Part shown: in pieces, positions 1 to 64,000 of the stretch
How the letters are laid out: every line of letters starts with the position of its first letter
Numbering within the stretch: position 1 is the stretch's first letter
Source: Thalassospira sp.
Lineage (GTDB): Bacteria; Pseudomonadota; Alphaproteobacteria; Rhodospirillales; Thalassospiraceae
Direction of reading: 5' to 3'
NCBI RefSeq assembly: GCF_002709775.1
Contig: NZ_PAQR01000043.1
Span: forward strand, 15,192-79,191
Length of the DNA stretch: 64,000 nucleotides
The notes under the pieces: generated by a model
Told to the model about the DNA's origin: nothing
The model's database searches: none
The model's input: the letters and a program-made list of their open reading frames with translations, nothing else
Position numbers and translations under genes: made by a program

Positions 1-1
1 G

Positions 2-703
2 CAACTCAACATTGATGCGGTTGATGCGTTTTCGGTATCTGATCTTCCGGGTAAATCATTTCGGCTTGCGGATATCGCGTTTGTCCCGGGTGTTGATGAT
101 GCGGCAAGGGCGTGGTTAGGGCAGGCGCGTGAGAACGAGGTGTCGATCACGTCACTTGCCGAGCAACCCGATTTCCTCGGTCGCACACCGGTTCTTATTG
201 ACGATCCCGTTGTGGGCGACTGGCGGGAAGAGCTTCTGACTGCCGGTCTGGCAATGCTTGTTCCTGAAACCGGGCAAGACATCTCGCACCTGATCGGGAT
301 TGAGGACTCGGCAATCCAAAGCAAATCCGGCATGTGGTCCGATCAAGGGGTGGACACTGCGTATTACGTAGTTGCTGATGACACGGCGGCTGGAGATTTG
401 CCGACGGCCAGCGATGCAATTGGTCGCTTTGCCGTGATTGATGGCTCGATCAGAAGCATCGAGCATCAGGAATGGCGCAGCTACCTTAATTTCGGAGCGA
501 ACTGGCGTGAGGATTTCACCATCGCACTTGATGCGACCCTGCGGGATGGCTTTGCGCAAGGCGGTGATTTTCAGGGAGTTCTCGATACTTGGGTCGGGCA
601 AAAAGTTCGGGTGCGAGGCGTGATTGAAAATCGCGGTGGGCCATACATCACTCTCGATAACCCGTTCTGGTTATGCCTTTTCCAAGATGAAGGGGCGCAA
701 TAG
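2..703 (+). CDS. Thermonuclease (SNase)-like protein with C-terminal OB-fold-like domain, 5'-truncated by the window edge
   Basis: The frame of ORF 140..703 is open back to base 2. FRLADI, DFLGR, LLTAGLA and GMW follow the SNase pattern. The C-terminal YLNFGANWREDFTI...VRVRGVIENRGGP is typical of alphaproteobacterial members. Confidence 0.65.
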   Translation, partial: QLNIDAVDAFSVSDLPGKSFRLADIAFVPGVDDAARAWLGQARENEVSITSLAEQPDFLGRTPVLIDDPVVGDWREELLTAGLAMLVPETGQDISHLIGIEDSAIQSKSGMWSDQGVDTAYYVVADDTAAGDLPTASDAIGRFAVIDGSIRSIEHQEWRSYLNFGANWREDFTIALDATLRDGFAQGGDFQGVLDTWVGQKVRVRGVIENRGGPYITLDNPFWLCLFQDEGAQ

Positions 704-796
704 GACTTGTTCTGAGGCCATTGTTCGTGAGACTTCTTGTCCGCGCCACCACCGGCCAAACAGACATATTGGCATTCAAACAAAGAGGTCCTTCGC

Positions 797-1753
797 GTGC
801 TCTATCCCGAAATTTCGCCCCATCAGTCGGGTTGGCTATCTCGTGAAGATGGTCATGAGATTTACTGGGAAGAAGTTGGTAGTCCTGACGGGTTGCCGGT
901 GATCTTCCTGCATGGCGGCCCGGGTGCGGGTATTTCACCCAACAGCCGTCGTTTCTTTGATCCCGCAAAGTATCGCGTAATCCTGCTTGATCAGCGCGGG
1001 GCGGGGAAATCACGCCCGTTCGGCAGTCTTGAAAACAACACCACCGATCATTTGATCGGCGATATCGAAGCCCTGCGCGAAGAGCGCGGCATTGAACGCT
1101 GGCTGGTGTTTGGCGGGTCCTGGGGATCGACACTTGCGCTGGCTTATGGGCAGGCGTGCCCAGAACGGGTTGCCGGCTTTGTCCTGCGCGGTATTTTCCT
1201 TGGCACGACGTCAGAAATCCAATGGTTCATGGAAGGCATGGGGCGTTTCTTCCCCGAGGCAGAGCGCCGCTTCCTTGATACAGCAGGCTTTGCCGACAAT
1301 CCGGGCTATCAGAAACTGCTCGATCGCTATGCCGAGATTTTCGCAGGCAAGCACGGCGAGGACGCTGCGATTGACGCCGCGCGCGTCTGGTCAGCCTATG
1401 AAGCAACATGCTGCACGCTGTTGCCTGATGATGGTTTGGTCGAGGACTTCGAAGGTGATCAGATCGCACTGGCACTGGCCAAGCTTGAGCATCATTACTT
1501 TGTGCATCGCTGCTTCTTTGAAGAAGACCAGCTGATCAAAAACGTCAGTCGCATTTCGCATGCGCCGGTTGTTATTGTTCAGGGGCGCTATGACGTCGTG
1601 TGTCCGCCGGTTTCGGCCCTTGCGCTTCATAACGCGTGGGAAGGGTCGGAGCTGATGATTGTCGATGATGCCGGACATGCAGCCAGCGAACCGGGCATCA
1701 TTCGCGAACTGGTTAGGGCAACAAACCGGTTCGATGGCAAAAAGTTCGTGTAA
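797..1753 (+). CDS. pip: Proline iminopeptidase (alpha/beta hydrolase)
   Basis: FLHGGPG, DQRGAGKS, nucleophile GGSWGS, QGRYD and AGH motifs. GTG start at 797 with AGAGG upstream (ORF track starts at 737). Confidence 0.93.
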   Translation: MLYPEISPHQSGWLSREDGHEIYWEEVGSPDGLPVIFLHGGPGAGISPNSRRFFDPAKYRVILLDQRGAGKSRPFGSLENNTTDHLIGDIEALREERGIERWLVFGGSWGSTLALAYGQACPERVAGFVLRGIFLGTTSEIQWFMEGMGRFFPEAERRFLDTAGFADNPGYQKLLDRYAEIFAGKHGEDAAIDAARVWSAYEATCCTLLPDDGLVEDFEGDQIALALAKLEHHYFVHRCFFEEDQLIKNVSRISHAPVVIVQGRYDVVCPPVSALALHNAWEGSELMIVDDAGHAASEPGIIRELVRATNRFDGKKFV

Positions 1754-1841
1754 AATTAACAGACAAACAGCATTGTGTTGTTGAGTTTGAAAACCTATCG
1801 GCTAGTATAGCGCACCGATTGATCTAGTGGGGACTTGGTTA

Positions 1842-2366
1842 ATGAAGTTGGTTTTGGGGAAGCTGCTCGCAGTTTGCGTTCTGTTCGCTTTTGGAAGCAC
1901 GGCGCATGCGCAGCAAATTCTTGGAAATGATAACGATTCCGGACTGCTTGAATTTTCGACCGGTATGGTCGACATCACTCAGGATGAAGAAGCAGCTGAA
2001 TTTCGTCTGAACTACCGTGCCCAGCACGCGATGTTTGACGTCACCCGCCCGATCGGCGGTGTGATGGTGACCTCCGAAGGTGCGGTTCACGGCTATGGCG
2101 GTCTTGCAGTTGACGTTCTTTGGGGCGATCACTTCGTTTCCAGCGTCTACACCTCGGTTGGTGCATACCATCAGGGTAACGGCGAAGACCTTGGTCACTG
2201 GATTGAATTCCGTTCCGGTCTCGAGCTTGGCTTCCGCTTTGACAGCCACGAACGTCTGAGCCTTGGCATCTCGCACATCTCGAACGCCAGCATCGGCGAC
2301 GAGAACCCGGGTACGGAAATTCTGTCTTTGACATATTCCTTCCCGATTGAGCGCCTGTTCGACTAA
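1842..2366 (+). CDS. pagL: PagL-family lipid A 3-O-deacylase / acyloxyacyl hydrolase (outer-membrane beta-barrel)
   Basis: Signal peptide, amphipathic beta strands, IEFRSGLELG and the catalytic HISNA...NPG motif. Confidence 0.75.
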   Translation: MKLVLGKLLAVCVLFAFGSTAHAQQILGNDNDSGLLEFSTGMVDITQDEEAAEFRLNYRAQHAMFDVTRPIGGVMVTSEGAVHGYGGLAVDVLWGDHFVSSVYTSVGAYHQGNGEDLGHWIEFRSGLELGFRFDSHERLSLGISHISNASIGDENPGTEILSLTYSFPIERLFD

Positions 2367-2525
2367 GGCGATCAACATCAAAGATTTCCATCAGCCGAGG
2401 GTGATCACATCCTCGGCTGATTTGCGTTTGGGGCCAGGTTTGGCCTCGAAAGGCGGCAATATCCGTGCCCTCGCGGATTGATCGCCGTCGGTTTTGCTGC
2501 TAATGGAATGCTGCCTTTTGGCAGT

Positions 2526-2602
2526 GCGCCCGTAGCTCAGCAGGATAGAGCACCAGATTCCTAATCTGGGGGCCACAGGTTCGAATCCTGTCGGGCGCAC
2601 CA
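2526..2602 (+). tRNA. tRNA-Arg (anticodon CCT)
   Basis: Cloverleaf: acceptor GCGCCCG/CGGGCGC, D arm GCTC/GAGC, anticodon arm CCAGA-TTCCTAA-TCTGG, T arm ACAGG-TTCGAAT-CCTGT, encoded CCA. Confidence 0.97.
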
Positions 2603-2773
2603 TATCTCCCCTTCCTTTGCGGTTTTCCAGCTCATTGTCACGGTTGTTGGCCTATCGTGCCGATGTTCCGTCTTGCTTGAAAAATAAGTGCTTCTTTCTC
2701 ATATCGCTAGAAAGGGGGCTTGCACGCGATGCAGTCTGTCAGCCTCCCTATAAAACCGGTCTGGGAGGATAAA

Positions 2774-3910
2774 ATGACGAACTGGATCAGACTTCCGAAC
2801 AGCGAAGGCCAATGTGTGTCGCGCCCGGATGCGCAGGGCGATCAGAAAACCTATCAGCGCGAAGTTGGACGCGCCGGTTTTCAGGGACCAGCAGCACAAA
2901 TTTATCATCGCCACCCGCCAGCAGGCTGGGCGACTTTTGAAGGTCCGTTGCGGCCGCGCGCCTTTTCGCTGGCCAAGCTTTCCGCCGGGCCGGCCTGTCC
3001 GCTTCAGGCGCGCCGGGTTTTGCATAATGACAGCATGGAAATGCGGTTCTGGAAAACCGAAAGCAAGATGCACGCGCTTGCGCGCAATGCCGATGGCGAT
3101 ACCCTGATCTTTGTTCATAACGGCGCCGGTGCCCTGTTTTGCGATTACGGGCATTTATCCTATCGTGACGGGGATTATATCCTGCTGCCGCGCGGCACGT
3201 CCTGGCGGATTGAGCCATCAGAGATGTCTGAACTCATGATGATCGAGGCAACGGCGGATGCCTTCAAGCTGCCCGACGTATCGCTTGGTGGGGAAGCGGC
3301 GGTTAATCCCATGCTGTTTACCTTGCCCCGAATTGATGATGCCTTCATTGCCCAGCAGGATGATGCATTCTGGGAAATTCACATCAAACGCCGCGGGCAG
3401 GTATCCACCCTGACCTATCCGTTCAATCCGCTTGATGCGATTGGCTGGGAAGGGGATCTTTGTGTGGTGAAAGTGAATTGGCGCGACCTTGCCAAACATC
3501 GATCAAGCGGGCAAAGAACGCCGCCGGCGGCATCCTGCACCTTTGTCACCGAAACATTTTCCGTCAGCACCTTTATCCCCAAGGTGGGCGAGGGCGCGTC
3601 AGGCATCATGCGCGTGCCGTTTTATCATTCCAACGAAGATGCCGACGAGTTCATCTTTTACCATCGTGGCGAATTCTTTAGCCGCGGGGAAATAAAGGCC
3701 GGAATGGCAACTTTCCACCCCAGCGGTTTCCCGCATGGCCCGCATCCAAGTGCCTATCAGAGCAAAATGGTCAAGGCCCCGGTGGAAACCGATGAAGTGG
3801 CGGTCATGATCGACAGTCGGGCGTTTTTGAATGTTGATGAATCGATCCCTGATGGTGCGGAATGGAAGGCCTACGTAAAAACGTGGGAAAAGGCCGAAGA
3901 AACACTATAA
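2774..3910 (+). CDS. hmgA: Homogentisate 1,2-dioxygenase (short Vibrio/Bacillus-like type)
   Basis: EGPLRPRAF, HIKRRGQVSTLTYPFNPLDAIGWEGDL and the metal-site region VPFYHSNEDADEF...FHPSGFPHGPHP. ATG at 2774 after GGAGG. Confidence 0.85.
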   Translation: MTNWIRLPNSEGQCVSRPDAQGDQKTYQREVGRAGFQGPAAQIYHRHPPAGWATFEGPLRPRAFSLAKLSAGPACPLQARRVLHNDSMEMRFWKTESKMHALARNADGDTLIFVHNGAGALFCDYGHLSYRDGDYILLPRGTSWRIEPSEMSELMMIEATADAFKLPDVSLGGEAAVNPMLFTLPRIDDAFIAQQDDAFWEIHIKRRGQVSTLTYPFNPLDAIGWEGDLCVVKVNWRDLAKHRSSGQRTPPAASCTFVTETFSVSTFIPKVGEGASGIMRVPFYHSNEDADEFIFYHRGEFFSRGEIKAGMATFHPSGFPHGPHPSAYQSKMVKAPVETDEVAVMIDSRAFLNVDESIPDGAEWKAYVKTWEKAEETL

Positions 3911-4153
3911 GCACTTGCTGTCTTTCGGTGAAAAATGGCATTTTGGCGCCGCGAGTTGAGGATGGTATTTTCGGGGAAGGTTGTTAATGTAATTGTCAAC
4001 TTGTCGGGATAGTTTAAATCGTCCCGAAGAACTCTGGCTAAAATGACAAACTGTTCATTACACAATGCTTTCCAACGCCGGAAATCCTGATAACAAGGGG
4101 CATCAGGATGACCGCCAGACATCAGCGCCGTTACCGGTTAACCAAAGCCAAGA

Positions 4154-5320
4154 ATGAATAAACAGAAGATCGTAAAATCCGTCAGTCACAAGTCTCCCGA
4201 ACCGCATGAGGTGCCGGAAGACCCATTGGCATGCCTGCCGCAAACCTTTGAATCCCGCGGTGTCAGGACCCCGTTTACCACCAAGACCCTGCGCTATGCG
4301 CGCGTCTCGATCGGTAAGGGCGGACGGAAAATGATCATGTTGCCGGGTCTGTCCGGTGGGCTTGGTACTTACGAAATGCCGCTCGATACCCTGCGCGAAG
4401 TGTTTGATCTGTCGGTGCATGACCGCATGCTGTTTGATCGCGTGCTTGAGCTTGAAGAAGTTCGTCCGCAGACAGTTCTTGAACATAGCCGCGAAGTTGG
4501 CAGCACCGGTGTTGGCGGTGTGGAACTCGCGCGCGTTTGCATCCGCCGGAACTGGAACGAAAAGGCATCGCGTGAACTTGGTCAGATGGCCGTTCTGCAT
4601 CAGGCCCTGCGTCAACTTGGCGGTGAAGCCGTCAAGGACATGAAGCAAGAAGAACTGATGACCACCGAAGGCCAGATCCGCGCACGTAAAGCACTGAACC
4701 GCTTCGCGTCCGAGCACAAGGTAGCCAATGACACCATCATCGATAGTCTTGGCGAATGGAGCAAAATGATTGCCCCGGTTGGTCTTGATCTTGAAGGATG
4801 TCAGGGCCAGCTGCGCGTTTTGGCCAACGGGCTTAAGAAATTTGCCCAGGATATCGAGGAATGGGCGAACTCCGAGCAGTCCGATTTCCGCTTCATGGCC
4901 GGGCGTATCGTAAGTGCGACCCGTTCAACCAGCGAGCATGCCTTGAAACGCATTGCCGAAGTTGATAGCTGGAACAGCGAACTTGGCAAGGTTTTGACCG
5001 ATTGGGAGCGCGCCAAACAGGACATTGGCAAGACAGTCGAATATCTTTGGTGGCTGCTGGATGGCTGGCAGGAACTGATCGATGTCTGGGAAAAACGATC
5101 CCTGACAGATCGCTCCAAGCAGCGCGAAGTCGTCGAGGAAATCGCAAGTTTCGCACCGGTTCTGCCGCTTTCGGAAATTGCCATCTCGGAACAGCAGTTC
5201 TGGGCTGATGTGCGTGTGAACCAGATGCTTTGGGCCGGTGAATTGCGTAAACTTGGCAGTGGTGAGATTGACGCCGACATGATGGACCGTCTCGAACGCT
5301 TCAGGAGACAGACGGCATGA
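4154..5320 (+). CDS. Hypothetical protein, predicted helical and cytoplasmic (388 aa)
   Basis: Long ORF with host-like codon usage. Its stop overlaps the next start (ATGA). No recognisable domain. Confidence 0.85.
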   Translation: MNKQKIVKSVSHKSPEPHEVPEDPLACLPQTFESRGVRTPFTTKTLRYARVSIGKGGRKMIMLPGLSGGLGTYEMPLDTLREVFDLSVHDRMLFDRVLELEEVRPQTVLEHSREVGSTGVGGVELARVCIRRNWNEKASRELGQMAVLHQALRQLGGEAVKDMKQEELMTTEGQIRARKALNRFASEHKVANDTIIDSLGEWSKMIAPVGLDLEGCQGQLRVLANGLKKFAQDIEEWANSEQSDFRFMAGRIVSATRSTSEHALKRIAEVDSWNSELGKVLTDWERAKQDIGKTVEYLWWLLDGWQELIDVWEKRSLTDRSKQREVVEEIASFAPVLPLSEIAISEQQFWADVRVNQMLWAGELRKLGSGEIDADMMDRLERFRRQTA

Positions 5321-6768
5321 AGATTGAAGACGCCGGAAAGCTTGGCGTTTCCCAACTTGGACAGCTGTTTGAATCCCTTAGCAGCAGCGAAATCGCGCGC
5401 TTTACCCGTGCGATCGAAAGTGATCGTGCCGATCCCAAACTGCCGCTGCCGCACGAAGCCATCCTGCAGATTCTGCGCCCGCGTCTGGCGTCGCTTAAGC
5501 CCGAACGCTATCCGACACCGATGCGTCAGTTCTGCGATCCATTCGAGGATCTGCTGACGTCCGCTGAGCCCAACGAAAAAAGCATCCGCATCAGCCGGTC
5601 TTCGTTGATGCCGATCTGGAATGTTGTGGTGGAGTCCGGCGGGCCTGAATTCCAAAAGGCCATGCAGGATATCGACAAGGCCGCAGCCACCCGTGACACC
5701 GCCAAGCTTGCCATTGCCGAACGTCAGCTTTGGCAAATTGGCGCACGCACGATCGAAGATCAGATCGAAGATTCCCATGGTGGGGTGAAGCAGGAACGCG
5801 CACTTGCGACCCGTTTGGGATCACGCGTCCATATGCCGGCCTTTGCCGAGGTTGGTAGAATTCTGCGTGTTGGTGATGAAATTGCCCAGTTGCGTGAACG
5901 GTTCCCGTCTGCGCCGATCAGGGTTCTTGATCCCAACGATGTGAAATGGCTGCGCGACCTGTTCGTGTCGATTTCCAAGGAAAAACCCGGGCTGGAACCG
6001 ATGTTCCTGCTTGCGGTTCTTGCCCGCCTGTTGCGGCCGAGCGAGTTGTTCAAGCTGATCCGTGTTCTTTCCAGCAAGTCTGACGACCGCACGATCGAGA
6101 AAACCAATCTTGCCGAAACCGGTGATCTGATCATCGATCTGCTGGCCGAAACCGTGACCGAGATCGAACAGGGTGTCGTTACCGGCAAGGACGAAGCGCA
6201 CATTCTGTCGCTGGCCCGTTGGTATGCATCCGAATTTGTCCGCATCACCCGCGAATTCAAAATCCGCAAGGATGGCCGTTGGGGCGAGAAGCTTCTTGAA
6301 ACCCGTCGTCGGGTGTCTCGCGCGCTGGCCGACACGATGTTTGGCGCGACGCCAGAACGCGTGATTGATGCCTTGCCAAAACTTGAAGCTGCCCAGGGGC
6401 CGGGATCGGGCCGCAGTGGATTGGCGCGTCCGATCTTCTCGCAGGAATTCGATGACGACAAAGTCCTTGCGGCAGAACGATCAGCAGAGGCAATTGCCGA
6501 AACCGCCCGTATTTCCGATGTGTTGGCAGCGCAAAGTTCGGCGGCCAAGGCAGTGGTGGAGCTTAAGAAGAAGCTCAATCAGATCGGCCGTGCCGGTGTG
6601 GACAGCATGCGCCGTCTCACACCCGAAGAGGTGCCCAATGCGCAGCGAAACCTGATGGCAACCGTGCGTTTGCTTGAAATCGTCGATGGCCCGGATGATG
6701 CCGATGTGCTGCGTCGCCGCGGGATGAATGCACTGCGCGCGTTGACAGCGGATCAGAAAGCGAGCTGA
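5317..6768 (+). CDS. Hypothetical protein, predicted helical (483 aa), translationally coupled to the upstream gene
   Basis: Long ORF with host-like codon usage and ATGA overlap at 5317-5320. Confidence 0.85.
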   Translation: MKIEDAGKLGVSQLGQLFESLSSSEIARFTRAIESDRADPKLPLPHEAILQILRPRLASLKPERYPTPMRQFCDPFEDLLTSAEPNEKSIRISRSSLMPIWNVVVESGGPEFQKAMQDIDKAAATRDTAKLAIAERQLWQIGARTIEDQIEDSHGGVKQERALATRLGSRVHMPAFAEVGRILRVGDEIAQLRERFPSAPIRVLDPNDVKWLRDLFVSISKEKPGLEPMFLLAVLARLLRPSELFKLIRVLSSKSDDRTIEKTNLAETGDLIIDLLAETVTEIEQGVVTGKDEAHILSLARWYASEFVRITREFKIRKDGRWGEKLLETRRRVSRALADTMFGATPERVIDALPKLEAAQGPGSGRSGLARPIFSQEFDDDKVLAAERSAEAIAETARISDVLAAQSSAAKAVVELKKKLNQIGRAGVDSMRRLTPEEVPNAQRNLMATVRLLEIVDGPDDADVLRRRGMNALRALTADQKAS

Positions 6769-7701
6769 TCAGGCCGGCTTCGCCTGCTTTCCTTGTCCGC
6801 GGATCAAGGTCGTTACTGTCTCAAGCTGATCAAGCCAGTTCATGAAGGCCCGGATCTTGGGAAGTCGTGCACGGCTTTTCGGGCAGCAGGCGTAATAGTG
6901 AAACGGGCTTGCTTTTGGTTGTCCGAAGGGTGCAATGATCCGTCCGGTCGCCAATTCATCCTCAATCGCAAATGTTGGCAGTAGTGCCACGCCAAGTCCT
7001 GCAGCGGCGGCCTGCATAGCCATGGTGAAGTGTTCGAACTTCGGGCCGTTTTCCCCGTCAATGTCACTGAGGCCACTGGCCGACAGCCAATCGGCCCAGC
7101 CGCGCGGGCCGGTTGCGATGTGCAGCAACGGGAAGTTCCGAAGGTCCTCTGCCCGTGGCGGGCGTCCCAAATTGGCAACCAGTTGCGGGCTGCAGATCGG
7201 TACCATTTCCTCGCCATGCAGGATGTGGGCATCAAGTTCCGACCAGTTTCCTTCGCCAAACAGAACAGCAATATCGATCTGTTCGCGGTCAAAGTCGGGC
7301 ATGCCGATCCGCGAGATGAAGTTGATGGCGATTTCGGGATGTTTGCTTCTGAATTCAGGCAATAATGGAATAAGGCAGCGTGAACCAAATGTCGGCGGGG
7401 CGGCCACCGTCAAGACACCGCTTTCCGATCCGCCAGACAAAAGCGTAAGCGTCGCGCTTTCAAGCTGATCAAGGGCCGGACGGATGGATTGCAGATAACT
7501 TTCACCTTCCGGGGTCAGCACGAGGCGTTGCTTTTCTCGGGCAAACAGCTTGCACCCCAACCAGGTTTCAAGACCCTGAATCTGCCGGCTTACTGCACTT
7601 TGCGTGAGGTAAAGTTCCTCGGCCGCACGTGATGCGCTGCCAAACCGGGCGGTCTGTTCGAAGCAACTAAGCGCCTTCAGGCTGGGAATGCGGCGGGCCA
7701 A
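6769..7701 (-). CDS. LysR-family regulator (GcvA/GcdR-like), divergent from gcdH
   Basis: N-terminal HTH (LSCFEQTARFGSASRAAEELYLTQSAVSRQI) plus LysR substrate domain. Probable TTG start at 7701. Confidence 0.93.
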   Translation of the reverse strand: MARRIPSLKALSCFEQTARFGSASRAAEELYLTQSAVSRQIQGLETWLGCKLFAREKQRLVLTPEGESYLQSIRPALDQLESATLTLLSGGSESGVLTVAAPPTFGSRCLIPLLPEFRSKHPEIAINFISRIGMPDFDREQIDIAVLFGEGNWSELDAHILHGEEMVPICSPQLVANLGRPPRAEDLRNFPLLHIATGPRGWADWLSASGLSDIDGENGPKFEHFTMAMQAAAAGLGVALLPTFAIEDELATGRIIAPFGQPKASPFHYYACCPKSRARLPKIRAFMNWLDQLETVTTLIRGQGKQAKPA

Positions 7702-7736
7702 TCGGGTGTCCTGAAAAAGGGGTATCTGCAAAGATT

Positions 7737-7751
7737 ATGAGTTTTTTGCAT
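7737..7751. promoter_or_regulatory. Putative LysR box (T-N11-A; ATG-N9-CAT)
   Basis: ATGAGTTTTTTGCAT in the divergent LysR/gcdH spacer. Confidence 0.55.
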
Positions 7752-7901
7752 AATCTGCATCACTTTTATCATTTGCAAGTTCGTCTGCCAATTCCTAGCT
7801 TTATCCCATAAGCAAGTAAGCTTTTCAGGGGTAGCGTCATCTCGCCCTTCTATGGCGCTGCCCCTGCTTTCTGTACAAAAATTCATAAAAGGACCAGGTG
7901 A

Positions 7902-9092
7902 ATGGCAAGCCGCGCACCGTTTCATTGGGAAGATCCGCTCCTGCTTGAAGAACAGTTGAGCGAAGACGAACGCATGATCCGCGATGCGGCCCGTGCATAT
8001 TGTCAGGAAAATCTGCAAACCCGCGTTCTTGAAGCCAACCGTCATGAAGTTTTCCATCGTGAAATCATGAGCGAGATGGGTGAACTTGGTCTGCTTGGCC
8101 CGACCATCCCCGAGGAATACGGCGGACCGGGCGTTAACCACGTTGCCTATGGTCTGGTGGCCCGCGAAGTTGAACGCGTTGATTCCGGCTATCGTTCGGC
8201 AATGTCGGTTCAGAGCTCGCTCGTCATGCATCCGATCTATGCCTATGGCAGCGAAGAACAGCGCAAAAAATACCTGCCGAAACTGGCAACCGGTGAATGG
8301 GTTGGCTGCTTTGGCCTGACCGAGCCTGACCACGGTTCCGATCCGGGTGGCATGAAAACCCGTGCCCGTAAAGCCGATGGCGGCTTTAACCTGTCAGGTG
8401 CCAAAATGTGGATCACCAACAGCCCGATCGCAGACGTCTTTGTCGTCTGGGCCAAGGATGACGAAGGTGTCATTCGCGGCTTCATCCTTGAAAAAGGCAT
8501 GAAGGGGCTGAGTGCACCGAAGATCGAAGGCAAGTTTTCCTTGCGTGCGTCGATCACCGGCGAAATCGTCATGGATAATGTCTTCGTGCCAGACGAAAAC
8601 ATGCTGCCGAACGCCAAGGGTCTTGGCGGTCCGTTCGGTTGCCTGAACAAGGCTCGTTACGGCATTGCATGGGGTGCTATGGGTGCTGCTGAATTCTGCT
8701 GGCATGCGGCACGTCAGTACACGCTTGATCGCAAACAGTTCGGTCGTCCGCTTGCAGCCAACCAGCTGATCCAGCTGAAACTGGCCAACATGCAGACTGA
8801 AATCACCCTTGGCCTGCAGGGCGCGCTTCAGGTCGGTCGTCTGCTTGACGAAGGCAAAGGCGCGCCGGAAGCCATTTCGCTGATGAAGCGCAACAACTGT
8901 GGCAAGGCGCTTGATATTGCTCGTGTTGCCCGTGACATGCATGGCGGTAACGGCATTTCCGATGAATTCCATGTCATTCGCCACGCGATGAACCTTGAAG
9001 CGGTCAATACCTATGAAGGTACGCATGATGTTCACGCCCTGATCCTGGGCCGTGCACAGACCGGACTTCAGGCCTTCTCCGCAGAAGGTTGA
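7902..9092 (+). CDS. gcdH: Glutaryl-CoA dehydrogenase
   Basis: [13 protein letters not shown] start, [29 protein letters not shown], and C-terminal [20 protein letters not shown]. Confidence 0.95.
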
Positions 9093-9182
9093 TCCAAAAA
9101 TCCTGATCGGGCGGCGGCAGAAATGTTGTCGCCCGATTTGATTCTACCTGCTTTTTCCAAGTCGATATTTCGGGATATTCAG

Positions 9183-10406
9183 ATGACTGGCGCACTTTCC
9201 GGGCTTCGTGTTCTTGACCTTTCGCGTGTACTGGCCGGGCCTTGGGCCAGCCAGACCCTTGCCGATATGGGGGCAGAGGTCATCAAGATCGAACGTCCCG
9301 GTGCCGGTGATGATACCCGTGGCTGGGGCCCGCCCTTTGCCAAGGACGCTAATGGCGAAGACACGAGCGAGGCCGCGTATTACCTGACGGCGAACCGCGG
9401 CAAAAAGTCACTGACCATCGATATCACCAAGCCCGAAGGTCAGGAGATTGTGCGTAATCTTGCGGCTGAAAGTGATGTGGTGCTCGAAAACTTCAAGGTC
9501 GGTGGCCTGAAGAAATACGGGCTGGATTACGCATCGCTCTCGAAAGTGAACCCGAAGCTTGTCTATTGCTCGATCACCGGTTTTGGGCAGGACGGTCCCT
9601 ATAAGGATCGCCCGGGTTATGATTTCATGATCCAGGGCATGGGCGGGTTGATGAGCATCACCGGTGCGCCGGACAGTGCGCCGGGTGGCCAGCCGATGAA
9701 GGTTGGTGTTGCGGTTGCTGACATCTTTACCGGGCTTTACGCAACGATTGGCATACTGGCCGCCCTGCGTCATCGCGACGCAACGGGCGAGGGACAGTAT
9801 ATCGATTTGGCACTTCTGGATGTGCAGACGGCTGTTCTTGCCAATCAGGCGATGAACTATCTTGCGACCGGCAATGCGCCCGGCCGTCTTGGTAACGCAC
9901 ATCCCAATATCGTACCCTACGAAGCTTTCCCGACGGCGGATGGTTATCTGATCCTGGCCGTTGGCAATGACAGCCAGTTCAAAAGCTTCTGCGCGGTCGC
10001 CGGGCTTGATGCCTTGCCGCTTGATGAACGCTATGCCACCAACCGCAAACGTGTAGCCAACCGGGTAGAGTTGGTGCCGCTGATCCGCCAGGCGATGGTT
10101 GCCAAAACCACCGATGAATGGATCGACGCCCTTGAAAAGGCCAATGTGCCGTGCGGACCGATCAACACCCTTGATCGCGTCTTTGAAAACCCGCAGGTCA
10201 AGCATCGCGGCATGGTCAAGCAGCTTGATCACCCGACCGCCGGAACCGTTCCGACGGTTGCCAACCCGATCAAGTTTTCCAAAACGCCGATCACGGATGA
10301 AAAAGCCCCGCCGATGCTGGGTCAGCACAGCGACGAAATCCTGCGCAAGGTCGCCGATCTGAGTGACGATCAAATTGCAAAGCTGCGCGAAGCAGGAATC
10401 GTCTGA
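9183..10406 (+). CDS. Class III (CaiB/BaiF) CoA-transferase, probably succinyl-CoA:glutarate CoA-transferase
   Basis: LRVLDLSRVLAGP, IKIERPGAGDDTR, NRGKKS, ENFKVG. Lies directly after gcdH. Confidence 0.88.
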   Translation: MTGALSGLRVLDLSRVLAGPWASQTLADMGAEVIKIERPGAGDDTRGWGPPFAKDANGEDTSEAAYYLTANRGKKSLTIDITKPEGQEIVRNLAAESDVVLENFKVGGLKKYGLDYASLSKVNPKLVYCSITGFGQDGPYKDRPGYDFMIQGMGGLMSITGAPDSAPGGQPMKVGVAVADIFTGLYATIGILAALRHRDATGEGQYIDLALLDVQTAVLANQAMNYLATGNAPGRLGNAHPNIVPYEAFPTADGYLILAVGNDSQFKSFCAVAGLDALPLDERYATNRKRVANRVELVPLIRQAMVAKTTDEWIDALEKANVPCGPINTLDRVFENPQVKHRGMVKQLDHPTAGTVPTVANPIKFSKTPITDEKAPPMLGQHSDEILRKVADLSDDQIAKLREAGIV

Positions 10407-10656
10407 TCCGGGGGAGAAGTGCGCCTGGAATAACACTTGGTGATTGTGATATTTCGGCTAATCTTCTCTTTCAGTTGAATGGTGCGCTGCACATTATTTT
10501 GTAATGTGTGGTTCTGACGCAATCTGCACCAGTTTGGATGCCCTTTTGGCGAGGATATTGCGGAACTTCTGTAAATAGCGATGCTTTCGCGACCTCCGGA
10601 TTGCAAGTCTCTGTAGATTTTATATCATTTTACAAAATACAAATTCGGGGAAGTGC

Positions 10657-11751
10657 ATGTCAGAAGTAGTAATTTCAGCGCGGTCTGTTGGTAAAACATT
10701 TGGGTCAGGGGCGGATAAAGTCACCGCACTGGACTCGGTTTCCGTTGATATCTTTCAGAACGAATTTTTCACCATGTTGGGCCCTTCGGGCTGCGGCAAA
10801 ACGACTTTGCTGCGCCTGATTGGCGGGTTTGAACAGGCAACATCGGGGCAGATCCTGCTTGAAGGCAAGGAACTAAACGACCTGCCGCCGTTCAAACGGC
10901 CGATCAATACGGTCTTCCAGTCCTATGCGCTGTTCCCGCATCTGACGGTCAAACAAAACATTACATTCGGGCTTGAGATGCAGGGCATCTCGCGCAAGGA
11001 CGCCGGCGGACGCGCGGACGAAATGCTCGAACTGGTTCGATTGGCCGAATATGGTGATCGCGTACCAAGCCAGCTTTCCGGCGGCCAACAGCAACGTATT
11101 GCCCTGGCACGTGCGCTTGCACCGGCGCCAAAGGTGCTTCTGCTTGATGAGCCGCTTTCGGCCCTTGATCTTAAGCTGCGCAAGGAAATGCAGGTCGAAC
11201 TCAAACGTCTGCAGACCGAAACCGGGATTACCTTTGTCTTCGTGACCCACGATCAGGAAGAAGCCCTTGCCATGTCGGATCGTATTGCCGTCATGCAGTC
11301 GGGTGAAATTCTTCAGATCGGAGCGCCGCGCGAAATCTATGAAGCGCCAACCCATCGCTTTGTTGCGGACTTTATCGGCGACAGTAACTTCCTTGTTGGT
11401 GATCTTGTTGACGGTGGGGCAGGCAAGCGCGCCGTGAAACTTTCCGGTGGTCAGGTGATCGCCCTGACACAAGAGGTTTCCGATCAACGCACTGGCGAAG
11501 TCACTGTTTCGGTTCGCCCGGAACGCCTTGGGCTGGTTGCCGAAAGTGACGCCGGTGCGGATCAGCTGACCGGTACGGTTTCGACGGTCATCTATTTCGG
11601 GACCGATACCACCTATCAGATTGATCTTGGCAATGAGGCGCTGCTGACGGTCCGGATGCAGAATGGCTCTGGCGCGAAAGCAGATTTTGCTGAGGGCGAG
11701 CGTGTCGGGATCACCATGTCACCTGATGCCATCCGGGTACTGGCGGACTGA
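10657..11751 (+). CDS. Polyamine-type ABC transporter ATPase (PotA-like)
   Basis: Walker [31 protein letters not shown] and a TOBE-like C-terminus. Confidence 0.93.
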   Translation: MSEVVISARSVGKTFGSGADKVTALDSVSVDIFQNEFFTMLGPSGCGKTTLLRLIGGFEQATSGQILLEGKELNDLPPFKRPINTVFQSYALFPHLTVKQNITFGLEMQGISRKDAGGRADEMLELVRLAEYGDRVPSQLSGGQQQRIALARALAPAPKVLLLDEPLSALDLKLRKEMQVELKRLQTETGITFVFVTHDQEEALAMSDRIAVMQSGEILQIGAPREIYEAPTHRFVADFIGDSNFLVGDLVDGGAGKRAVKLSGGQVIALTQEVSDQRTGEVTVSVRPERLGLVAESDAGADQLTGTVSTVIYFGTDTTYQIDLGNEALLTVRMQNGSGAKADFAEGERVGITMSPDAIRVLAD

Positions 11752-11753
11752 TC

Positions 11754-12644
11754 ATGGGGAACATCATACGAACCAAACGATTTTGGCTGGTCGCACCTGC
11801 GGTGGTCTATATCGGCTTCTTCATGGCCGTGCCGCTGTTGCAGATGGCCTATGTTTCCGTGCTAGAACGGGGCGATTATGGCGGGGTGAACTGGGGGGCA
11901 TTCTCGATGGATGCCTATATCAGCTTCATCTTTGAACGTGATCTGATGGACAATCTGGTGGTCAATACCGACTACCTGCAGATTTTCGTCCGTTCGTTCG
12001 GTCTGTCGGCAATGACGACGGTGTTTGCGCTTCTGCTCGGTTTCCCTACGGCGTTTTACATTTCAACCCAACCGCAAAGCCGGCGCAACTTCTTGATCTT
12101 TCTGGTGACCATTCCGTTCTGGACCAACATTCTGGTGCGGAACTATGCGTGGATGCTTTTGCTGCGCAATGGCGGCCTGATCGATGGTGCCTTGAACTGG
12201 ATGGGGCTTGAAACCGGCGGGCTTGATGTCCTTTATACGCCTTATGCGGTCTCGATAGGTCTGACATACACCTATCTGCCGTTCATGGTTCTGCCGATTT
12301 ATGCCAGCCTTGAAAAGCTTGATCATCGACTGGTTGAGGCGGCCTTTGACCTTGGTGCGGACAAGCGCCGTGCAATGAGCCGGGTGATCTTGCCGCTTGC
12401 AGCACCCGGCATTGCTGCAGGGTGCATTCTGGTCTTCATCCCCTGCCTTGGCGCCTATGTCACGCCGGAACTTCTGGGCGGTGGCAAGTTCATGATGATT
12501 GCCAACCTGATCGGCAGCCAATTCGGGGCTGCACGTAACTGGCCGCTTGGCGCAGGTCTTGGCTTTGTGCTTCTGGCACTCGTCCTGATTTCGATGATGG
12601 TCTATTCGTTCAAGTTCAAATCATTGCCGGAGGAAAGCCGATGA
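11754..12644 (+). CDS. Polyamine-type ABC permease (PotB-like)
   Basis: Hydrophobic segments, IPFWTNILVRNYAW and the EAAFDLGA loop. Confidence 0.92.
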   Translation: MGNIIRTKRFWLVAPAVVYIGFFMAVPLLQMAYVSVLERGDYGGVNWGAFSMDAYISFIFERDLMDNLVVNTDYLQIFVRSFGLSAMTTVFALLLGFPTAFYISTQPQSRRNFLIFLVTIPFWTNILVRNYAWMLLLRNGGLIDGALNWMGLETGGLDVLYTPYAVSIGLTYTYLPFMVLPIYASLEKLDHRLVEAAFDLGADKRRAMSRVILPLAAPGIAAGCILVFIPCLGAYVTPELLGGGKFMMIANLIGSQFGAARNWPLGAGLGFVLLALVLISMMVYSFKFKSLPEESR

Positions 12645-13435
12645 AAGTCGATGCTTCCAACCCGCTGTGGCGTTTCCGTGGGATCACCTCAACGGCAATG
12701 TTTTTCTTTGCCTATCTGTACCTTCCGATCGTCGTTCTGATTGCGCTTTCGTTTAACGAAAACCGTCTGGCGACGATCTGGACCGGTTTTACAATGGACT
12801 GGTATGTCACGGCCCTTTCCAACGATGACATGCTGCGCGCCGCCCAGAACTCTATCGTTGTCGCGGTTTCGGCAACCGTTCTGGCCACCATTGCCGCCAC
12901 ATTGGCAGCAATGGGCATGTCACGCGGACGCTTCAAGGGCGAGGCGGGCGTTTCGGCCATGCTGGTTCTGCCGTTGCTCGTACCGGAAATTGTGACCGCG
13001 ATTGCGACCCTTCTGTTCTTTGTCGCGCTGGGGATCAAGCTTGGTCTTTTGACGGTGATCATTGCTCACACGGTCTTTTGCATTCCGTTTGCCTATCTGC
13101 CCATCCGTGCACGGTTGGAAGGCATGGACCCTGCATTGGTCGAAGCGGCAAACGATCTTTATGCCAATGAATGGAAAGCGTTCCGGCGTGTCACCTTGCC
13201 GTTGTTGTGGCCGGGGATTTTGTCGGGCGCGATGTTGTCCTTCATCATCTCGCTTGATGACTTTGTTATTTCCTATTTCGTTGGCGGGGCCGGCTCGACG
13301 ACCTTGCCAATCTATATCTTCGGGATGATCCGGATCGGGATCACGCCAGAGGTGAATGCTGTCTCTGCGATGATGTTGATTGTCTCAATCGTGTTTGTCA
13401 GCATCTCGTTCATGATTGATCGTATTCGCTACTGA
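12641..13435 (+). CDS. Polyamine-type ABC permease (PotC-like)
   Basis: YLYLPIVVLIALSFN, EAANDL, SLDDFVIS, TPEVNA. ATGA overlap with the upstream gene. Confidence 0.92.
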   Translation: MKVDASNPLWRFRGITSTAMFFFAYLYLPIVVLIALSFNENRLATIWTGFTMDWYVTALSNDDMLRAAQNSIVVAVSATVLATIAATLAAMGMSRGRFKGEAGVSAMLVLPLLVPEIVTAIATLLFFVALGIKLGLLTVIIAHTVFCIPFAYLPIRARLEGMDPALVEAANDLYANEWKAFRRVTLPLLWPGILSGAMLSFIISLDDFVISYFVGGAGSTTLPIYIFGMIRIGITPEVNAVSAMMLIVSIVFVSISFMIDRIRY

Positions 13436-13528
13436 TAACTGAAATTCCAAACGGGATGGCGGGTTCACCGGACGGGCCTGCCATCCGAATAACAAAATAA
13501 TGCACCGTCCTTATTTGGGAGTCTCACG

Positions 13529-14569
13529 ATGAAATTACGTTCCGCACTTCTGGGAGCATCCGCCATTGCCTTTTTGTCGGCCGGTTCGGCACAGGCAGCT
13601 GGCGATCTGTTTTTCTATAACTGGTCGAACTATTTTCCGCCGGAGCTGATGGAAAAGTTCGAAGAGGAAACCGGCATCAAGGTGACCCTTGATGTTTACG
13701 ATTCCAACGAAACCATGCTGGCAAAGCTTCAGGCCGGTGCATCGGGCTATGACATTGCTGTCGCGTCCGACTACATGGTTGACGTGATGATCAAGGAAGG
13801 CCTGGCAACCAAGTTCGATGCCAAAAGCCTTGAAAACTTCGGCAACGTCGCCAAGCCGCATGACACCATGAAATACGATCCGGAGCGCGAATACTCCGTG
13901 ACCTATCTCTGGGGCACCACCGGCTTTACCTATGACGCGGCTGCTGTTGATGGTGAGCTTGAAAACAGCTGGAAAGAATTCTTCGAACCGCGTGAAGAAT
14001 TCCGCGGCAAGATCGGCGCGCTGAACGACGAAGTCGAAATGTTCAACGCTGCGTCCTACTATGCCGGCGTTGAAAAATGCACCGAGGACCCGGCCGAAGC
14101 ACAGAAGGTCCTTGATATTCTGATGAAACAGAAGCCCTACATTGCTGTTTACAGCTCGGAAGGCACCATCGACCGTATGTCCGCCCGCGAAGTTCAGATG
14201 CACATGCAGTGGAACGGTGCTGCTCACCGTACCAAGGAAAGCATTCCGGAAGCGGTCTTTGTCTATCCGAAGGAAGGCCTGACCTACTGGGCTGACCACT
14301 TTGTCATTCCGGACGGTGCACCGAACCTCGAAAACGCCAAGACCTTCATCAACTGGATGATGAAACCGGAAAACGCGGCTGAGGCCTCGAACTATGCCGG
14401 TTACATGAACTCGATCAAGGGTACTGGTGAATTCATGGATCCGTCGCTGAATGCCGATCCGGCCGTGAACATGCCCGAAGAATATGCTGACCTTCTGATC
14501 CCGTCGCAGAACTGCTCGGTCAAGGCGCGTGATCTTCGTAACCGTGTCTGGACCAAACTTAAAAACTAA
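13529..14569 (+). CDS. Polyamine-type ABC substrate-binding protein (PotD/PotF-like)
   Basis: Signal peptide, YNWSNYF, YDSNETMLAKL, YLWGTTG. Confidence 0.92.
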   Translation: MKLRSALLGASAIAFLSAGSAQAAGDLFFYNWSNYFPPELMEKFEEETGIKVTLDVYDSNETMLAKLQAGASGYDIAVASDYMVDVMIKEGLATKFDAKSLENFGNVAKPHDTMKYDPEREYSVTYLWGTTGFTYDAAAVDGELENSWKEFFEPREEFRGKIGALNDEVEMFNAASYYAGVEKCTEDPAEAQKVLDILMKQKPYIAVYSSEGTIDRMSAREVQMHMQWNGAAHRTKESIPEAVFVYPKEGLTYWADHFVIPDGAPNLENAKTFINWMMKPENAAEASNYAGYMNSIKGTGEFMDPSLNADPAVNMPEEYADLLIPSQNCSVKARDLRNRVWTKLKN

Positions 14570-14593
14570 GTCTGGTTCGACGATTGATCTTTG

Positions 14594-14623
14594 TGATCCG
14601 GCTGTCGTCTGATGGCCGGATCA
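14594..14623 (+). terminator. Stem-loop after the binding-protein gene (terminator or mRNA stabiliser)
   Basis: TGATCCGGCTGTC-GTCT-GATGGCCGGATCA with only a weak U tail. Confidence 0.5.
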
Positions 14624-14681
14624 TGTTATTTTGCCCATAACTTTTGCGACCACCACCATTTTGATTTCAGGAACGCTGATC

Positions 14682-15614
14682 ATGACTTCGCCGGCATCCT
14701 TCCCCGAATATGTAACTCTGGCCCTGTGGGCAACCAACCTTGGTCGACCGGTGGCTGATATGGCCGGATGGGCCGATCATGTGGATGCCAAAATGGCCGA
14801 GGCCGCCCAGCAGGGTGCCAAGGTTTTCGTTCTGCCGGAATATGCCAGCGAACAATGGTTGGCCTTCAAACCCGAAGGCCTGCAAACCGGACAGGAAATC
14901 GCCTGGATGGCGGACTTCGCGCCCGAGGCACGCAAATACGCAGCCGACCTCGCCAAGAAGCACGACATGCTTCTGGTGGCCGGCAGCATGCCCTGGCACA
15001 TTGATCCCGAAAACCCGGATGCCGGGCAAACCAACAGTGCGATGATCTTCACCCCCGAAGGCGATGCGATCATTCAGGACAAACTGTCCCTGACACCGGG
15101 CGAGCAGGAGCCGGAAAACTGGAACCTCACCCCGGGCAAGAGCTTTAACGTCATTAAATGGCGCGGGCTGAATGTTGCCGTGCTGATCTGCCTTGATATC
15201 GAAATGCCGGCCTTGTCCTGCGTGCTGGCGCCGCTTGATATTGATCTGTTGCTGGTGCCGTCGATGACCCTCACACCATCGGGCTATAACCGTGTGTTCG
15301 GCTGTGCCAAGGCGCGTGCGGTTGAGCTTATGACGGTGGTGGCAGCCTGCGGTACGACCGGTGCTGCGGTCAACACCACCAACAATCCGACCAACTATTC
15401 CGGCTGCTCGGTCTTTACCCCGTGCGAACCTCAACTGGGCCATATCGGCCGCTTTGCCGAGACCGAGCCGACCTTTGATGATGGTGCCGACGGTGAACTT
15501 CTAATTTCCAAGGATGTGCCGGTGGGACTGGTGCGCTCGCTTCGTAATGGCGACGCCGAAGTCTGGCCGGGCGGCTGGACCGCAGGCCATGTTTCGGTCA
15601 ATAAAATCGGCTAA
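14682..15614 (+). CDS. Carbon-nitrogen hydrolase (nitrilase superfamily amidase)
   Basis: Glu-Lys-Cys triad seen as VLPEY, QDKLSLTP and LICLDIEMP. Confidence 0.88.
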   Translation: MTSPASFPEYVTLALWATNLGRPVADMAGWADHVDAKMAEAAQQGAKVFVLPEYASEQWLAFKPEGLQTGQEIAWMADFAPEARKYAADLAKKHDMLLVAGSMPWHIDPENPDAGQTNSAMIFTPEGDAIIQDKLSLTPGEQEPENWNLTPGKSFNVIKWRGLNVAVLICLDIEMPALSCVLAPLDIDLLLVPSMTLTPSGYNRVFGCAKARAVELMTVVAACGTTGAAVNTTNNPTNYSGCSVFTPCEPQLGHIGRFAETEPTFDDGADGELLISKDVPVGLVRSLRNGDAEVWPGGWTAGHVSVNKIG

Positions 15615-15627
15615 CATTGGCACACAG

Positions 15628-15672
15628 AAAAAACAAAGCCCTCCGGATGATGAACGTCCGGAGGGCATTTTT
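15628..15672. terminator. Bidirectional rho-independent terminator
   Basis: GCCCTCCGGAT/GTCCGGAGGGC stem flanked by A and T runs, between convergent genes. Confidence 0.8.
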
Positions 15673-15684
15673 GTTGGTGCAAGT

Positions 15685-16443
15685 TTACGACGTCAGAATG
15701 TCAGAAGACTGCATGCGCGATACGCCAGCCGTGCCCATCGCCGTCCAGGCTGCTTCGAGCGATCCGTTGAGATCAATCGCCCGGCAGGCGTCCTCGATCA
15801 CGGAAACATTCAGCCCGGCCTTGCGGGCATCCTGAGCCGACCAGCTGACACAGAAATCGGTAGCAAGTCCGCAAACATAAACGTTCTTAAGGCCGCGTTC
15901 CTGCATGTAGCCGGTAAGCCCGGTTTTGGTTTCGCCGTCCGCCTCGACAAAGGTGGAGTAGCTATCCACTTCGCTGTGATAACCCTTGCGAATGATCAGC
16001 TGTGCATGCGGGATATCAAGACCGGCAGCAAGTTTGGCATCGTCCGATCCCTGAACACAGTGATCGGGCCAAAGGACTTGTGTGCCGTAATCAAGTTCGA
16101 TGGTTTCAAACGGTGCCTTGCCCGCATGGCTTGAGGCAAAGGATGCATGACCCGGGGTGTGCCAGTCTTGGGTGAAAATCACGTTTTCAAACTGCTGACC
16201 CAGCTTGTTGATAATCGGGATGATCTGATCGCCGTCGCTCACCGGCAATGTCCCGCCGGGCAGGAAGCAGTTCTGGACGTCAATGACCAGAAGGACATCG
16301 TCCTTGTTCTTGCCAATCATGCCCGATGCAAGGGCCGTGCGCGCCGATCCCAGCAGGGATGCAGAGGCGAGCGTTCCGGCACCAATGGCGCCAAGTACGG
16401 CCAGAAACCGACGACGGTTCAGGGAATAAGAGGAATTGTTCAA
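15685..16443 (-). CDS. pncA: Nicotinamidase/pyrazinamidase with twin-arginine signal peptide
   Basis: IDVQNCF, QDWHTPGHASF, WPDHCVQG, IRKG and GLATDFCV motifs. N-terminus LNRRRFL...ARTALA. Confidence 0.9.
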   Translation of the reverse strand: MNNSSYSLNRRRFLAVLGAIGAGTLASASLLGSARTALASGMIGKNKDDVLLVIDVQNCFLPGGTLPVSDGDQIIPIINKLGQQFENVIFTQDWHTPGHASFASSHAGKAPFETIELDYGTQVLWPDHCVQGSDDAKLAAGLDIPHAQLIIRKGYHSEVDSYSTFVEADGETKTGLTGYMQERGLKNVYVCGLATDFCVSWSAQDARKAGLNVSVIEDACRAIDLNGSLEAAWTAMGTAGVSRMQSSDILTS

Positions 16444-16666
16444 GATCGCCTTCCTGATGTTGGTGGCCGACGCGTCGCTTACGATTGTCTGTTATGGTTA
16501 TTTTGCGCGGACACTTGTTATAAGTGCTTGAACGTTCCTCTGATTTCATCAGGATTGGGCGAGAACATTGCAAAGTCAAGCAACACCAGATGCTGCCTAT
16601 GCGTCAGGGGGAGGCTCCCCTGATCGCACAGTCAGGATGCCAAACACGATCAGGAGCAAGGCGACG

Positions 16667-17560
16667 ATGAAAATTGCGGTAATGGGGGCCGGGGCGGTTG
16701 GATGTTACTACGGGGCGATGCTGGCCCGGGCCGGTCATGACGTCACCCTGATCGGGCGTCCCAACCATGTCGAGGCCATGAACCGTGATGGCTTGTTGCT
16801 CGATTTCGGATCGTCGCAGGAATATGTGACGGTTACAGGCGATACGGATGCTGCCGGTGTTGCAGGCGCAGAAATGATCCTGTTTTGCGTGAAATCCACC
16901 GACACGATCGAGGCGGGGGAACAGATCAAACCGTTCCTGTCCGCCAACACCATTGTGCTTAGTCTGCAAAACGGCGTGGATAATGCCGAACGCCTCAGTG
17001 GTGTTCTGGGGCAGCCGGTTATTCCCGTTGTGGTCTATGTCGCGACCAGCATGGGCGGGCCGGGCCATGTGAAACATCATGGGCGGGGTGAGCTTGTGAT
17101 TGGCCCATCCGCGCAAAGCCAGACTGTGGTCGATACACTGGTGCCTGCGAAAATCCCGGTCGAGGTTTCAGAAAATGCTGCCGGTGCCCTGTGGGCCAAG
17201 ATGATCCTGAATTGTGCCTATAACGCGCTATCAGCCATTACCCAGCGCCCCTATGGCGAGATTGTTCAGGGCGTTGGCGTCTGGGATGTCATGCGCAACG
17301 CGGTTGATGAATGTCTGGTCGTTGCCAAGGGATGCGGTGTGAGTGTGCCGGGCGATGTCTGGGGCGCAATTGAAAAGATCGCGGAAACGATGCCCGGTCA
17401 GTTTTCCTCGACCGCACAGGATCTGGCACGTGGCAAAGCAAGCGAGATTGATTTTCTCAATGGCTATATCGTGCGCAAAGGATCGGAACTGGGGATCGCA
17501 ACCCCGACCAATCTGACCTTGCATGCCTTGACCAAATTGCAGGAAACCAAATCGGCCTAG
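16667..17560 (+). CDS. panE: 2-dehydropantoate 2-reductase (ketopantoate reductase family)
   Basis: MKIAVMGAGAVG, VKS, SLQNG, WAKMILN, SSTAQDL, EIDFLNG. Confidence 0.88.
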   Translation: MKIAVMGAGAVGCYYGAMLARAGHDVTLIGRPNHVEAMNRDGLLLDFGSSQEYVTVTGDTDAAGVAGAEMILFCVKSTDTIEAGEQIKPFLSANTIVLSLQNGVDNAERLSGVLGQPVIPVVVYVATSMGGPGHVKHHGRGELVIGPSAQSQTVVDTLVPAKIPVEVSENAAGALWAKMILNCAYNALSAITQRPYGEIVQGVGVWDVMRNAVDECLVVAKGCGVSVPGDVWGAIEKIAETMPGQFSSTAQDLARGKASEIDFLNGYIVRKGSELGIATPTNLTLHALTKLQETKSA

Positions 17561-17568
17561 ATTCCGGC

Positions 17569-18513
17569 TTACTCTGCCGGGGAGTTTGCCGGTTCGGTGG
17601 TGCCTTCGGGTGATCTTTTGAATTTGCGGGCAACTGCTGCAACGATCTGATCGTTAAACATCACCAGTGCGGCGGCGGCGACGATGAACACGCCACCCAT
17701 CAGGCTGATCGGGGCGGGCAGGACACCGAATACGACAAGATCCAGAATGATCGCCCAGATCATGGCGGTGTATTCAAACGCCGACAAGGTCGATGCCGGG
17801 GCACGTGCAAGTGCCTCGGTCATGGCGATGTGGGCGAGGCCACCCGTAATGCCAGCGCCAATTAGATAAACGATATTGTCTACTGAAAGTGGCGCCCAGC
17901 CAAACGGGATGGTCAAAAGACCGCCGATGGAACAGATCACCGCAAAGTAAAAGGCAATCGTGCCGGATGGCTCCGTGGTCGTCAGCGCCTTGATCTGCAC
18001 CTTGGCAAAGGCGGTGGTAATCGCAAAAGCCACCCCCGCCCCGATGCCGATCAGGGTGTTGTGATCCAGTCCCGGCGTGGACAGCATCGGCCACAGCATC
18101 AGGAACACACCGGCAAAACCGCCAATGGTTGCACTGATCACAAGCCAACCTGGGTTTTCACGAAGCGTAATGATCGCAACCGGGATCAGGATTAGCGGGG
18201 CCAGGAAGCCAAGGGCGGTGGCCAGTGCCAGCGGAAGATACGCCAGCGACACGAAAGCCAGAAACATCGAAATGCAGCCATAGGTGCTGCGTTTCAAATG
18301 GCCAAGCGGGCGTTTGGTACGAAGGGCTCTGGGGAACTGGTCGCGCCACATCAGATAAAGCACAATCGGGATCAGCGCGACACTGCTTCGCCAAAAGACG
18401 ATCTGGCCGGTCGGCGCTTCGAATGAGGCCAGCCGGACAAACAGGTTCATCACCCCGAACAATCCGGTCGCGGCAAGGCGTAACCCAATTCCAGACCAGA
18501 AGCTGTTCATCAT
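17569..18513 (-). CDS. DMT/EamA family transporter
   Basis: About ten hydrophobic segments in two EamA-like halves; APASTLSAFEYTAMIWA. Confidence 0.88.
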   Translation of the reverse strand: MMNSFWSGIGLRLAATGLFGVMNLFVRLASFEAPTGQIVFWRSSVALIPIVLYLMWRDQFPRALRTKRPLGHLKRSTYGCISMFLAFVSLAYLPLALATALGFLAPLILIPVAIITLRENPGWLVISATIGGFAGVFLMLWPMLSTPGLDHNTLIGIGAGVAFAITTAFAKVQIKALTTTEPSGTIAFYFAVICSIGGLLTIPFGWAPLSVDNIVYLIGAGITGGLAHIAMTEALARAPASTLSAFEYTAMIWAIILDLVVFGVLPAPISLMGGVFIVAAAALVMFNDQIVAAVARKFKRSPEGTTEPANSPAE

Positions 18514-18644
18514 GTTTATCCCGAATGGTGGCCGGTCATCTGACCTGCGTTCAGGAGTATCGCAAGTTCAGAAAGGGCAATACTGATAAATTTTCATGTC
18601 TGACCGCATGATAATTCAATGCACTCGCAGGGAGACCAGTCGCA

Positions 18645-19688
18645 TTACAGGGAATGCAGCCATTTTTCATATCGGGTATCGCGTTCTTCGTCGCTGGCAT
18701 CCGGAATGCTTTTCCGTCCGGCCTGCGCATTACGGCGAAAATCGCCCGGCGTCATGTCGTACTTTTCGCGAAACGCACGGATGAAGCTGGTGTCGCTGGC
18801 AAAGCCGCATTCAAGGGCAATGTCATAAAGTGACCGGTTGCGTTCAGCTGGCGAGCCCAGCAACGACATGGCGTGGCGCAGGCGTAAGTCCCGGATAAAG
18901 CGATAAACCCCGCCGTGATCTTCCATCAACTGATAAAGCTTGGATCGCGAAATCCCCAATTCACGCGCTGCGCGGTCTGGTGTCAGATCCGGGGACTTGA
19001 AGTTCTTGCGGAAATATTGGCGGATCAGGGCCATGGTTTCGAGGTTTTGTCTTTGATGGGCCGTTTCGGATGTTCCGCCGTGGGTCGCGTTCAGGCAGGT
19101 GGCCAGGACTTCGACAAAACTGTTTTCAAGGACGCTGGCCTGCTCCGGGCTGAAGGAATGTGCGTTTTCCTTAAAGGACAGCATCATGCTGGCAAGAATG
19201 CGCACCATCGGATCACGCGGGCTTAGGAAACGCATATTGTGATCTTCGGGAAGGGTCAGGCGGTTCTCAAGCAGCTTGCGGGGAAAGATCATGACAAGGT
19301 TGTCGAAATCTGTCGTGACGGCCGTTGCAACCTGTGAAAGGTCCTGAAACAGCAACCCGCCCTGGGCAAGGCTTCCGCCGTCCTTGCCTTCTTCTGACGA
19401 CATGCCGCCGCCGTGAAAATACTGCACCATATAATGGTCCATGCCGTCGGCTGCGATTGCCGACGGGCTGCGTTTCCAGAACTGATGTTTGCTGATTGTC
19501 CGGGCCAGCATCATCGAGCCCATCAGATCGGCATCCAGTGTCGCATGGAAATCGTTCTTGCGGATGTCGGGAACGGTTTCGACATCAAAGATGCAATCAA
19601 TGCTGCTTTTCCAGATGTCGTATCGCACTGACATCGGAAGGTCATTGACCGTAAAAAAGGTGTGGGTGTTCTGTGGTGTGTCTGTCAT
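18645..19688 (-). CDS. AraC-family regulator (FeaR-like N-terminal domain)
   Basis: C-terminal double HTH (LTPDRAARELGISRSKLYQL; IALECGFASDTSFIRAFREKYDMTP). Confidence 0.92.
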   Translation of the reverse strand: MTDTPQNTHTFFTVNDLPMSVRYDIWKSSIDCIFDVETVPDIRKNDFHATLDADLMGSMMLARTISKHQFWKRSPSAIAADGMDHYMVQYFHGGGMSSEEGKDGGSLAQGGLLFQDLSQVATAVTTDFDNLVMIFPRKLLENRLTLPEDHNMRFLSPRDPMVRILASMMLSFKENAHSFSPEQASVLENSFVEVLATCLNATHGGTSETAHQRQNLETMALIRQYFRKNFKSPDLTPDRAARELGISRSKLYQLMEDHGGVYRFIRDLRLRHAMSLLGSPAERNRSLYDIALECGFASDTSFIRAFREKYDMTPGDFRRNAQAGRKSIPDASDEERDTRYEKWLHSL

Positions 19689-19951
19689 GCCTGATCCCCG
19701 GTTTTGCTTCAAAAGCAAACAACGCTACTTGCGCCGGTCAATTCTGGTGTCGAACGTTAAGGTCGAACAACTCCATAAGTTTTGTATAATATGACTAGTC
19801 CTTCCTGCCCGTCAAAGGCCAAAAAGTATAGTTTCGCCTCTAAACTGGGTCACAAATGTTAGTATTTCGTAACGTCAATAGCTTGGCAGTGTTGGCCCTA
19901 GCCAAAAGAACAAGCCAATCAGGTGTTTGCCTTATCATAACCGGTCAATTT

Positions 19952-19979
19952 TGGACGCTATGCATATTCTTTTGGACGC
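19952..19979 (+). promoter_or_regulatory. Putative AraC-type operator 1 (21-bp-spaced direct repeat)
   Basis: TTTTGGACGC at 19949 and 19970. The second copy gives TTGGAC (19972-77), 17 bp before TGCAAT (19995-20000). Confidence 0.65.
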
Positions 19980-20102
19980 CTCGTACATCGCGACTGCAAT
20001 CACCATGTTAGACTTATAAAAAATTTGCCCGTCCCCTGATCAGAACAAAATAACGAGGGCCGGTGCTATCAGTGTGACGTGATATTTTCTCTGGGGGAGA
20101 AT

Positions 20103-20585
20103 ATGGACCTTATTGAGGTGCCGTCAGCGCGGCCAAAATCGCGCACGGAAAAACGTGATCGTGATCGCGTGGAAAGGGCAATGCCGTCAAAGGCGCCTGA
20201 AGCGAAAGCCACGAGAACTCACAGCAACAATTCATCCGAATTCGCCAATGCGGGATTTGGCGGACCTGATTGCGAGACACTTGCGCCGCTTGCGCGGATG
20301 ATCCTTGTGCTTGAGGGCATCCGGTCCTGTGCCAATGACAAGGTATTGTCCGCAGTTAAGGGTGACGCCGGTAAAGTCGACGGTGAGGGCAAAAGTGCGT
20401 CCACGCAGTCCGAGGCCAAAACAGGTTGGGCTCCTGGCCTTCTGGCAGATATGCGGTCCATGTTTGAACGTGACTGGACTCCGGATCCGATCCGGCGCGA
20501 CAGTGCGAAGCTGTTTGGCGCGACCATCATCCCGGTTAATGACACAAAATCTTTGGCCGACCGTACGGAAACACTGCGAAGCTAG
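20103..20585 (+). CDS. Hypothetical orphan protein
   Basis: ORF with GGGGAGA Shine-Dalgarno before ATG 20103. No recognisable domain. Confidence 0.6.
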   Translation: MDLIEVPSARPKSRTEKRDRDRVERAMPSKAPEAKATRTHSNNSSEFANAGFGGPDCETLAPLARMILVLEGIRSCANDKVLSAVKGDAGKVDGEGKSASTQSEAKTGWAPGLLADMRSMFERDWTPDPIRRDSAKLFGATIIPVNDTKSLADRTETLRS

Positions 20586-20677
20586 TTTTCCAAAGCTGCA
20601 TCGCGTGCGCGAGGCGTGCGGTCGCAGCGTCAAGAAACAATGTCAGAGCGTTTTAGGAGTGCATTTCGTCCATTTTC

Positions 20678-20705
20678 TGGATGATTTGCATATCTATTTG
20701 GATGA
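20678..20705 (+). promoter_or_regulatory. Putative AraC-type operator 2
   Basis: TGGATGA at 20678 and 20699 (21 bp apart), with TGCATAT at the same offset as in operator 1. Confidence 0.6.
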
Positions 20706-20803
20706 ATTGTGCATTACGACAATAAAATCCAAAGTAGAATTACTCGCAATAATAAGACACATGTCCGTTCACAGAGTGGGAAGATCTGCGTTCATGTAAG
20801 GAC

Positions 20804-21424
20804 ATGAATATCAGTGAAGCTTTATATTGTTCTCTGGGGTTAGAGATGATGTCTTGTGTACCACATCCGGCACGCCGGAAGGGAGAAGCCAATTGTCGTG
20901 GTCCAGGCCGCGATTGGGGGCCAAGTAGCCATATTCTTCCCGGACGTCGCGTGAATGAGCCCAATCATCAGGCTTGGCAGTATCTGGTCGAAAGTGACAC
21001 TCACGACGATGAGCCTTTTGAATCCGGGGCTGACGGTTTTTTTTCCGATTACATTGACGAAGCTTCGGTCGCCGTAACGCGAACCTTCGAAGACAGCTTC
21101 AGAATGCTGAAGTCGGTGATGGAAATGATGGCCTTTATCGAAGGTCTTCGTGTCATGCGCCATGACGGGGCGGTTGCCCCCAAAGCGGATAAACGGCTTG
21201 AGCGTCTCAGCAATGATAGTTTTGCCAACAAGAAAGACCAAAATTCGTCGCAGGACCGCAGCGGTTGGTCATCGGAATTCATGGTTCAGCTTCACAATAT
21301 GTGTGCAAGTGGGCAGAAAACGCGACCTGATCATCTCAACGTCACTGAGTGCTATGGAACCTATCTCGAACCTGAGCACGAGATTTTGCCGCCAAAGTCA
21401 CCCGTGACGAGATACAAAAACTAG
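20804..21424 (+). CDS. Hypothetical orphan protein (start uncertain)
   Basis: 206-codon ORF filling the gap before a convergent gene. No recognisable domain. Confidence 0.5.
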   Translation: MNISEALYCSLGLEMMSCVPHPARRKGEANCRGPGRDWGPSSHILPGRRVNEPNHQAWQYLVESDTHDDEPFESGADGFFSDYIDEASVAVTRTFEDSFRMLKSVMEMMAFIEGLRVMRHDGAVAPKADKRLERLSNDSFANKKDQNSSQDRSGWSSEFMVQLHNMCASGQKTRPDHLNVTECYGTYLEPEHEILPPKSPVTRYKN

Positions 21425-21449
21425 GTTCCCGATTTGACGAAAACCGGCC

Positions 21450-22250
21450 TTAGCGGAAATAGCCGCCCGGTGTGCGCCCCGTGGCCTTGCGAAACATCGC
21501 GATAAAGGCCGACGGTGTTTCGTAACCGAGATCAAGGGCGATTTCGGTCACCGGTCGGTCATTGGCAAGCTTTTCCAAAGCATGCAGCAGGCGAAGCTTT
21601 TGCCGCCATTCGCGAAATGGCATGCCGGTTTCGCGTTGAAACAGGCGTGCCAATGTGCGGCTCGACGCGCCACAAATCTTCGCCCAATCTTCAAGCGTGC
21701 GGTTATCGGCCGGATCGCCTTGCAAATGATCGCAAATGCGCGCCAATCGGGCATCCTTGGGGGCGGGCAGGTGAAGCTTGTCCTGATCAGGTGCCTTGAT
21801 CTGATCCAGCAATACGCGGATCAGACGGCCTTCTTCGCCATCCTCATCATATTCGACCGGTATTTCTGTAGCCGCGCGGATCAGTTCACGCAAAAGCGGG
21901 CTGACTTCCAGAACCATGCAGCGATCAGGCAGGCTGGCTGCAACATCCCGGCCAATATAAAGGTGGCGCGCCCGGGTAAAACCAGCACAGGTCACCGCGT
22001 GCTGCGTATGGGGTGGGACCCAGACGGCACGCTGTGGCGGCACGATCCACATCCCGGCTTCGGTCACCACGGTCATGGTGCCTTCAAGCGCATATAAAAG
22101 CTGGTTCCAGTCATGGCTGTGGGCTGCAACGTGGTAGCCAGCGGGCATGTCACTGACCCGGACATATACCGCGCGCGGCAATGCACGGGGGCGCGGGACC
22201 TTGTTGTGATGTTCCGGACGCCCGTCAAAGGTATTGAGGATATGAATCAT
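21450..22250 (-). CDS. AraC-family regulator with cupin sensor domain (NimR/RipA-like)
   Basis: HSHDWNQLLYA cupin, WIVPPQRAVWVP, and HTH SSRTLARLF...ALDLGYETPSAFIAMFRK. Confidence 0.92.
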   Translation of the reverse strand: MIHILNTFDGRPEHHNKVPRPRALPRAVYVRVSDMPAGYHVAAHSHDWNQLLYALEGTMTVVTEAGMWIVPPQRAVWVPPHTQHAVTCAGFTRARHLYIGRDVAASLPDRCMVLEVSPLLRELIRAATEIPVEYDEDGEEGRLIRVLLDQIKAPDQDKLHLPAPKDARLARICDHLQGDPADNRTLEDWAKICGASSRTLARLFQRETGMPFREWRQKLRLLHALEKLANDRPVTEIALDLGYETPSAFIAMFRKATGRTPGGYFR

Positions 22251-22405
22251 GATGCGCTGACATTCAAAACTGTCTTGATTGCGATATATGATGGCAGATT
22301 AACGCAAGACAGACGGATCGGACAGGTTTAACTTGGTCGCATTCCAAAACGCACAAGATGTGACACGGTCATCGCCACCAAAGTGACCCTGTCCCGGGAG
22401 ATAAA

Positions 22406-23674
22406 ATGTCCAAGGAAATCATACCGGAGGCCAGCAATCACGCCGCCCCACTTGGTGATGCCACCGGCGCGCCCATAGCTCCGGTCTATAAGGGATGGCG
22501 CAATCCGGAAGTTCTGCTGATCGTGATGGCGGCTGCCATGCCACTGTCCTTTTCGACCTGGATGGCGCTTTTAAACAACTTTTCGGTCGAGATGGCCGAT
22601 TTTACCGGGCGCGAGATCGGCATCCTGCAGTCGCTGCGCGAAATTCCGGGCTTCCTTGCCTTTACCGCGATCTTTGTCCTGCTGATCCTGCGTGAACAGA
22701 CATTTGCCGTTATCTCGTTGCTGGTGCTTGGCATTGGGGTTGCGATCTCGGGCTATTTCCCGACCGTGATTGGGCTTTATTGCACAACGGTTCTGATGTC
22801 GATCGGCTTCCATTATTTTGAAACCATGCAGCAGGCCTTGTCCCTGCAATGGGTGCGCAAGGACCGCACGGCGATGGTGATGGGGCGGCAGCTTTCGGCC
22901 AAGTCGATCTCGTCGCTGGTGATGTTTGGCATTGTCTGGGTGATGCTTGAAGTCTTTGATGTCGAGTATCGCTATGTCTATTTGCTTGGCGGGGCGCTGA
23001 CGATCATCGCAGCCCTGTTTGTCTGGGGGGCTTTCCCGAAATTCTCCGATGCCCATCCGCAAACCAAGAAGCTGATCCTGCGCAAACGCTATTGGTTGTA
23101 TTACGCCCTGACCTTCATGAGTGGCGCGCGCCGTCAGATCTTTACCGTTTTTGCCGGCTTCCTGATGGTGGAAAAGTTCGGATATGATGCAGCCACCATC
23201 ACCCTGCTTTATCTGGTGAACCATGTGATCAACATGTTCCTGGCACCCAAGATCGGCAAGATGATCGGCAAATGGGGTGAACGCCGTGCGCTGGTATTTG
23301 AATATGCAGGTCTGTTCATCGTTTTCGTCTCTTACGCCTTTGTCGAAAACCATGTGCTGGCCGGTGGACTTTATGTGATTGATCACCTGTTCTTTGCCCT
23401 GGCGATCGCCATCAAGACATATTTCCAGAAGATCGCCGATCCAGCGGATATTTCCTCGACCGCCGGGGTCAGCTTTACAATCAACCATATCGCGGCTGTC
23501 TTCATCCCGGCCGCCTTCGGGTTGCTGTGGCTGATTTCACCGGGTGCGGTATTCCTGGCCGGTGCTGCCATGGCCTTTGTCTCATTGGTTCTGGCGCTTA
23601 ACGTTCCGCATGATCCGGAACCGGGCAATGAGGTTGTGCGCGGCTATAAGTCGACCACGCTGCAGCCTGCCTGA
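22406..23674 (+). CDS. MFS transporter
   Basis: About twelve TM segments; QSLREIPGFLAF, RRQIFTVFAGFLMV, SFTINHIAAV. Confidence 0.88.
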   Translation: MSKEIIPEASNHAAPLGDATGAPIAPVYKGWRNPEVLLIVMAAAMPLSFSTWMALLNNFSVEMADFTGREIGILQSLREIPGFLAFTAIFVLLILREQTFAVISLLVLGIGVAISGYFPTVIGLYCTTVLMSIGFHYFETMQQALSLQWVRKDRTAMVMGRQLSAKSISSLVMFGIVWVMLEVFDVEYRYVYLLGGALTIIAALFVWGAFPKFSDAHPQTKKLILRKRYWLYYALTFMSGARRQIFTVFAGFLMVEKFGYDAATITLLYLVNHVINMFLAPKIGKMIGKWGERRALVFEYAGLFIVFVSYAFVENHVLAGGLYVIDHLFFALAIAIKTYFQKIADPADISSTAGVSFTINHIAAVFIPAAFGLLWLISPGAVFLAGAAMAFVSLVLALNVPHDPEPGNEVVRGYKSTTLQPA

Positions 23675-23827
23675 TTGGCAGAACTGTTCAATATCGGAAA
23701 CGCCTGCCCCTTGTGGCAGGCGTTTCTGTTTGTGTTTGCCTTGTCTTTTTCGCAAAATCTTCAAAACCCCGCCACTTAAACGGGACTACAGTTTCGCAGT
23801 TTCACGCATAAGCAGGGATAGGGCCCA

Positions 23828-25789
23828 ATGGCATATTTCAACAAAAGAGCTGCCCGCATTGCCGGGATTTCAACGGTACTGGCACTCGTAAGCAGCACGG
23901 CCCTGGCCGATAGCACGGTATCGCTGCGTATTCTCGAAACGACCGACATCCACACGCATCTGGTCAATTATGACTATTACCGCGATGGCGCGTCTGACAC
24001 GGTTGGTCTGGCAAAGGTCGCGACCTTGCTCAAGACCGCGCGCGGCGAAGCAGACAACGTTGTCTTTATCGACAATGGTGACCTGATCCAGGGCAACCCG
24101 CTTGGCGATTACATGGCCAAGGAACGGGGGCTTGAGGATGGCGATGTTCATCCGGTCTATAAGGCGATGAACCTGCTTGATTATGATGCCGCCAATATCG
24201 GCAACCACGAATTCAATTACGGCCTCGATTTTCTTGGCAAGTCGCTGGCTGGCGCGAACTTCCCCTATGTCAGTGCCAATGTCTTTGTCGATGACGGCGA
24301 TGGCAATCCCGATAACGACAAGCCGTATTTCGAGCCCTATGTGCTGCTGGATCGCGAATTCACCGATAGCGACGGCAAGGTGCATAAAGCCAAGGTCGGC
24401 GTGATCGGCTTTGTCCCGCCGCAAATCATGCAATGGGACAAGGCCAACCTTGAAGGCAAGGTGATCGCCAAGGACATCATCGAAATGGCCGAAAAATACG
24501 TTCCGGAAATGCGTGAAAAGGGCGCGGATATCGTCATCGCCGTCCCGCATTCGGGGCTTTCGACCATGGCGCGCAACGGTATGGAAGAAAATGCCACCTA
24601 TTACCTGTCCGAGGTCGATGGCATCGATGCCATCCTGTTTGGTCATGCTCATACGGTATTCCCGTCCGAAAACTTTGCCGATCTTGACGGTGTTGATCTG
24701 GCCAAGGGCACGATCAATGGTGTTGCTGCAGTGATGCCGGGCTTCTGGGGCAGTCATTTGGGGGTAATTGACCTGACGCTGAATGTCACTGATGACGGCG
24801 AATGGAGTGTTACTGACAGCCTGTCTGACGCACGTCCGATCTATCAACGCGAAGGCCGCACCGTGACCCCGCTGGTAGAAGCCGATCCGGAAATCATTGC
24901 CGCAGTCCAGGAAGAGCACGAAGCAACCATCGCCTATATGCGCGAAGGGGTCGGCACAACATCCGCCCCGATCAACAGCTTCTTTGCGCTGGTGGCCGAT
25001 GATCCGTCGATCCAGATCGTGACCAATGCCCAGAAATGGTATCTTGAGAAAATCCTGAACGGGTCGGAATATGATGGCATCCCGATCCTGTCGGCCGGTG
25101 CGCCGTTCAAGGCCGGTGGTCGCGGTGGTCCGGACTATTTCACCGACATCCCCGAAGGCCAGATTGCGCTTAAAAACGTTGCCGATCTTTACATCTATCC
25201 CAACACCGTGCGTGCGGTATTGCTTGATGGCGATCAGGTGCGTGAATGGCTTGAAATGTCAGCCGGCCAGTTCAACCAGATTGACCCGAATAGCCGCGAA
25301 GAACAGGTGCTGATCAATCCGGACTTCCCGACCTATAATTATGATGTGATTGACGGGGTGACCTATGAAATCGATGTCACCAAGCCAGCGCGCTACAACA
25401 AGGCGGGCGAGGTGATCAATGCCGATAGTCACCGCATCACTAATCTGAATTTCGAGGGCAAACCGGTCACCGCCGATCAGAAGTTTGTCGTTGCGACCAA
25501 CAACTATCGCGCAGGCGGTGGCGGTAACTTCCCGGGGCTTGATGGATCAACCATCATTGTCGAGGCGCCTGATGAAAACCGCACGGTGCTTGCCAACTAT
25601 ATCCTGACCGAAAAGGAAATTGATCCGCAAGCCGATGGCAACTGGACCTTCGCCCCAATTGGCGAGGCATCCAATGTCACCTTTGTGACCAGCCCCAAGG
25701 CATCCTCGGCGATCAATGCACCCGATAATATCAGCTTCGTTGGTGAAGACGCGGAAGGCTTTGCCAAATACGTGCTGCAAACCCGGTAA
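23828..25789 (+). CDS. cpdB: 2',3'-cyclic-nucleotide 2'-phosphodiesterase / 3'-nucleotidase (periplasmic)
   Basis: Signal peptide, ETTDIH, DNGDLIQG, GNHEFNYG, PHSG, GHAH, and a 5'-nucleotidase C-domain (YIYPNT, TNNYRAGGGG). Confidence 0.94.
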   Translation: MAYFNKRAARIAGISTVLALVSSTALADSTVSLRILETTDIHTHLVNYDYYRDGASDTVGLAKVATLLKTARGEADNVVFIDNGDLIQGNPLGDYMAKERGLEDGDVHPVYKAMNLLDYDAANIGNHEFNYGLDFLGKSLAGANFPYVSANVFVDDGDGNPDNDKPYFEPYVLLDREFTDSDGKVHKAKVGVIGFVPPQIMQWDKANLEGKVIAKDIIEMAEKYVPEMREKGADIVIAVPHSGLSTMARNGMEENATYYLSEVDGIDAILFGHAHTVFPSENFADLDGVDLAKGTINGVAAVMPGFWGSHLGVIDLTLNVTDDGEWSVTDSLSDARPIYQREGRTVTPLVEADPEIIAAVQEEHEATIAYMREGVGTTSAPINSFFALVADDPSIQIVTNAQKWYLEKILNGSEYDGIPILSAGAPFKAGGRGGPDYFTDIPEGQIALKNVADLYIYPNTVRAVLLDGDQVREWLEMSAGQFNQIDPNSREEQVLINPDFPTYNYDVIDGVTYEIDVTKPARYNKAGEVINADSHRITNLNFEGKPVTADQKFVVATNNYRAGGGGNFPGLDGSTIIVEAPDENRTVLANYILTEKEIDPQADGNWTFAPIGEASNVTFVTSPKASSAINAPDNISFVGEDAEGFAKYVLQTR

Positions 25790-25815
25790 CAGGTTACAGC
25801 CAAAATCATCCAATG

Positions 25816-25847
25816 AAAAAAGCCGCCCGGGTATTGGGCGGCTTTTT
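25816..25847. terminator. Bidirectional rho-independent terminator
   Basis: AAAAAAGCCGCCC-GGGTATT-GGGCGGCTTTTT. Confidence 0.85.
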
Positions 25848-25889
25848 GCTTTTCGCAGCTTTCCGGAAACGTACCCGAATGAAAGCAGG

Positions 25890-26330
25890 TTATTTCTTGT
25901 TGGCTGCCTGCGGGCCTTTGCCGCCAGCGCCACCCTGCTGTGCAGGGGGATTGTCTTCGCGCGGGTTCTTGCCGTTCAGGTAAGCCTGCGCGCAATGCTC
26001 GTCGCAATAGGGCTTGCTCGGCACGATTTTCTTGCCGCAGAAATGGAAATCATCATCACCCGGATCGCCAAACGGCCAACGGCACATGCCCGGGCCCAGA
26101 TCAAAGATCGAAATGCCTTTGGTCTGCTGTTTGGGAGCCGGTGCCTTTTTCTGTTCTGCTTCCTCGGCACGGCGCTGGATCGGGGACGGGCGCTTGGGCA
26201 GCCCAAGGCGATGTGCCTTGCCAACGACGGCATTCTTGCCGACGCCGAGTTCCTCACCGATGCGTGCCGTGGTCCAGCCCTGATTCCAGAGCGAGGTCAG
26301 CAATTCAATCTTTTCCGGCGTCCAGCTCAT
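25890..26330 (-). CDS. gcrA: GcrA cell-cycle regulator family protein
   Basis: MSWTPEKIELLTSLWNQG...GKNAVVGKAHRLGL and the C-terminal CRWPFGDP...FHFCG...PYCDEH. Confidence 0.92.
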   Translation of the reverse strand: MSWTPEKIELLTSLWNQGWTTARIGEELGVGKNAVVGKAHRLGLPKRPSPIQRRAEEAEQKKAPAPKQQTKGISIFDLGPGMCRWPFGDPGDDDFHFCGKKIVPSKPYCDEHCAQAYLNGKNPREDNPPAQQGGAGGKGPQAANKK

Positions 26331-26528
26331 TTCGAGTATATTCCGTATTTCTTTGTCTGCCGTCGAAGTATTCCACGGCAAGGGCTTGTTGTTCGATGTC
26401 AAACAGGGATACAGAGGTATCGCCTAATATCGTGTAACGCAAGGGTCTTGGAGATTCGCATCCCGTCCCGTCTGCGCGAACAGGGCAATTTGCATGTTGA
26501 AGCCACAATGTAAAGAGGGGATCTTGTT

Positions 26529-27191
26529 TTGACCGGGTTTTTCATCGCCATTGCGGTTTTCCTGGCAGGCCACATTATACCCGGCCTGCTGCGCGAAAGG
26601 CTTGTCGGTCTCATCGGCTATCGTCCCTATATTGTCGGCTTCTCGATCCTGTCGATTTTCCTGTTTGGCTGGGTGGTTCACGAGGTTCTGGTCGCGGAGT
26701 CGTTTTTGCTCTGGGATCATCAAACCTGGCAGGCACAGCTTCTTATTGTTGTGATGTTGCCTGCCTGTATTTTGTGGGCCTGTGCCATTCTTCAACCCTG
26801 TCCGCTGTCGATCGGCCGAAAAACCGGGTTTGATCCGGCAAGGCCCGGCATCAACGGGTTTTGTCGACATCCGCTATTGCTCGGCATGATCATCTGGGGG
26901 ATCGGCCACATGATTGCCAATGGGGATCTGGTCGCGGTCCTGTTCTTTGGCGGCAGTGCAGCTTTTGCCCTGATCGGTTTCTGGCGGATGGAAAAAATCC
27001 GTCTGCGCGATATCACGCCGGATCAACGCGCGATCTGGCTGGAGGCGACCCGGCGTTTTGCACCGTCCGGCTTGCTGCGCGTTGCGGTCCGCTGGCAGGA
27101 CCTTCTGGCAGGTATCATTCTTTATGTCATTTTGCTTGGCGGGCACGGCCATGTGATTGGCGTGGATCCGCGCATGATGGCGGGCTGGTAA
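26529..27191 (+). CDS. nnrU: NnrU-family membrane protein
   Basis: LRERLVGLIG...Y...SILS, RHPLLLGMIIWGIGHMIANGDL. TTG start after AGAGGGG. Confidence 0.75.
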   Translation: MTGFFIAIAVFLAGHIIPGLLRERLVGLIGYRPYIVGFSILSIFLFGWVVHEVLVAESFLLWDHQTWQAQLLIVVMLPACILWACAILQPCPLSIGRKTGFDPARPGINGFCRHPLLLGMIIWGIGHMIANGDLVAVLFFGGSAAFALIGFWRMEKIRLRDITPDQRAIWLEATRRFAPSGLLRVAVRWQDLLAGIILYVILLGGHGHVIGVDPRMMAGW

Positions 27192-27317
27192 CGCACTTCT
27201 TATTGCAACGCTTGTCAGGCAAGGCTTTGACAGGGATACTGTGGGTCACGGCGCAGGGCATCTGCGCTGGCCGCTTTGCCGTGTTGGATGGCAAAGGGCA
27301 GTTTCAAGCGAGGTAAC

Positions 27318-27779
27318 ATGACGTCTCCTCAACTTGCGAGCAGTCTGGCCAAATTTGCCGAAATGGAAGGCCGTCATCCGCGGCTTCTGCTGGCAACCGC
27401 ATCCTCTGTTGAAGAAAAGCACGACAAACATGTCGCAACCCTGTTTGCCGACGGCGGGTTTGATGTGGATGTTGCCCCCCGTCATTCCGATGCGCAATCC
27501 ATTGCCCGGCAGGTGATTGATTGTGATGCGGATATGCTCGTTCTAATCAGAACATCCCTGACGGCTGAAGACCGGGTCAGTGTTGCCGATCTGATTTCGT
27601 CGCTGGATGCGCTTGATGCTGCATATGTCAAAGTCGGCATTGTTGGCCATGCCGATGATCCGGCAGCCGGCAATGTTGATTTTATCTGTGATCTTGAACA
27701 TCTGCAGACAAGCGATTGCGAAGCGCTGATTGACTATATTTTGGCAGTTGAAGAAGGCCGGGTTGCACAACATATTTAG
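27318..27779 (+). CDS. Stand-alone homologue of the methylmalonyl-CoA mutase C-terminal (B12-binding) domain with a degenerate motif
   Basis: KFAEMEGRHPRLLLA and ATLFADGGFDVDV...ARQVIDCDAD match the mutase C-domain. DGHDRG is replaced by EKHDKH. Confidence 0.7.
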   Translation: MTSPQLASSLAKFAEMEGRHPRLLLATASSVEEKHDKHVATLFADGGFDVDVAPRHSDAQSIARQVIDCDADMLVLIRTSLTAEDRVSVADLISSLDALDAAYVKVGIVGHADDPAAGNVDFICDLEHLQTSDCEALIDYILAVEEGRVAQHI

Positions 27780-27892
27780 AACATTGATAAAATCCGGTTA
27801 AAACCGGGGCAATGTTTTCGAAACCCTTTGGGCGCATAATGATGCACAATAGTTGCACCCCCGGACGGGCTGTTTAATCAAGGGATGAATGT

Positions 27893-28375
27893 ATGGGATT
27901 GCTCAAGGAAACGCTGATGCGCGTCTTTGTCGGCAAAAAAGGCCGGGATGCGATTCAGGCATATAATGACGCACAATCCCTTCATGTGCGCGACAGTGCG
28001 ACGGCGGAAAAGACTGCCGCACAGGCACGTCAGGCACGCCGCATCGAAGACCGCGCCCTTGCCCATCAGGACGAGGGCATGTCGCTTGAAGAAGCCCGCG
28101 CACTTGCCCTTGCCGAAACCCTGACCGAACAGGCCGATGCCCCGCATACCGAAATCATGAAGGCGCTCAATGCCGCCGATGCCAAGCTTGGCAAAAAGAA
28201 AAGCAAAATCTCAACGCCCGAGGACGAACGCCGTCAGGAACTGATTTCCGAGGCGGTCAAGGCATTGCGCAGCAAGCAAGGCGATCTTGACAAGCTTGAT
28301 CCGGATCTTCGTGCCAAACTGACCGTCATGGCGGTGGGTGCCCTGATGGGCGGGCCGAACACGCCGCGTCAGTAA
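27893..28375 (+). CDS. Hypothetical helical protein
   Basis: ORF with host codon usage, followed by a terminator. Confidence 0.8.
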   Translation: MGLLKETLMRVFVGKKGRDAIQAYNDAQSLHVRDSATAEKTAAQARQARRIEDRALAHQDEGMSLEEARALALAETLTEQADAPHTEIMKALNAADAKLGKKKSKISTPEDERRQELISEAVKALRSKQGDLDKLDPDLRAKLTVMAVGALMGGPNTPRQ

Positions 28376-28394
28376 ACCGCAAGGTCGATGGTCG

Positions 28395-28435
28395 AAAAAA
28401 CAGATGGCACCACCCGGTCGGGCTGGTGCCTTTTT
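28395..28435. terminator. Bidirectional rho-independent terminator
   Basis: GGCACCA/TGGTGCC stem with A and T runs, between convergent genes. Confidence 0.7.
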
Positions 28436-28468
28436 GTTTGCCGTGATCAAAAAACGACGGGGTGGGGC

Positions 28469-29332
28469 TTATGGCTCAAGACTGCGGTGCAGGCCCGTGA
28501 CAAGTTCGCCGTAAGATGGCTCGTTGTCGGCGCTGAGATACCCGTGGCGGATCAGGAAATCAATCACCACCAGCGCGCAGTTGAACTTGAAATCAAAGCC
28601 GGTGCGGACCATCTCGGCCACCTCGGCGATGGGTAGAAGGTCAAACCGCTCGACCTCGCCATCGGCGCAGTGCGGGACAAAGTCTTCGGGCAATTCCAGA
28701 TCGAAATTGACCATGATGTCGGGCTTCAGGCCTTCGGCGGTTTCATACAGATAGGATACAGTGCCGATCGCGATGACGTTTTCAGCCAAGCTTGCCGGGA
28801 TGCCAGCTTCTTCGGCGCATTCCTTGATCATGTTTTCGCGAAAGCCAAGCCCGGTCGGTTGGCCGCCAGCCACCATATTGTCGAGCATGCCGGGATAGGT
28901 AGGTTTGTCCTGTGCGCGTTTGGCGATCCACATGTGAATGCCGTCCGCCTTGCGAACAAAGCCGTTCATATGCACGCCCCATGACCGACAGCCGAAATAG
29001 GGCATGGCAAAACGGTCAAGCTGACACAGCGGATCATCGGCAAGCCGATTGCGGATATCGAACTTCTCGCCGTGCAGGCGCTTTATCACGCCCTGTTCGC
29101 AAAGGGTTTCCGTGGCATCGATCAGGATCTGGTTGCGGTGATCAACGGTTTTGATGTGCGGACCAAACCCGTACTCGCCGTTCTCATCGCGGATGAAACT
29201 GTCGCCCAGCCCGGTGAGGGCCGTGGCAAATTCTGACCGGATGGCGCCGACCGGAAGGTTGCCAATGCGAAAGCGGGCATAGCGCGACAGATTGGCGTTG
29301 TTACAAGCATGGATGTGATCAAGATAGGCCAA
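28469..29332 (-). CDS. NUDIX hydrolase with DUF4743-type N-terminal domain
   Basis: YFGCRSWGVHMNG, WIAKRA, YPGMLDNMVAGG, Nudix-like box ENMIKECAEEAG, FKFNCALV. Confidence 0.85.
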   Translation of the reverse strand: MAYLDHIHACNNANLSRYARFRIGNLPVGAIRSEFATALTGLGDSFIRDENGEYGFGPHIKTVDHRNQILIDATETLCEQGVIKRLHGEKFDIRNRLADDPLCQLDRFAMPYFGCRSWGVHMNGFVRKADGIHMWIAKRAQDKPTYPGMLDNMVAGGQPTGLGFRENMIKECAEEAGIPASLAENVIAIGTVSYLYETAEGLKPDIMVNFDLELPEDFVPHCADGEVERFDLLPIAEVAEMVRTGFDFKFNCALVVIDFLIRHGYLSADNEPSYGELVTGLHRSLEP

Positions 29333-29392
29333 GTCGGAACTCCTGTCGGCAAGGGCGCTGCAATTTGCTGCAGCGCCGCGTGCCCGGACAGC

Positions 29393-29719
29393 CTACGCGC
29401 TAAGTGCGGAGTTTGAATAGCCCTTTTCCGAGGTCAGAACCGTATTCACGTGAATGATCTGTCGCAGGCAGCGCGCGATATGTTCAGCAACCTTGGTTTC
29501 AAGTTGCTGGACCTGGATATCGATCTGCAATTCTTCATAGCCACGCATCCCATCGGCAACGGTGGAATGCCAGCTGGCCGGAACAAGGTTGCGCTTGGCA
29601 AACAGTTCAAGGACACGCGGCATCACGTCCGGTTCGGCAGCGGCGTGAACGGAAAAACAGTAAACGGATTTGGGGGTATGTGCGTCGTGTGTGGACGCAG
29701 CAAATGCATGATCGGTCAT
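29393..29719 (-). CDS. Stand-alone ACT-domain protein (IlvM-like)
   Basis: FSVHAAAEPDVMPRVLELFAKRNL...IDIQV...CLRQIIHVNTV fits an ACT beta-alpha-beta-beta-alpha-beta pattern. Confidence 0.75.
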   Translation of the reverse strand: MTDHAFAASTHDAHTPKSVYCFSVHAAAEPDVMPRVLELFAKRNLVPASWHSTVADGMRGYEELQIDIQVQQLETKVAEHIARCLRQIIHVNTVLTSEKGYSNSALSA

Positions 29720-29747
29720 GACAATGCTCACAGATATTCAGTACATC

Positions 29748-29789
29748 AAAAAGGCGAACAGATACGTCCCGGTGTCCTTAGACAACCGG
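29748..29789 (-). promoter_or_regulatory. Putative attenuator RNA structure
   Basis: mRNA CCGG-U-UGUC-UAAG-GACA-CCGG (29789-29769) followed by a U5 tract (29752-29748). Confidence 0.5.
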
Positions 29790-29837
29790 GCTGATAATTC
29801 GCGCAATGATGACCGAAAGAATGCTGTGGTGTGTCAT
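29778..29837 (-). CDS. Putative Ile/Val/Leu-rich leader peptide MTHHSILSVIIARIISPVV
   Basis: 19 codons, 9 of them Ile (5), Val (3) or Leu (1). Its stop lies in the loop of a hairpin, 58 nt before the ACT start. Confidence 0.65.
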   Translation of the reverse strand: MTHHSILSVIIARIISPVV

Positions 29838-29913
29838 GAAGCTATTTAAAGAAGGGTCTCTTCAAAACCGAAAGGTTTGAATGGGGACACAAATGACGAA
29901 AGCGGAAGCCTGG

Positions 29914-30036
29914 TCAGATGACCAGAAGCGATGCGATGACAGCCAGAATGGTACCAGCGAACAGGATTTCCATCGAACGGGCGATCTGCTGTTCACGGGC
30001 AATGGCGATTGCAACGGCTTTGCGCTTATTCATCAT
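29914..30036 (-). CDS. Small 40-aa single-pass membrane protein (below the ORF-track cutoff)
   Basis: MMNKRKAVAIAIAREQQIARSMEILFAGTILAVIASLLVI. GGAG Shine-Dalgarno and strongly host-like codons. Confidence 0.7.
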   Translation of the reverse strand: MMNKRKAVAIAIAREQQIARSMEILFAGTILAVIASLLVI

Positions 30037-30254
30037 GTTTACTCCGTCTTCTGACAGGTAGTGGCAATGTGCCGCTCTCGGCACACGTCAAATATAGGCA
30101 GGCAAAAGCCCGAGTTACAAGAGTTCAGAGTCAAAAAACGTCAAAAAACTTTCAACCTCATGGAAAAGGTCACGTTTTTGATCGCTGTTTTGTCACAAAT
30201 TGGCTCGGCCTTTCCTGCTTGGGCTTCTGTATCGCTTCTCAGGGCTGCTCGCGA

Positions 30255-32684
30255 TCAGACAGTTTCAATACCGCTATCGCGATTCGCCGGGGTTTCTGCG
30301 GTTTCGCTCTGGTTTACCACGTGCCAGTAATCGCTGATTGGCTTGGGATATCCGTACTTATAGCCCTGCACCGAACGGCAATCATGATCGGTCAGGAAGC
30401 TTGCCTGCTCGTCGGTTTCGACCCCTTCGGCAATGACATCAAGATTAAGGTCACGGCTGAGATTTATGACCGCACGGACGATGGCGATGGCCTGATCGTT
30501 GCTAACCAGCTTCTTGATGAAGGACTGATCAATCTTGATTCGGTCGACCGGGAAGTTCTGCAAGGTCGCGAGTGACGAATAGCCCGTGCCGAAATCATCC
30601 ATGGCAATCCGCACACCAAGTTTCTTGATGTCCGAAAGGATCTTCATCGAGCGCGCCGGATTATGAATAAGTGCTGTTTCGGTGACTTCCAGCTCAAGGC
30701 GCTTCGGGTCGAGGCCCGTTTCTTCAAGGATCTCGGCAACCAGTTCCGGTAATTCATGCTTCTGAAGCTGCACAGCCGACAGGTTGACCCCGATACCCAG
30801 CGGGTTTTTCCAGCGAGATGCTTCCAGGCACGCGGTTCTCAGCACCCATTCACCCAGCGGTACGATCAGGCCGGTTTCCTCGGCAATCGGGATGAAGCGG
30901 CCCGGCGGGATCGATCCCATTTCCGGATCGGTCCAGCGCAGCAGCGCTTCAAACGAATTGATCACTCGGCCATCGGTCTGGCATTGCGGCTGGTAATGCA
31001 GTTCAAGCTGGCCGTTCTCCATCGCATTGCGCAGGTTAGAGGAAAGCTGGCGCTTGAAGCGGTATTCTTCGTCCATCTCGGGGGAATAGAACACCATGTC
31101 ATTGCCGCCCGATTGCTTGACCCGATACATCGCCAGGTCGGCATGGAACAGGATGCTTTCGCCGTCATTGCCGTCAGCCGGGTAATGGGCGATGCCAATA
31201 CTTGAGGAAAGCTTGGCGCGGTGTTCTGCATTGATGAAGACCGGGATGGCGACACAATCAAGGATCTGCTGGGCAACATCGCGCGACCGCGCAATTACGT
31301 CGTCCTCATCCGCACCCTCTTTATGCTGCAGCAGGGTGACAAATTCGTCGCCGCCAACGCGTGCGATGACGACATCATCGGAAAACAGTTTCGACAGACG
31401 TTCCCCCAGTTCGCGCAGGGCATGGTCACCGGCAATGTGGCCATAGCTGTCATTGAGTTCCTTGAAGTGATCGAAATCGATGCACATCACGGTGGCGGGC
31501 GTGCCGGTTTTATCGGATTTCTGAAGGGCGGCCGCCAACCGGTCGTTAAAGGTTGTCCGGTTCAGAAGTTTGGTCAGCGAATCATGTTCGGCCAGGAAGC
31601 GGATATGGTGTTCGGCCGCGCGCCGTTCGCGCAAGTCACGAAGACCGAAGATCACCGTTGCATCCGAAAACTCATCGGCGGGAATTTCGCGCCGCACTAC
31701 CTCGACCGGGATTTCGCTGTTATTGGTCCAGGACAGGTTGGTCTCGGCATAGCTGATCTCCCCCGACTTGAAAGCAACTGGCGTCGCCGAAAGCCATTCG
31801 CTTAGAAAATCGCAATCAAGGATCTCCGCACGGCTCACCCCGCCCAGCTTCAGGAAACTGTCATTGGCATCAATCACCTGGCCATTCTGGGTCAGGACAA
31901 GCGCCTCGATCGCGGAGTCGCCCAGAATACGCATGCGGTTGCTGACATGATCGCGAAGCTGGCGATCGACAAGGGCGGTCACAAAGCCAATGGCAATCAG
32001 AATGGCTGCAACCACCGCAACTCCGACGGCAAGATATTCTTGCGAAATCAGCTGTTCGGGGACGGGCACGGTTGGATCGGGGGTAATGATCAGTGCGCCC
32101 ATTGCGCTGAAGTGCATGGTCGCAACGGCGATGGTCAAACTGGCTTTGCCCAGCAGTTTCTGACGTTCGGTTTGTGCCGCACCCGCAAGCCAAAGCGACA
32201 CTATTCCGAACAGTGCGCCCATCACGATGGCGGCAATCACGATATCCATGTGCCAGCTGATAACACCGGGAACGCTGATGGCGGACATGCCGGTAAAATG
32301 CATCGCCGAAATGCCAAGCCCGACAACAAGGCCGCCGACGATCCGCGACATCAAACGATGCGGCCCGCCGACTGACGCAATGGCAAAGCCGATGGTGGTT
32401 GCGGCAATCGCAATCGCCAGTGAAACCGCCGTTTCAACCGGTTCATATCCAACGGGAACCGTTGGGTCATAGGACATCATTGCGATGAAATGAGTGGCCC
32501 AGATGCCCCCACCGGTCACAACACCGGTCAGGAACAGCCATGCGATTTTCTGGCGCAGGCGGCCGATGCAGGCCCGTGCGTACAGATTGAATGCGGTATG
32601 AATGCCGCCCAGTCCGATCAGAAGGGCAACAAGGACCAGTACGATGTCGTGCTGGTGGGCCAGGCAGTCATAAATTCTGTACAT
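30255..32684 (-). CDS. MHYT-PAS-GGDEF-EAL c-di-GMP signalling membrane protein
   Basis: Three MHYT-like repeats (WATHFIAM, AMHFTGM, TMHFSAM), a PAS-like segment, ARVGGDEF, FEALLRW and DDFGTGYSSL. Confidence 0.93.
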   Translation of the reverse strand: MYRIYDCLAHQHDIVLVLVALLIGLGGIHTAFNLYARACIGRLRQKIAWLFLTGVVTGGGIWATHFIAMMSYDPTVPVGYEPVETAVSLAIAIAATTIGFAIASVGGPHRLMSRIVGGLVVGLGISAMHFTGMSAISVPGVISWHMDIVIAAIVMGALFGIVSLWLAGAAQTERQKLLGKASLTIAVATMHFSAMGALIITPDPTVPVPEQLISQEYLAVGVAVVAAILIAIGFVTALVDRQLRDHVSNRMRILGDSAIEALVLTQNGQVIDANDSFLKLGGVSRAEILDCDFLSEWLSATPVAFKSGEISYAETNLSWTNNSEIPVEVVRREIPADEFSDATVIFGLRDLRERRAAEHHIRFLAEHDSLTKLLNRTTFNDRLAAALQKSDKTGTPATVMCIDFDHFKELNDSYGHIAGDHALRELGERLSKLFSDDVVIARVGGDEFVTLLQHKEGADEDDVIARSRDVAQQILDCVAIPVFINAEHRAKLSSSIGIAHYPADGNDGESILFHADLAMYRVKQSGGNDMVFYSPEMDEEYRFKRQLSSNLRNAMENGQLELHYQPQCQTDGRVINSFEALLRWTDPEMGSIPPGRFIPIAEETGLIVPLGEWVLRTACLEASRWKNPLGIGVNLSAVQLQKHELPELVAEILEETGLDPKRLELEVTETALIHNPARSMKILSDIKKLGVRIAMDDFGTGYSSLATLQNFPVDRIKIDQSFIKKLVSNDQAIAIVRAVINLSRDLNLDVIAEGVETDEQASFLTDHDCRSVQGYKYGYPKPISDYWHVVNQSETAETPANRDSGIETV

Positions 32685-32804
32685 TAACGAGCCGATTTAA
32701 AAATTTATGTAATAGTTTCAAATACTATCACATTTTACTGGTGTAATTTTAATTCGGCCTTTGTACGCGAAGCAACCCAAAATGGATCCTTCGCGTTTTG
32801 GTTT

Positions 32805-33833
32805 CTAACGGATGACAACGTCGCGTTGGCCAATCATGCGCGGGGTACTGTCACCACGGGTAAAGGTAATCTCCCCGTGATAGGTCCCGGCTGGCCAATT
32901 GCTTCCGGGGCGGTCCATATTGATAAAGAACCACTTTGCGCGCGGACCGGCATCATTGGGCAGATCAATGACAAAGTCACGATGACCGCCCTTGCCATCG
33001 GGGGTTTGCAGGCTCATGCGGATGACGTCACCATCATTGGCCCCGATAAGGTAAGCCCAGAAATAAAGCCCCGGGCTGGTGCTTGGCAGTTCCTGATCCT
33101 TGCCATAGCCGCGCTTGAGGTCAGACGCATTCGGGCGTGCCATGGAAAACCCGTGACCATAAAGCGTGATTTCGTTGTAGGTCAGCTGTGCTCGAGCAGT
33201 CGTCGACCAAAGGGCCGCGTTCTCAACACTGCAATCGTTTGACGTGCTCGACCCCATGGTGGTGCCGCTAAACGGATCAACAAGTTCGCCATCCTTGCGC
33301 AGGTTGAAATGCAGATGCGGGAAGGTGGCCTGACCGGAAATGCCGATGCGGCCAATGACCTGTCCCCGGCTGACCCGGTCGCCCTGTTTGACTGCGACCC
33401 ATCCACGGCGCAAATGGCAATACTGGCTTTGCCAGCCATTATCGTGATCAATCAGGATGCCATTGCCGCATTCAATGCCTTCAAGGCTGCTGGTGGCGAT
33501 CCGGCCAGAGTCGATATCCTCGACCCCGTCGCGCAGCGCAACAACCGTGCCGTCCGCAATCGACAAGACCGGAACGCCGTCAAGCATGGTTGCCTCATCC
33601 GGAATGGCGAAATCAGTACCGCGATGGCCATCATATGTCGTGGTACCACAGGCATAGTCACGAATGTTCGGACCGGCATCATGATCAACGTAATGCACGA
33701 TGTCGCAGGTATTGCCTTCACATACGATTGGCAAATCGAACGGTGGGCCATCCGCAAAAGCGGTGCTGCCAAAGGATAGGGTCGCGAACACCGAAAGAAA
33801 AAGTGTCCGAATAGATCCTGATCGTTCTGGCAT
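32805..33833 (-). CDS. M23-family metallopeptidase, secreted
   Basis: Signal peptide, YDGHRGTDF, QYCHL, FPHLHF. Confidence 0.88.
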   Translation of the reverse strand: MPERSGSIRTLFLSVFATLSFGSTAFADGPPFDLPIVCEGNTCDIVHYVDHDAGPNIRDYACGTTTYDGHRGTDFAIPDEATMLDGVPVLSIADGTVVALRDGVEDIDSGRIATSSLEGIECGNGILIDHDNGWQSQYCHLRRGWVAVKQGDRVSRGQVIGRIGISGQATFPHLHFNLRKDGELVDPFSGTTMGSSTSNDCSVENAALWSTTARAQLTYNEITLYGHGFSMARPNASDLKRGYGKDQELPSTSPGLYFWAYLIGANDGDVIRMSLQTPDGKGGHRDFVIDLPNDAGPRAKWFFINMDRPGSNWPAGTYHGEITFTRGDSTPRMIGQRDVVIR

Positions 33834-34011
33834 AAGGCCCCCTGTTTTCGAATTTGGTCACTGCACTTTGGTGTTCTGGTATGAATCACCTTTCTCTAAC
33901 ATAAAGGTGATCAGGCTGCGACGTGCAAGATATTGTTTGTAGATTGCGCTTTCCGCTATCACTTCAAGATGGCAAATATGAACACGATCTCATCACGCAA
34001 GGCAGGATGAA

Positions 34012-34803
34012 ATGGATCAGAGCGGATTGTTTCGGCTGGGTATCTTTGCCGCTATTCTGGCGGTCATGGCTTTGTGGGAGGCCCTGGCCCCCTATCGGCC
34101 CAAGGAAGCCGTGCGCCGTCCCATGCGCTGGCTGACCAATTTTGGCCTACTGTTGCTAAGCGCTGCACTGACACGGTTCACCATCGGTGCGGCAATGATC
34201 GCGACGGCCATCTGGGCGCAGGCCAATGGCTGGGGCCTGAACAACATTGCAGGACTACCGGCGCTTCTGGCGGGCCTTATCACTATCATTGTTCTGGATT
34301 GTGCAATCTATTGGCAGCATCGCCTGACCCATATCGTGCCGATCTTCTGGCGGTTCCATCGGGTGCATCACTGCGATACCGAATTTGATGTCTCGACCGC
34401 TGTGCGCTTTCACCCGTTCGAGATCGTCGCATCCGCACTTTATAAATCGTTCTTTGTTCTGATGATCGGTGCCGATCCATGGGCGGTGGTGGTGTATGAA
34501 AGCATGCTTAGCGGCTTTGCCCTGTTTAACCACGGCAATGTCCATCTGCCCAAAAGCCTGGATCGGGCCTTGCGCATGCTGGTGGTGACACCCGATATGC
34601 ACCGGGTTCACCATTCCAGTGTGATGAAAGAAACCAACAGCAACTACGGCAATATCCTGTCGGTCTGGGATCGCCTGTTTGTCAGCTACATCGACCACAC
34701 CAGGGTCAATGATCACGACATGCAGATCGGCCTTGAAGAATTCCGCGACAAGGACAGTCAAAGTTTGCTGGGTGTTTTGTGCATGCCGTTCAGGCGCCGC
34801 TGA
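34012..34803 (+). CDS. Sterol desaturase / fatty-acid hydroxylase family membrane protein
   Basis: His boxes YWQHRLTH, HRVHH, FNHGN, MHRVHHS. Confidence 0.88.
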   Translation: MDQSGLFRLGIFAAILAVMALWEALAPYRPKEAVRRPMRWLTNFGLLLLSAALTRFTIGAAMIATAIWAQANGWGLNNIAGLPALLAGLITIIVLDCAIYWQHRLTHIVPIFWRFHRVHHCDTEFDVSTAVRFHPFEIVASALYKSFFVLMIGADPWAVVVYESMLSGFALFNHGNVHLPKSLDRALRMLVVTPDMHRVHHSSVMKETNSNYGNILSVWDRLFVSYIDHTRVNDHDMQIGLEEFRDKDSQSLLGVLCMPFRRR

Positions 34804-34810
34804 TCAGGGC

Positions 34811-35602
34811 TTACGCCGGAACCACCCCACGCACTGCCATCGCCGACGCCACCAGTGACCTGCGCCCATCGGTCTTGCCACCAAGATAGGCCAGTCGGGT
34901 GGCCTGCTGGATTTCGTGGGCCATGTCGGCATATTGCCGATTAAAGAATGTGCGGATCAGGCTGTGCGCACCCATCAGCGATTGCCAATAATCATCGAAA
35001 TCGATGAAGTCCATGCGCACAGCCAAGGTGGTTGTGTCGATGTCGCGCAAACCCGCATCCGACCAAAGATCATAAAGATCGTCTTCGTCCTTATAGGGAA
35101 CGTCAAAAATCTCCTCGCGGAGCTTTTCACCTTCTACCCCGGCCAGAATGGCGGCGGCATCGAGAAACAGCCGGATAAAGGTCAGCCCGCCAGAACGGTC
35201 CCAGACCGATGCGGCCACCCGACCATCAGGTTTGGTCACACGTACCATTTCGCCCAAAGCCTTCACCGGGTCTTCCAGGTCATTGATCAGAAGCTGCGAA
35301 CAGGCGGTATCAAAACTGTTGTCGTCAAAGGGCAGGGACGACGCATCACCGGTCTTGAGTTCGATATTCGCCGCTTCTTCGCGCAGGGCATCGGTCAGGT
35401 AATCGGGGATCAGGTCAATACCGACAACGCGCGCATCGGGATACCGGTTTGCCGCGGCCAGCGTCAGGCTGCCGGTGCCGCAGCCGACATCAACCAGCGC
35501 CCCACAGGACGGGGCGGCAACAAAATCAAGGAAACTGCGCGACAGGCGGCGGCTCCATCGACCCATGGCAATTTCATAGGTGTCGGCAATCGTGTTGTTC
35601 AT
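34811..35602 (-). CDS. Class I SAM-dependent methyltransferase
   Basis: YEIAMGRWSR, VDVGCGTG, GDASSLPFDDNSFD. Confidence 0.88.
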   Translation of the reverse strand: MNNTIADTYEIAMGRWSRRLSRSFLDFVAAPSCGALVDVGCGTGSLTLAAANRYPDARVVGIDLIPDYLTDALREEAANIELKTGDASSLPFDDNSFDTACSQLLINDLEDPVKALGEMVRVTKPDGRVAASVWDRSGGLTFIRLFLDAAAILAGVEGEKLREEIFDVPYKDEDDLYDLWSDAGLRDIDTTTLAVRMDFIDFDDYWQSLMGAHSLIRTFFNRQYADMAHEIQQATRLAYLGGKTDGRRSLVASAMAVRGVVPA

Positions 35603-35772
35603 CCGGGGCGTTTCCTCAAATTTGTTTGATTTATTTTAATCCGGTGCCAGATGGCCATGCCCTGATATGTCCCGCTTCCCAACAATTTCAAGCATTAGGA
35701 CCTTTGCCAATTGGCCATTCGACGAAATAGGCATTGCTCATTTCAAAAAATGCGCAATAAAATTACAAATAT

Positions 35773-35781
35773 TGCATTGCA
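35773..35781. promoter_or_regulatory. Possible PhaR-type site upstream of the MaoC dehydratase
   Basis: TGCATTGCA fits TGCRNYGCA. Short motif, so it could be chance. Confidence 0.3.
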
Positions 35782-35846
35782 AAATAATCATAAGCGCGAC
35801 ATCTGCAATGTAAGCGACTGCGCAACAGGCAAGGGGTTCCAAGGAA

Positions 35847-36284
35847 ATGAACGAACGCGACGGACTTCACGGGCTGTATCTCGAAGATCTCGAGGTCGGC
35901 TTGTCAGCAAGTTATGGCAAGACAGTCACCGAAACCGACATTGTGATGTTTGCCGGTATTACCGGCGATACCAATCCGGTGCACCTTAATCAGGATTACG
36001 CCGAAACCACGATGTTTGAAGGCCGCATTGCCCATGGCATGCTTTCCGCCGGGTTTATTTCCACCGTTCTTGGTACCCGCCTTCCGGGGCCGGGCACCAT
36101 TTATCTTTCGCAAAACCTGCAATTCAAGGCACCGGTTCGCATTGGCGATACCGTGACGGCACGGGTGACTGTGCGTGAAATCATCGCGGAAAAGAAACGC
36201 GCCATTCTCGAAACCAATTGCTATGTCGGGGATCGTTGCGTGATCACCGGTGAAGCAACGGTCATGGTGCCCTCACGCGGCTAG
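35847..36284 (+). CDS. MaoC-family dehydratase ((R)-specific enoyl-CoA hydratase, PhaJ-like)
   Basis: FAGITGDTNPVH, RIAHGML, PGPGTIYLSQNLQFKAPV. Confidence 0.9.
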   Translation: MNERDGLHGLYLEDLEVGLSASYGKTVTETDIVMFAGITGDTNPVHLNQDYAETTMFEGRIAHGMLSAGFISTVLGTRLPGPGTIYLSQNLQFKAPVRIGDTVTARVTVREIIAEKKRAILETNCYVGDRCVITGEATVMVPSRG

Positions 36285-36413
36285 GGTCAGGAAACGGCGC
36301 TTTTTTGTCGGAAAAGTCTTTACGCTTCGGGCCTGCGCCCTATATAGCTGCCTGCTGGATTTGCCGATAAAAGGTCGGCAGGCATGGAACGCAGCAAAGA
36401 GAGACCGGCGCGA

Positions 36414-37370
36414 ATGCGCGTTTTTCGATCTTTTGAGAACCTGACCGATGATGCGCGCGGCGCCGTTGTGGCGATCGGCAATTTCGATGGTTTGCATCTG
36501 GGGCATCAAACGCTTCTGGATCAGGCCCGCGCGATTGCCCGCGATCTCGGCGCGCCGCTTGCCATCCTGACCTTTGAACCCCATCCGCGCATGCTGTTTC
36601 GCGCCGATGATCCGCCATTTCGCCTGACCTCGGCCGAGGATCGCGAAACTGCGGCTGGCAGCATTGATATCGACCTGTTCTACGAGGTCGAATTCAATCG
36701 CGACTTCGCGGCCATGACCGCCGAAGAATTCATCGAGCGCGTTCTGGTCAGCGGCCTTGGTGCCAAGCATATCGTTGTTGGCTGGGATTTCTGTTTCGGC
36801 AAGGGCCGGGCAGGTGACGTTGATCTGTTGCGCGCGATTGGCGAGAAGTCCGGTTTTGGCGTAACCGCGGTAACCGCTGTGACCCATGATAACGGGATTG
36901 TCTATTCCTCGACTGCGATCCGTCAGGCGCTGCGTGAAGGCCGCCCGGAAGACGCCAAGCATCTTTTGGGGCGCCCGTGGGAAATCGCCGGGATTGTCGC
37001 CCATGGCGATGCGCGTGGTCGGACGATCGGTTTTCCAACCGCCAATGTGGCATTGGGTAATCACCTGCGCCCGAAATTCGGTGTCTATGCCGTCGAACTT
37101 GGACTGGTTTCCGAAGAAGATGGCAAAACCGTTGAACGCTGGGTGCCCGGAGTCGCCAATATCGGTGTGCGGCCAAGCTTTGGCGGTGATGACGATGCCG
37201 GGCTTGAAGCACACCTTTTTGACTTTGATCAGGACATCTATGACCGGCGGGTCCGCGTGCGTCTGCACGGCTTTATCCGTGGGGAACAGAAGTTCGATGG
37301 GCTTGATGCCCTGAAGGCCCAGATCGCAGCAGATGTGATCACTGCCAAGGATATTCTCGGCAAGATTTGA
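36414..37370 (+). CDS. ribF: Bifunctional riboflavin kinase / FAD synthetase
   Basis: IGNFDGLHLGHQ, TFEPHP, GRTIGFPTAN, NIGVRPSF, EAHLFDF. Alternative start at 36384. Confidence 0.96.
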   Translation: MRVFRSFENLTDDARGAVVAIGNFDGLHLGHQTLLDQARAIARDLGAPLAILTFEPHPRMLFRADDPPFRLTSAEDRETAAGSIDIDLFYEVEFNRDFAAMTAEEFIERVLVSGLGAKHIVVGWDFCFGKGRAGDVDLLRAIGEKSGFGVTAVTAVTHDNGIVYSSTAIRQALREGRPEDAKHLLGRPWEIAGIVAHGDARGRTIGFPTANVALGNHLRPKFGVYAVELGLVSEEDGKTVERWVPGVANIGVRPSFGGDDDAGLEAHLFDFDQDIYDRRVRVRLHGFIRGEQKFDGLDALKAQIAADVITAKDILGKI

Positions 37371-37478
37371 ATTTGTTGACGAACCCGCTATGATCCGCGC
37401 GCTTTTCGCAAGATTGGCGTTTGCGAGATCTCCGGGGGTTCGCCCTTTTAATTTGTTCAAGACGACAGGACCGTCACG

Positions 37479-40316
37479 ATGAGTGTCGAATACAAGAAAA
37501 CCGTTATCCTGCCCAAGACCGATTTCCCGATGCGGGCGGGTTTGCCAAAGATGGAGCCCACCCTGCTTGAGCAGTGGAAAAACGAGGACCTCTACGGCAA
37601 AATTCGCGGTATTTCTGCCGATCGTGAAATGTTTGTCCTGCATGACGGCCCTCCTTACGCGAACGGCCACCTGCATATTGGTCATGCACTGAACAAGATC
37701 CTTAAAGACGTGATCACCCGTTCCCAGCAGATGCTGGGCAAGAACGCTGTTTACGTTCCGGGTTGGGACTGCCACGGCCTTCCGATCGAATGGAAGATCG
37801 AAGAACAGTATCGTGCCAAGGGCAAGAACAAGGACGATGTTCCGATTGCCGAATTCCGCAAGGAATGCCGCGAGTTCGCCCAGAAATGGCTTGATGTTCA
37901 GCGCGAAGAATTCAAACGCCTTGGCGTGATGGGTGACTGGGATAACCCCTATGTCACCATGGATTACAAGGCAGAAGCCTCCATCGCGCGTGAACTCGGC
38001 AAGTTCCTGATGAACGGTTCGCTCTATATGGGCTCGAAACCGGTCATGTGGTCGGTGGTTGAAAAGACCGCGCTCGCCGAGGCCGAGGTCGAATATCACG
38101 ACCATACGTCGAAAACGATCTATGTCCGTTTCCCGGTCACCGAGACCAAGGTTGATCTGCTGAAAGATGCGACCATCGTCATCTGGACCACGACCCCGTG
38201 GACCATTCCGGGCAACCGTGCAATTTCCTATGGCGAAGACATCGAATATTCCGTCATCGAAGTCACCGAAACCGCCGAAGAAGCATGGGCCACCGTTGGC
38301 GAGAAGATGGCGGTTTGTACCGACCTTCTCGAAGACCTGTGCAAGAACGGTCGCGTGACTGGTCACAAGGTTGTCGGCACCTTCAAGGGTTCCGAACTTG
38401 AAGGTACTCTGTCGGCCCATCCGTTCCGCGGGCAGGGTTATGAGTTCGATGTGCCGCTTCTGGCTGCTGATTATGTCACGACCGATACCGGTACCGGCTT
38501 TGTCCATACCGCACCGACCCACGGCCCAGACGATTACCAGACCGGTCTGAAATACGGTCTGGAAGTACCGGAAATGGTCGATGGCGACGGTGCCTATTAT
38601 CAGACCGTGCCGCTGTTTGCCGGCGAACGTATCTATGACGAAAACGGCAAGGAAGCCGGTGCGAACGAAGCGGTTATCGCCAAGCTGATCGAAGTTGGCG
38701 CGCTGCTGTCGCGTGGTCGTCTCAAGCACTCCTATCCGTGCTCCTGGCGTTCCAAGGCGCCGGTGATCTATCGCACCACGCCGCAGTGGTTCATTTCCAT
38801 GCAGGACAATGACCTGCGCGAAAAGGCGCTCAAGGCGATTGATGAAACCCGCTTTGTGCCGGAAGCCGGTCGCAACCGCCTGCATTCCATGATCGCCAAC
38901 CGTCCGGACTGGTGCGTTTCGCGTCAGCGCGCATGGGGGGTGCCGATCACGGGGTTCATCGAAAAAAGCACTCGTCAGCCGCTGCGTGATCAGGAAGTTC
39001 TTGATCGTGTTTACGAAGCCTTCTGCGAAGAAGGGGCCGATGCATGGTTCACCCGTGACGCGCAGTATTTCCTTGGCGACAAATACAAGGCCGATGATTT
39101 CGAACAGGTCACCGACGTTCTTGACGTCTGGTTTGATTCCGGTTCGACCCACGCCTTCGTGCTTGAAGAACGTCAGGACCTGAAATGGCCAGCGGATCTG
39201 TATCTCGAAGGTTCTGATCAGCATCGCGGCTGGTTCCACAGCTCGCTGCTTGAATCATGCGGCACCCGTGGTCGTGCACCGTATGAAGCGGTTCTGACCC
39301 ACGGCTTCGTGCTTGATGGTGAAGGCCGCAAGATGTCCAAGTCGCTGGGCAACGTCATTGCGCCGAACGATGTGATCGACAAGCTGGGCGCCGATATCCT
39401 GCGTCTTTGGGTGGTTAGCTCGGACTATCATGATGATCTGCGCATCAGCCATGAAATCATTCAGCGCCATTCCGACATCTATCGTCGTCTGCGCAACACG
39501 CTGCGCTTCCTGCTGGGGAACCTTGATGGCTTCACCGAGTCCGAAAAGGTCGCCGATAACGAACTCCCGGAACTCGAACGCTGGGTTCTGCATCGTCTGA
39601 GCCACCTTGATGACATGGTGCGCAAGACGACCGCGGATTACGATTTCCACACCATGTTTATCGAGCTGCATAACTTCTGCGCGCTCGATATGTCGGCGTT
39701 CTACCTTGATATCCGCAAGGACGCGCTTTATTGCGACGCGCCAAGCAGCCTGCGCCGTCGCGCGGCCCGCACCGTCATGGATCGCGTGTTTGATTGCCTT
39801 GTGCGTTGGTTGGCACCGGTTCTGTGCTTTACCGCCGATGAAGCATGGCGTGCCCGTTATGGTGCCGATAGCTCCGTCCATTCGGAAACCTTCAACACGG
39901 TGTCCGATGGCTGGAAAGACGATGCACTGGCTGCCAAATGGGCAAAAATCCGCAAGCTTCGCCGTGTTGTCACCGGTGCGCTTGAACTTGAACGTGCGGA
40001 AAAACGCATTGGCGCAAGCCTTGATGCCGCACCGAAGGTTTATGCCGACGCCGAATATGTCGAAGCACTTAACGGCCTTAATCTTGCCGAAATCGCCATT
40101 ACATCTGACATCGAACTGATCACGGGTGAAGCACCGGCTGGTGCCTATACCCTTGATGATGTTGCAGGTGTTGGTGTCGTGCCGGCATTGGCAGACGGCG
40201 AGAAATGCGAACGTTGCTGGCAGACCCTGCCGGAAGTCGGCAGCCACGCCGAACACAAAGCCGTTTGCAACCGCTGTGCGGATGCCGTTGATGAAATGGG
40301 AATTGCTGCCGAATAA
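37479..40316 (+). CDS. ileS: Isoleucine--tRNA ligase
   Basis: HDGPPYANG, HIGH, PGWDCHGLPIE, KMSKS and the C-terminal CERCW...CNRC zinc finger. Confidence 0.99.
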   Translation: MSVEYKKTVILPKTDFPMRAGLPKMEPTLLEQWKNEDLYGKIRGISADREMFVLHDGPPYANGHLHIGHALNKILKDVITRSQQMLGKNAVYVPGWDCHGLPIEWKIEEQYRAKGKNKDDVPIAEFRKECREFAQKWLDVQREEFKRLGVMGDWDNPYVTMDYKAEASIARELGKFLMNGSLYMGSKPVMWSVVEKTALAEAEVEYHDHTSKTIYVRFPVTETKVDLLKDATIVIWTTTPWTIPGNRAISYGEDIEYSVIEVTETAEEAWATVGEKMAVCTDLLEDLCKNGRVTGHKVVGTFKGSELEGTLSAHPFRGQGYEFDVPLLAADYVTTDTGTGFVHTAPTHGPDDYQTGLKYGLEVPEMVDGDGAYYQTVPLFAGERIYDENGKEAGANEAVIAKLIEVGALLSRGRLKHSYPCSWRSKAPVIYRTTPQWFISMQDNDLREKALKAIDETRFVPEAGRNRLHSMIANRPDWCVSRQRAWGVPITGFIEKSTRQPLRDQEVLDRVYEAFCEEGADAWFTRDAQYFLGDKYKADDFEQVTDVLDVWFDSGSTHAFVLEERQDLKWPADLYLEGSDQHRGWFHSSLLESCGTRGRAPYEAVLTHGFVLDGEGRKMSKSLGNVIAPNDVIDKLGADILRLWVVSSDYHDDLRISHEIIQRHSDIYRRLRNTLRFLLGNLDGFTESEKVADNELPELERWVLHRLSHLDDMVRKTTADYDFHTMFIELHNFCALDMSAFYLDIRKDALYCDAPSSLRRRAARTVMDRVFDCLVRWLAPVLCFTADEAWRARYGADSSVHSETFNTVSDGWKDDALAAKWAKIRKLRRVVTGALELERAEKRIGASLDAAPKVYADAEYVEALNGLNLAEIAITSDIELITGEAPAGAYTLDDVAGVGVVPALADGEKCERCWQTLPEVGSHAEHKAVCNRCADAVDEMGIAAE

Positions 40317-40381
40317 GGGTGGCGTTTGGGAAAGCCCTGCCTGATGGCAGGGCAGATACTGGCAAGTCAGAAAGAGTGTTG

Positions 40382-40852
40382 ATGAAACATCGTGCCTTTG
40401 TCTTTGGTCTGATCGTCATTGCAATCGTGTTTGGTGTCGACCAGTGGACCAAGGCGCTTGCCATTGACGGGCTTTCTGCCCCGTTTCGCAAGATCGAAGT
40501 CACGCCGTTTATGAACTTTGTTCTGGCCTGGAACCCGGGCGTTTCGTTCGGCCTGTTTCAGGGGCAGGCACCTTGGGTGATGATTGCGATTACCGCGGCC
40601 ATCACGATCGGCTTTGGCGTCTGGATGTGGCGCACACGTGATTCCATGCTGCGCTTTGCACTCGCCATGATCATTGGCGGGGCAATCGGCAATCTGGTGG
40701 ATCGCCTGCGTCATGGCGCTGTGACCGACTTCATTGATCTGCATGTTGCGGGCTATCACTGGCCGGTCTTCAATGTCGCTGATAGCGCAATCACGGTTGG
40801 TGCCGCGCTACTGTTGATCGATTCCCTTTTTGGCGGTAAAAAATCTACCTGA
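40382..40852 (+). CDS. lspA: Lipoprotein signal peptidase II
   Basis: DQWTK, NPGVSFG, GAIGNLVDR, VTDFI, FNVADSAI. Confidence 0.96.
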   Translation: MKHRAFVFGLIVIAIVFGVDQWTKALAIDGLSAPFRKIEVTPFMNFVLAWNPGVSFGLFQGQAPWVMIAITAAITIGFGVWMWRTRDSMLRFALAMIIGGAIGNLVDRLRHGAVTDFIDLHVAGYHWPVFNVADSAITVGAALLLIDSLFGGKKST

Positions 40853-40904
40853 TGAATTTTCGCCGGGCCTTAAAGCCCGGTTCAGACGTGGTAATGAGGC
40901 GCAC

Positions 40905-41486
40905 ATGGCCCGGAAACTGACGACCAATATTTTCAAAATTGCATTGCTGGGCGGACTTGCGCTTGGCGTTTCCGGTTGTGAATCAACACGCGAAACCTTT
41001 GGCCTGAACAAACAGTCCCCGGACGAGTTCGCCGTTGTCTCGCGCGCACCGCTAAGCCTGCCGCCTGATTTTACGCTGCGTGTTCCTGATCCGGGTGCAC
41101 CGCGCCCGCAGACCGGTTCGACCACTGATCAGGCGCGTCGTATTCTGGTGGGCGAAGACCCCAATCAGGTTAAACGCGACATTACCGAAGGCACACGCAG
41201 TAAAGGTCAGGTTGCCCTTCTGTCGGCATCGGGCGCGCAATATGCCGATCCGGAAATCCGCAACACGGTTGATCGTGAAACCTCGATCTTCATTTCCGAA
41301 AGCGAAGGTGTCGTTGACGACCTTCTGTTCTGGCAGGAAAAGCCGGAATTCGGATCCGTGGTTGACCCGGCAGCCGAAGCCAAGCGTATCCGCGATCAGC
41401 AGGCCCTGGGCGACAATGTTTCCGGTGGTGCCGATACCCCTGTGATCGAACGCAAACAGAAGGGCTGGCTGGAAGATATCTTCTAA
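40905..41486 (+). CDS. DUF3035-family lipoprotein
   Basis: Lipobox VSGC, PDEFAVVSRAPLSLPPDFTLRVPDPGAPRPQ. Usual position after lspA in alphaproteobacteria. Confidence 0.8.
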   Translation: MARKLTTNIFKIALLGGLALGVSGCESTRETFGLNKQSPDEFAVVSRAPLSLPPDFTLRVPDPGAPRPQTGSTTDQARRILVGEDPNQVKRDITEGTRSKGQVALLSASGAQYADPEIRNTVDRETSIFISESEGVVDDLLFWQEKPEFGSVVDPAAEAKRIRDQQALGDNVSGGADTPVIERKQKGWLEDIF

Positions 41487-41531
41487 GCTTTTCTCCTTGG
41501 TTTTGCGACCACACGACAATTTGATGAATTC

Positions 41532-41564
41532 GAACAAGGGCGCGATGGTTTCGCGCCCTTGTTC
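41532..41564 (+). terminator. Strong stem-loop after the DUF3035 gene
   Basis: GAACAAGGGCGCGA-TGGTT-TCGCGCCCTTGTTC, a perfect 14-bp stem. Confidence 0.7.
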
Positions 41565-41647
41565 TGTCATATTCGGTTTTTAAGAAATGCCTGTTGAATG
41601 CGATTGCGCTGTTCTGGCGCATCGGCATTCAAACACCCTGTTTGCTC

Positions 41648-41912
41648 AGGGTCAGGACCTACTAATTTGATTTGAATGGCAGACGTTATATTTGTGAAAT
41701 GCAAGGAAAAGCACGTCGGGCGGGCTGGTATCCCGGCCAAGGGGTTTGACGCAGGAGTTCGCAAATATAACGTCTGTCCTTCGGATTAACCGGATTTGCA
41801 CGGGCTACTTTGTCGTAAAGCTTTGAAAGATATATATCTGTCTGCAGCTTTACTTCGCGTATCCGCACAAATCCGGTGAACCAGTCAAATCAAATTAGTA
41901 GGTCCTGACCCT
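41648..41912. mobile_element. MITE-like non-autonomous element (265 bp) with perfect 28-bp terminal inverted repeats
   Basis: AGGGTCAGGACCTACTAATTTGATTTGA at 41648-41675 and its exact reverse complement at 41885-41912. No transposase inside. Confidence 0.8.
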
Positions 41913-41943
41913 AACCATGCCTGATTTGGAATGGGACGCCACA

Positions 41944-43365
41944 ATGAGAATTTCTGGAACTTTCCGATCCGTGACGCGCAGCTCCTTGGCTGTGCTCGCC
42001 CTTGCCGCACTCACCCTTGCCTTCGTGCCGGGGCTGGCCCGTGCGGCGGTGTTCAACCCGCAAACCGCAACCCTTGATAACGGGATGCAGGTCGTGCTGG
42101 TGGAAAACCACCGTGCACCGGTTGTCACCCATATGGTCTGGTACAAGGTCGGCTCGGCCGACGAGCCGCAAGGTGTGTCGGGCATTGCCCATTTCCTTGA
42201 ACACCTGATGTTCAAGGGGACCGACGATATTGCGCCGGGCGATTTTTCCAAGATCGTTGCGCGCAATGGCGGCAATGACAACGCCTTTACCAGCTGGGAC
42301 TATACCGGATACTTCCAGAACATCGCTCGGGACCGGCTTGATCTGGTGATGAAGATGGAAGCCGACCGCATGACCAATCTGAAGCTTTCTGATGATGTGG
42401 TTCTCCCGGAACGTGATGTGATCATTGAGGAACGCCGTTCGCGCCTCGATACCAGCCCGGGTGCGCTTCTGGGCGAACAGATGCGCGCATCCCTCTATAT
42501 GGCCCATCCCTATGGCCGTTCGATCATTGGTTGGCTCAATGAAATGGAGCAGCTTACCACCGAAGACGCGCTCGCATTCTATCGCGACTGGTATGCGCCC
42601 AATAACGCCATTCTGGTCGTTGCCGGCGATATCACCATGGATGAGCTGCTGCCGATGGCCGAAAAATATTACGGCGTCATTCCGCGCGGCAAGGACATGA
42701 CGCGTAACAGGGTTCAGGAACCGGTTCAGCACGCCCCGCGCAAGGTCACCATGCGCGACCCGCAGGTCGGTCAGGCATCCTGGTCGCGTTATTACCTTGC
42801 CCCGTCCTACAACACCGACGGGGCCGACGCCGCACCGCTGGATGTGCTTTCCGAAATCATCGGGTCGGGTACCACCAGCCGCTTCTTCAAGGCGCTTGTC
42901 GTTGATCAGGAAATCGCTTCAAGCGTCGGGACCTTCTATGATCCGGTCGCAGTTGATCTGGCAAGCTTTGGTGTCTATGCGGTTCCGCGCGGTGATGTTG
43001 ACCTTGCCGATCTTGAAAAGGCTGTCGAGGCCCAGATTGCCAAGGTCGTGTCAGATGGTGTCACACAGGACGAACTCGACCGGGCCAAGCAGAAGCTTCT
43101 TGATAGTGCGGTCTTTGCCCGTGATTCGCTTTCGGCCGGTGCGCGTGTACTTGGTCAGTCGCTTGCGGTTGGCCTCAGCGTCGATCAGGTCGAAAGCTGG
43201 CCGGACCGGATTTCGGCTGTGACGGTGGATCAAGTCAATGAGGCCGCCAAACGGGTCTTCGATGACAAGAAATCTGTCACCGGCTGGCTGATGCCGCCCG
43301 AAGGTGGCCCGGTCACCGGGGCTGGTGCGGCGCTTCCGATCACGTCTGGCGAAGGAGTACACTGA
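41944..43365 (+). CDS. M16 (pitrilysin-family) zinc peptidase, catalytic subunit
   Basis: Signal peptide, WYKVGSADE, HFLEHLMFKGT (HxxEH), NAFTSWDYTGY, EERR. Confidence 0.93.
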   Translation: MRISGTFRSVTRSSLAVLALAALTLAFVPGLARAAVFNPQTATLDNGMQVVLVENHRAPVVTHMVWYKVGSADEPQGVSGIAHFLEHLMFKGTDDIAPGDFSKIVARNGGNDNAFTSWDYTGYFQNIARDRLDLVMKMEADRMTNLKLSDDVVLPERDVIIEERRSRLDTSPGALLGEQMRASLYMAHPYGRSIIGWLNEMEQLTTEDALAFYRDWYAPNNAILVVAGDITMDELLPMAEKYYGVIPRGKDMTRNRVQEPVQHAPRKVTMRDPQVGQASWSRYYLAPSYNTDGADAAPLDVLSEIIGSGTTSRFFKALVVDQEIASSVGTFYDPVAVDLASFGVYAVPRGDVDLADLEKAVEAQIAKVVSDGVTQDELDRAKQKLLDSAVFARDSLSAGARVLGQSLAVGLSVDQVESWPDRISAVTVDQVNEAAKRVFDDKKSVTGWLMPPEGGPVTGAGAALPITSGEGVH

Positions 43366-43366
43366 T

Positions 43367-44698
43367 ATGAACAAGCTGTTTAAACAGATTGCCGGTGTTG
43401 CCTTTGCGTCCGCCCTTGGTTTGGGCTTAACCACACAGGCCAAGGCGGTTGAGGTTCAGGAAGTGATTTCGGATGGCGGCATTCGTGCATGGCTGATCGA
43501 AGATCACATGAACCCGCTGATGACCATGGATATCGCCTTTACCGGTGCCGGTGCGGCCACCGATCCCGATGGCAAGCTTGGCTTGGCCAACATGGTTTCG
43601 GGTCTGATCGACGAAGGTGCCGGCGCCATGGACAGCCAGACCTTCCGCGGTGAGATGGAAAACCGTTCCATCAGCCTGTCCTTTGATGCCGGGCGTGATG
43701 ATTTTGCGGGATCGCTGACCACACTTACCCGTGAACGCGATACCGCGATTGATCTGCTGCGTCTGGCCCTGTCCGAACCGCGCTTTGATGACGAGGCGGT
43801 TGAACGCATTCGTGCCCAGATCGTCTCGGGCCTGAAGCGCGCTGAAACCGATCCGCGCGATATTGCCAGCCGCACGTTTTTTGCCTCGATCTTTGGCGAC
43901 CATCCCTATGGCCGTCCGGTGTCGGGCACGCTTGAAACCGTAGCGGGCCTAAATGCCAATGACTTTCGCGGCTTTGTGCGCCGGGCCTTTGCCAAGGATA
44001 ATCTGATTGTTGGTGTTGCCGGTGACATCACGGCAAAGGAACTTGGTCCGCTGCTTGATGAGGCCTTCGGCGCGCTGCCCGATAAAAGCGATCTGCCGAC
44101 GGTCGCCGATGTCACGCCGACTTTCGGTGATATCGAAGTGATCGAACAGGACATTCCGCAAAGTCAGGCGATCTGGGGCCAGAAAGGCATCAAGCGCAAG
44201 GACCCTGATTTCTATGCCGCCTATGTGATGAACTACATCCTTGGCGGTGGTGGTTTCTCGTCACGTTTGACCGAGGAAGTCCGTGAAAAGCGCGGCCTTG
44301 CTTATGGTGTCTATAGCTACCTTGCCGATCTGGACCATGCCGAAATGATGATGGGCGGGGTTGCCACGCGCAATGACGCAATTGGTCAAAGCCTGTCTTT
44401 GATCAGCACGGAATGGAGCAAGATGAAGCAGGATGGCATTGATCAGGAAGAACTTGATAATGCCAAGGCCTACCTCACCGGCGCCTTCCCGCTGCGCTTC
44501 ACAAGCCTTGGCAACCTGTCGGGTATGCTGGTCGGTATGCAAAAGGAAGACCTTGGCATGGACTTCCTGGATCGTCGCAATGACATGGTCAATGCCGTGA
44601 CCCTTGATGACGTCAACCGGGTTGCGGCTGATCTGATGGATCCAGCCAATGTCACGGTCACTGTGGTGGGCAAGCCTGAAGGTGAACTGGCCTTCTGA
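43367..44698 (+). CDS. M16 peptidase, non-catalytic partner subunit
   Basis: Signal peptide, M16 fold motifs (GHPY-like DHPYGRP, VREKRGLAYGVYS) and no HxxEH. Confidence 0.9.
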   Translation: MNKLFKQIAGVAFASALGLGLTTQAKAVEVQEVISDGGIRAWLIEDHMNPLMTMDIAFTGAGAATDPDGKLGLANMVSGLIDEGAGAMDSQTFRGEMENRSISLSFDAGRDDFAGSLTTLTRERDTAIDLLRLALSEPRFDDEAVERIRAQIVSGLKRAETDPRDIASRTFFASIFGDHPYGRPVSGTLETVAGLNANDFRGFVRRAFAKDNLIVGVAGDITAKELGPLLDEAFGALPDKSDLPTVADVTPTFGDIEVIEQDIPQSQAIWGQKGIKRKDPDFYAAYVMNYILGGGGFSSRLTEEVREKRGLAYGVYSYLADLDHAEMMMGGVATRNDAIGQSLSLISTEWSKMKQDGIDQEELDNAKAYLTGAFPLRFTSLGNLSGMLVGMQKEDLGMDFLDRRNDMVNAVTLDDVNRVAADLMDPANVTVTVVGKPEGELAF

Positions 44699-44730
44699 TC
44701 GCAGACCGAACCCAAGGCCTTAAAAGTTGC

Positions 44731-44762
44731 AAAGCGCGGTGAAAGGGATTTCGCCGCGCTTT
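44731..44762 (+). terminator. Stem-loop terminator
   Basis: AAAGCGCGGTGAAA-GGGA-TTTCGCCGCGCTTT. Confidence 0.7.
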
Positions 44763-44823
44763 GTGCTTTGATAGGTTCAGTTCAAACAACAATACCCATT
44801 CGAACATCACGAGCACCGCCTTC

Positions 44824-46785
44824 ATGACCCTGCGCGTCCTGCCACAGAACCTGATCAACCAGATTGCCGCCGGTGAGGTGGTCGAACGTCCTGCGGCGGC
44901 CCTCAAGGAATTGGTGGAAAATGCGCTCGATGCCGGGGCGACGCGGGTGGATGTCAATCTGCGTGATGGCGGCCGGACGTTGCTGTCTGTCACCGATGAT
45001 GGCAAGGGCATGACGCCCGACGAACTGGCACTGGCGGTCGAACGCCATGCGACCTCCAAGCTGCCCGACGATGATCTGTTTAATATCGGTTTCATGGGCT
45101 TTCGCGGCGAAGCCTTGCCATCCATCGGGTCGGTGTCGCGCATGCGCCTGACCAGCCGTGTGCGCGGCTCCGAAAATGCCTGGACGCTGGCGGTGGAAGG
45201 CGGGGCAAAGGGCGAACCGGAACCGGCCGCCCATCCCTATGGCACGCGGGTTGAAGTGCGTGATCTTTTCTATGCCACGCCAGCACGTCTGAAGTTCCTG
45301 AAAACCGCGCGGACCGAACAGATGTATGCCCGCGAGATCATGGATCGTCTGGCCATGGCGCGCCCGGATGTCGGCTTTACGCTGAGCGGTGATAACAACA
45401 AGACGATCCTGAATTACCCGGCCTGCGAAGGCGATCTGTTTGATGCCCGCCTGAAACGGCTGGGTGCAGTGATGGGGCGCGAATTTCAGGATAACGCCCT
45501 TCAGATCGAGGCAGAGCGTGAAGGCATCCGGCTCACCGGCTATGCCGGGGTGCCGACGCTTAACCGTGGTAATGCCCAGATGCAGTTCATGTTTGTCAAT
45601 GGCCGCCCGGTCAAGGACCGGCTGTTGCAAGGGGCTGTGCGCGGCGCCTATCAGGATTTCCTGGCGCGTGATCGTCACCCGTTATTGGCACTTTTCTTTG
45701 AGCTGACGCCGCGTGATGTCGACGTCAACGTCCATCCCGGCAAGACCGAGGTCCGGTTCCGCGATCCCGGATTGGTGCGCGGGCTGATTGTCGGGGCGTT
45801 GAAACATGCACTGGCCGGCGCAGGCCATCGGGCCTCGACCACAGTCGCCGACATGGCGCTGGGCGCTGTGCGCCGCGAAGGTGAGGGACCCTCGCTTCCT
45901 TATGGCGGTGGCGCACGCACCGGGACGGGCGGCGGATTTAACATCGGGCAATATCAGCCAAGTGTGCCCGGTCATGCTGCCATTGAACGCAATTACGCTG
46001 CCCAGGCCCCGATGGAAAATCAGGGGAATTATGGCGGGCTTTTTGATCGCGGACGTGAATTTGGCGGATCGGGTGGTAGCGCTAACATCGGAGGCGGTGA
46101 AGGCGGTTTTGCTGCTGCCGCAGCCGCAGCGTTGACTGGCGGCTATGACGCGGCTGCGCCATCGGCCCGCATTGATAACATCGCTGATGAAGGCAAGTTT
46201 GTTGATCATCCGCTGGGGGCGGCGCGCGGGCAGGTCCATGCCAACTACATCATTGCCCAGACCCGTGACGGGTTGGTGATTGTCGATCAGCATGCCGCCC
46301 ATGAACGCATTGTCTATGAACGCATGAAGGCTGATCTCGCCGAAAGTGGCGTGAAGCGTCAGGGACTGTTGCTGCCCGAAGTGGTCGAACTCGACGAGGC
46401 ATCCGCTGATCGTATTGCCGAACGTGCAGAGGAATTTGCCGAGCTTGGTTTGGTGATCGAGCCGTTTGGTCCCGGTGCAATTGTTGTGCGGGAAGTGCCC
46501 GCCATGCTGGGCAAGGTCGATGTCAGCGCACTGGTGCGCGACATGGCCGATGAAATCGCCGAACTGGGGCAGGGCATGGCGCTGAAAGACCGGCTTATGT
46601 ATGTCTGTGCGACCATGGCCTGTCATGGATCGGTGCGTTCTGGCCGCAAACTTAATGCCGATGAAATGAATGCGCTTTTGCGCCAGATGGAAGCTACCCC
46701 GCATTCGGGACAGTGCAACCATGGCCGCCCGACCTATGTCGAGCTTAAGCTCAATGACATCGAAAAGATGTTTGGCCGCAGATAG
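44824..46785 (+). CDS. mutL: DNA mismatch repair endonuclease MutL
   Basis: [47 protein letters not shown]-like [14 protein letters not shown]. Confidence 0.98.
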
Positions 46786-46797
46786 CTAGGAACGCAT

Positions 46798-47313
46798 ATG
46801 GCCGCGATCACGCTTCACATTGCCACACCCGATGATGCGGACGCCGTCACGGCACTGTTCAAGCGATCCTACGCGACGTTTCTCGTCGATGACTATGCGC
46901 CCGATGTTCTTGAACGTGGCATGGCCTTTCTCGCCCGGGCCAACCCGGATCTTCTGGCATCGGGCACCTATTATCTGGCCAAGACCGAAGCGGGCGATGT
47001 CGTTGGTGCCGGTGGCTGGACAGCAGTCCGTCCGGGCAGCGATGATGCAGATGTGCAAACGGGGCTGGCCCATGTCCGCCATTTCGCGGTCGATCCGGCT
47101 TATGCGCGCATGGGCATTGCCAGCATGCTGTTTGACCGTTGCGTAGAAGATGCCAAGGCGTCTGAGAATGTCACGCGCTTTGAATGCTATTCCACGCTGA
47201 GTGCCAGACGGTTTTATGAAACACGCGGTTTTCGGGTGATTGGCGATTTCGCCGCACCCTTTGCCCCGGATTTCAGCTTTCCGAGCCTGCATATGGTCTG
47301 TGATCTGGATTAA
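46798..47313 (+). CDS. GNAT-family N-acetyltransferase
   Basis: VRHFAVDPAYARMGIASML acetyl-CoA motif; STLSARRFYETRGF. Confidence 0.88.
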   Translation: MAAITLHIATPDDADAVTALFKRSYATFLVDDYAPDVLERGMAFLARANPDLLASGTYYLAKTEAGDVVGAGGWTAVRPGSDDADVQTGLAHVRHFAVDPAYARMGIASMLFDRCVEDAKASENVTRFECYSTLSARRFYETRGFRVIGDFAAPFAPDFSFPSLHMVCDLD

Positions 47314-48731
47314 CCGCGCAGCTTAAGGTCGCGGGGCAGGCGGGTATTGGCGTTGACGCGTGCGCGCTGGATTTGCTCGGCAAACAGGCCGCGTGTGCAG
47401 CTTAGATCGGCATCCCGGAAATCTGCGCCCGAAAGATTGGTGCCACTCAGATCGCAATTGATCATCTGCAGGCCCCGGAAATTGGCGTTCGACAGGTCCG
47501 ATCCCAAAAACACCGTGTTGCGCACCATCGCCTTGTTAAACCGTGCCCCGGTCAAACGGCTTGCCGCCAGATTGGCATTGTCGAGGTTGCTTTCAACGAA
47601 GTCAGCCGCAATCAGGTTGCAACGGCGCAGCACCGCATCCTTGCAATTGGCACGCTGGAAACTGGCGAAGGGCAGGCCACAGCGACTAAGGTCGATGCCT
47701 TCAAGCTCTGCATCGCGCAGATCGGCGTGTTCGATGGACATGACTGTGCCTTCGCGCCCGCCGGTATCGACCCAAAGCTTGTGACTGATCAGCGCTTCCT
47801 GCAGATCAATTTCAACAAGCTCTTCGTCCTCGACCTCGATGTCTTCTTCGGCTTCGATCTCCTCATCCGGGGTGTCGGACGGTTTGTCTTCGCTGCGCGC
47901 CGTCGCCGGGCTTAAAGCCTCGCGCGCGGACTGCACGGCTTCAAGGTTCTGCTTGCCGGTTTTCTTGTCGCCGGCACTGGGCGCGCCAACAAGCTCACCA
48001 TCGCCAAATGTCTGCCCCGTGCCATTCAGGCGCGGTTTGGCATCAGCGAGATCAAGATTGGTCGTCATGCCAACAGCCGGCGATGCCTTTGGCGTGCGGG
48101 TGCGCGTGATCGGACCGGCACCATCATTTTCCGGTGTCTTGGCAATCGTTGCACTTTCCGGAACTTCGACCGCCGGAGTTTCAGGTTGTGCCTTGCTGGT
48201 GGGGTTATCGGCCGCCGCCGGGGTCGCACTGGCGGTTGGCTTCTTTGCGGGTTTTGATCCGGCCATCTTGGCAAGGTCTTGCGGTCGGGCCGGGCCGAAA
48301 TAGTTTTCTTCAAATACGAAACGGCGCGGTTTTTTCAGGACCGCTTCAATGATTTTGGCAAGGCGTTCGGGGTCGACCGGCTGGCGAAATACGCCTTCGA
48401 TCCCGGCATCGACCGCATCGCGCATGCCGCGCCGGTCAAGTTTGGGGGCACCCAAAAGGATCGGAACTTCACGCCCATGCGGGTTGTCGTCGGTTGCGGA
48501 ATCACGAATGGCGCGAATGGTGGAAATGCCGCGAATGCCATCAAGATAAAGACCGATCAACACCAGATCCGGCTTGAGTTCGGAAACCATTTCGACCGTG
48601 CGTTCGCGATCATCACAATCAATGAATTTGCCAAAGCCAAGGGGTTCCACAGCGGCGCGCGCTGCGGTGATGTTACGTTCGCTGTAGTCCGCATACAGGA
48701 TCGTCTTTTTCTTGTTGTCATGGCTCGCCAT
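47310..48731 (-). CDS. Atypical receiver domain + low-complexity linker + pentapeptide-repeat protein
   Basis: N-terminal CheY-like pattern with PDLVLIG in place of the phosphoacceptor Asp, a P/A/T/K-rich and acidic linker, and about 22 A(D/N)LXX repeats. Confidence 0.8.
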   Translation of the reverse strand: MASHDNKKKTILYADYSERNITAARAAVEPLGFGKFIDCDDRERTVEMVSELKPDLVLIGLYLDGIRGISTIRAIRDSATDDNPHGREVPILLGAPKLDRRGMRDAVDAGIEGVFRQPVDPERLAKIIEAVLKKPRRFVFEENYFGPARPQDLAKMAGSKPAKKPTASATPAAADNPTSKAQPETPAVEVPESATIAKTPENDGAGPITRTRTPKASPAVGMTTNLDLADAKPRLNGTGQTFGDGELVGAPSAGDKKTGKQNLEAVQSAREALSPATARSEDKPSDTPDEEIEAEEDIEVEDEELVEIDLQEALISHKLWVDTGGREGTVMSIEHADLRDAELEGIDLSRCGLPFASFQRANCKDAVLRRCNLIAADFVESNLDNANLAASRLTGARFNKAMVRNTVFLGSDLSNANFRGLQMINCDLSGTNLSGADFRDADLSCTRGLFAEQIQRARVNANTRLPRDLKLRG

Positions 48732-48801
48732 GATGCGTGATGTCCCCTTTGCTCGCATATTCTGGCCGACCCGGGCCGTCGGACCCGTGGATCAAAATCC
48801 G

Positions 48802-49740
48802 TCAGGGACCAGCAGGAATGCTAAATGTACGCCGTCTTCCCGACGCCTCGTCGTTATTGGCATCCCCTGTGCCAATATCGCCGTCACCAACATCATCCCC
48901 GCCATCAGATGTTGGGGCGCCCGCGGCACTCCCGTTGCCTGCACCGGCACCTTCACCGTCATAGTTGCTCTCGACCATTTCAATGGTGATCTCGACGCGG
49001 CGGTTGGTGGCACGGCCTTCCGGGGTGTCATTGCTTTCAAGCGGTCGGCTTTCGCCGTAACCCTGGATCACCATTCGGCTCGGATCAGTACCATTCTGAT
49101 TGATCAGGTAGTGCAAAACCGATGTCGCGCGTGCCGCTGACAAGTCCCAGTTTGATATATAGGGAGACGAAGATGAAACCGGAACATTATCGGTGTGGCC
49201 GGCGACCTGAATTTCCCCTTCGGTCTGGTTGATGACCGGGGCGACGCGGTTCAGGATGGCGGCAAATTCTTCGGTCATGCCCGATGAGCCGGACGGGAAG
49301 GCCAGTTCGTTGGGGAAGCGCATGACAACTTCGCCGTCAATGCGCTCCAAACCGACCTGATCCTGAAGACCCATATTATCAAGAACAGTGCTTAGCGTTT
49401 CTTCAAGCGCCTCGGCCTTTTCTTCCTTGCTGTCGGTTTCGTTGCTTTCAACTTCCGGCGTTTCGGCCTGGGGGATTTCTGAAACCACGCGCGGAGTGTC
49501 AGGTGTTGGCGCCTTAAGCGACTTGCCGACAATCGACCCGTCGAGTTCGATCACGCCGGCCAGCTGATCCTGTTGGGAAAACCCGAATGCGGCCTTTACA
49601 GACCCGGCAATCTGTTTGTAGCGGATGACATCCATCTCGGCGAAGGTCAGCAGCAGCACAAACAGGACAAGCAGCAACGACATCAGATCGGCGAACGTCG
49701 CCATCCAAGCCGGTGCGCCTGCTGCGGGTTTCTTTGCCAT
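48802..49740 (-). CDS. motB: Flagellar stator B subunit (MotB/PomB-like)
   Basis: WMATFADLMSLL TM helix and an OmpA-like domain (GHTDN, NWDLSAARA, NRRVEI). Confidence 0.93.
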   Translation of the reverse strand: MAKKPAAGAPAWMATFADLMSLLLVLFVLLLTFAEMDVIRYKQIAGSVKAAFGFSQQDQLAGVIELDGSIVGKSLKAPTPDTPRVVSEIPQAETPEVESNETDSKEEKAEALEETLSTVLDNMGLQDQVGLERIDGEVVMRFPNELAFPSGSSGMTEEFAAILNRVAPVINQTEGEIQVAGHTDNVPVSSSSPYISNWDLSAARATSVLHYLINQNGTDPSRMVIQGYGESRPLESNDTPEGRATNRRVEITIEMVESNYDGEGAGAGNGSAAGAPTSDGGDDVGDGDIGTGDANNDEASGRRRTFSIPAGP

Positions 49741-49784
49741 GGCCTATGCCCAGCCTGTTGCCTGTTTGATCTGAGCCATCATGA

Positions 49785-50555
49785 TCATTCTCCGCCGCCT
49801 TCTTCGTCGGCCGGAACACCGCCCGGAAGATACGGACCCAGGATTTCCTTCATGACCATCGGGCTCTGGCTGGCCTGGATTTGCACGACTGATTCAATGA
49901 TCAATTGTTTGGTGTTTTTCAAACGATCCACCTTGAGCGCCAGCTTGTCGGCAACCGGAAGCGCAATCAGGTTGGCAAGAACCGCACCGTAAAACGTTGT
50001 CAGCATCGCAATTGCCATGGCCGGGCCGATGGCGTCCGGGTCTGAAAGGTTGGCCAGCATCTGCACCAGACCAACAAGCGTCCCAATCATGCCAAAGGCC
50101 GGTGCGGTATCACCGATACCGCGGAACATCAGTTCGCCAAGCTCGTCATTCTGGATGGATTTTTCCACTTCGCTCGAGATCGAGCTTCTGATGACTTCGC
50201 CGCTATGGCCGTCAACGCACATCCGGATGCCGCGCGCCATGATTTCGTTGTCAATCTCGACATTCTCTAAGCCCAGAAGACCGTTCTTGCGCACAAGGCC
50301 GGCAAGCTCAATCGCCTTTTCGTAAATCGAAAGCGGATCTTCCTTGGGGTTTTTGAAAGCAATGCCGATCCCGATCTTGAGCGACTTGACCACGTCGCGC
50401 ATCGGGAACTTGATCAGGGTTGCCGCCGCTGTCCCGCCAAACACCACCATGATCGATGGTACGTCGACAAATGAACTCAGGCTGCCGCCCAGCAAAATGG
50501 CGCCAAAAATAACGCCCATCCCGGCGATAATGCCAATAAGTGTCGCTATATCCAT
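49785..50555 (-). CDS. motA: Flagellar stator A subunit (MotA/PomA-like)
   Basis: MDIATLIGII, APAFGMIGTLVGLVQML, AMLTTFYG, PVADKL. Confidence 0.93.
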   Translation of the reverse strand: MDIATLIGIIAGMGVIFGAILLGGSLSSFVDVPSIMVVFGGTAAATLIKFPMRDVVKSLKIGIGIAFKNPKEDPLSIYEKAIELAGLVRKNGLLGLENVEIDNEIMARGIRMCVDGHSGEVIRSSISSEVEKSIQNDELGELMFRGIGDTAPAFGMIGTLVGLVQMLANLSDPDAIGPAMAIAMLTTFYGAVLANLIALPVADKLALKVDRLKNTKQLIIESVVQIQASQSPMVMKEILGPYLPGGVPADEEGGGE

Positions 50556-51032
50556 GTCGGTTTTTGGTATCCGGCTTTAAAACAAATTCTTTAAACGTAT
50601 TGTCCCGTCACTGAAAACAATACGTAGCGGGTCACAACTTGATCATTGGTCTGACAACCACACAGATGAAAGTCCCCTGTATGGGCGGCTACCAGATGGA
50701 AATGAAACGCGCACTACACTTCTGAAATTGGGGTTGCACATCCCGTTTTCCATATGCTTGCAATAACTTCTTGCTCGTAGAAGTGAAAGACTTCCCACAA
50801 ACAGTCCCGCCTGATTGTAAAATTACGGCGTTGGAATAACCAACGCTATACTTTTGGCGTTAAATGTTTGTTGCCAGACTTTCGCGCACTCCTCAACCCC
50901 ACCTAAGAATAATATGATCATATTCGTTTGGCAGGATGCCCGGTTTTACACCGGGCGCGCGTGAAAGAACAGGAGTGCAATCCTGACAATTTCTGATGTT
51001 TGCAATGTCTTACGGGTAAAGTTGGACCGAAA

Positions 51033-51884
51033 CTAGCCGAGCTCGAAGGACGAAATCCCGAAAATCATATCAAGATCAAGTTCGGGTGCCGGGCCCTTAT
51101 ACATGCGTGCGGTCTCAAATTCCGGCACCATGCCATGTGCGGTCGCCAGATCAACTGCCGCCTGATTGGGTTCGGGCACATCAAGATAGACCTTGCCGGT
51201 CTGATCATCGCGGCTTTGCAAAAGCGCGCCAAACAGGATTTCGGCATCCTTGGCATTCGGGGCGAAAAGCGGCCCAACCTTGTGGCCTTCCTGACACGGG
51301 CGGATCACGCCATAGGCGCGCAATCCCATCGGCCCCTTAAGGGCAAGTGCCGTATGCTTTTCATTGCCGATCCAGCCACGCAGGAACTCGATCCGGCTTT
51401 CGGGGAAAAGCTTGCAGGTCTGCTCGAACGCATCGACAATCGCGATGTCGTTCACCTCAAGGGTGAACAGATCATCCGGGGTTTCGACATTGGCTGTTAC
51501 GACACCGCCATAGCGGACATTGCGATGGGCAAATTCAAAACCGGATTTGCGATAATTGTCCTGCTGATCAACGACACCATCAAGGCCAATGGTCTTAAGC
51601 ACACTGTCCTCAAGCACCGTCTGCCACAGGCGATAGCCAAGACCGGAACCACGACGATCCTGACGGCAGATGTAAAATCCGACGAACCCGAAATCCGAAC
51701 TGTACTGAACCGCCGAGATCGCGGCTGCCAGTCCCTGCTTGTCAAACGCGCCCCAGAAGCCATCGGTGTCGGTGTTAAAAAACACCTCTGCATCATTGAT
51801 GCCGGGGTTCCAGCCCTCTTTGGCGGCCCATTCAACGGCCTGGGGAAACTCGAATGATTTAAGACGGCGGATTTTGTCAGGCAT
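51033..51884 (-). CDS. Tandem GNAT acetyltransferase (YitH-like)
   Basis: WAAKEGWNPG, RGSGLGYRLW, LDGVVDQQDNY, FETARMY. Confidence 0.85.
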   Translation of the reverse strand: MPDKIRRLKSFEFPQAVEWAAKEGWNPGINDAEVFFNTDTDGFWGAFDKQGLAAAISAVQYSSDFGFVGFYICRQDRRGSGLGYRLWQTVLEDSVLKTIGLDGVVDQQDNYRKSGFEFAHRNVRYGGVVTANVETPDDLFTLEVNDIAIVDAFEQTCKLFPESRIEFLRGWIGNEKHTALALKGPMGLRAYGVIRPCQEGHKVGPLFAPNAKDAEILFGALLQSRDDQTGKVYLDVPEPNQAAVDLATAHGMVPEFETARMYKGPAPELDLDMIFGISSFELG

Positions 51885-51982
51885 CGCTTTGTTCAGACTT
51901 CCGATGATCAGATGAGTGTTGGGGTTGCCGTGCGGGGCAGGCAAGCGCAATTGCCAAACATCTATCACGGGCGATGAAAATC

Positions 51983-52014
51983 AATGATAATTTTTATTGA
52001 GAATGCCTATCATT
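51983..52014. promoter_or_regulatory. Fur-box-like iron-responsive site
   Basis: AATGATAATTTTTATTGAGAATGCCTATCATT (tandem GATAAT/GAGAAT hexamers) upstream of a siderophore-interacting gene. Confidence 0.7.
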
Positions 52015-52066
52015 GTTATTATTACGGTGGGTACATTCCATTCGCGTCCCACCATCCGAGAATTTC

Positions 52067-53146
52067 ATGCCCACATCGCTTCTGACGGCCAAGACACGTA
52101 TCGCACTTCCCGGCAGTGCTGCCCTGATCAAACAGGCGGCCGATTTCTATCGTGAACATGATTGCGATGTGACGGGTGATGCGGATTACACACGCATATC
52201 GGTCTCCATCGGCCATATCCAGCTAAGCAGCACCGATACCACGCTTGAGGTCGAGGTGGGGGCAACGACCGAAGTCGATGTCATGCAGATGAAGTCGGCG
52301 ATCATATCGGTGCTGCAGGGGGCTGTTCCTGATGCCGATCTTGATTGCCGTTGGCAGGGGGCGGGCAAAAGCAATGGCAAGCTGCCCAATTTCTGTGAAC
52401 TGCGTGTGGGCGAGATCACCGATCTTTCACCGCATATGCGCCGCTTGCGCCTGCATGCCGATGACCTTGAGGCCTATGACAGTGACAGCATTCATGTGCG
52501 TCTTTTGATTCCGCCACGCGGGCAGGAAAATCCGCAATGGCCAACCTTGGCTGATAACGGCATGCCGGTTTGGCCCAGCGGGGAAAACACCATCGAACAG
52601 CGCGTCTATACGATCCGTGCGATGGATGCCAAGGCAGGCTGGATTGATGTCGATTTCGTCATGCATGGTGATAACGGCCCGGGATCGGCCTTTGCCATGC
52701 ATGCCAGTGCTGGCGACGTGGTCGCCATGACCGGGCCGCTCGGGACCGCATTGCCGGATGCTGACTGGATGTTGTTTGCCGGCGACGAAACAGCACTTCC
52801 GGCCATTGGACGATATCTGGCTGAAATGCCGGATCATGTAACGGGGCACGCCATTATCGAAGTCGGCAGCAAATCCGACGTCATCGCCGTTCCCACCAAC
52901 AGCCAGATCAAGGTCCAATGGCTGTTTCGCGATGACGCCCAGGCGGTCGAACGCAGTCTGATTCAGGATGCCATTCGATCGGTTGAGATGCCCGATGCAC
53001 GTGATCACATCTATTGCTGGGCCGGGGTGGAGCAGGCGGATTACAAACCGATCCATGCCTATTGGCGCAAGGAACTCGGTCTTGATCGTGATCGCTGTGT
53101 CGCCATGACATTCTGGCGCAAGGCGGGCCGGACGGCCAAGGGTTGA
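52067..53146 (+). CDS. Siderophore-interacting protein (ferric-siderophore reductase) with an extra N-terminal domain (DUF2218-like)
   Basis: RVYTIR, VDFVMHG, GPGSAFA, AGDETALPAI, WAGVE and the MTFWR C-terminus. Confidence 0.88.
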   Translation: MPTSLLTAKTRIALPGSAALIKQAADFYREHDCDVTGDADYTRISVSIGHIQLSSTDTTLEVEVGATTEVDVMQMKSAIISVLQGAVPDADLDCRWQGAGKSNGKLPNFCELRVGEITDLSPHMRRLRLHADDLEAYDSDSIHVRLLIPPRGQENPQWPTLADNGMPVWPSGENTIEQRVYTIRAMDAKAGWIDVDFVMHGDNGPGSAFAMHASAGDVVAMTGPLGTALPDADWMLFAGDETALPAIGRYLAEMPDHVTGHAIIEVGSKSDVIAVPTNSQIKVQWLFRDDAQAVERSLIQDAIRSVEMPDARDHIYCWAGVEQADYKPIHAYWRKELGLDRDRCVAMTFWRKAGRTAKG

Positions 53147-53161
53147 TCCACCGGGATCAGT

Positions 53162-54055
53162 CTACCGGACTGTTGCGACCGATTGATGCAGGTCCGGCGC
53201 GAAATGCGCAATCGCATCATCCAGTGCAATCAGGATTTCCGTATTCAGCGGATCGGTTGCCTGATCGGTATCGTGGCGCAATTCGGTAATCGCACGGATC
53301 AGTTCGCGATTCGTCGGATTGACCGTTGTTGCAATTGATTTGGCCTGCGCGCCGATCATCGCGCGGACGGCCTTGAAGGCGGCTATTTCCGTCTTGGCAT
53401 TAAGTGGCGGCCTTTCTTCAACGGCACGCTTCAGCGACAAACCCGTCATATGACTGGGCTCTGCTATCAGGGCGGCGGTGATCATTCTGAATGCGATGAT
53501 GTCTGTGGCCAACTGATCGCGATTTTGCGCAGTAGCCAGTTGCTTAAACGCAAACAGATCGGCCTCATGCTCATCCTGATGATCTTTGACCACGTCACCG
53601 CCGAAATGATCGGGCTGGCAATGGCGCACTTCATGAAAAATCAGCCAGCGAAATGTCAGATCAGCCGTGCTGGCATAGTGAAGCTTTGCGCCAAACCAGT
53701 TGCGCATCAGTTCGGCAAAGATTTCGGTTTTGCTTTCCGGTGTGAGTTTGGTCGGGACAAAAATCCGGCAGGTTGCCAGCGCCGCATCACCCTTGCGACC
53801 AGTCACCGTAAACGGCGAACGGGGCAATCTGGCAAAGGTCTGATCCGGGTTCTTGATATTGCCAAGACCGAGTGCCGCGTCGATCTTGCTTAGGAAATCC
53901 TCACGCCCTTCAAACACCACAAGTTCGATGTCACCAAAATGACGCAACTCGGTGGCCAACTGTTCCGTCTGGGCATGGCTTGCTGCCCCACCGGTCAGAA
54001 CTAGGATGGCAATCAGACATATCCGTTGAAGGCTGTTTCGCGCGCGATCACTCAT
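53162..54055 (-). CDS. Secreted hypothetical protein with an HExxH zinc-peptidase-like motif
   Basis: Signal peptide ending ASHA, then LIFHEVRHC...DEHEADLFA. Confidence 0.65.
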   Translation of the reverse strand: MSDRARNSLQRICLIAILVLTGGAASHAQTEQLATELRHFGDIELVVFEGREDFLSKIDAALGLGNIKNPDQTFARLPRSPFTVTGRKGDAALATCRIFVPTKLTPESKTEIFAELMRNWFGAKLHYASTADLTFRWLIFHEVRHCQPDHFGGDVVKDHQDEHEADLFAFKQLATAQNRDQLATDIIAFRMITAALIAEPSHMTGLSLKRAVEERPPLNAKTEIAAFKAVRAMIGAQAKSIATTVNPTNRELIRAITELRHDTDQATDPLNTEILIALDDAIAHFAPDLHQSVATVR

Positions 54056-54100
54056 CGCTTTACTATGCCCGTGCTCGAGCAGGCGTGCCAGATCAAACAA

Positions 54101-55051
54101 TCAGGCTTCGGCGTGCTGACCGGTGCGTTTGCGTTGCGGACCAAACAGGCAGGTCAGGATCAGGATCACCCCCGAAACCGTGGCAATCATTCCCGCCGCA
54201 CTGACCGCATAGGGTGATCCGAACCAGCCCGGGCCGTAACCGGCAAAGACATAACCGAGAACAGCTGAAATGGTGGCAAAGATAACCGACCATCCGACCT
54301 GACGGGCAAGCTGGTTTGTCATCAGGCGCGCACTTGCGGGCGGGCAGACAAACATCGCAATCACGATGATCGACCCGACCGCATCAAAGGCGGCCACTGC
54401 CGCAACGGCGGTGGCAACCACCAATGCAAAGCCAAGGGCGCGGGGACGAATGCCAATGGCACCGGCAAAGGCCGCATCAAATGTCGAGATTTTCAGTTCT
54501 TTCCAGAACAGGAAAATGAACAGGGTAATGCCCACCAGAACAACCGCCAAACGCGGCAATTGCGGGGGCAGGGTGGCAAGGGCTGCGGGATCAAGAAGCG
54601 ATCCCCAGCCTTCGGCGTCAAACCAGATCAGGCTTTCAAGATTGCCCAGCAACGCATGCTGCACATCGATATGCACCGAACTGGTGTCAGTGATTTCAAG
54701 GAACAGAACACCCGCGGCAAAAAGGGTAGTGAAGACCAGCCCCATGGCCGCCCCCGGCTCAACCCGACCCAACCGTTTGACGATTTCGATCATGATCACC
54801 GCAACGATGGCGGCCGCACCTGCGCCGATCATCATCGGCACGGCGGTAATCGTTCCGGTCACCAGAAAGGCCGCGACAATACCCGGCAGAACCACATGAC
54901 TGATGGCATCGCCAATCAGGGCCTGACGGCGCAGCAACAGGAAATTGCCCGGAAGCGCACAGGCAATGGCGGCCAGTGTGCCAATCACGATTGGCGTCAG
55001 GCTGAGTTGGACAAATTCCGCGCCAAGGGCCGTGATCAGATCATCGATCAT
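54101..55051 (-). CDS. Mn/Fe/Zn ABC permease (TroD/SitD-like)
   Basis: LIGDAISHVVLPG, HALLGN, AFDAVGSIIV. Confidence 0.92.
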   Translation of the reverse strand: MIDDLITALGAEFVQLSLTPIVIGTLAAIACALPGNFLLLRRQALIGDAISHVVLPGIVAAFLVTGTITAVPMMIGAGAAAIVAVIMIEIVKRLGRVEPGAAMGLVFTTLFAAGVLFLEITDTSSVHIDVQHALLGNLESLIWFDAEGWGSLLDPAALATLPPQLPRLAVVLVGITLFIFLFWKELKISTFDAAFAGAIGIRPRALGFALVVATAVAAVAAFDAVGSIIVIAMFVCPPASARLMTNQLARQVGWSVIFATISAVLGYVFAGYGPGWFGSPYAVSAAGMIATVSGVILILTCLFGPQRKRTGQHAEA

Positions 55052-56286
55052 GTCGTTGCTCCTTGCTGGGCTTGTGCGTTTTGCGCGCTCAGGATCATGC
55101 GATCGATCTCGGCAATCTGATCGGGCGTCATCATCCGTTCGATCGGGGTGAGACCATCATACCGTTCAATCGCGGAATCATCGGGCAACATCCGGCGCGC
55201 CATCGCCCAGCGGGCCTCATCATGGGCGGCCTTTTCTGCGGCAATCCGGCCACGTGCGGTGGCAACCCCATCAGCACGGATCATTCCGGCACGGCGCAGA
55301 ATGCGAATGGTCAGCCCGTCATAAATCGGTTCACGGCGAGCGAGTGACAGTAAGCCCTGCCGGCGATGTACGCGCCGCTGGAACCGTTGATGCCGCAGGG
55401 CTGATGCCAACCCGCCGCGCAACGGCGAGAACAAAGCGGATATCAAAAAGAAACCAAAGGCGACCAGAACAATGATTGGCCCGGTTGGAAGCGATGCTTC
55501 AGCGGCCGACAATACCGCACCGATATAACCTGAAAGCCCGCCAATAACCGCGGCAATGCCGATCATCTTGCCAACCTGATTAGTCCAGAAACGTGCCGCA
55601 ACCGGCGGAATGATCAAAAGGGCTACAATCAGGATAAGCCCGACGATCTTAAGACCAATCACCGTGACAATCAGGGCAAGCCCCATCATGGCAAGGTCGA
55701 TATTGCGGACATTGACCCCGGTGGTCGCGGCATATTCCGGATCAAACGCCACCAGCGTCATCGGGCGACGCAGCAGGAACACAAATGCTGCCGCCAGTGC
55801 CCCCGCAATCGCAATCGTGGTGGCTTCTGAGATCAGCATGCCGGCCGTTGAGCCCAGCAGGAAGTTCTCAAGCCCGGCCTGACGGCCTGATGACATGGTC
55901 TGGATCACGGTCAAAAGCACAATGCCAAACCCGAAAAACACCGACAGGACCGCGCCAATCGCGGCATCCTCGGTCAGGCGGGTTTTGCGGGTGATCCATT
56001 CGACCATCAAAAGCCCGATGGCCGATGAAATTGCCGATCCAAGGATAAGCCCCGGCAACCAGCGCCCGTCACTGCCAAACGCCACCATGATGATAAAGGC
56101 AAGGCCGACACCGGGCAGGGTGGCGTGACTGATGGCGTCGGAAACAAGCGCGCGTTTGCGCAGAAAAATAAACGCCCCGGCACTGCCAGCCGACAGGCCA
56201 AGCAGCCCCGCACCAATGGCAACAAGCGCGCTGTTGTAGCCAGCCTGCAGGAAAAGGGCGCTTATGAAATAATCAACAAATCCCAT
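55048..56286 (-). CDS. Mn/Fe/Zn ABC permease (TroC/MntC-like) with a cytoplasmic C-terminal extension
   Basis: LVSDAISHATLPG, EDAAIG, VGLILIVALLIIPP, plus a soluble tail of about 100 aa. Confidence 0.92.
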   Translation of the reverse strand: MGFVDYFISALFLQAGYNSALVAIGAGLLGLSAGSAGAFIFLRKRALVSDAISHATLPGVGLAFIIMVAFGSDGRWLPGLILGSAISSAIGLLMVEWITRKTRLTEDAAIGAVLSVFFGFGIVLLTVIQTMSSGRQAGLENFLLGSTAGMLISEATTIAIAGALAAAFVFLLRRPMTLVAFDPEYAATTGVNVRNIDLAMMGLALIVTVIGLKIVGLILIVALLIIPPVAARFWTNQVGKMIGIAAVIGGLSGYIGAVLSAAEASLPTGPIIVLVAFGFFLISALFSPLRGGLASALRHQRFQRRVHRRQGLLSLARREPIYDGLTIRILRRAGMIRADGVATARGRIAAEKAAHDEARWAMARRMLPDDSAIERYDGLTPIERMMTPDQIAEIDRMILSAQNAQAQQGATT

Positions 56287-56291
56287 GCGCG

Positions 56292-57092
56292 TTACGCCAG
56301 ATGCAATTCATCGATATGGGTGGCGGCAAGCCGCCCGCCATAGGTTTCCTGAAGGTTTTCGGCCGTAAAGGTCGTGTCGACCGGGCCTTCGGCAATGCGC
56401 CGCACATTGATCAAAAGTACCCGATCAAAATATTCCGCCACCGTCGACAGATCATGATGCACGCAGACCACCGTGCGGCCTTCGGCCTTAAGCTCCTTGA
56501 GTACGGAAACAATGGCGCGTTCGGTCGCGGCATCAACACCGGCAAACGGCTCATCGAGCAGATAGAACTCTGCATTTTGGGCCAAGGCACGGGCCAGGAA
56601 CACACGTTGCTGCTGTCCACCGGAAAGCTGACCAATCTGGCGGTCGGCAAAGTCGGCCATGCCGACACGTTTCAGGCAGTCCATTGCCTGTGCACGATGG
56701 CGCGCCCGCCACAGGCGAAACAGCCCGACCGATCCGTAAAGTCCCATCAGGACAACGTCGATCACGCGGGCCGGAAAATCCCAATCAACACTGGCGCGCT
56801 GCGGCACATAGGCAACCCGATCACGCGCATCTTCAAACAGCTTGCCAAAAATCCGCACTTCACCCGACAGGCGGGGCACAACGCCAAGTGTGCCTTTAAG
56901 AAACGTCGACTTGCCCGCACCATTCGGGCCGATGATTGCCGTCATCGATCCTGCCGGGATGGACGCATCAACGGAAAATACCGCTGGCTTGTTGCCATAA
57001 GACACGGTCAGGCCGCGCACGGTCAGCGGCGCATCCTTTGCCGCGACGTCGAGTATCTTGCCTGACTCTGCAACCAGTTTGGCGCTGCTCAT
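56292..57092 (-). CDS. Mn/Fe/Zn ABC ATPase
   Basis: [39 protein letters not shown]. Confidence 0.94.
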
Positions 57093-57147
57093 GGGGGTCG
57101 TCCTGTTTCGTTTTACGTCGTGTGTTTCGCTTTAAATCGAGCCAACC

Positions 57148-58140
57148 TTACGAACCGGCGGCAAGCTTGCCCTGAAAACCGCCTTCGGGGGCATCGCCGC
57201 CCAGGGCACGGGTGATCAGTGTCGCATTATGATCGATCATGCCGATATAAGTACCTTCATAGGTGCCCGGATCGCCCATCGCATCGGAATAAAGCGTACC
57301 ACCAATCGTAACCTTCTGGCCACGGGCCTCGGCCCCTTCGATCAGGGCGCGGACATTACGCTCGGGGACGGAACTTTCAACAAACACGGCGGAAATCTTG
57401 CGATCAACGATGGTGTCGACTAGTTCCTCGACCCGACGCAGGCCGGCTTCGGATTCTGTTGAGATGCCCTGAATGCCCAGTACGTCAAAATCATAGCCGC
57501 GTCCGAAATAGCTAAAGGCGTCATGGGCGGTCAACAGCACGCGGCTTTGCTTGGGCACCGTGGCGGTGACCTTTGACATATAGTCGATCAGCTTTTCGAT
57601 CTCGGCAACATGGGCATCGGCATTGGTGCTATAGGTCGACTCACCATCCGGGTCGGTCGCAATCAGCGCATCGCGCACGGCATAAACCACCGTCTCCCAA
57701 AGTTTCGGATCCATCCAGACATGCGGGTCAAACCGGCCCTCATAGTCGGCATGACTCAAAAGCTTGTCACGGGCGACGGCCCCGCCAACCGCAACCACAT
57801 TGCGGCGTTTGCCAAGATCGCCAAAGAACTCTTCCAGCTGCGCTTCCAGATAAAGCCCATGCCACAGCACAAGATCGGCGCGCGCCATGGCGGCAATGTC
57901 GCTTCTGGTCTGACGATAGGAGTGCGGATCCACACCCGGGCCCATGAGCGCCTTGACCTCTGCGCGATCACCAGCGACCTGGCGGGCGGCGTCGGCAATC
58001 ATCGATGTCGTCGCAACCACATTGAGCGGTTTAGCATGTGACATGCTCGTGCCGGCAATCAATGCGAGGACAAGCAGGGCAAAGCAGAAGGTAAGATGGC
58101 GAAGGGTGGGGAAAAGCAGCATCAGGGCATCCGGCGGCAA
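57148..58140 (-). CDS. Mn/Fe/Zn ABC substrate-binding protein (TroA/SitA-like)
   Basis: GPGVDPHSY, DPHVWMDP, TAHDAFSYFG, LYSDAMG. Alternative start at 58122. Confidence 0.94.
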   Translation of the reverse strand: MPPDALMLLFPTLRHLTFCFALLVLALIAGTSMSHAKPLNVVATTSMIADAARQVAGDRAEVKALMGPGVDPHSYRQTRSDIAAMARADLVLWHGLYLEAQLEEFFGDLGKRRNVVAVGGAVARDKLLSHADYEGRFDPHVWMDPKLWETVVYAVRDALIATDPDGESTYSTNADAHVAEIEKLIDYMSKVTATVPKQSRVLLTAHDAFSYFGRGYDFDVLGIQGISTESEAGLRRVEELVDTIVDRKISAVFVESSVPERNVRALIEGAEARGQKVTIGGTLYSDAMGDPGTYEGTYIGMIDHNATLITRALGGDAPEGGFQGKLAAGS

Positions 58141-58186
58141 ATTGGAATTACTCTGGTGAATATCCCCTATTTATGTGCGGACTTTT

Positions 58187-58207
58187 AAAGTTAGTCAAGG
58201 CTAAATT
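58187..58207. promoter_or_regulatory. Putative MntR operator
   Basis: AAAGTTAGTCAAGGCTAAATT (TTAG-N6-CTAA dyad) between the divergent Mn ABC operon and mntR. Resembles the enterobacterial MntR box as recalled. Confidence 0.65.
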
Positions 58208-58263
58208 GCTATTTGCGTACTTACTTGTTATGAAGGTTTCAGGAGTCTGGAGTGGAGAGATCA

Positions 58264-58704
58264 ATGGGCGAAGACACGCCGCTGAACCCGCGTCACAACA
58301 AGGCCGAAGTGTTCGCACGCTTGCGCGACGCACATGCCCGCGAAGTGACCGAAGATTACGTCGAAATGATCGGTGACCTGATCGCTGAGGAAGGCGAAGC
58401 GCGCTCGGTCGCCCTGGCCGAACGCTTTGGCGTAACGGCGGCCACGGTCAATAACACCATCAAACGCCTGGAACGCGACGGCTACGTCACCTCCCGCCCC
58501 TACCGTTCAATCTTCCTGACAGAAAAAGGCGAAACCCTCGCCAAAAAATGTCGCGAACGCCACCAGATCGTCTATAACTTCCTCGTCTCCATCGGAGTTG
58601 ACCCCGAGATCGCCGAGTTTGATGCCGAGGGTATCGAGCATCATGTAAGTAAGGAGACTTTAGAAAAATTCGCCAACTTTTCTAGTGAGAATGTTGTCGA
58701 TTGA
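58264..58704 (+). CDS. mntR: Manganese transcriptional regulator MntR (DtxR family)
   Basis: EDYVEMI, RPYRSIFLT, RERHQIV, DAEGIEHHVS match the short E. coli-type MntR. Confidence 0.93.
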   Translation: MGEDTPLNPRHNKAEVFARLRDAHAREVTEDYVEMIGDLIAEEGEARSVALAERFGVTAATVNNTIKRLERDGYVTSRPYRSIFLTEKGETLAKKCRERHQIVYNFLVSIGVDPEIAEFDAEGIEHHVSKETLEKFANFSSENVVD

Positions 58705-58861
58705 GCGTTTTAACGAATCAAAAAAAAAGTAATTTGAAATTGCGTGTGTTTTTAGGTGCCATGATCGGATTTTGAGCTCTCTACTTTAATCAAGAAGCGA
58801 GGTTTCTAAATGCTTTTTGCGTGCAAGGTTAATTTTATTTTTGAGGTAAAGGTTTTGTCAG

Positions 58862-60115
58862 ATGAAGGTGTTGCATTTGAGCCATAGTGACGGTGGCAGT
58901 GGTGCTGGAAGAGCGGCTTATCGCATCCATACATCGTTCCAGAATGCCAACGTGGACTCAAAAATGTTGGTCAGCCGGAAGCGAACATCAGATTCTTCGG
59001 TCGAAACTATCGCTCGCAATGCTTTTGGGCATCAGCGTAATAGGCTCTATGAATATATTGAAGCAAAGGTGTCACGGAACCTTGCTGTGAATGCATCAGA
59101 ATTCCTCTCTTTCCCCCGATTTTCATTGTTGGATCCACCGAAAAATCTATTGGTGCAAGAAGCGGAAGTGATTCTGGCTTATTGGGTGAATGGCGCTTGC
59201 TTAACTCCAGAAAAGTTGGCCACGTTGGCTAAGCCATTGATATGGCGTTTATCAGATTGCTGGCCTTTTACAGGCGGCTGCCACTACCCAGGGAGTTGTG
59301 ACCGATTTGAAGTTGCTTGTGGTAACTGCCCGAAACTTCGGTCTCCTTCACCTTCCGATGTATCGCATAAGCTATGGCTTGAAAAAAAAGTGCATTGGCG
59401 CTCACTTAATCTAACAATAGTAGCTCCAAGTAACTGGATGGCGGCTTTGGCGAAGCGTAGCTCATTGTTTGATGGCCTGCGTATTGAGGTTATACCAACA
59501 GGTGTTGATCTAACCACTTATCGCCCTGTTGACCGCTCTCTAGCGAGGAAAAGATGGGGGGTGCCGGAAGATAAGCTAGTCATTGCTTTTGGTGCAATGA
59601 GCCCAGCTGATGATCATCGTAAAGGATATGACAAATTAAAGAATGCGTTGCAGTTGATTTCTGAGAGCCCTCTTGCCCCCGAGGTTTGTGCGGTAACATT
59701 CGGCAGCAATAGCTTTCAGACATCAGATTTGCCTATAAGTTCAATTTCTCTTGGCCGTCTGGAGAGTGATGAAGAGCTAGTATCTGCATATAATCTTGCT
59801 GACGTAATGGTCGTTCCGTCTGTTGAGGACAATCTCCCTAACATTGCTCTAGAGGCGATAGCATGTGGAACGCCGGTTGCGGCATTTGATCTTTGCGGCA
59901 TGCCCGATATTGTTCGGGATGGGAAGAATGGTCGTCTTGTCGAGGTTGCAGAGAGAGATAGCTTAGGGCGCGCAATTCTCGATATGCTTTCTGATTTAGG
60001 GAAGTTGTCTGACATGCGTGTCAATGCTAGAGAGCATGCTGAAGAAACCTTCTCGCTCCGTGATCAGGCAAATGCTTTTATAGGTTTATGCCATGAGATT
60101 AGATTAGGCCATTAA
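58862..60115 (+). CDS. Glycosyltransferase family 4 (WcaC-like)
   Basis: GGSGAGRAAYRIH, DCWPFTGGCHY, C-x-x-CP, EDNLPNIALEAIACGTPV. Confidence 0.88.
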   Translation: MKVLHLSHSDGGSGAGRAAYRIHTSFQNANVDSKMLVSRKRTSDSSVETIARNAFGHQRNRLYEYIEAKVSRNLAVNASEFLSFPRFSLLDPPKNLLVQEAEVILAYWVNGACLTPEKLATLAKPLIWRLSDCWPFTGGCHYPGSCDRFEVACGNCPKLRSPSPSDVSHKLWLEKKVHWRSLNLTIVAPSNWMAALAKRSSLFDGLRIEVIPTGVDLTTYRPVDRSLARKRWGVPEDKLVIAFGAMSPADDHRKGYDKLKNALQLISESPLAPEVCAVTFGSNSFQTSDLPISSISLGRLESDEELVSAYNLADVMVVPSVEDNLPNIALEAIACGTPVAAFDLCGMPDIVRDGKNGRLVEVAERDSLGRAILDMLSDLGKLSDMRVNAREHAEETFSLRDQANAFIGLCHEIRLGH

Positions 60116-60119
60116 TTGA

Positions 60120-60887
60120 ATGACTGCAGAAAATCATACCGAAAAAACGCCCAAGCCTTTTGTATCTGTTATAACTGTTGTCAGAAATGGTGCCTCTGTT
60201 ATTGGCCGCTGCATCGACAGTGTTTTGGCTCAGAGTATAGATGGGCTTGAGTATATTATTGTCGATGGTGCCTCGACGGATGGTACGACTGATATTATTC
60301 GCGGATATGGGAATGCAATTTCCACCTTTGTTAGTGAACCGGACAATGGATTATATGACGCGATGAATAAGGGCTTGTCTTTAGCCCAAGGAGAAGTAAT
60401 CCATTTCCTTAATGCAGATGACGTATATTTCTCTACTGATACGTTGGCAAAATTAATACCGGAATTGGACCGAAACGCCGTTTGCCATGCACAAATGTTA
60501 TATGTTGACATGCTCGGTAAGCGGCGACTGCTTGGGGAGCCGTATTCGCGTAAGCGTGAGCTCCGAGCTTCGCACATGCCGCAACCCGTTATGTTTGTAC
60601 CTAGGCGCATGTATTGTGAAGTCGGGCTATTCGATACTCAGTACCGGATAGCTGCCGATTACGACATGGTTTTGAAGTTAACGCAACGCTTCCCGACGCG
60701 CTATATTGAAGTTCCAGTAACCGTGATGTACGCAGGCGGAATAAGTTACCAGAGACCAGATTGGGCATTTGCAGAGTCTAAGCGAATAGCACGTCGGTAT
60801 GGGCGGAGTTGGATAGGTGGTTGGTTTGATTTTTTGCTGAAGCATATAAAATGGCAACTGGTGCGTAGGTTGCGTCAATTAAAGTGA
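60120..60887 (+). CDS. Glycosyltransferase family 2 (WcaE-like)
   Basis: SVITVVRN, IVDGASTDGT, SEPDNGLYDAMNKG, FLNADD, AADYD. Confidence 0.9.
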   Translation: MTAENHTEKTPKPFVSVITVVRNGASVIGRCIDSVLAQSIDGLEYIIVDGASTDGTTDIIRGYGNAISTFVSEPDNGLYDAMNKGLSLAQGEVIHFLNADDVYFSTDTLAKLIPELDRNAVCHAQMLYVDMLGKRRLLGEPYSRKRELRASHMPQPVMFVPRRMYCEVGLFDTQYRIAADYDMVLKLTQRFPTRYIEVPVTVMYAGGISYQRPDWAFAESKRIARRYGRSWIGGWFDFLLKHIKWQLVRRLRQLK

Positions 60888-60931
60888 AAATTTAGCCGCC
60901 TTTTTGATCTATTTTGAGAGAGATAATCTAA

Positions 60932-62089
60932 GTGGTCGTTGCTCTAGAGAACGATATTAATGTTTTGCACTTAATGCGAACGTATGGGGTAAATGGAGGA
61001 GAGCAGCAACTTTCTCAATTATTTGCCGCTAATAGTAATGAAAAATTGAACGAAAATTTCGCTTTTTTGTTCAAGGACGATGAGTGTGCTGAGCTTTTTC
61101 GAAAGCGCTCTAAGCGCTTGCAGCAGATTACTTTTTCTCAAAGATCACAACGAGCGGGCTTGGCATGGAGTGAGTTTTTCTTGCTTCTGCCTTACCTGAT
61201 ATTCTTTCAATGGCGGCTGTGGAGGGTACTAAAAAATCGAAATATTGATATTTGCGTTGTCCATGGCTTCCAAGCCGCGCTTGTTGCATGGCCTATTGCA
61301 ATGATGTATCGGGATATAGGTTGGGCATATGTTCACAGAACGACAAAAAAAGTGAGCCGCCTGAAAAAGATTTTTCGGCTTTTGTATGCGCCATTTAACG
61401 TTGTTGCTGGAAACTCCCAATCAGTAGTGTCCTCACTACATCCTTATACTGATGTTTCCAAGTTGTTGGCCCTGGAGAATGGTATAAATCTCCATGAGTT
61501 TGACGCTGCCGCCCAAAATATTACAGAAAATCTACCTTTGAAACGTGGAGATATATTAATTTCTGTAGGTAGATTGATACCTTCTAAAGGTCATCTAATG
61601 CTTTTAGAGGCGCTAAGTAATATTATAGATAATTATCCGAATACTAAGTTGTGGATTGTCGGGGAAGGGCCTGAAAGAGAGGTTTTGGAATATGAAATTA
61701 GGAAAAAAGAATTAGTTGACCATGTTGTTTTGCTCGGACGAAGGCGCGATGTTCCGGCCGTTCTAGCAAAAGCTTCGATATATGTCTCTGCATCAGAATG
61801 GGAAGGCATGAGTAACGCAGTGCTCGAAGGTATGGCCTCTGGCCTTCCTGCAGTTGTTGGAGATGCACCAGGCGTATCCGAATGTCACATTGACGGTGTA
61901 ACCGGTTTAATTGTTGATCGAAACCCTGAAGCATTGGCTCAAGGTGTATGCGAGCTGTTGGGCAATCAATCCTTGGCTGCAAGCTTGGGGAAGCATTCAA
62001 GGGCACACGTTGGCGAAAAGTACTCAATTTGGGCAAGTAGAAGGCGGTACGATACTCTCTATGACGTGCTATTGGGAGTGAAACGTTAA
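60932..62089 (+). CDS. Glycosyltransferase family 4
   Basis: GGEQQL, VGRLIPSKGH, GEGP, WEGMSNAVLEGMASGLP. Confidence 0.9.
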   Translation: MVVALENDINVLHLMRTYGVNGGEQQLSQLFAANSNEKLNENFAFLFKDDECAELFRKRSKRLQQITFSQRSQRAGLAWSEFFLLLPYLIFFQWRLWRVLKNRNIDICVVHGFQAALVAWPIAMMYRDIGWAYVHRTTKKVSRLKKIFRLLYAPFNVVAGNSQSVVSSLHPYTDVSKLLALENGINLHEFDAAAQNITENLPLKRGDILISVGRLIPSKGHLMLLEALSNIIDNYPNTKLWIVGEGPEREVLEYEIRKKELVDHVVLLGRRRDVPAVLAKASIYVSASEWEGMSNAVLEGMASGLPAVVGDAPGVSECHIDGVTGLIVDRNPEALAQGVCELLGNQSLAASLGKHSRAHVGEKYSIWASRRRYDTLYDVLLGVKR

Positions 62090-64000
62090 ATGTGCGGTAT
62101 TCTAGGATGGGTTGGGCGCCGCACTGGTTTGCCGAATCAAGAAGATTTTGGAGCTGCACTTGATCTAATTCGACATCGTGGCCCTGATGGCGGAAGGCTG
62201 TGGGTTGACGATGGAGTTTGCCTAGGGCATCGGCGTCTGGCTATCGTAGACTTGGAAGAGCGCGCTTCGCAACCTATGCAAACGCGCTCTCATGTGCTTG
62301 TTTTCAACGGAGAGATTTATAACCATAGGTGCATACGCTCTGAGCTAGCCGCGCTTGGTCACGAGTTTTCTACGAATTCTGATTCCGAGGTTTTGCTCTG
62401 TGCCTGGCTACAATGGGGAAGAGATTGCTTAAATCGCCTTGAAGGCATGTTTGCTTTTGCTGTTTGGGATAGGCAATCCCGGACACTAAGCTTGGCAAGA
62501 GATCGTTTCGGCGAAAAACCGTTGTTCTTTCATTGCGATGCACTGGGAGTAACGTTTGCGTCGGAGTTGCCGCCTTTGATTAGAATTGCCGGGAAAAACA
62601 TCCTGGAAGAGAACGACACGGCACTTGCCCAGTATTTTCAATTCTCTTATATCCCTGCACCTAAGAGTATTTTCAGAGGAGTGGAGCAACTTGCGCCGGG
62701 GGCTTGGTTGCAGTGGACAGAGGACGAAGGGATTTCTAAGGGAACCTACTACAACCTTCGCTCAGAGGTCGATTCAATCGAAACCAACAGAGGCTTTGGT
62801 TATAATGACGCAGTTGGAGAGTTGCGAACTGTCCTGACTACGGCAACACGATTGCGTTTAGAGAGTGCGGATGTGCCTGTCGCGACCCTCTTAAGCGGAG
62901 GGATAGACAGCTCAATTATAACTACGATTGCATCTGAAGTCAGTACAAGCAAGATAAAGGCGTATTCGCTAGGGTTTCCCAACGATCCTGAATTCGATGA
63001 GACAGTCTACGCCAAGGAAGTGGCCGGTTCCCTTCCAAATGTAGAGCATTGTGTGGTTGAGGTAACTGAAGACACAGTTCGTGATGGATGTGACCAAGTT
63101 TTAGATGCTTTAGGGGAGCCATTTGCTGATGCATCTATAATCCCGACGTCATTGATTTGCGCGCAAATAGACGAAAAAGTGGCTTTGGGCGGCGACGCGG
63201 CCGATGAACTATTTGGGGGATACGGTGTATATCCTGCGATCATGATGGGTGCTACGATGCCCTCTTGGCTTAGGTCGGTTATGATGAACGTTCCAGTTTC
63301 ATCGAACCCTGCCCTCATTAAAAACCCGAAACTCAGAGCCGCAGCCCTTTTCCTTAAAAACCTGAAGCGAACTCCGTGGGAGAGTTACCTGAGTTGGCGG
63401 ACATATGCTGATCATAGCCATCTACGGTCCATGAATTTAGCCTCAGCACAGTTCAATGAGACAATAGATGCCAAGCAATTTGGATTGGGTGACCTTAAAG
63501 ATATTCAAATGATGGACATAATGTTCAATCTGCCCAATGACATGCTTAAGAAGGTTGACTATGCAGCAATGATGCATGGGCTAGAAGTTCGCCTGCCGTT
63601 TCTTGATAGTGATATCGTAAAATTTGCACTTCAATTGCCGGAAGAATATAAAATATTTGGTAGCGTTCGGAAAAGAATTCTGAAAGACGCTTTCTCTAAT
63701 GTTTTGCCTCGAAGCATTATAGATAGGCCAAAAAAGGGATTTTTACTCCCAATCAGAAGCTGGTTTCGAACTGGAAATATTAGGCAAGATCTAAAAAATC
63801 TTGTTAGGTCGCAAAATCAATTCGATCCTAAGGAATGCGATCGGTTATTACATGAGCATGCTATAGGAAAATATGACCACTCAGTATTTTTGTGGTCCAT
63901 ATATGTGTATCTCAAATGGAAATCAAACTTAGGTGGATGGGTTAAGCACAAGGCACCAAATCATTTTAGTGTTACTACCAGTGAGCATGGTTTTAAAGAA
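62090..64000 (+). CDS. asnB: Asparagine synthase (glutamine-hydrolysing)-like amidotransferase, 3'-truncated by the window; absent from the ORF track
   Basis: Manual translation is open from 62090 to the end (637 codons): MCGI (Ntn Cys), HRGPD, HRRLAIVD, FNGEIYN, RDRFGEKP, LSGGIDSS, GDAADELFGGY, EVRLPFLD. Confidence 0.93.
   Translation, partial: MCGILGWVGRRTGLPNQEDFGAALDLIRHRGPDGGRLWVDDGVCLGHRRLAIVDLEERASQPMQTRSHVLVFNGEIYNHRCIRSELAALGHEFSTNSDSEVLLCAWLQWGRDCLNRLEGMFAFAVWDRQSRTLSLARDRFGEKPLFFHCDALGVTFASELPPLIRIAGKNILEENDTALAQYFQFSYIPAPKSIFRGVEQLAPGAWLQWTEDEGISKGTYYNLRSEVDSIETNRGFGYNDAVGELRTVLTTATRLRLESADVPVATLLSGGIDSSIITTIASEVSTSKIKAYSLGFPNDPEFDETVYAKEVAGSLPNVEHCVVEVTEDTVRDGCDQVLDALGEPFADASIIPTSLICAQIDEKVALGGDAADELFGGYGVYPAIMMGATMPSWLRSVMMNVPVSSNPALIKNPKLRAAALFLKNLKRTPWESYLSWRTYADHSHLRSMNLASAQFNETIDAKQFGLGDLKDIQMMDIMFNLPNDMLKKVDYAAMMHGLEVRLPFLDSDIVKFALQLPEEYKIFGSVRKRILKDAFSNVLPRSIIDRPKKGFLLPIRSWFRTGNIRQDLKNLVRSQNQFDPKECDRLLHEHAIGKYDHSVFLWSIYVYLKWKSNLGGWVKHKAPNHFSVTTSEHGFKE

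What the first reader, a model, noticed from the sequence alone, without database searches (positions are those of the whole stretch)
18645..21424. AraC regulator facing two orphan genes that share the same 21-bp-spaced operator
Seen: upstream of orphan 1, TGGACGCTATGCATATTCTTTTGGACGC (19952-19979). Upstream of orphan 2, TGGATGATTTGCATATCTATTTGGATGA (20678-20705). Both fit TGGAYGMTWTGCATAT-N3-TTTGGAYGM, with half-sites exactly 21 bp apart. In site 1 the downstream half-site sits at a plausible -35 position (TTGGAC-17 bp-TGCAAT). Known: AraC/XylS activators bind direct repeats about 21 bp apart that overlap -35. Inferred: a small dedicated regulon of two separately promoted proteins of unknown function, switched on by an unknown ligand. 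The shared motif also supports the weak ORFs being real genes.
Basis: partly seen in the sequence, partly recalled or inferred. Interest (0 to 1): 0.7.

Follow-up and report, generated by a model that had tools for sequence, protein, structure and literature searches.

The report
AraC-type operator before two Thalassospira-only genes
A FeaR/CuxR-like AraC regulator sits next to two small genes found only in Thalassospira; each gene carries the same conserved 21-bp-spaced double binding site just upstream of its promoter, which is a textbook activator layout controlling proteins of unknown function.

Summary
Both 28-bp sites are at the stated coordinates and are unique in the window and the genome.

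- **Conservation.** The repeat is the most conserved block of the upstream regions in 22 related Thalassospira loci.
- **Position.** It lies a fixed 36 bp before a conserved -10 element (TGnTAGACT).
- **Link to the regulator.** A strict version of the motif occurs in 18 of 37 genus genomes. All 18 carry a close homologue of the adjacent AraC gene. It occurs in none of the 15 genomes without one.

The regulator is a full-length relative of CuxR (PDB 5NLA) and FeaR, but is neither. It lacks CuxR's N-terminal segment, which is reported to bind c-di-GMP.

The two "orphans" are diverged tandem paralogues of one genus-restricted family, under purifying selection and predicted to be mostly disordered. 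Operator, promoter and leader were duplicated together with the gene.

A third operator in the same genome precedes a structured, apparently non-coding element between nikR and recA.

No expression or binding data could be obtained. Verdict: a new member of a well-known kind of regulatory system, with the function of the targets still unknown. Interest is moderate to low.

The parts
18645..19688 (-). AraC1: an AraC/XylS-family regulator of 347 aa, with a FeaR/CuxR-like N-terminal domain and a dual HTH C-terminal domain
   Evidence: Pfam HTH_18 1.1e-16 and HTH_AraC 8.8e-09. Full-length match to PDB 5NLA (CuxR), E 8.5e-33, residues 9-346 against 46-379. NCBIfam FeaR 109.5 bits over positions 10-302 of 303, below the 199-bit cut-off. 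The HTH recognition helices (GISRSKLYQ, CGFxSDxSFIRAF) are nearly invariant across 24 orthologues and paralogues.
19786..19815 (-). Candidate sigma-70 promoter of AraC1 (TTGACG, 18 bp, TATTAT)
   Evidence: Consensus scan, 10 of 12 matches. Prediction only.
19949..19990 (+). Operator 1: two 21-bp direct-repeat units. The distal unit is 19952-19967 (TGGACGCTATGCATAT) and the proximal unit is 19973-19988 (TGGACGCCTCGTACAT), each preceded by a T-run
   Evidence: Weight-matrix score 55.3 bits. Column conservation 0.78 against 0.42-0.46 for flanks in 16 non-redundant relatives.
20006..20014 (+). Conserved extended -10-like element TGTTAGACT of the orphan 1 promoter. It puts the operator at about -69 to -33
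   Evidence: Conserved as (T)GnTA(G/c)A(c/a)(t/a) at the same distance from the repeat in relatives. No good -35 hexamer is present (one search found no sigma-70 match on this strand). The transcription start site is not mapped.
20064..20102 (+). Conserved leader block (TATCAGTG ... ATATTTTCTCTGGGGGAGAAT) containing the Shine-Dalgarno sequence
   Evidence: Conservation 0.71. A 1-nt indel between the two window copies shifts the frame, so the conservation is at the DNA or RNA level, not the protein level.
20103..20585 (+). Orphan 1, 160 aa, a diverged member of the genus-restricted family
   Evidence: Found in 5 of 37 genus genomes at 55-88% identity, all with open frames. dN/dS 0.31-0.42. Linked to the family through P0013, E 5e-13. 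No Pfam, NCBIfam or PADLOC hit.
20675..20716 (+). Operator 2: distal unit 20678-20693 (TGGATGATTTGCATAT) and proximal unit 20699-20714 (TGGATGAATTGTGCAT)
   Evidence: Weight-matrix score 54.5 bits. Conserved before the orthologues in G006, G002, G020, G019, G025, G030, G024 and G008.
20735..20740 (+). -10-like hexamer TAGAAT of the orphan 2 promoter, starting 36 bp after the start of the proximal TGGA, as in promoter 1
20846..21424 (+). Orphan 2, 192 aa (the longest ORF starts at 20804, but ATG 20846 follows the conserved Shine-Dalgarno block)
   Evidence: Homologues in 28 of 61 genomes searched, all in the genus. dN/dS 0.04-0.21. Only 15 representatives among 1.84 billion proteins. AlphaFold2 pLDDT 51, with a long helix at 63-106 and the rest mostly disordered. 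Family members start MxSxxxHPARR directly after GGGGGAGAA.
21450..22250 (-). AraC2: a classical cupin-type AraC regulator, convergent with orphan 2 and divergent from an MFS transporter gene (22406-23674). Probably not part of the system
   Evidence: Pfam AraC_binding, Cupin_2 and HTH_18. Present at 70-99% identity in all 27 loci, including those that lack the repeat.

Best explanation
[quoted passage not shown] I propose that it binds as a dimer to two bipartite 21-bp direct-repeat units (TTTGGAY-N4-TGnnCA) upstream of each of two paralogous genes.

Judged from the conserved -10 element, the units cover about -69 to -33, so the proximal unit overlaps a poor -35. This is the classical class II activator geometry, in which the bound regulator recruits RNA polymerase when its N-terminal cupin-like domain senses a still unknown ligand.

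The two targets are tandem paralogues of a Thalassospira-only family of small, mostly disordered cytoplasmic proteins with a central helix. Operator, promoter, leader and gene were duplicated as one unit. The regulator plus target module diversifies quickly inside an otherwise conserved neighbourhood.

Shown: the motif, its uniqueness, its conservation, its fixed position, its co-occurrence with AraC1-type genes, and the coding status of both genes. Inferred: binding by AraC1, activation rather than repression, the promoter position, ligand dependence, and what the proteins do.
For: - **Motif exact and unique.**
- **Phylogenetic footprint.** The operator is conserved at 0.78 against 0.42-0.46 for flanks in 16 non-redundant upstream regions whose proteins are only 30-40% identical. 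It differs at 2 of 42 positions (site 1) between genomes where dS is 0.55-0.97.
- **Fixed 36-bp distance** to a conserved TGnTAGAnT element in both window promoters and in relatives. No sigma-70 -35/-10 pair is predicted on this strand, as expected for an activator-dependent promoter.
- **Genus-wide specificity.** The strict pattern gives 26 hits in 18 of 37 genomes and 0 hits for the reversed control. All 18 genomes are among the 22 with an AraC1-type homologue at E<=1e-70, and none of the 15 genomes without one has a hit. All hits lie at two kinds of locus.
- **Loss pattern.** A group of five genomes that keeps the orphan and AraC2 but lacks AraC1 has lost the repeat and shows a different palindrome instead.
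- **Paired modules.** In G009, two AraC1 copies each sit divergently from their own orphan, each with its own operator.
- **Conserved DNA-reading helices.** The AraC1 HTH helices are nearly invariant while the rest of the protein falls to 46% identity, matching the invariant TGGA and TGCA cores.
- **Unrelated target.** A variant of the operator precedes an unrelated 94-aa ORF next to AraC1 in other species, so the motif is not just a by-product of orphan duplication.
Against: - There is no binding, expression or transcription start data.
- The co-occurrence counts are not phylogenetically independent; the genomes lacking both features may represent only one or two loss events.
- The own genome has a second AraC1-type paralogue (45% identical, G000:C53) with similar HTH helices. 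It could bind the same sites.
- G012 keeps a recognisable operator (39 bits) although its only AraC1-type gene lies elsewhere in the genome.
- The promoter assignment rests on a conserved -10-like element alone.
- The function of the target proteins is unknown, and the structure model has low confidence.
Confidence: 0.7

Rival explanations
1. The repeats are bound by, or shared with, a different AraC1-type paralogue, such as the 45%-identical gene at G000:C53:101106-102113. AraC1 adjacency would then be only part of the story, with cross-talk between paralogues.
For: The paralogue has similar recognition helices (LSRSSLYRLF and CGYETDAGFIRAF). G012 retains a 39-bit operator with its only AraC1-type gene elsewhere in the genome. 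Many genomes carry 2-3 AraC1-type genes.
Against: The operator is always in the intergenic region directly next to an AraC1 copy when one is present at the locus, and modules duplicate as regulator-target pairs. No matching operator is seen around the C53 paralogue itself.
Confidence: 0.12
2. AraC1 binds the repeats but acts as a repressor or dual regulator. This would apply, for example, if the true promoter is the reader's TTGGAC-17-TGCAAT, so that the proximal unit covers the -35 hexamer itself.
For: TTGGAC-17-TGCAAT exists at 19972-20000, and TTGGAT-17-AATAAA exists at the equivalent place in site 2. Some AraC-family members repress.
Against: The TGCAAT position is poorly conserved in relatives (0.3-0.5), whereas TGnTAGAnT further downstream is conserved. 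Tandem direct repeats ending near -35 are the typical activator layout (general knowledge of AraC, XylS, RhaS and MelR).
Confidence: 0.1
3. The shared motif has no regulator. It is a promoter or UP-like element, or simply left-over similarity from the tandem duplication of the gene unit.
For: The two upstream regions are homologous over about 230 bp, so the identity of the two window sites is not independent.
Against: The motif is far better conserved than surrounding homologous DNA across species with saturated synonymous divergence. It also precedes non-homologous targets. It vanishes with the AraC1-type gene. A sigma-54 reading fails, because GG and GC are separated by 7 nt, not the required 10.
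Confidence: 0.05
4. The downstream regulator AraC2 (21450-22250) is the protein that binds the repeats.
For: It is an AraC-family protein immediately next to orphan 2.
Against: AraC2 is present and conserved (70-99%) in all 27 loci, including the six without any repeat. It is divergent from an MFS transporter gene, its more likely target.
Confidence: 0.03

Closest known systems
CuxR of Sinorhizobium (PDB 5NLA), an AraC-like activator of the uxs1 exopolysaccharide cluster
   Same: Full-length sequence similarity (E 8.5e-33, residues 9-346 against 46-379), with the same cupin-like domain, helical hairpin and dual HTH, and a similar first recognition helix. CuxR also needs a direct-repeat element upstream of the -35/-10 boxes of its target (PMC12560781).
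   Different: AraC1 starts about 37 residues later than the crystallised chain. The N-terminal segment upstream of the aligned region, where the reported N-terminal RxxxR c-di-GMP motif would lie, is therefore missing. The only RxxxR in AraC1 (RQYFR, around residue 223) lies at the DNA-binding domain (sequence). The CuxR repeat (CG-GAT--CG-GAT, PMC12560781) differs from TGGAY-N4-TGCA. The targets are unrelated.
FeaR of E. coli and Klebsiella, an aromatic-aldehyde-sensing AraC-family activator of tynA/feaB
   Same: Best NCBIfam model, covering nearly the whole protein (positions 10-302 of 303, E 2.1e-31). Same domain organisation. FeaR is a ligand-dependent activator (PMC11542736).
   Different: The score of 109.5 bits is far below the equivalog cut-off of 199. 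There are no amine oxidase or aldehyde dehydrogenase genes nearby, and the targets are small proteins of unknown function.
Classical class II AraC/XylS promoters (araBAD I1-I2, XylS at Pm, RhaS, MelR), from general knowledge
   Same: Two direct-repeat half-sites with about 21-bp periodicity, each bipartite (two major-groove contacts per monomer). The proximal site abuts or overlaps -35, the -35 hexamer is weak, and the regulator gene is divergent.
   Different: The sequence of the boxes is different. Nothing is known about ligand, looping or auxiliary factors, and the position relative to +1 is inferred, not mapped.

Membership tests
AraC/XylS family of transcription regulators (AraC1) | C-terminal domain of about 100 aa with two helix-turn-helix motifs | tested here: met
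   Pfam HTH_18 61.3 bits (cut-off 33.6) and HTH_AraC 35.7 bits (cut-off 26.6), residues 241-319.
FeaR equivalog (NCBIfam NF007243) | Whole-protein score above the curated cut-off of 199 bits | tested here: not met
   109.5 bits. It is related in architecture but is not FeaR.
CuxR-type c-di-GMP-binding AraC regulators | Full-length similarity to the CuxR fold (cupin-like domain, helical hairpin, HTH) | tested here: met
   phmmer against 5NLA, E 8.5e-33 over residues 9-346. 5NLA is identified as CuxR in PMC7499043.
CuxR-type c-di-GMP-binding AraC regulators | N-terminal RxxxR motif that wraps c-di-GMP. The paper describing it, PMC5474780, was not held, so the motif position is taken from my own knowledge and from mentions in PMC9045272. 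| tested here: inconclusive
   AraC1 has only 8 residues (18 with the alternative TTG start) before the aligned region, and no RxxxR there. The motif therefore appears absent, but the exact CuxR residues could not be checked.
Class II AraC-type activator site | Two direct-repeat half-sites about 21 bp apart | tested here: met
Class II AraC-type activator site | Proximal half-site adjoins or overlaps the -35 region of the regulated promoter | tested here: inconclusive
   This follows if the conserved TGnTAGAnT is the -10 (proximal unit at about -48 to -33).
Class II AraC-type activator site | The regulator binds the site and activates transcription | not testable with these tools
   Needs EMSA or footprinting and reporter assays.
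Sigma-54 promoter (considered because of TGGAC ... TTGCA) | GG and GC elements separated by exactly 10 nt (TGGCAC-N5-TTGCW) | tested here: not met
   GG and GC are separated by 7 nt in all units (and the instances).
Any described protein family (orphans 1 and 2) | Significant match to Pfam, NCBIfam, PADLOC or PDB sequences | tested here: not met
   No hits. The best PDB profile hit has E 1.3.

The most novel reading that the evidence does not exclude
AraC1 and its targets could form a self-contained, rapidly diversifying signalling module special to Thalassospira. In this reading, a ligand-sensing CuxR/FeaR-like activator switches on disordered helical proteins that act back on the regulator or on another partner (in the manner of AraC negative regulators or partner-switching anti-activators). 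It would also switch on a structured small RNA running antisense into the 3' end of nikR next to recA. This would tie an unknown signal to nickel or DNA-damage physiology.
Probability: 0.12. Interest if true: 0.55.

Novelty: new member of a known kind. Interest (0 to 1): 0.35.

Why it matters
The finding gives a clean, testable operator-regulator-target assignment for an uncharacterised branch of the AraC family related to CuxR and FeaR. It also marks a genus-restricted protein family as really expressed and regulated rather than as annotation noise. The module is a tidy example of regulator, operator and target duplicating and diverging together inside a conserved neighbourhood. It does not change how AraC-type regulation is understood.

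Tried and rejected
- **Sigma-54 promoter reading** of TGGAC ... TTGCA: rejected on spacing (7 nt, not 10).
- **AraC2 as the cognate regulator:** rejected, because it persists where the motif is absent.
- **Conserved block before the ATG as coding sequence:** rejected, because a 1-nt indel shifts the frame between the two copies and family members start right after GGGGGAGAA.
- **c-di-GMP sensing as in CuxR:** not supported, because the N-terminal segment is missing. The original paper (PMC5474780) was not held.
- **Rfam:** no match in 18000-22500 or at the third site.
- **Structure prediction of orphan 2:** too poor (pLDDT 51) for a fold search, so none was run.
- **Other searches on the orphans:** PADLOC, Pfam, NCBIfam and a PDB profile search found nothing.
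- **Consensus fold of the leaders from the MAFFT alignment:** gave no structure, although single-sequence folds suggest a lineage-specific hairpin.
- my first pattern search used the wrong spacing. My first orphan 1 query in scripts was one base out of frame (corrected). This changed identities but not positions.
- **Earlier findings of the scan:** nothing on this region.
Full report
**Observation**

Each 21-bp unit is bipartite: a T-run, TGGAY, four bases, then a TGCA-like box. Site 1 has units at 19952-19967 and 19973-19988. Site 2 has units at 20678-20693 and 20699-20714.

**The two genes and their upstream regions are one duplicated unit**

The 230 bp upstream of the two ORFs align throughout. 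They share three blocks: the repeat, a -10-like element, and a block just before the start codon (TATCAGTG ... TTCTCTGGGG).

A 1-nt indel inside that last block puts the two copies in different frames. The block is therefore conserved as DNA or RNA, not as protein. This moves the start of orphan 2 from ATG 20804 to ATG 20846, and orphan 1 starts at ATG 20103.

The two proteins are only weakly similar to each other (E 0.011). Both match the same Thalassospira protein, P0013, with E 5e-13 and 5e-27, so they are diverged tandem paralogues. The fact that both window genes carry the motif is therefore not independent evidence. The test has to come from other genomes.

**Organism and neighbourhood**

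A homologue is named as from Thalassospira sp.. The collection holds 37 genomes of the genus.

In the 27 relatives' loci I fetched, the flanks are conserved at 70-99% identity. They comprise a dehydrogenase-like gene, an EamA transporter, a second AraC gene (AraC2, 21450-22250) and an MFS transporter.

The stretch between EamA and AraC2 is highly variable:
- It holds one or two copies of the first AraC gene (AraC1) at 46-99% identity.
- It holds one or two family members at 27-98% identity.
- In G009 there are two complete divergent AraC1-orphan pairs.
- A group of five genomes (G016, G021, G028, G031, G036) keeps an orphan and AraC2 but has no AraC1.

**Comparative test of the motif**

In a MAFFT alignment of 36 upstream regions, the repeat is aligned in all 30 regions from 22 loci that include every locus with AraC1 (G033's copy lies further upstream and is found only by the matrix), about 155 bp before the start codon. 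This holds although the proteins are only 30-40% identical between the clades.

| Block (16 non-redundant sequences) | Column conservation |
|---|---|
| Upstream DNA | 0.42 |
| Repeat | 0.78 |
| Spacer | 0.46 |
| -10-like element | 0.69 |
| Pre-ATG block | 0.71 |

The five-genome group without AraC1 has no repeat. It shows a different palindrome instead (TCTTATAGGTAATAAGA).

A strict pattern derived from the instances gives 26 hits in 18 of 37 genomes and none for the reversed control. AraC1-type homologues (E <= 1e-70) occur in 22 of 37 genomes. All 18 operator genomes are among these 22, and none of the 15 without such a gene has a hit.

The four exceptions among the 22 are explained as follows:
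- G033 and G012 have variant or degenerate sites (37 and 39 bits).
- G013 has a one-mismatch site.
- In G017 the locus is cut by a contig end.

These counts are not phylogenetically independent and should be read as a consistent pattern, not a statistic.

AraC2 is present everywhere, including where the motif is absent. It is therefore not the partner.

**Promoter geometry**

The conserved element is TGTTAGACT at 20006-20014, and TAGAAT at 20735-20740 for site 2. In both promoters and in relatives it starts 36 bp after the start of the proximal TGGA.

With a start site about 7 nt further on, the units span roughly -69 to -54 and -48 to -33. The -35 position holds a poor hexamer, and the consensus scan finds no sigma-70 promoter on this strand. 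It does find a good one for AraC1 on the other strand at 19786-19815. This is the usual layout for a class II AraC/XylS activator (general knowledge of araBAD, Pm, rhaBAD).

A sigma-54 reading suggested by TGGAC ... TTGCA fails on spacing.

**The regulator**

AraC1 has the family's dual HTH domain. Over its whole length it matches the crystal structure 5NLA (E 8.5e-33), which is CuxR of Sinorhizobium meliloti (PMC7499043). It also matches the FeaR model, at 109.5 bits against a cut-off of 199. It is a relative of both and an equivalent of neither.

CuxR binds c-di-GMP and needs a direct-repeat element in its target promoter (PMC12560781). FeaR senses aromatic aldehydes (PMC11542736). AraC1 begins about 37 residues later than the crystallised CuxR chain and has no RxxxR near its N-terminus. 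I therefore do not propose c-di-GMP as its ligand; the ligand is unknown.

Across 24 AraC1 sequences the two recognition helices are almost invariant, while the rest of the protein diverges to 46% identity. This fits the invariant TGGA and TGCA cores.

**The targets**

Both ORFs are real genes. They are open in relatives. dN/dS against relatives is 0.31-0.42 for orphan 1 and 0.04-0.21 for orphan 2, compared with 0.02-0.08 for the two AraC genes.

The family is tiny, with 15 representatives among 1.84 billion proteins, and it was found only in this genus among 61 genomes of the order.

Its conserved parts are:
- an N-terminal basic motif (HPARRKGE-N-RGPGRDWG ... LPGRR-NEPNH-AW), which has diverged beyond recognition in orphan 1;
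- a central helix (LKS..E....LEGIR);
- a C-terminal GWSSE..VQLHNM ... YG block.

AlphaFold2 gives pLDDT 51, with one long helix and mostly disorder. There is no signal peptide or membrane segment by inspection, and no hit in any library. What the proteins do is unknown. A feedback role on the regulator is only a guess.

**Beyond the window**

The weight matrix finds one more strong site in this genome (38.6 bits, with the next at 18.6). It lies at G000:C52:10442-10483, between nikR and recA, and points toward the 3' end of nikR.

The operator and about 120 nt downstream of it are present only in G000, G006, G002, G020 and G009. They lack a conserved start codon and fold into three hairpins (alifold -44.8). 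There is no Rfam match. This element may be a small RNA, or a decayed copy of the gene unit.

In other species a weaker variant of the operator precedes an unrelated 94-aa ORF beside AraC1. The motif therefore serves non-homologous targets, which argues against mere duplication residue.

The genome also has a 45%-identical AraC1 paralogue (C53) with similar recognition helices. It could share these sites.

**Verdict**

This is a new member of a well-known kind of system. Its value is as a ready-made, testable regulator-operator-target assignment and as evidence that a genus-specific protein family is real. Confidence that AraC1 binds these repeats and activates both genes is about 0.7. Interest is 0.35.

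Noticed in passing
G000:C52:10239-10483 (locus L053:1740-1984, minus strand), outside the window: A third copy of the operator (38.6 bits) lies between nikR and recA, pointing at the 3' end of nikR. It is followed by about 120 nt conserved in only five genomes. That stretch has no conserved start codon, a three-hairpin consensus fold (-44.8 kcal/mol) and no Rfam match. It is a candidate AraC1-controlled small or antisense RNA, or a decayed gene unit.
   Followed up: partly
window 20024-20065 and 20759-20807; the same position in relatives' loci: A stem-loop with an A-rich loop precedes the ATCAG box in the 5' leaders of family members. Its arms differ between lineages but still pair (for example ACAUGUCC/GGACAUG, GCUCUGC/GCAGAGU, CUCGAAGC/GCUUCGAG). 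It also occurs in the group without AraC1. Single-sequence z-scores are weak, and a consensus fold on the MAFFT alignment failed.
   Followed up: partly
window 19882-19908; stronger in L040, L041 and L044: An inverted repeat lies between the divergent AraC1 and orphan promoters. It reads CTTTGGTATAG, about 15 nt, CTATACCAAAG in relatives, and TTGGC ... GCCAA in the window. It may be a site for another regulator.
   Followed up: no
L036:3339-3784 (G026), and equivalents in L034-L041, L043 and L044: A variant operator (TGGACGAATTGCATAAAAATCTGGACGAACGGGATAGTG, 11-30 bits) precedes a 94-aa ORF between EamA and AraC1. A related 137-aa ORF lies next to the AraC1 paralogue in the own genome (L054:3765-4181). 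Neither has a Pfam hit.
   Followed up: partly
L046 and L048-L051 (G021, G031, G028, G036, G016): Where AraC1 is absent, the orphan's upstream region carries the palindrome TCTTATAGGTAATAAGA, and at least G028 (L049) and G016 (L051) hold a DUF4347-type protein there. In G016 the slot also holds a DUF4123 protein (a T6SS adaptor type) with two unknown genes. The slot between EamA and AraC2 therefore behaves as a variable hotspot.
   Followed up: partly
window 20103-20585 compared with G006: Orphan 1 is only 86-88% identical between G000 and G006, although neighbouring genes are 98-99% identical (dN/dS 0.31). It is the fastest-evolving gene of the locus, and its N-terminal family motif has diverged beyond recognition.
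   Followed up: partly

Follow-up and report, generated by a model that had tools for sequence, protein, structure and literature searches.

An isoleucine-linked leader with a conserved mini-ORF precedes an orphan ACT-fold gene in Thalassospira and other Alphaproteobacteria

The gene for a stand-alone ACT-fold protein of Thalassospira sp. is preceded by an RNA leader in which a short upstream open reading frame (uORF), a rod-like fold and the ribosome-binding site of the ACT gene are interlocked. The structure of this leader, its covariation and the reading frame of its uORF are conserved, and in related bacteria the same motif stands in front of ileS and cimA. The best explanation of the whole is that this leader class senses isoleucine supply via its translated mini-ORF, a reading to which we give a probability of roughly 0.55. 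The class is apparently undescribed in Rfam or the literature, and would represent a ribosome-based sensor of new design. All positions refer to the window, the 64,000-nucleotide stretch of contig NZ_PAQR01000043.1 that was analysed.

Results

Elements and fold of the leader in the window

The original prediction, made from the letters of the window, had described a 19-codon ORF whose stop codon lies in the loop of a GC hairpin, a U5 run and then an ACT gene. All of these were located on the minus strand, and the proposed pairing of leader GCGAA with a downstream UUCGC was confirmed with the two P1 strands given below.

29778..29837, minus strand: leader uORF, 19 codons plus stop, MTHHSILSVIIARIISPVV (ATG 29837-29835, TAA 29780-29778)
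29824..29837, minus strand: 5' strand of the outer helix, the anti-Shine-Dalgarno (anti-SD) side, in MFE and centroid structures
29802-29797, minus strand: closing stem P1, 5' strand GCGAAU, paired with GUUCGC
29795..29801, minus strand: CGAAUUA (Arg CGA, Ile AUU, then A), overlapping the P1 5' strand
29768..29790, minus strand: GC hairpin P2, CCCGG-U-UGUC UAAG GACA CCGGG, with the uORF UAA inside the UAAG loop
29754..29759, minus strand: closing stem P1, 3' strand GUUCGC, paired with GCGAAU
29748..29752, minus strand: U5 run, 2 nt after P1 and 16 nt after the GC hairpin
29717..29731, minus strand: ribosome-binding site of the ACT gene, SD-like GUGAG 29731-29727 and AUG 29719-29717, both paired in the rod
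29393..29719, minus strand: stand-alone ACT-fold protein, 108 aa, precomputed Pfam PF26954 (AF2 and Foldseek)
28469..29332, minus strand: DUF4743-NUDIX hydrolase gene directly downstream of the ACT gene (Pfam DUF4743, 1.3e-15, and NUDIX)

For the ACT gene, the start at ATG 29719, preceded by GUGAG, is favoured; GTG 29731 is less likely. The 124-nt window leader folds with -44.6 kcal/mol (z = -4.5), and none of 200 shuffled sequences folded as well. From the outside to the tip, the rod consists of the early uORF codons paired with SD and AUG of the ACT gene, a middle helix, the closing stem (CGAAU/AUUCG) and the GC hairpin, which begins exactly 11 nt past the C of CGA. Both the MFE and the centroid fold pair the uORF AUGACA (29837-29832) with UGUCAU at the ACT start and CCACAG (29829-29824) with CUGUG in the ACT Shine-Dalgarno region. 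This outer-helix arrangement was found in 51 leaders, whose sequences differ and compensate each other (e.g. CUCCAUCGC/GCGAUGGAG and CCUCAAGGG/UCUUUGAGG).

Conservation of the leader

Alignment of upstream regions of orthologues, which the original prediction had named as a check, revealed a single copy of the motif at 77-78 of 80 orthologous loci from Thalassospira, Tistlia, Pelagibius, Kiloniellaceae, Stellaceae and Rhodovibrionaceae. In the conserved unit, CGAAUUA is separated by a spacer of constant length (4 nt) from a GC hairpin whose pairs covary, and UUCG closes the structure. CGAAUUA is invariant in 78 of the 80 genome loci, every time in the frame of the uORF, and the two loci without it are truncated by contig ends. 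The spacer is free of gaps in every aligned sequence. Apical and internal loops vary, apart from the UUA.

The hairpin shows clear covariation, with 91.8% paired cells compared to 84.1% in shuffled alignments and a score of 0.251 compared to 0.136; none of 500 shuffles reached the observed score. Double compensatory changes were present in six of the nine P2 pairs. In P1 the CG, GC and AU pairs are invariant, and the flanking pair covaries (GC 22, GU 9, UA 5, AU 1). Fold z-scores of 15 whole leaders ranged from -3.2 to -7.1. RNAalifold on MAFFT alignments returned no structure for alignment A2 and P2 alone for A4, because of register shifts and bulges in the alignments; a structure given by hand and a covariance model (CM) were used in its place. 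CM matches scored 23-69 bits and lay on the coding strand only, and model R1 matched the window at 29801-29754 with 68.7 bits (E = 4e-18).

Searching the Rfam covariance models at E up to 10 revealed nothing at the element, and the 3.5 kb around it gave just three matches (E 1.2-4.3), all at other places and attributable to chance. The searchable literature holds no description of the leader, apart from a single reference to an ileS leader CDS in Caulobacter.

Several other kinds of element were considered and rejected. A DNA operator was discarded: ATTCGAAT is palindromic in some lineages, yet invariance is confined to CGAATTA, some pairs are G-U and the CM matches are strand-specific. A T-box-like tRNA-binding element was dismissed for want of a conserved UGGN, and a K-turn or T-loop was also dropped.

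Reading frame and codons of the uORF

Of 52 unique genome leaders, 49 have an in-frame ATG, compared to 4 and 1 for the other two frames; among metagenome leaders it is found in 71 of 74. The uORF starts 8-12 codons before the invariant CGA (12 codons in the window). Distances from AUG to CGA are 24, 27, 30, 33 or 36 nt, and indels occur only in multiples of three. From -36 to +21, frame 0 is open in 50 of the 52 leaders, whereas stop codons interrupt frames +1 and +2 in 44 and 25 of them. The uORF is thus supported as a real, conserved, in-frame leader ORF, whose translation is predicted from these sequence comparisons.

The position of its stop codon is less strict. It lies in apical P2 in 47 of 71 metagenome leaders; about 40% of the ACT leaders have no uORF stop in the hairpin, their uORFs ending 8-56 nt past the ACT AUG. 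Since these leaders read past the ACT start, the position of uORF termination is not essential. Frameshifting by -1 or +1 into the ACT frame was rejected, as a slippery heptamer is lacking, the offset between the frames is inconstant and stops intervene.

The invariant codons form a single Arg-Ile pair, CGA-AUU, and some leaders contain one Ile in all. Both codons are uncommon choices. In the genes of the window, CGA makes up 5.6% of Arg codons and AUU 35% of Ile codons; the corresponding values for GC-rich relatives are 0.9% and 4.7%. CGA is decoded by an inosine-containing tRNA-Arg, and P-site I:A wobble pairing is known to impair A-site decoding in yeast. The uORF peptide shows an excess of Ile from position -3 to position +2 relative to the Arg. 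In the window Ile, Val and Leu make up 9 of the 19 residues (47%), but this richness is specific to the lineage, with 38% in Thalassospira and 26% elsewhere. Of the conserved Ile/Val codons that had been expected, one Ile AUU is indeed invariant, whereas Val and Leu are not conserved. Arrest by the nascent peptide was also rejected: conservation of the peptide tracks that of the RNA, and no synonymous variation occurs in the R and I codons.

Outside Thalassospira, 34 of 38 leaders carry a TTGAC box 36-39 nt before the uORF AUG, which probably makes the uORF leaderless in these organisms. At this distance the box is missing from 13 of the 14 Thalassospira-group leaders, the window included, and the remaining one has TTGAC at 41 nt. 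The window uORF has no Shine-Dalgarno site.

The original prediction had taken the leader for an ilvL-type transcription attenuator, in which P1-P2 and the U5 run form an intrinsic terminator and stalling at Ile, Val or Leu codons blocks its formation. The window itself accords with this in its P1-P2 composite (-22.4 kcal/mol) with U5 2 nt on and in the composition of its peptide, and leaders with a short uORF have longer U runs (mean of the longest run 3.4; at least four in 12 of 29) than those with a long uORF (1.9; 2 of 20). However, the longest U run can be anything from 1 to 6 nt in Thalassospira leaders (others than the window read CCUAUUUGA, CCUGUUGGA or CCUAUGUGA) and is missing in many lineages, a terminator scan made no call at the window element, and the Us belong to the middle helix, in which UGAUG pairs with CAUCA in the window. 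All 51 leaders folded into one nested rod with agreeing MFE and centroid structures, and no competing antiterminator fold was seen. With Val and Leu codons unconserved and SD sequestration being what all lineages keep, attenuation of this type appears quite unlikely.

The same leader in front of ileS and cimA

A scan of metagenomes detected the leader motif upstream of ileS in at least 12 cases and upstream of cimA (citramalate synthase) in three. The identity of the downstream genes was established for ileS with TIGR00392 (824 and 737 bits; cut-off 621) and for cimA with TIGR00977 (687 and 686 bits; cut-off 450), with the uORF in frame in both. These leaders scored 20-41 bits with model R1, and none of the ileS or cimA leaders gave an Rfam match at gathering score. 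One ileS example (L094) derives from a Stellaceae-like organism, and the ACT leader occurs in this lineage too.

As the motif also precedes ileS and cimA, we regard it as a mark of an isoleucine regulon. The comparison supports grouping the ACT, ileS and cimA leaders into one putative alphaproteobacterial leader class tied to isoleucine. The originally suggested link to branched-chain amino acids therefore holds for isoleucine, but not in the form of an ilvL-type attenuator with multiple Ile, Val and Leu codons.

The ACT protein and its gene neighbourhood

The AF2 model of the ACT protein (pLDDT 83) showed a beta-alpha-beta-beta-alpha-beta core. Foldseek matched it to the Rel ACT domain, IlvN (5ypp), the yeast AHAS regulatory subunit (6u9d) and PII; the matches to 5ypp and 6u9d had E values of about 1e-5, and that to the Rel ACT domain was equally good. 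The fold is also RRM/ferredoxin-like. Its family contains 780 representative clusters, nearly all of 90-130 aa, and two invariant cysteines (C21 and C84). Members of PF26954 are usually annotated as 'hypothetical'.

The protein had been called IlvM-like. It shares with IlvN, IlvM and IlvH the ACT fold of about 80 residues, and its P-R-V-L-E-L-F-x-K-R-N/G stretch (RV.ELF..R) resembles the IlvN/IlvH-type motif, which in IlvH reads LSRV.GLF..RG.NI. However, it scored 14.9 bits against the AHAS small-subunit model NF008864 of NCBIfam, far below the cut-off of 119, and a large-subunit gene is next door in none of 32 loci. A local Pfam-A search gave no match even at E = 10, including ACT_5 and ALS_ss_C, and nothing was found among PDB sequences with a profile of the ACT family. 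The evidence does not establish the protein as a member of the acetolactate synthase small-subunit family.

The description of the ACT gene as 'lone' proved correct: no gene for an acetolactate synthase catalytic subunit (ThDP enzyme) lies within about 4 kb in the window and in the 32 orthologous loci examined. In every Thalassospira locus examined, and likewise in loci L037, L039, L070 and L078, the ACT gene is followed by the DUF4743-NUDIX gene, its probable operon partner.

The invariance of CGAAUUA and UUCG exceeds the needs of simple pairing, on both P1 strands as well as in the unpaired UUA, and a bound factor could be the reason instead. CGAAUUA, GC hairpin and UUCG would then be the site for a trans factor (maybe the Ile-loaded ACT protein, in a TRAP-like manner) or for a ligand, as in a riboswitch; binding would stabilise the rod, and the uORF would merely open it. 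This agrees with clade B of Thalassospira, which keeps CGAAUUA although its UUCG partner has changed, with the co-occurrence of ileS and ACT leaders in the Stellaceae lineage, and with the motif being borne by a stand-alone ACT gene itself, ACT domains being amino-acid binders and this one having an RRM/ferredoxin-like fold. The strict reading frame and the identity of the rare codons, however, fit decoding rather than binding, the loops other than UUA vary, Rfam yielded no riboswitch match, and by residue count the ACT protein is slightly acidic. Furthermore, we know of no ACT-only protein that binds RNA. We regard a binding site as unlikely. A combined scheme, in which the orphan ACT protein acts jointly with the uORF as an Ile-binding, TRAP-like regulator of its own, ileS and cimA mRNAs and locks the rod through CGAAUUA, hairpin and UUCG when isoleucine is plentiful, seems very unlikely.

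Masking of the ACT ribosome-binding site

The SD is sequestered in nearly all leaders, with 7.4 of 10 SD nucleotides paired, 6.8 of these with the uORF. The conserved sequestration of SD and AUG by the early uORF codons points to translational control. Opening the ACT gene's 30S site was calculated to cost 13.0 kcal/mol in the window leader and 17.2 kcal/mol on average. In the model, this mean of 17.2 kcal/mol applied to the free leader; a ribosome occupying the uORF start lowered it to 9.8, one pausing at CGA/AUU to 13.8, and a paused ribosome followed by a queued one to 9.9. These calculations lend partial support to the idea that ribosomes unmask the site. In an equilibrium model with a masked footprint, one ribosome paused at CGA/AUU raised SD accessibility from 0.31 to 0.34, a difference that does not discriminate. 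The effect is small because the anti-SD sits just behind the footprint, so transmission of the signal would require a queued ribosome or kinetic and co-transcriptional effects.

The largest modelled opening, by a ribosome on the first codons, would also fit constitutive translational coupling, in which the uORF lets ribosomes unfold a stable 5' structure and sets the ratio of ACT protein while sensing no amino acid. The uORFs that run past the ACT AUG (about 40% of the ACT leaders) have a termination-reinitiation geometry that suits it as well. Such coupling leaves unexplained, however, the invariant rare CGA-AUU, its fixed 11 nt to the GC clamp and the enrichment of Ile, as well as the restriction of the motif to ileS, cimA and the ACT gene. 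It is accordingly a highly improbable account of the leader.

Discussion

Sensing of isoleucine supply by the uORF could proceed as follows. When the uORF is free of ribosomes, the rod would close the ACT ribosome-binding site, and ribosomes translating the uORF would open it. If charged tRNA-Ile is scarce, a ribosome would dwell with CGA in its P site and AUU in its A site, the GC clamp standing at its mRNA entrance, and a second ribosome may queue on the first uORF codons. The ribosome-binding site would then stay open longer and more ACT protein would be made, as would IleRS and CimA from their own leaders. The ACT protein would thus be an effector induced by isoleucine starvation, perhaps one that partners and regulates an enzyme of the branched-chain pathway in the manner of IlvN. 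A starvation-induced subunit exchange by the ACT protein is speculation.

Since the leader is common to ileS and cimA, the ACT gene can be assigned to isoleucine homeostasis, which offers a first functional handle on the stand-alone PF26954 family with its hundreds of representative clusters. To our knowledge, control of tRNA synthetases in Alphaproteobacteria is poorly understood, and T-boxes are absent. A usable covariance model makes the leader a cis-element with which the isoleucine regulon can be mapped across Alphaproteobacteria. The leader appears to depend on ribosomes in a way unlike textbook attenuators, with one invariant rare codon pair at a constant distance from the GC clamp, a uORF that is predicted to be mostly leaderless and has anti-Shine-Dalgarno first codons, and no antiterminator. 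It turns the use of a single codon as a sensor into a testable question.

Comparison with known leader systems

In Caulobacter crescentus, an 'ileS leader CDS' (CCNA_03934) is supported by ribosome profiling (PMC4117421); it serves purely as a control in that study, which does not describe a mechanism. Like the uORF described here, it is a short, probably leaderless uORF before an isoleucine-related gene. The ileS leaders recovered in this study, which do not include the Caulobacter sequence, share CGA-AUU, the 4-nt spacer, the GC hairpin with the stop in its loop and the closing UUCG with the ACT leader. In the ACT leader, by contrast, the downstream gene encodes an orphan ACT-fold protein and not a synthetase, and the Thalassospira version, in which Ile and Val are far more frequent, lacks a TTGAC box at -36 to -38.

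The E. coli leaders pheM (pheST), ilvL (ilvGMEDA) and ivbL (ilvBN) resemble the proposed system in that decoding of a leader ORF reports the supply of charged tRNA to genes of that amino acid or synthetase. They combine several regulatory codons in a row with an intrinsic terminator and a mutually exclusive antiterminator, whereas the leader described here has one invariant codon pair, a single rod, no conserved terminator and sequestration of the SD. The ermC (ErmCL) and cat leaders share a leader ORF of about 19 codons and a downstream SD locked in a hairpin that involves the leader, from which stalling is thought to free it. The erm leaders, however, use a four-segment alternative fold and an arrest that depends on antibiotic and nascent peptide. 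In the isoleucine-linked leader, the uORF's own 5' codons form the anti-SD, the presumed signal is the supply of tRNA-Ile, and the peptide is poorly conserved beyond Arg-Ile.

Leader elements at the window locus

All elements that the original prediction had described upstream of the ACT gene, which encodes a stand-alone ACT-fold protein, are present at the locus, and the observation of a leader ORF (uORF) and a hairpin in front of this gene is confirmed. They are arranged as follows:

29837 (ATG) to 29780-29778 (TAA), minus strand: uORF of 19 codons, peptide MTHHSILSVIIARIISPVV
29790-29768, minus strand: hairpin P2, CCCGG-U-UGUC/GACA-CCGGG, with the uORF stop in its UAAG loop
29802-29797 paired with 29759-29754, minus strand: closing stem P1, GCGAAU/GUUCGC, surrounding P2
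29752-29748, minus strand: U5 run, 3' of P1
29719 (ATG, most likely start) to 29393, minus strand: ACT gene, 108 aa, with GUGAG before the start

The ACT start codon lies inside a local hairpin, CAUGA-CCGA-UCAUG (29706-29720, minus strand). Its pairing is kept in 21 of 21 aligned Thalassospira sequences and could help to mask the start codon.

Conservation and covariation

A search of 80 loci from contigs, one genome per species, found CGAATTA upstream of the ACT gene in 78 loci; the other two are contigs that end just upstream. The motif pattern has a single occurrence in the 64-kb window and exactly one per locus in 77/80 loci. Leaders aligned on CGAATTA share a spacer of fixed 4 nt. Their P2 sequences vary with compensation (for example CCCGGUUGUC/GACACCGGG, CCCGAACCC/GGGUUCGGG and CCCGAUCCUCC/GGAGGAUCGG), and a UUCG downstream of P2 pairs with CGAA to form P1. 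A covariance model built from 18 sequences of equal length gave one strong coding-strand match per locus (23-69 bits), with far lower scores on the reverse strand. The model-based alignment had 91.8% paired cells (84.1% in shuffles) and a covariation score of 0.251 (0.136 in shuffles), which was reached by 0 of 500 shuffles. Double changes were found in six of the nine P2 pairs; P1 is invariant and its flanking pair covaries. As judged from these alignments, conservation of the leader extends far beyond the genus Thalassospira.

In two Pelagibius leaders (L065:3838-3935 and L071:3816-3911) an additional short hairpin, GGGC...GCCC, is inserted after P2, ahead of the 3' strand of P1. Several leaders from Kiloniellaceae and Denitrobaculum have two UUCG copies 3' of P2, giving two possible pairing registers for P1.

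The uORF is maintained as a reading frame

The uORF start codon lies 8, 9, 10, 11 or 12 codons 5' of CGA, always at a distance of whole codons, and indels therefore occur only in multiples of three. Among 52 unique leaders an ATG in the CGA frame was present in 49, compared with 4 and 1 for the other two frames; one clade has a GTG 12 codons upstream of CGA. Between -36 and +21, frame 0 is interrupted by a stop codon in 2 leaders, frame +1 in 44 and frame +2 in 25. The uORF is thus evidently kept as a reading frame. Only Arg-Ile is invariant in the peptide, with the codons always CGA and AUU, although CGA accounts for just 0.9% of Arg codons in GC-rich relatives (5.6% in the window genes) and AUU for 4.7% of the Ile codons there (35% in the window genes). 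Conserved Ile/Val codons had been expected upstream of orthologues, and the alignment bore this out for isoleucine: besides the invariant pair, Ile is enriched at -3 to +2 around Arg (24% of residues in Thalassospira, 15% elsewhere). Conservation of Val or Leu was not found in the compared leader peptides. The position of the uORF stop is variable. In Thalassospira and some others it falls within the P2 loop; Kiloniellaceae and Pelagibius have a UAG in the 3' arm of the hairpin; and about 40% of leaders have the stop 8-56 nt past the ACT AUG.

Of the 38 non-Thalassospira leaders in the genome set, 34 have a TTGAC box 36-39 nt 5' of the uORF AUG, so that their uORFs are leaderless or almost so. 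This box is missing from 13/14 Thalassospira-group leaders counted, including that of the window; the fourteenth carries it at 41 nt. The Thalassospira uORF has neither a Shine-Dalgarno (SD) sequence nor a leaderless promoter.

Upstream of the uORF, the window contains a small ORF of 40-56 aa, MMNKRKAVAIAIAREQQIARSMEILFAGTILAVIASLLVI (29914-30084, minus strand; likely start ATG 30036), encoding one hydrophobic helix and preceded by a GGAG SD; it lies about 77 nt 5' of the uORF, and a promoter-like site precedes it at 30120-30091. This ORF and the leader could share a transcript in Thalassospira, where the leaderless promoter of other lineages is absent. A hairpin, UUCAAACC-UUUC-GGUUUUGAA (29866-29886, minus strand), 28-48 nt upstream of the uORF AUG, is kept among Thalassospira with compensating changes (AAACC/GGUUU, GAACC/GGUUC, GGACC/GGUCC), and its place is taken in other clades by a different GC hairpin. 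It could serve to terminate transcription of the small gene upstream or to stabilise the 5' end.

The element also precedes isoleucine genes

Scanning metagenome contigs with the motif pattern yielded at least 80 loci, with 81 motif instances among the matches listed. An ACT-family ORF follows 54 of these 81 instances. The isoleucyl-tRNA synthetase gene ileS (TIGR00392 at 824 and 737 bits, cut-off 621) lies 74-175 nt downstream of at least 12 instances, and the citramalate synthase gene cimA (TIGR00977 at 687 and 686 bits, cut-off 450) 80-81 nt downstream of at least three. The pyruvate route to isoleucine begins with citramalate synthase. Two further instances precede apparently divergent or truncated ACT genes, and, apart from one rejected contig described below, the remaining ones are cut off by contig ends. 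All ileS and cimA leaders listed have an in-frame uORF (...R-I-x-x-P...) with the stop usually in the P2 loop, a TTGAC-N17-TATCAT-like promoter with the uORF AUG 7-10 nt past the -10 box, and the same overall fold as the ACT leaders. The IleRS of one motif-bearing example is closest to proteins of the Stellaceae, a lineage that also carries the ACT leader (L061, L069, L070). One and the same cis-element thus marks ileS, cimA and the ACT gene as an isoleucine regulon.

One metagenome contig with two copies (L150:150-201 and 1899-1950) was rejected: the copies have no uORF and are located on either side of a gene for a REP-associated tyrosine transposase (NF047646, 201 bits). It is a REP/RAYT false positive, in which the REP element fits the DNA pattern by chance.

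RNA fold and mode of control

We folded 52 leaders from uORF AUG to ACT AUG (112-136 nt; CGA to AUG mostly 79-82 nt). A single nested rod was predicted in 51 of them; the exception, L053, has a leader of 254 nt and was excluded from later tallies. In the rod, uORF codons ~4-8 pair as an anti-SD with the ACT SD region, followed by the middle helix, P1 and P2. The paired anti-SD and SD sequences differ between lineages with compensation. Of 10 SD nucleotides, a mean of 7.4 are base-paired and the uORF supplies the partner for 6.8; z-scores for fifteen diverse leaders ranged from -3.2 to -7.1.

The original prediction had inferred attenuation on the model of ilvL-type leaders. P1-P2 with the U5 run might act as a terminator at the window locus itself, but this is not the logic conserved across the leader class. 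The longest U run varies from 1 to 6 within Thalassospira, so that U5 is not conserved even in the genus, and in the window it forms part of the middle helix; U-rich tails are somewhat commoner in short-uORF leaders. No competing antiterminator fold was seen among the folded leaders. The earlier interpretation is therefore partly supported: the leader is real and tied to isoleucine, but it is not an ilvL-type terminator attenuator.

The invariant rare Arg-Ile codons lie at a fixed 11 nt from the GC clamp. We propose that ribosomes on the uORF would unmask the ACT ribosome-binding site, and that scarce charged tRNA-Ile would make a ribosome pause with CGA and AUU in its P and A sites, respectively, prolonging the unmasking. 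Fold calculations with the ribosome footprint masked gave mixed support for this proposal. Equilibrium SD accessibility was nearly unchanged by one paused ribosome (0.31 to 0.34), and the predicted cost of opening the 30S site was 17.2 kcal/mol for the free leader, 13.8 with a paused ribosome, 9.8 with a ribosome on the first codons and 9.9 with a paused and a queued ribosome. AUG and CGA are 30-36 nt apart, roughly the footprint of one ribosome, and a queued second ribosome on the anti-SD could thus reasonably pass the pause signal on.

The ACT protein and its neighbour

The ACT protein shares 95-98% identity with Thalassospira proteins, and its precomputed Pfam label is PF26954; a local Pfam-A search gave no match even at E = 10, and searching PDB sequences with the family profile found nothing. 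A confident AlphaFold2 model from 90 homologues (pLDDT 83) has a beta-alpha-beta-beta-alpha-beta core. Foldseek matched it with similar scores, all at E ~1e-5, to the Rel ACT domain, E. coli IlvN, the yeast AHAS regulatory subunit, PII proteins and the PGDH ACT domain. The predicted core and these matches establish the ACT fold. The protein had been described as IlvM-like; its ACT fold holds, and the likeness to IlvM/IlvN is plausible but not established, as the NCBIfam acetolactate synthase small subunit model matched weakly (14.9 bits vs a cut-off of 119). An exhaustive profile search placed 780 representative clusters in the family, nearly all stand-alone and of 90-130 aa. C21 and C84 are invariant across 90 members, as are P30, P34, R35, R43, R86 and K99; the two cysteines are unusual for IlvN/IlvH, which may indicate a redox or metal site. 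We infer the biochemical role of the protein solely from its fold, its motif resemblance to IlvN/IlvH and its regulon membership.

A DUF4743-NUDIX hydrolase gene (28469-29332, minus strand) lies 3' of the ACT gene on the same strand, an arrangement found in 11/32 loci from several distant lineages (for example L037, L039, L057, L070, L075 and L078). This family has been linked to hydrolysis of damaged thiamin diphosphate (ThDP). Since acetolactate synthase depends on ThDP, the neighbourhood may be meaningful. The 60-nt spacer between the ACT stop (29393) and the NUDIX start (29332) holds a GC-rich inverted repeat of 9 bp without mismatches, GGCGCUGCA-N6-UGCAGCGCC (29354-29377), with no U tract behind it.

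Comparison with known systems

Rfam 15 contains no family matching the leader element, and searches of full-text literature gave no account of it. The nearest mention found is a Caulobacter 'ileS leader CDS (CCNA_03934)', which was seen by ribosome profiling and served as a control (PMC4117421). The window locus extends the element to an orphan ACT-fold protein, and cimA also shares it. The leader is of clear interest for bacterial RNA and translation control and for the annotation of orphan ACT proteins. It is alike in kind to ilvL, ivbL, pheM and ErmCL as ribosome-mediated attenuation by a leader peptide. Unlike these, it has a single sensor codon pair and no antiterminator, and the anti-SD is formed by the uORF's own 5' codons. 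Most of the uORFs are leaderless, and the uORF stop is placed in a hairpin loop.

What the first reader, a model, noticed from the sequence alone, without database searches (positions are those of the whole stretch)
41648..41912. 265-bp MITE-like element folding into a branched structure just upstream of the M16 peptidase operon
Seen: perfect 28-bp terminal inverted repeats (41648-41675 / 41885-41912). Internal arms: 41680-41698 / 41758-41776 (18 of 19, the mismatch being a G-U pair), 41790-41803 / 41863-41876 (12 of 14) and 41815-41822 / 41846-41853 (8 of 8) around the palindrome AGATATATATCT. If the ends are GGGTC...GACCC, the flanks are TCA and TAA, an imperfect TNA-type target. From memory the ends resemble GGGTCAGGACC termini of IS5-family (IS427-group) elements; this is unverified. 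It ends 31 bp before the peptidase ATG, so it probably lies in or replaces the promoter/5' UTR. Inferred: an undescribed MITE family, possibly domesticated as a structured RNA or regulatory element.
Basis: partly seen in the sequence, partly recalled or inferred. Interest (0 to 1): 0.7.

Follow-up and report, generated by a model that had tools for sequence, protein, structure and literature searches.

The report
Structured MITE mobilised by IS711-like transposase
This is a real, recently inserted 263-bp miniature transposon sitting 31 bases before a peptidase gene; it belongs to an apparently undescribed family, widespread in marine and soil Alphaproteobacteria, whose Y-shaped fold is kept by many compensating mutations, so it may do more than jump.

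Summary
Window 41649-41911 is a 263-bp non-coding element with perfect 28-bp terminal inverted repeats (TIRs) and a Y-shaped fold (RNA -132 kcal/mol, z = -11.7).

It is a MITE. The own genome, probably a Thalassospira, holds 18 copies in two subfamilies. Full copies also occur in other Thalassospira, Nitratireductor, Mesorhizobium and Hoeflea. All close relatives have an empty site at this locus: TTTGCT-TA-ACCATG, against TTTGCT-cA-[element]-TA-ACCATG here.

The target is TA duplicated inside YTAR, not TNA. An 848-bp two-ORF IS5-family insertion sequence of IS427/IS711 type in the closest relative shares the outer ~21 nt (20/21) and the same target. The interior is unrelated to that IS.

The interior is an inverted dimer of one ~100-nt hairpin module. 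The module recurs in 11 of 150 other alphaproteobacterial families, inside TA-flanked elements with different ends. Covariation is very strong. Orthologous copies are more conserved than adjacent non-coding DNA. Thalassospira copies lie sense-oriented just upstream of genes (28:5).

Overlap with Bru-RS, CIR or RIME repeats is untested.

The parts
41647..41648 (.). Left copy of the duplicated target dinucleotide. It now reads CA; the ancestral target was TA.
   Evidence: The empty site in the closest relative reads TTTGCT-TA-ACCATG (L155:1495-1510; also L157). The consensus flank over 92 copies is TA.
41649..41911 (+). Body of the MITE (GGGTC...GACCC, 263 bp), with no transposase ORF.
   Evidence: 265 bp (body plus 2-bp duplication) are exactly absent from at least 7 same-genus genomes. 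There are 18 copies in the own genome and 74 full copies in other genomes.
41648..41677 (+). Left terminal inverted repeat, forming the 5' strand of closing stem P1.
   Evidence: 28/28 complementarity with 41885-41912. The outer ~21 nt match the ends of the 848-bp IS5-family IS L192:925-1772. P1 pairs co-vary in 91 copies.
41677..41780 (+). Arm P2: the ~100-nt hairpin module in + polarity. It has an outer stem 41680-41698/41758-41776, conserved internal-loop motifs AAGGAAAAG and CAAGGGGTTTGACGC, and an inner hairpin.
   Evidence: Model R1 scores 103.7 bits, E 8e-28, on the + strand. Covariation is documented. G.U outnumbers A.C 179:14 in this arm, and 91 of the G.U come from one invariant pair.
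41777..41786 (+). Linker between the two arms (GTCCTTCGGAT region, nearly invariant).
   Evidence: Invariant or near-invariant columns in A1. An analogous CCC-nnn-GGG junction occurs in distant relatives.
41782..41883 (-). Arm P3: a second, shortened copy of the same module in reverse polarity. It has stems 41786-41803/41863-41880 and 41815-41822/41846-41853, and the apex AGATATATATCT.
   Evidence: Model R1 scores 37.7 bits, E 7e-10, on the - strand but only 1.7 bits on the + strand. Inverted repeats I2, I5 and I10.
41883..41912 (+). Right terminal inverted repeat, forming the 3' strand of P1.
41912..41913 (.). Right copy of the duplicated target dinucleotide TA.
41944..43365 (+). Downstream gene: M16 peptidase (first gene of a peptidase pair). 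Its start lies 31 nt after the element. This is context, not part of the element.
   Evidence: Pfam Peptidase_M16 and Peptidase_M16_C. ORF list. The signal-peptide-like N-terminus begins at ATG 41944.

Best explanation
Window 41649-41911 is a copy of a non-autonomous transposable element (MITE).

Insertion. It moved by a cut-and-paste DDE transposase of the IS5 family, IS427 group, of the kind exemplified by Brucella IS711. The ends GGGTCAGGACC... are the transposase recognition sites. Insertion occurred at a TA inside TTAA and duplicated the TA. The insertion postdates the split from the closest sequenced relative, Thalassospira sp. HJ. It lies 31 nt upstream of the M16 peptidase start codon, between the terminator of the upstream gene and the ribosome-binding site. 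It is therefore most probably transcribed as part of the peptidase leader (inferred).

Architecture. The element is not a deleted IS. Only the outer ~21 nt come from the IS. The ~220-bp interior is two head-to-head copies of one ~100-nt hairpin module, so the whole element folds as a Y: the TIR stem P1 plus arms P2 and P3.

Constraint. The module and the Y architecture are shared by a superfamily of TA-flanked elements with different IS5-like ends across Alphaproteobacteria. Base pairing is maintained by compensatory change, also in situ. So the fold itself is under constraint.

Most likely reading of that constraint (inferred, about even odds). Copies are co-transcribed with the downstream gene, and only compactly self-folding, sense-oriented copies are tolerated or useful in 5' leaders. 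The alternative is that the folded single strand is needed for mobilisation.

Shown: the anatomy, copy number, empty site, TA/YTAR target, the IS with matching ends, covariation, in-situ conservation and orientation bias. Inferred: which transposase acts, that the element is transcribed, and what the fold is for.
For: Multi-copy and widespread:
- 13 + 5 full copies in two subfamilies at 77-91% identity in the own genome.
- At least 111 pattern hits, and 74 full-length copies in the loci fetched, in Thalassospira spp., Nitratireductor spp., Mesorhizobium sp. PUT5, and Hoeflea, Phyllobacteriaceae and Rhodospirillales MAGs.

Mobility:
- The flanks are contiguous in G020, G008, G037, G027, G026, G021 and G025.
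- The junction reads TTTGCT-TA-ACCATG.

Target:
- TA/TA flanks in 25/26 Hyphomicrobiales copies; all 25 TA/TA sites are YTAR (CTAG 19).
- TA/TA flanks in 33/66 Thalassospira-group copies, 29 of them YTAR.

Partner IS:
- L192:925-1772 (848 bp; ORFs with DUF4096 + DDE_Tnp_1_2, NF033580 IS5 family) has ends AGGCTCAGGGCCTATTAATTT, matching MITE TIR variants 20/21, and sits in TTAA.
- An 836-bp relative in T. lucentensis has 10 copies, in CTAG, TTAA or CTAA.
- IS711 is published as 842 bp with TA duplication at YTAR (PMC3163539).
- No IS630-type DDE_3 was found in the MITE-rich genomes.

Structure:
- 92 predicted pairs, 66 of them with compensatory double changes.
- 93% Watson-Crick pairing at register against 19-33% when the partner is slid.
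- Module alignment across at least 12 families: 94.1% paired against 35-41% slid, 27/29 pairs with double changes, 0/500 shuffles reach the score.
- P3 is a reversed module.

Constraint in place:
- Five orthologous pairs are 97.4% identical against 94.0% for the adjacent non-coding flank (p = 1.4e-5), with two double compensations in one pair.

Orientation:
- In 81 independent loci, Thalassospira copies between co-directional genes are sense 28 : antisense 5 (p = 7e-5).
- Divergent versus convergent intergenic regions are 16:5, and the median distance to the downstream start is about 25-30 nt.
- There is no replication-strand bias (7:11).
Against: - No autonomous IS with these ends, and no IS5-type DDE_Tnp_1_2 or IS630-type DDE_3 transposase, was found in the window's own assembly. 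The assembly is 93% complete, in 67 contigs, and repeats may be unassembled.
- Mobilisation by the IS427-type transposase is inferred from 20/21 nt of shared ends and the shared target. It has not been demonstrated.
- The left target copy reads CA, not TA, so one substitution must be assumed. CA...TG and TT...AA flanks in a few copies would also fit the dinucleotide being part of the stem.
- No sigma-70-like promoter or intrinsic terminator was found on either strand of this copy. The cause of the orientation bias is therefore unexplained.
- The pseudo-symmetric dimer architecture weakens a purely strand-specific RNA reading. G.U versus A.C is balanced in P1 (40:39), and in the variable pairs of P3.
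- Gene calls for the orientation test came from my own codon-usage caller, not a curated annotation.
Confidence: 0.88

Rival explanations
1. The element is a host-beneficial, domesticated structured RNA. Once inserted in a 5' leader, the Y-shaped RNA stabilises, processes or regulates the downstream mRNA, and that function is what maintains the fold. This is a layer on top of the MITE reading, not an alternative to mobility.
For: - Compensatory change is abundant and also occurs in situ between orthologous copies.
- Elements are more conserved than the adjacent non-coding DNA.
- Old Thalassospira copies show a sense-orientation bias of 28:5 and lie close to start codons. Young Nitratireductor copies show 8:3 (not significant) and no excess of divergent intergenic regions.
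- P2 tolerates G.U but not A.C (179:14) and has an invariant G.U.
- Model R1 is strongly strand-specific.
Against: - The downstream genes have no common function.
- The two modules have opposite polarity, so either transcript carries one sense and one antisense module.
- No promoter or terminator signal is detectable.
- There are no expression data.
- The window's own copy is a young insertion absent from all relatives, so nothing at this locus depends on it.
Confidence: 0.35
2. The fold is maintained for the element's own propagation, or by a mechanical process. Either the folded single strand or cruciform is what the transposase or a host factor recognises. Or mismatches in the fold-back are repaired during replication or transposition, which homogenises the two strands of every stem. 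On this reading there is no benefit to the host.
For: - Every copy carries its own TIR variant, matched on both arms.
- P1 shows no strand asymmetry (G.U 40: A.C 39).
- The architecture is two-fold symmetric, as expected for something read at the DNA level.
- The same module travels with several different IS5-like ends.
- Remnants and short forms in Nitratireductor show that the long palindrome is prone to hairpin-mediated deletion.
Against: - DDE transposases of the IS5 family are not known to need folded substrates (my own knowledge).
- The partner IS has no such module next to its ends.
- Neither gene-orientation bias nor higher conservation of resident orthologous copies is predicted by a transposition-only constraint.
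Confidence: 0.3
3. It is a MITE of the IS630/Tc1-mariner superfamily, which also duplicates TA and in bacteria prefers CTAG.
For: - TA duplication in CTAG/TTAA sites.
- An IS630-family IS in Mesorhizobium sp. PUT5 shows the same flank signature.
Against: - That IS has unrelated ends (GAGCGGTTTTCGA).
- No DDE_3 match in the own genome, nor in three Nitratireductor genomes or Thalassospira sp. HJ, all of which carry many copies.
- An IS5-family IS with 20/21 matching ends and the same target exists in the genus.
Confidence: 0.04
4. It is a fixed, single-locus non-coding RNA gene or cis-regulatory element of the peptidase operon and is not mobile.
For: It lies directly upstream of the operon and has an exceptionally stable fold.
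Against: - 18 copies sit next to unrelated genes.
- It is absent from this locus in all relatives that have the locus.
- It has no Rfam match.
Confidence: 0.01

Closest known systems
IS711 (IS6501) of Brucella and other IS5-family, IS427-group insertion sequences
   Same: - The putative partner IS is 836-848 bp with two ORFs (DUF4096 + DDE_Tnp_1_2; NF033580).
- It duplicates TA inside YTAR, exactly as published for the 842-bp IS711 (PMC3163539).
- The MITE shares the outer ~21 nt and the target with it.
   Different: - The MITE has no transposase.
- Its interior is unrelated to the IS.
- The IS427-group assignment of the Thalassospira IS rests on size, two-ORF layout, domains and target, not on an ISfinder comparison.
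Bru-RS1 / Bru-RS2 palindromic repeats of Brucella
   Same: - They are alphaproteobacterial, intergenic and palindromic.
- At 103-105 bp they are the size of one hairpin module here (101-104 nt).
- They are associated with IS711 insertion (PMC3163539).
   Different: Sequence relationship is untested. Bru-RS are described as targets of IS711, not as TIR-bounded dimers.
[quoted passage not shown]
   Same: They are multi-copy, conserved across alphaproteobacterial genera, have TA at the termini, and their predicted RNA has two long arms joined by a linker (review PMC2229807).
   Different: - CIR are ~110 bp in total, lack TIRs, and are defined by a conserved GANTC in a terminal loop.
- The element here is 263 bp, has 28-37 bp TIRs, and has no conserved GANTC in either apex (alignment A1).
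Correia/NEMIS (Neisseria) and ERIC/IRU (enterobacteria) MITE-like repeats
   Same: They have TIRs, TA at the termini, sit in intergenic regions next to genes, have transcripts that fold into long stem-loops, and are reported to affect neighbouring mRNAs (PMC2229807).
   Different: - Those fold into a single long hairpin formed by 5'-3' end pairing.
- Here a Y-shaped fold is built from an inverted dimer of a hairpin module, and that module is conserved across many families with different ends.
RIMEs, Sm-repeats and AB/C palindromes of rhizobia
   Same: They are structured intergenic repeats of unknown function with conserved primary and secondary structure in Hyphomicrobiales (PMC2573895). Relatives of the element here occur in Mesorhizobium, Nitratireductor and Hoeflea.
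   Different: Identity is untested. The primary paper PMC177356 is not held, and the plasmid collection carries no repeat annotation.

Membership tests
MITE (miniature inverted-repeat transposable element) | Small (under about 500 bp) and without a transposase gene | tested here: met
   263 bp. The only ORFs are 60-65 aa chance frames on the - strand, with no family assignment attempted. The interior is a folded non-coding repeat.
MITE (miniature inverted-repeat transposable element) | Terminal inverted repeats | tested here: met
   28/28, extending to 37 nt at 92%.
MITE (miniature inverted-repeat transposable element) | Target-site duplication | tested here: met
   TA/TA in 25/26 Hyphomicrobiales copies and 33/66 Thalassospira-group copies. 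The empty site has a single TA. In the window's copy the left TA now reads CA.
MITE (miniature inverted-repeat transposable element) | Multiple dispersed copies | tested here: met
   18 copies in the own genome. Between 2 and 22 matches per genome in the genus.
MITE (miniature inverted-repeat transposable element) | Insertion polymorphism (filled versus empty sites) | tested here: met
   The site is empty in at least 7 close relatives at this locus. A second family's C13 copy is also absent in relatives.
MITE (miniature inverted-repeat transposable element) | Ends shared with an autonomous IS that could act in trans | tested here: met
   20/21 nt shared with the 848-bp IS L192:925-1772 in the closest relative. 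Actual mobilisation was not tested.
IS5 family, IS427 group (for the partner IS, and so for the MITE's lineage) | DDE transposase of IS5 type split into two ORFs, in an element of about 0.8-1 kb | tested here: met
   836-848 bp. OrfA has DUF4096 and OrfB has DDE_Tnp_1_2/DDE_Tnp_1. The two halves match NF033580 positions 2-112 and 144-257.
IS5 family, IS427 group (for the partner IS, and so for the MITE's lineage) | Short (2-4 bp) duplication; for IS711, TA in YTAR | tested here: met
   All seven IS copies examined are flanked by TA in CTAG, TTAA or CTAA. The published IS711 behaviour is in PMC3163539.
IS5 family, IS427 group (for the partner IS, and so for the MITE's lineage) | Assignment by ISfinder comparison of transposase and ends | not testable with these tools
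   ISfinder is not available. The subgroup call rests on the features above and on my memory of the ISfinder subgroup table.
IS630/Tc1-mariner-derived MITE | Ends shared with an IS630-family IS, and a DDE_3 transposase present where the MITE is active | tested here: not met
   No DDE_3 in the own genome or in four copy-rich genomes. The Mesorhizobium IS630 has different ends.
CIR (CcrM-associated intergenic repeats) | Conserved GANTC methylation site in a terminal loop; about 110 bp; no TIR | tested here: not met
   There is no conserved GANTC in the P2 or P3 apex in 91 copies. The element is 263 bp with 28-37 bp TIRs. The definition is taken from review PMC2229807.
Bru-RS1/2 and RIME repeats | Sequence or profile similarity to the published consensus | not tested
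   The primary papers are not held. No named Brucella, Caulobacter or Sinorhizobium chromosome was reachable.
Any curated RNA family (Rfam 15) | Covariance-model match | tested here: not met
   No hit at E <= 1 on the element, and none at E <= 0.01 on 13 loci with relatives.

The most novel reading that the evidence does not exclude
The ~100-nt hairpin module, with its conserved internal-loop motifs AGGA(A/G)AAG ... CAAG ... (T)TNGACG, is an undescribed functional nucleic-acid element of Alphaproteobacteria. It is carried as an inverted dimer by a whole superfamily of IS5-end-bounded MITEs. Its fold is selected in situ because the transcribed element acts on neighbouring genes as a mobile 5'-leader module affecting mRNA stability, processing or translation. 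The MITEs would then distribute a ready-made structured RNA device around genomes and between orders.
Probability: 0.25. Interest if true: 0.75.

Novelty: new variant of a known kind. Interest (0 to 1): 0.55.

Why it matters
Bacterial MITEs are the least studied mobile elements, and few have an identified partner IS, a documented empty site and a cross-order distribution. This one has all three.

More unusually, its interior is not junk between two ends. It is an inverted dimer of a hairpin module whose pairing is kept by compensatory change in at least 12 alphaproteobacterial families, while the transposase-specific ends differ. Resident copies evolve more slowly than neighbouring non-coding DNA. 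Older copies are sorted into the sense orientation just upstream of genes.

That combination makes a long-standing question directly testable in a tractable marine bacterium: whether MITE folds are selected for the host (RNA-level effects), for the element (substrate structure), or by hairpin repair. Natural filled and empty alleles exist for the test (this strain versus Thalassospira sp. HJ).

It also matters practically. Such elements sit in 5' leaders of ordinary genes and can confound promoter, UTR and sRNA prediction.

Tried and rejected
- **IS with MITE ends in the own genome.** I looked for an IS-sized pair of the MITE ends in the own genome and found none.
- **IS with MITE ends in other genomes.** The same search in three large genomes gave only MITE-sized and shorter pairs.
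- **Unpaired ends.** I followed 12 unpaired perfect ends in Nitratireductor aquimarinus. Six are 12-bp remnants and the others are truncated copies or unrelated DNA; no transposase was found.
- **IS630 hypothesis.** I held it at first because of the TA/CTAG flanks, then rejected it.
- **3-bp TNA or 4-bp CTAG duplication.** Rejected. The G and C next to the dinucleotide are invariant while the outer flank bases vary.
- **Replication-strand bias as the cause of the orientation bias.** Rejected (7:11).
- **Common regulon of downstream genes.** Rejected.
- **Simple promoter or terminator in the element.** None on either strand of this copy. A Caulobacter-type TTGACGC-N13-TATAAC match in P2 is not conserved in other subfamilies or distant relatives, where only GACG is invariant, so I dropped it.
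- **Stand-alone P2 hairpins.** I first read them as an independent module, then showed they are interiors of a second MITE family.
- **Plasmid collection.** Only two unannotated Nitratireductor copies.
- **Literature.** No paper on Thalassospira MITEs. Primary papers on RIME and CIR are not held.
- **Reaching Brucella through the transposase.** The family is too large and no named Brucella hit appeared in the top 120.
- **C13 empty-site junction.** Too many small indels for a clean duplication call.
- **The look-up of sequencing runs.** It was closed, so no RNA evidence could be gathered.
- **Earlier scan notes.** They held nothing on this element.
Full report
**1. Observation**

The region was read directly.
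- The 28-bp terminal inverted repeats (TIRs) 41648-41675 / 41885-41912 are perfect. They extend to 37 nt at 92%.
- As RNA, the 275-nt stretch folds at -132.3 kcal/mol against -74.1 +/- 5.0 for shuffles (z = -11.7).
- The element ends 31 nt before the ATG at 41944, which opens a signal-peptide-like N-terminus of an M16 peptidase.

**2. It is a multi-copy family**

- BLAST and an nhmmer profile find exactly 18 full-length copies in the window's own 4.24-Mb, 67-contig genome. Thirteen belong to the window's subfamily (77-91% identity). Five belong to a second subfamily that shares the core but has a different inner TIR and a different P2 stem sequence that still pairs.
- A degenerate 25-nt core pattern hits at least 111 places in the species-representative genome collection.
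  - Many are in Thalassospira species (order Rhodospirillales), which is probably the window's genus.
  - Others are in Nitratireductor species, Mesorhizobium sp. PUT5, and Hoeflea and Phyllobacteriaceae MAGs (order Hyphomicrobiales).
- 74 full-length copies were extracted from those loci.
- Nitratireductor copies are 94% alike, which suggests a recent burst. Thalassospira copies are about 77% alike.

**3. It is mobile, and the target is TA in YTAR**

- With the window's flanks as query, all close same-genus genomes have the two flanks directly abutting. Exactly 265 bp are missing.
- The closest relative (flanks 95-96% identical) is G020, which is the same genome as G041, Thalassospira sp. HJ.
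  - It reads TTTGCT-TA-ACCATG.
  - The window reads TTTGCT-cA-[GGGTC...GACCC]-TA-ACCATG.
  - So this is a 263-bp insert plus a TA duplication whose left copy has since changed.
- Across all copies the flanks are TA/TA in 25 of 26 Hyphomicrobiales copies. All 25 of those TA/TA sites are YTAR, 19 of them CTAG.
- They are TA/TA in 33 of 66 Thalassospira-group copies, 29 of them YTAR.
- The G and C adjoining the dinucleotide never vary while the outer bases do. This excludes a 3-bp TNA or a 4-bp CTAG duplication.

**4. The partner IS**

- No longer element with these ends exists in the own assembly.
- The own assembly also has no IS630-type (DDE_3) or IS5-type (DDE_Tnp_1_2) transposase hit.
- MITE-rich Nitratireductor genomes and Thalassospira sp. 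HJ lack DDE_3 too. A Mesorhizobium IS630 has the same TA/YTAR signature but unrelated ends.
- Searching DDE_Tnp_1_2 found the likely partner.
  - Thalassospira sp. HJ has an 848-bp IS (L192:925-1772) with ends AGGCTCAGGGCCTATTAATTT / AGGCTCAGGACTCATTAATTG.
  - T. lucentensis Mv1 has ten copies of an 836-bp relative with ends AGGGTCTGAACCCAATTGG.
  - All of these are flanked by TA in CTAG, TTAA or CTAA.
- Both IS carry two ORFs (DUF4096; DDE_Tnp_1_2/DDE_Tnp_1) that match the two halves of NCBIfam NF033580, IS5 family.
- MITE TIR variants match the 848-bp IS over 20 of 21 terminal bases, and nothing else in the MITE matches.
- Size, two-ORF layout and target equal those published for Brucella IS711: 842 bp, with a 'canonical TA duplication at YTAR' (PMC3163539).
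- Half of the genus carries such a transposase. Several MITE-rich genomes do not.

**5. Anatomy of the interior**

- An alignment of 91 distinct copies (A1) gives a Y-shaped consensus: P1 (the TIRs), arm P2 and arm P3.
- Of 92 predicted pairs, 66 keep pairing through changes on both sides.
- At the true register 93% of cells are Watson-Crick pairs, against 19-33% when the partner is slid by 1-3 columns.
- A covariance model of P2 (R1) shows that P3 is the same module in reverse polarity.
  - In the window, P2 (41677-41780) scores 103.7 bits on the + strand.
  - P3 (41782-41883) scores 37.7 bits on the - strand and 1.7 bits on the + strand.
- The element is thus an inverted dimer: TIR-module> <module-TIR.

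**6. A superfamily**

- R1 finds the module in 11 of 150 other alphaproteobacterial families (one genome each). It is usually multi-copy and occurs as adjacent +/- pairs.
- Those pairs lie in ~290-300-bp Y-shaped elements, mostly TA-flanked, with other IS5-like ends: TA|GAGCCC, CA|GAGCCTTT, GA|GAGCA, TA|GAGCG and TA|GGGTCCAAAC.
- The own genome also holds four copies of such a second family (C13, C50, C34, C16). Their P1 stems share only the first few bases yet pair perfectly within each copy.
- The C13 copy is likewise absent from the orthologous site in relatives. Its junction is not clean.
- On 48 modules from these families:
  - 94.1% of cells pair, against 35-41% when slid.
  - 27 of 29 pairs show double changes.
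  - No shuffle of 500 reaches the covariation score.
- None of these elements matches Rfam.

**7. Signs of constraint beyond mobility**

- (a) Five own copies have orthologous filled sites in other Thalassospira species.
  - The elements are 97.4% identical, against 94.0% for the adjacent non-coding flanks (Fisher p = 1.4e-5).
  - One pair shows two neighbouring double compensations.
- (b) After collapsing 92 copies to 81 independent loci:
  - Thalassospira copies between co-directional genes are sense-oriented 28:5 (p = 7e-5).
  - Divergent intergenic regions outnumber convergent ones 16:5.
  - The element's 3' end is typically about 25-30 nt from the downstream start.
  - The young Nitratireductor-group copies show 8:3, and 4:6 for divergent versus convergent regions.
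- (c) The bias is not a replication-strand effect (7:11), and the downstream genes are functionally unrelated.
- (d) P2 tolerates G.U far more than A.C (179:14, including one invariant G.U), whereas P1 is symmetric (40:39).
- Caveats:
  - Gene calls are from my own codon-usage caller.
  - The copies are related to one another.
  - The dimer symmetry means either transcript holds one sense and one antisense module.

**8. Mechanism**

- Shown: a TIR-bounded, TA-duplicating, non-coding, multi-copy element with empty-site polymorphism and an IS427/IS711-type IS sharing its ends.
- Inferred: that transposase moves it in trans.
- At this locus it landed between the upstream gene's terminator hairpin (41532-41564) and the peptidase ribosome-binding site. 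It should therefore be part of the peptidase leader.
- No sigma-70-type promoter or intrinsic terminator is detectable in it on either strand.
- Why the fold is conserved is open. I give about 0.35 to an RNA-level role in leaders, and about 0.3 to a role of the folded strand in mobilisation or to hairpin repair. The rest goes to mixtures of these or to neither.

**9. Comparison with known elements**

- The closest known system for movement is IS711 and the IS427 group.
- For the repeat itself, the nearest candidates are:
  - Bru-RS1/2: 103-105-bp palindromes linked to IS711 insertion.
  - CIR1-4: two-armed ~110-bp repeats with GANTC in a loop. That hallmark is not met here.
  - Rhizobial RIMEs and Sm-repeats.
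  - More loosely, Correia and ERIC elements.
- Direct sequence comparison with Bru-RS, CIR and RIME could not be made. Part of the superfamily may therefore already carry a name.

**10. Verdict**

This is a genuine MITE of an apparently undescribed family, with an identified IS partner type. The interior is unusually deeply conserved and symmetric. I rate it a new variant of a known kind, of moderate interest.

Noticed in passing
L142, L143, L145, L146, L152, L153 (Nitratireductor aquimarinus F7, position ~20 of each locus): Six sites read TA-GGGTCAGGACCC-TA(G): the first 7 and last 5 bases of the element joined. They are either deletion remnants between the direct GACCC repeats or excision footprints. 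The same genome has 150-bp and 168-bp short forms, and T. lucentensis has a 60-bp one.
   Followed up: partly
G000:C16:41582-41847 (locus L205:1283-1548): A single 266-bp element with the same AGGGTCAG...CTGACCCT ends and a Y-shaped fold. Neither the nhmmer profile nor model R1 matches its interior. It is probably a third family using the same transposase.
   Followed up: partly
G000:C13:23140-23410, C50:8975-9240, C34:66330-66600, C16:69850-70120 (loci L204, L206-L208): A second ~290-bp Y-shaped MITE family with CA/TA|GAG(C/T) ends. The four copies have entirely different P1 stem sequences that nevertheless pair within each copy. The C13 copy is absent at the orthologous site in relatives, and the family has many copies elsewhere in the genus.
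   Followed up: partly
G000:C62:1-862 and C59:21958-22814 (loci L202, L203): An 88%-identical repeat at two contig ends contains a block resembling the P3 apex (gtcgtaaaatcttgaaagatgcgcgtcttcctgcgattttgcg). Its nature is unknown and it has no Rfam match.
   Followed up: no
G000:C1:35203-35243: A solitary 41-bp copy of the terminal repeat (95% identity) without the rest of the element.
   Followed up: no
L184-L191 (Mesorhizobium sp. PUT5): Eight near-identical copies of a 1058-bp IS630-family IS with TA|GAGCGGTTTTCGA ends, inserted in TTAA, CTAG or TTAG. It has the same flank signature as the MITE but unrelated ends.
   Followed up: yes
window 41532-41564: A perfect 14-bp GC-rich hairpin (GAACAAGGGCGCGA / TCGCGCCCTTGTTC) about 45 nt after the stop of the upstream gene. 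It is probably that gene's terminator. The simple terminator scan did not call it because the T-run is weak.
   Followed up: no
L070:4805-5012 (Thalassospira lucentensis DSM 14000 locus): A +/- pair of module hits, so a second-family element, lies about 110 bp downstream of a first-family MITE copy (4431-4695). The two families can therefore cluster.
   Followed up: no
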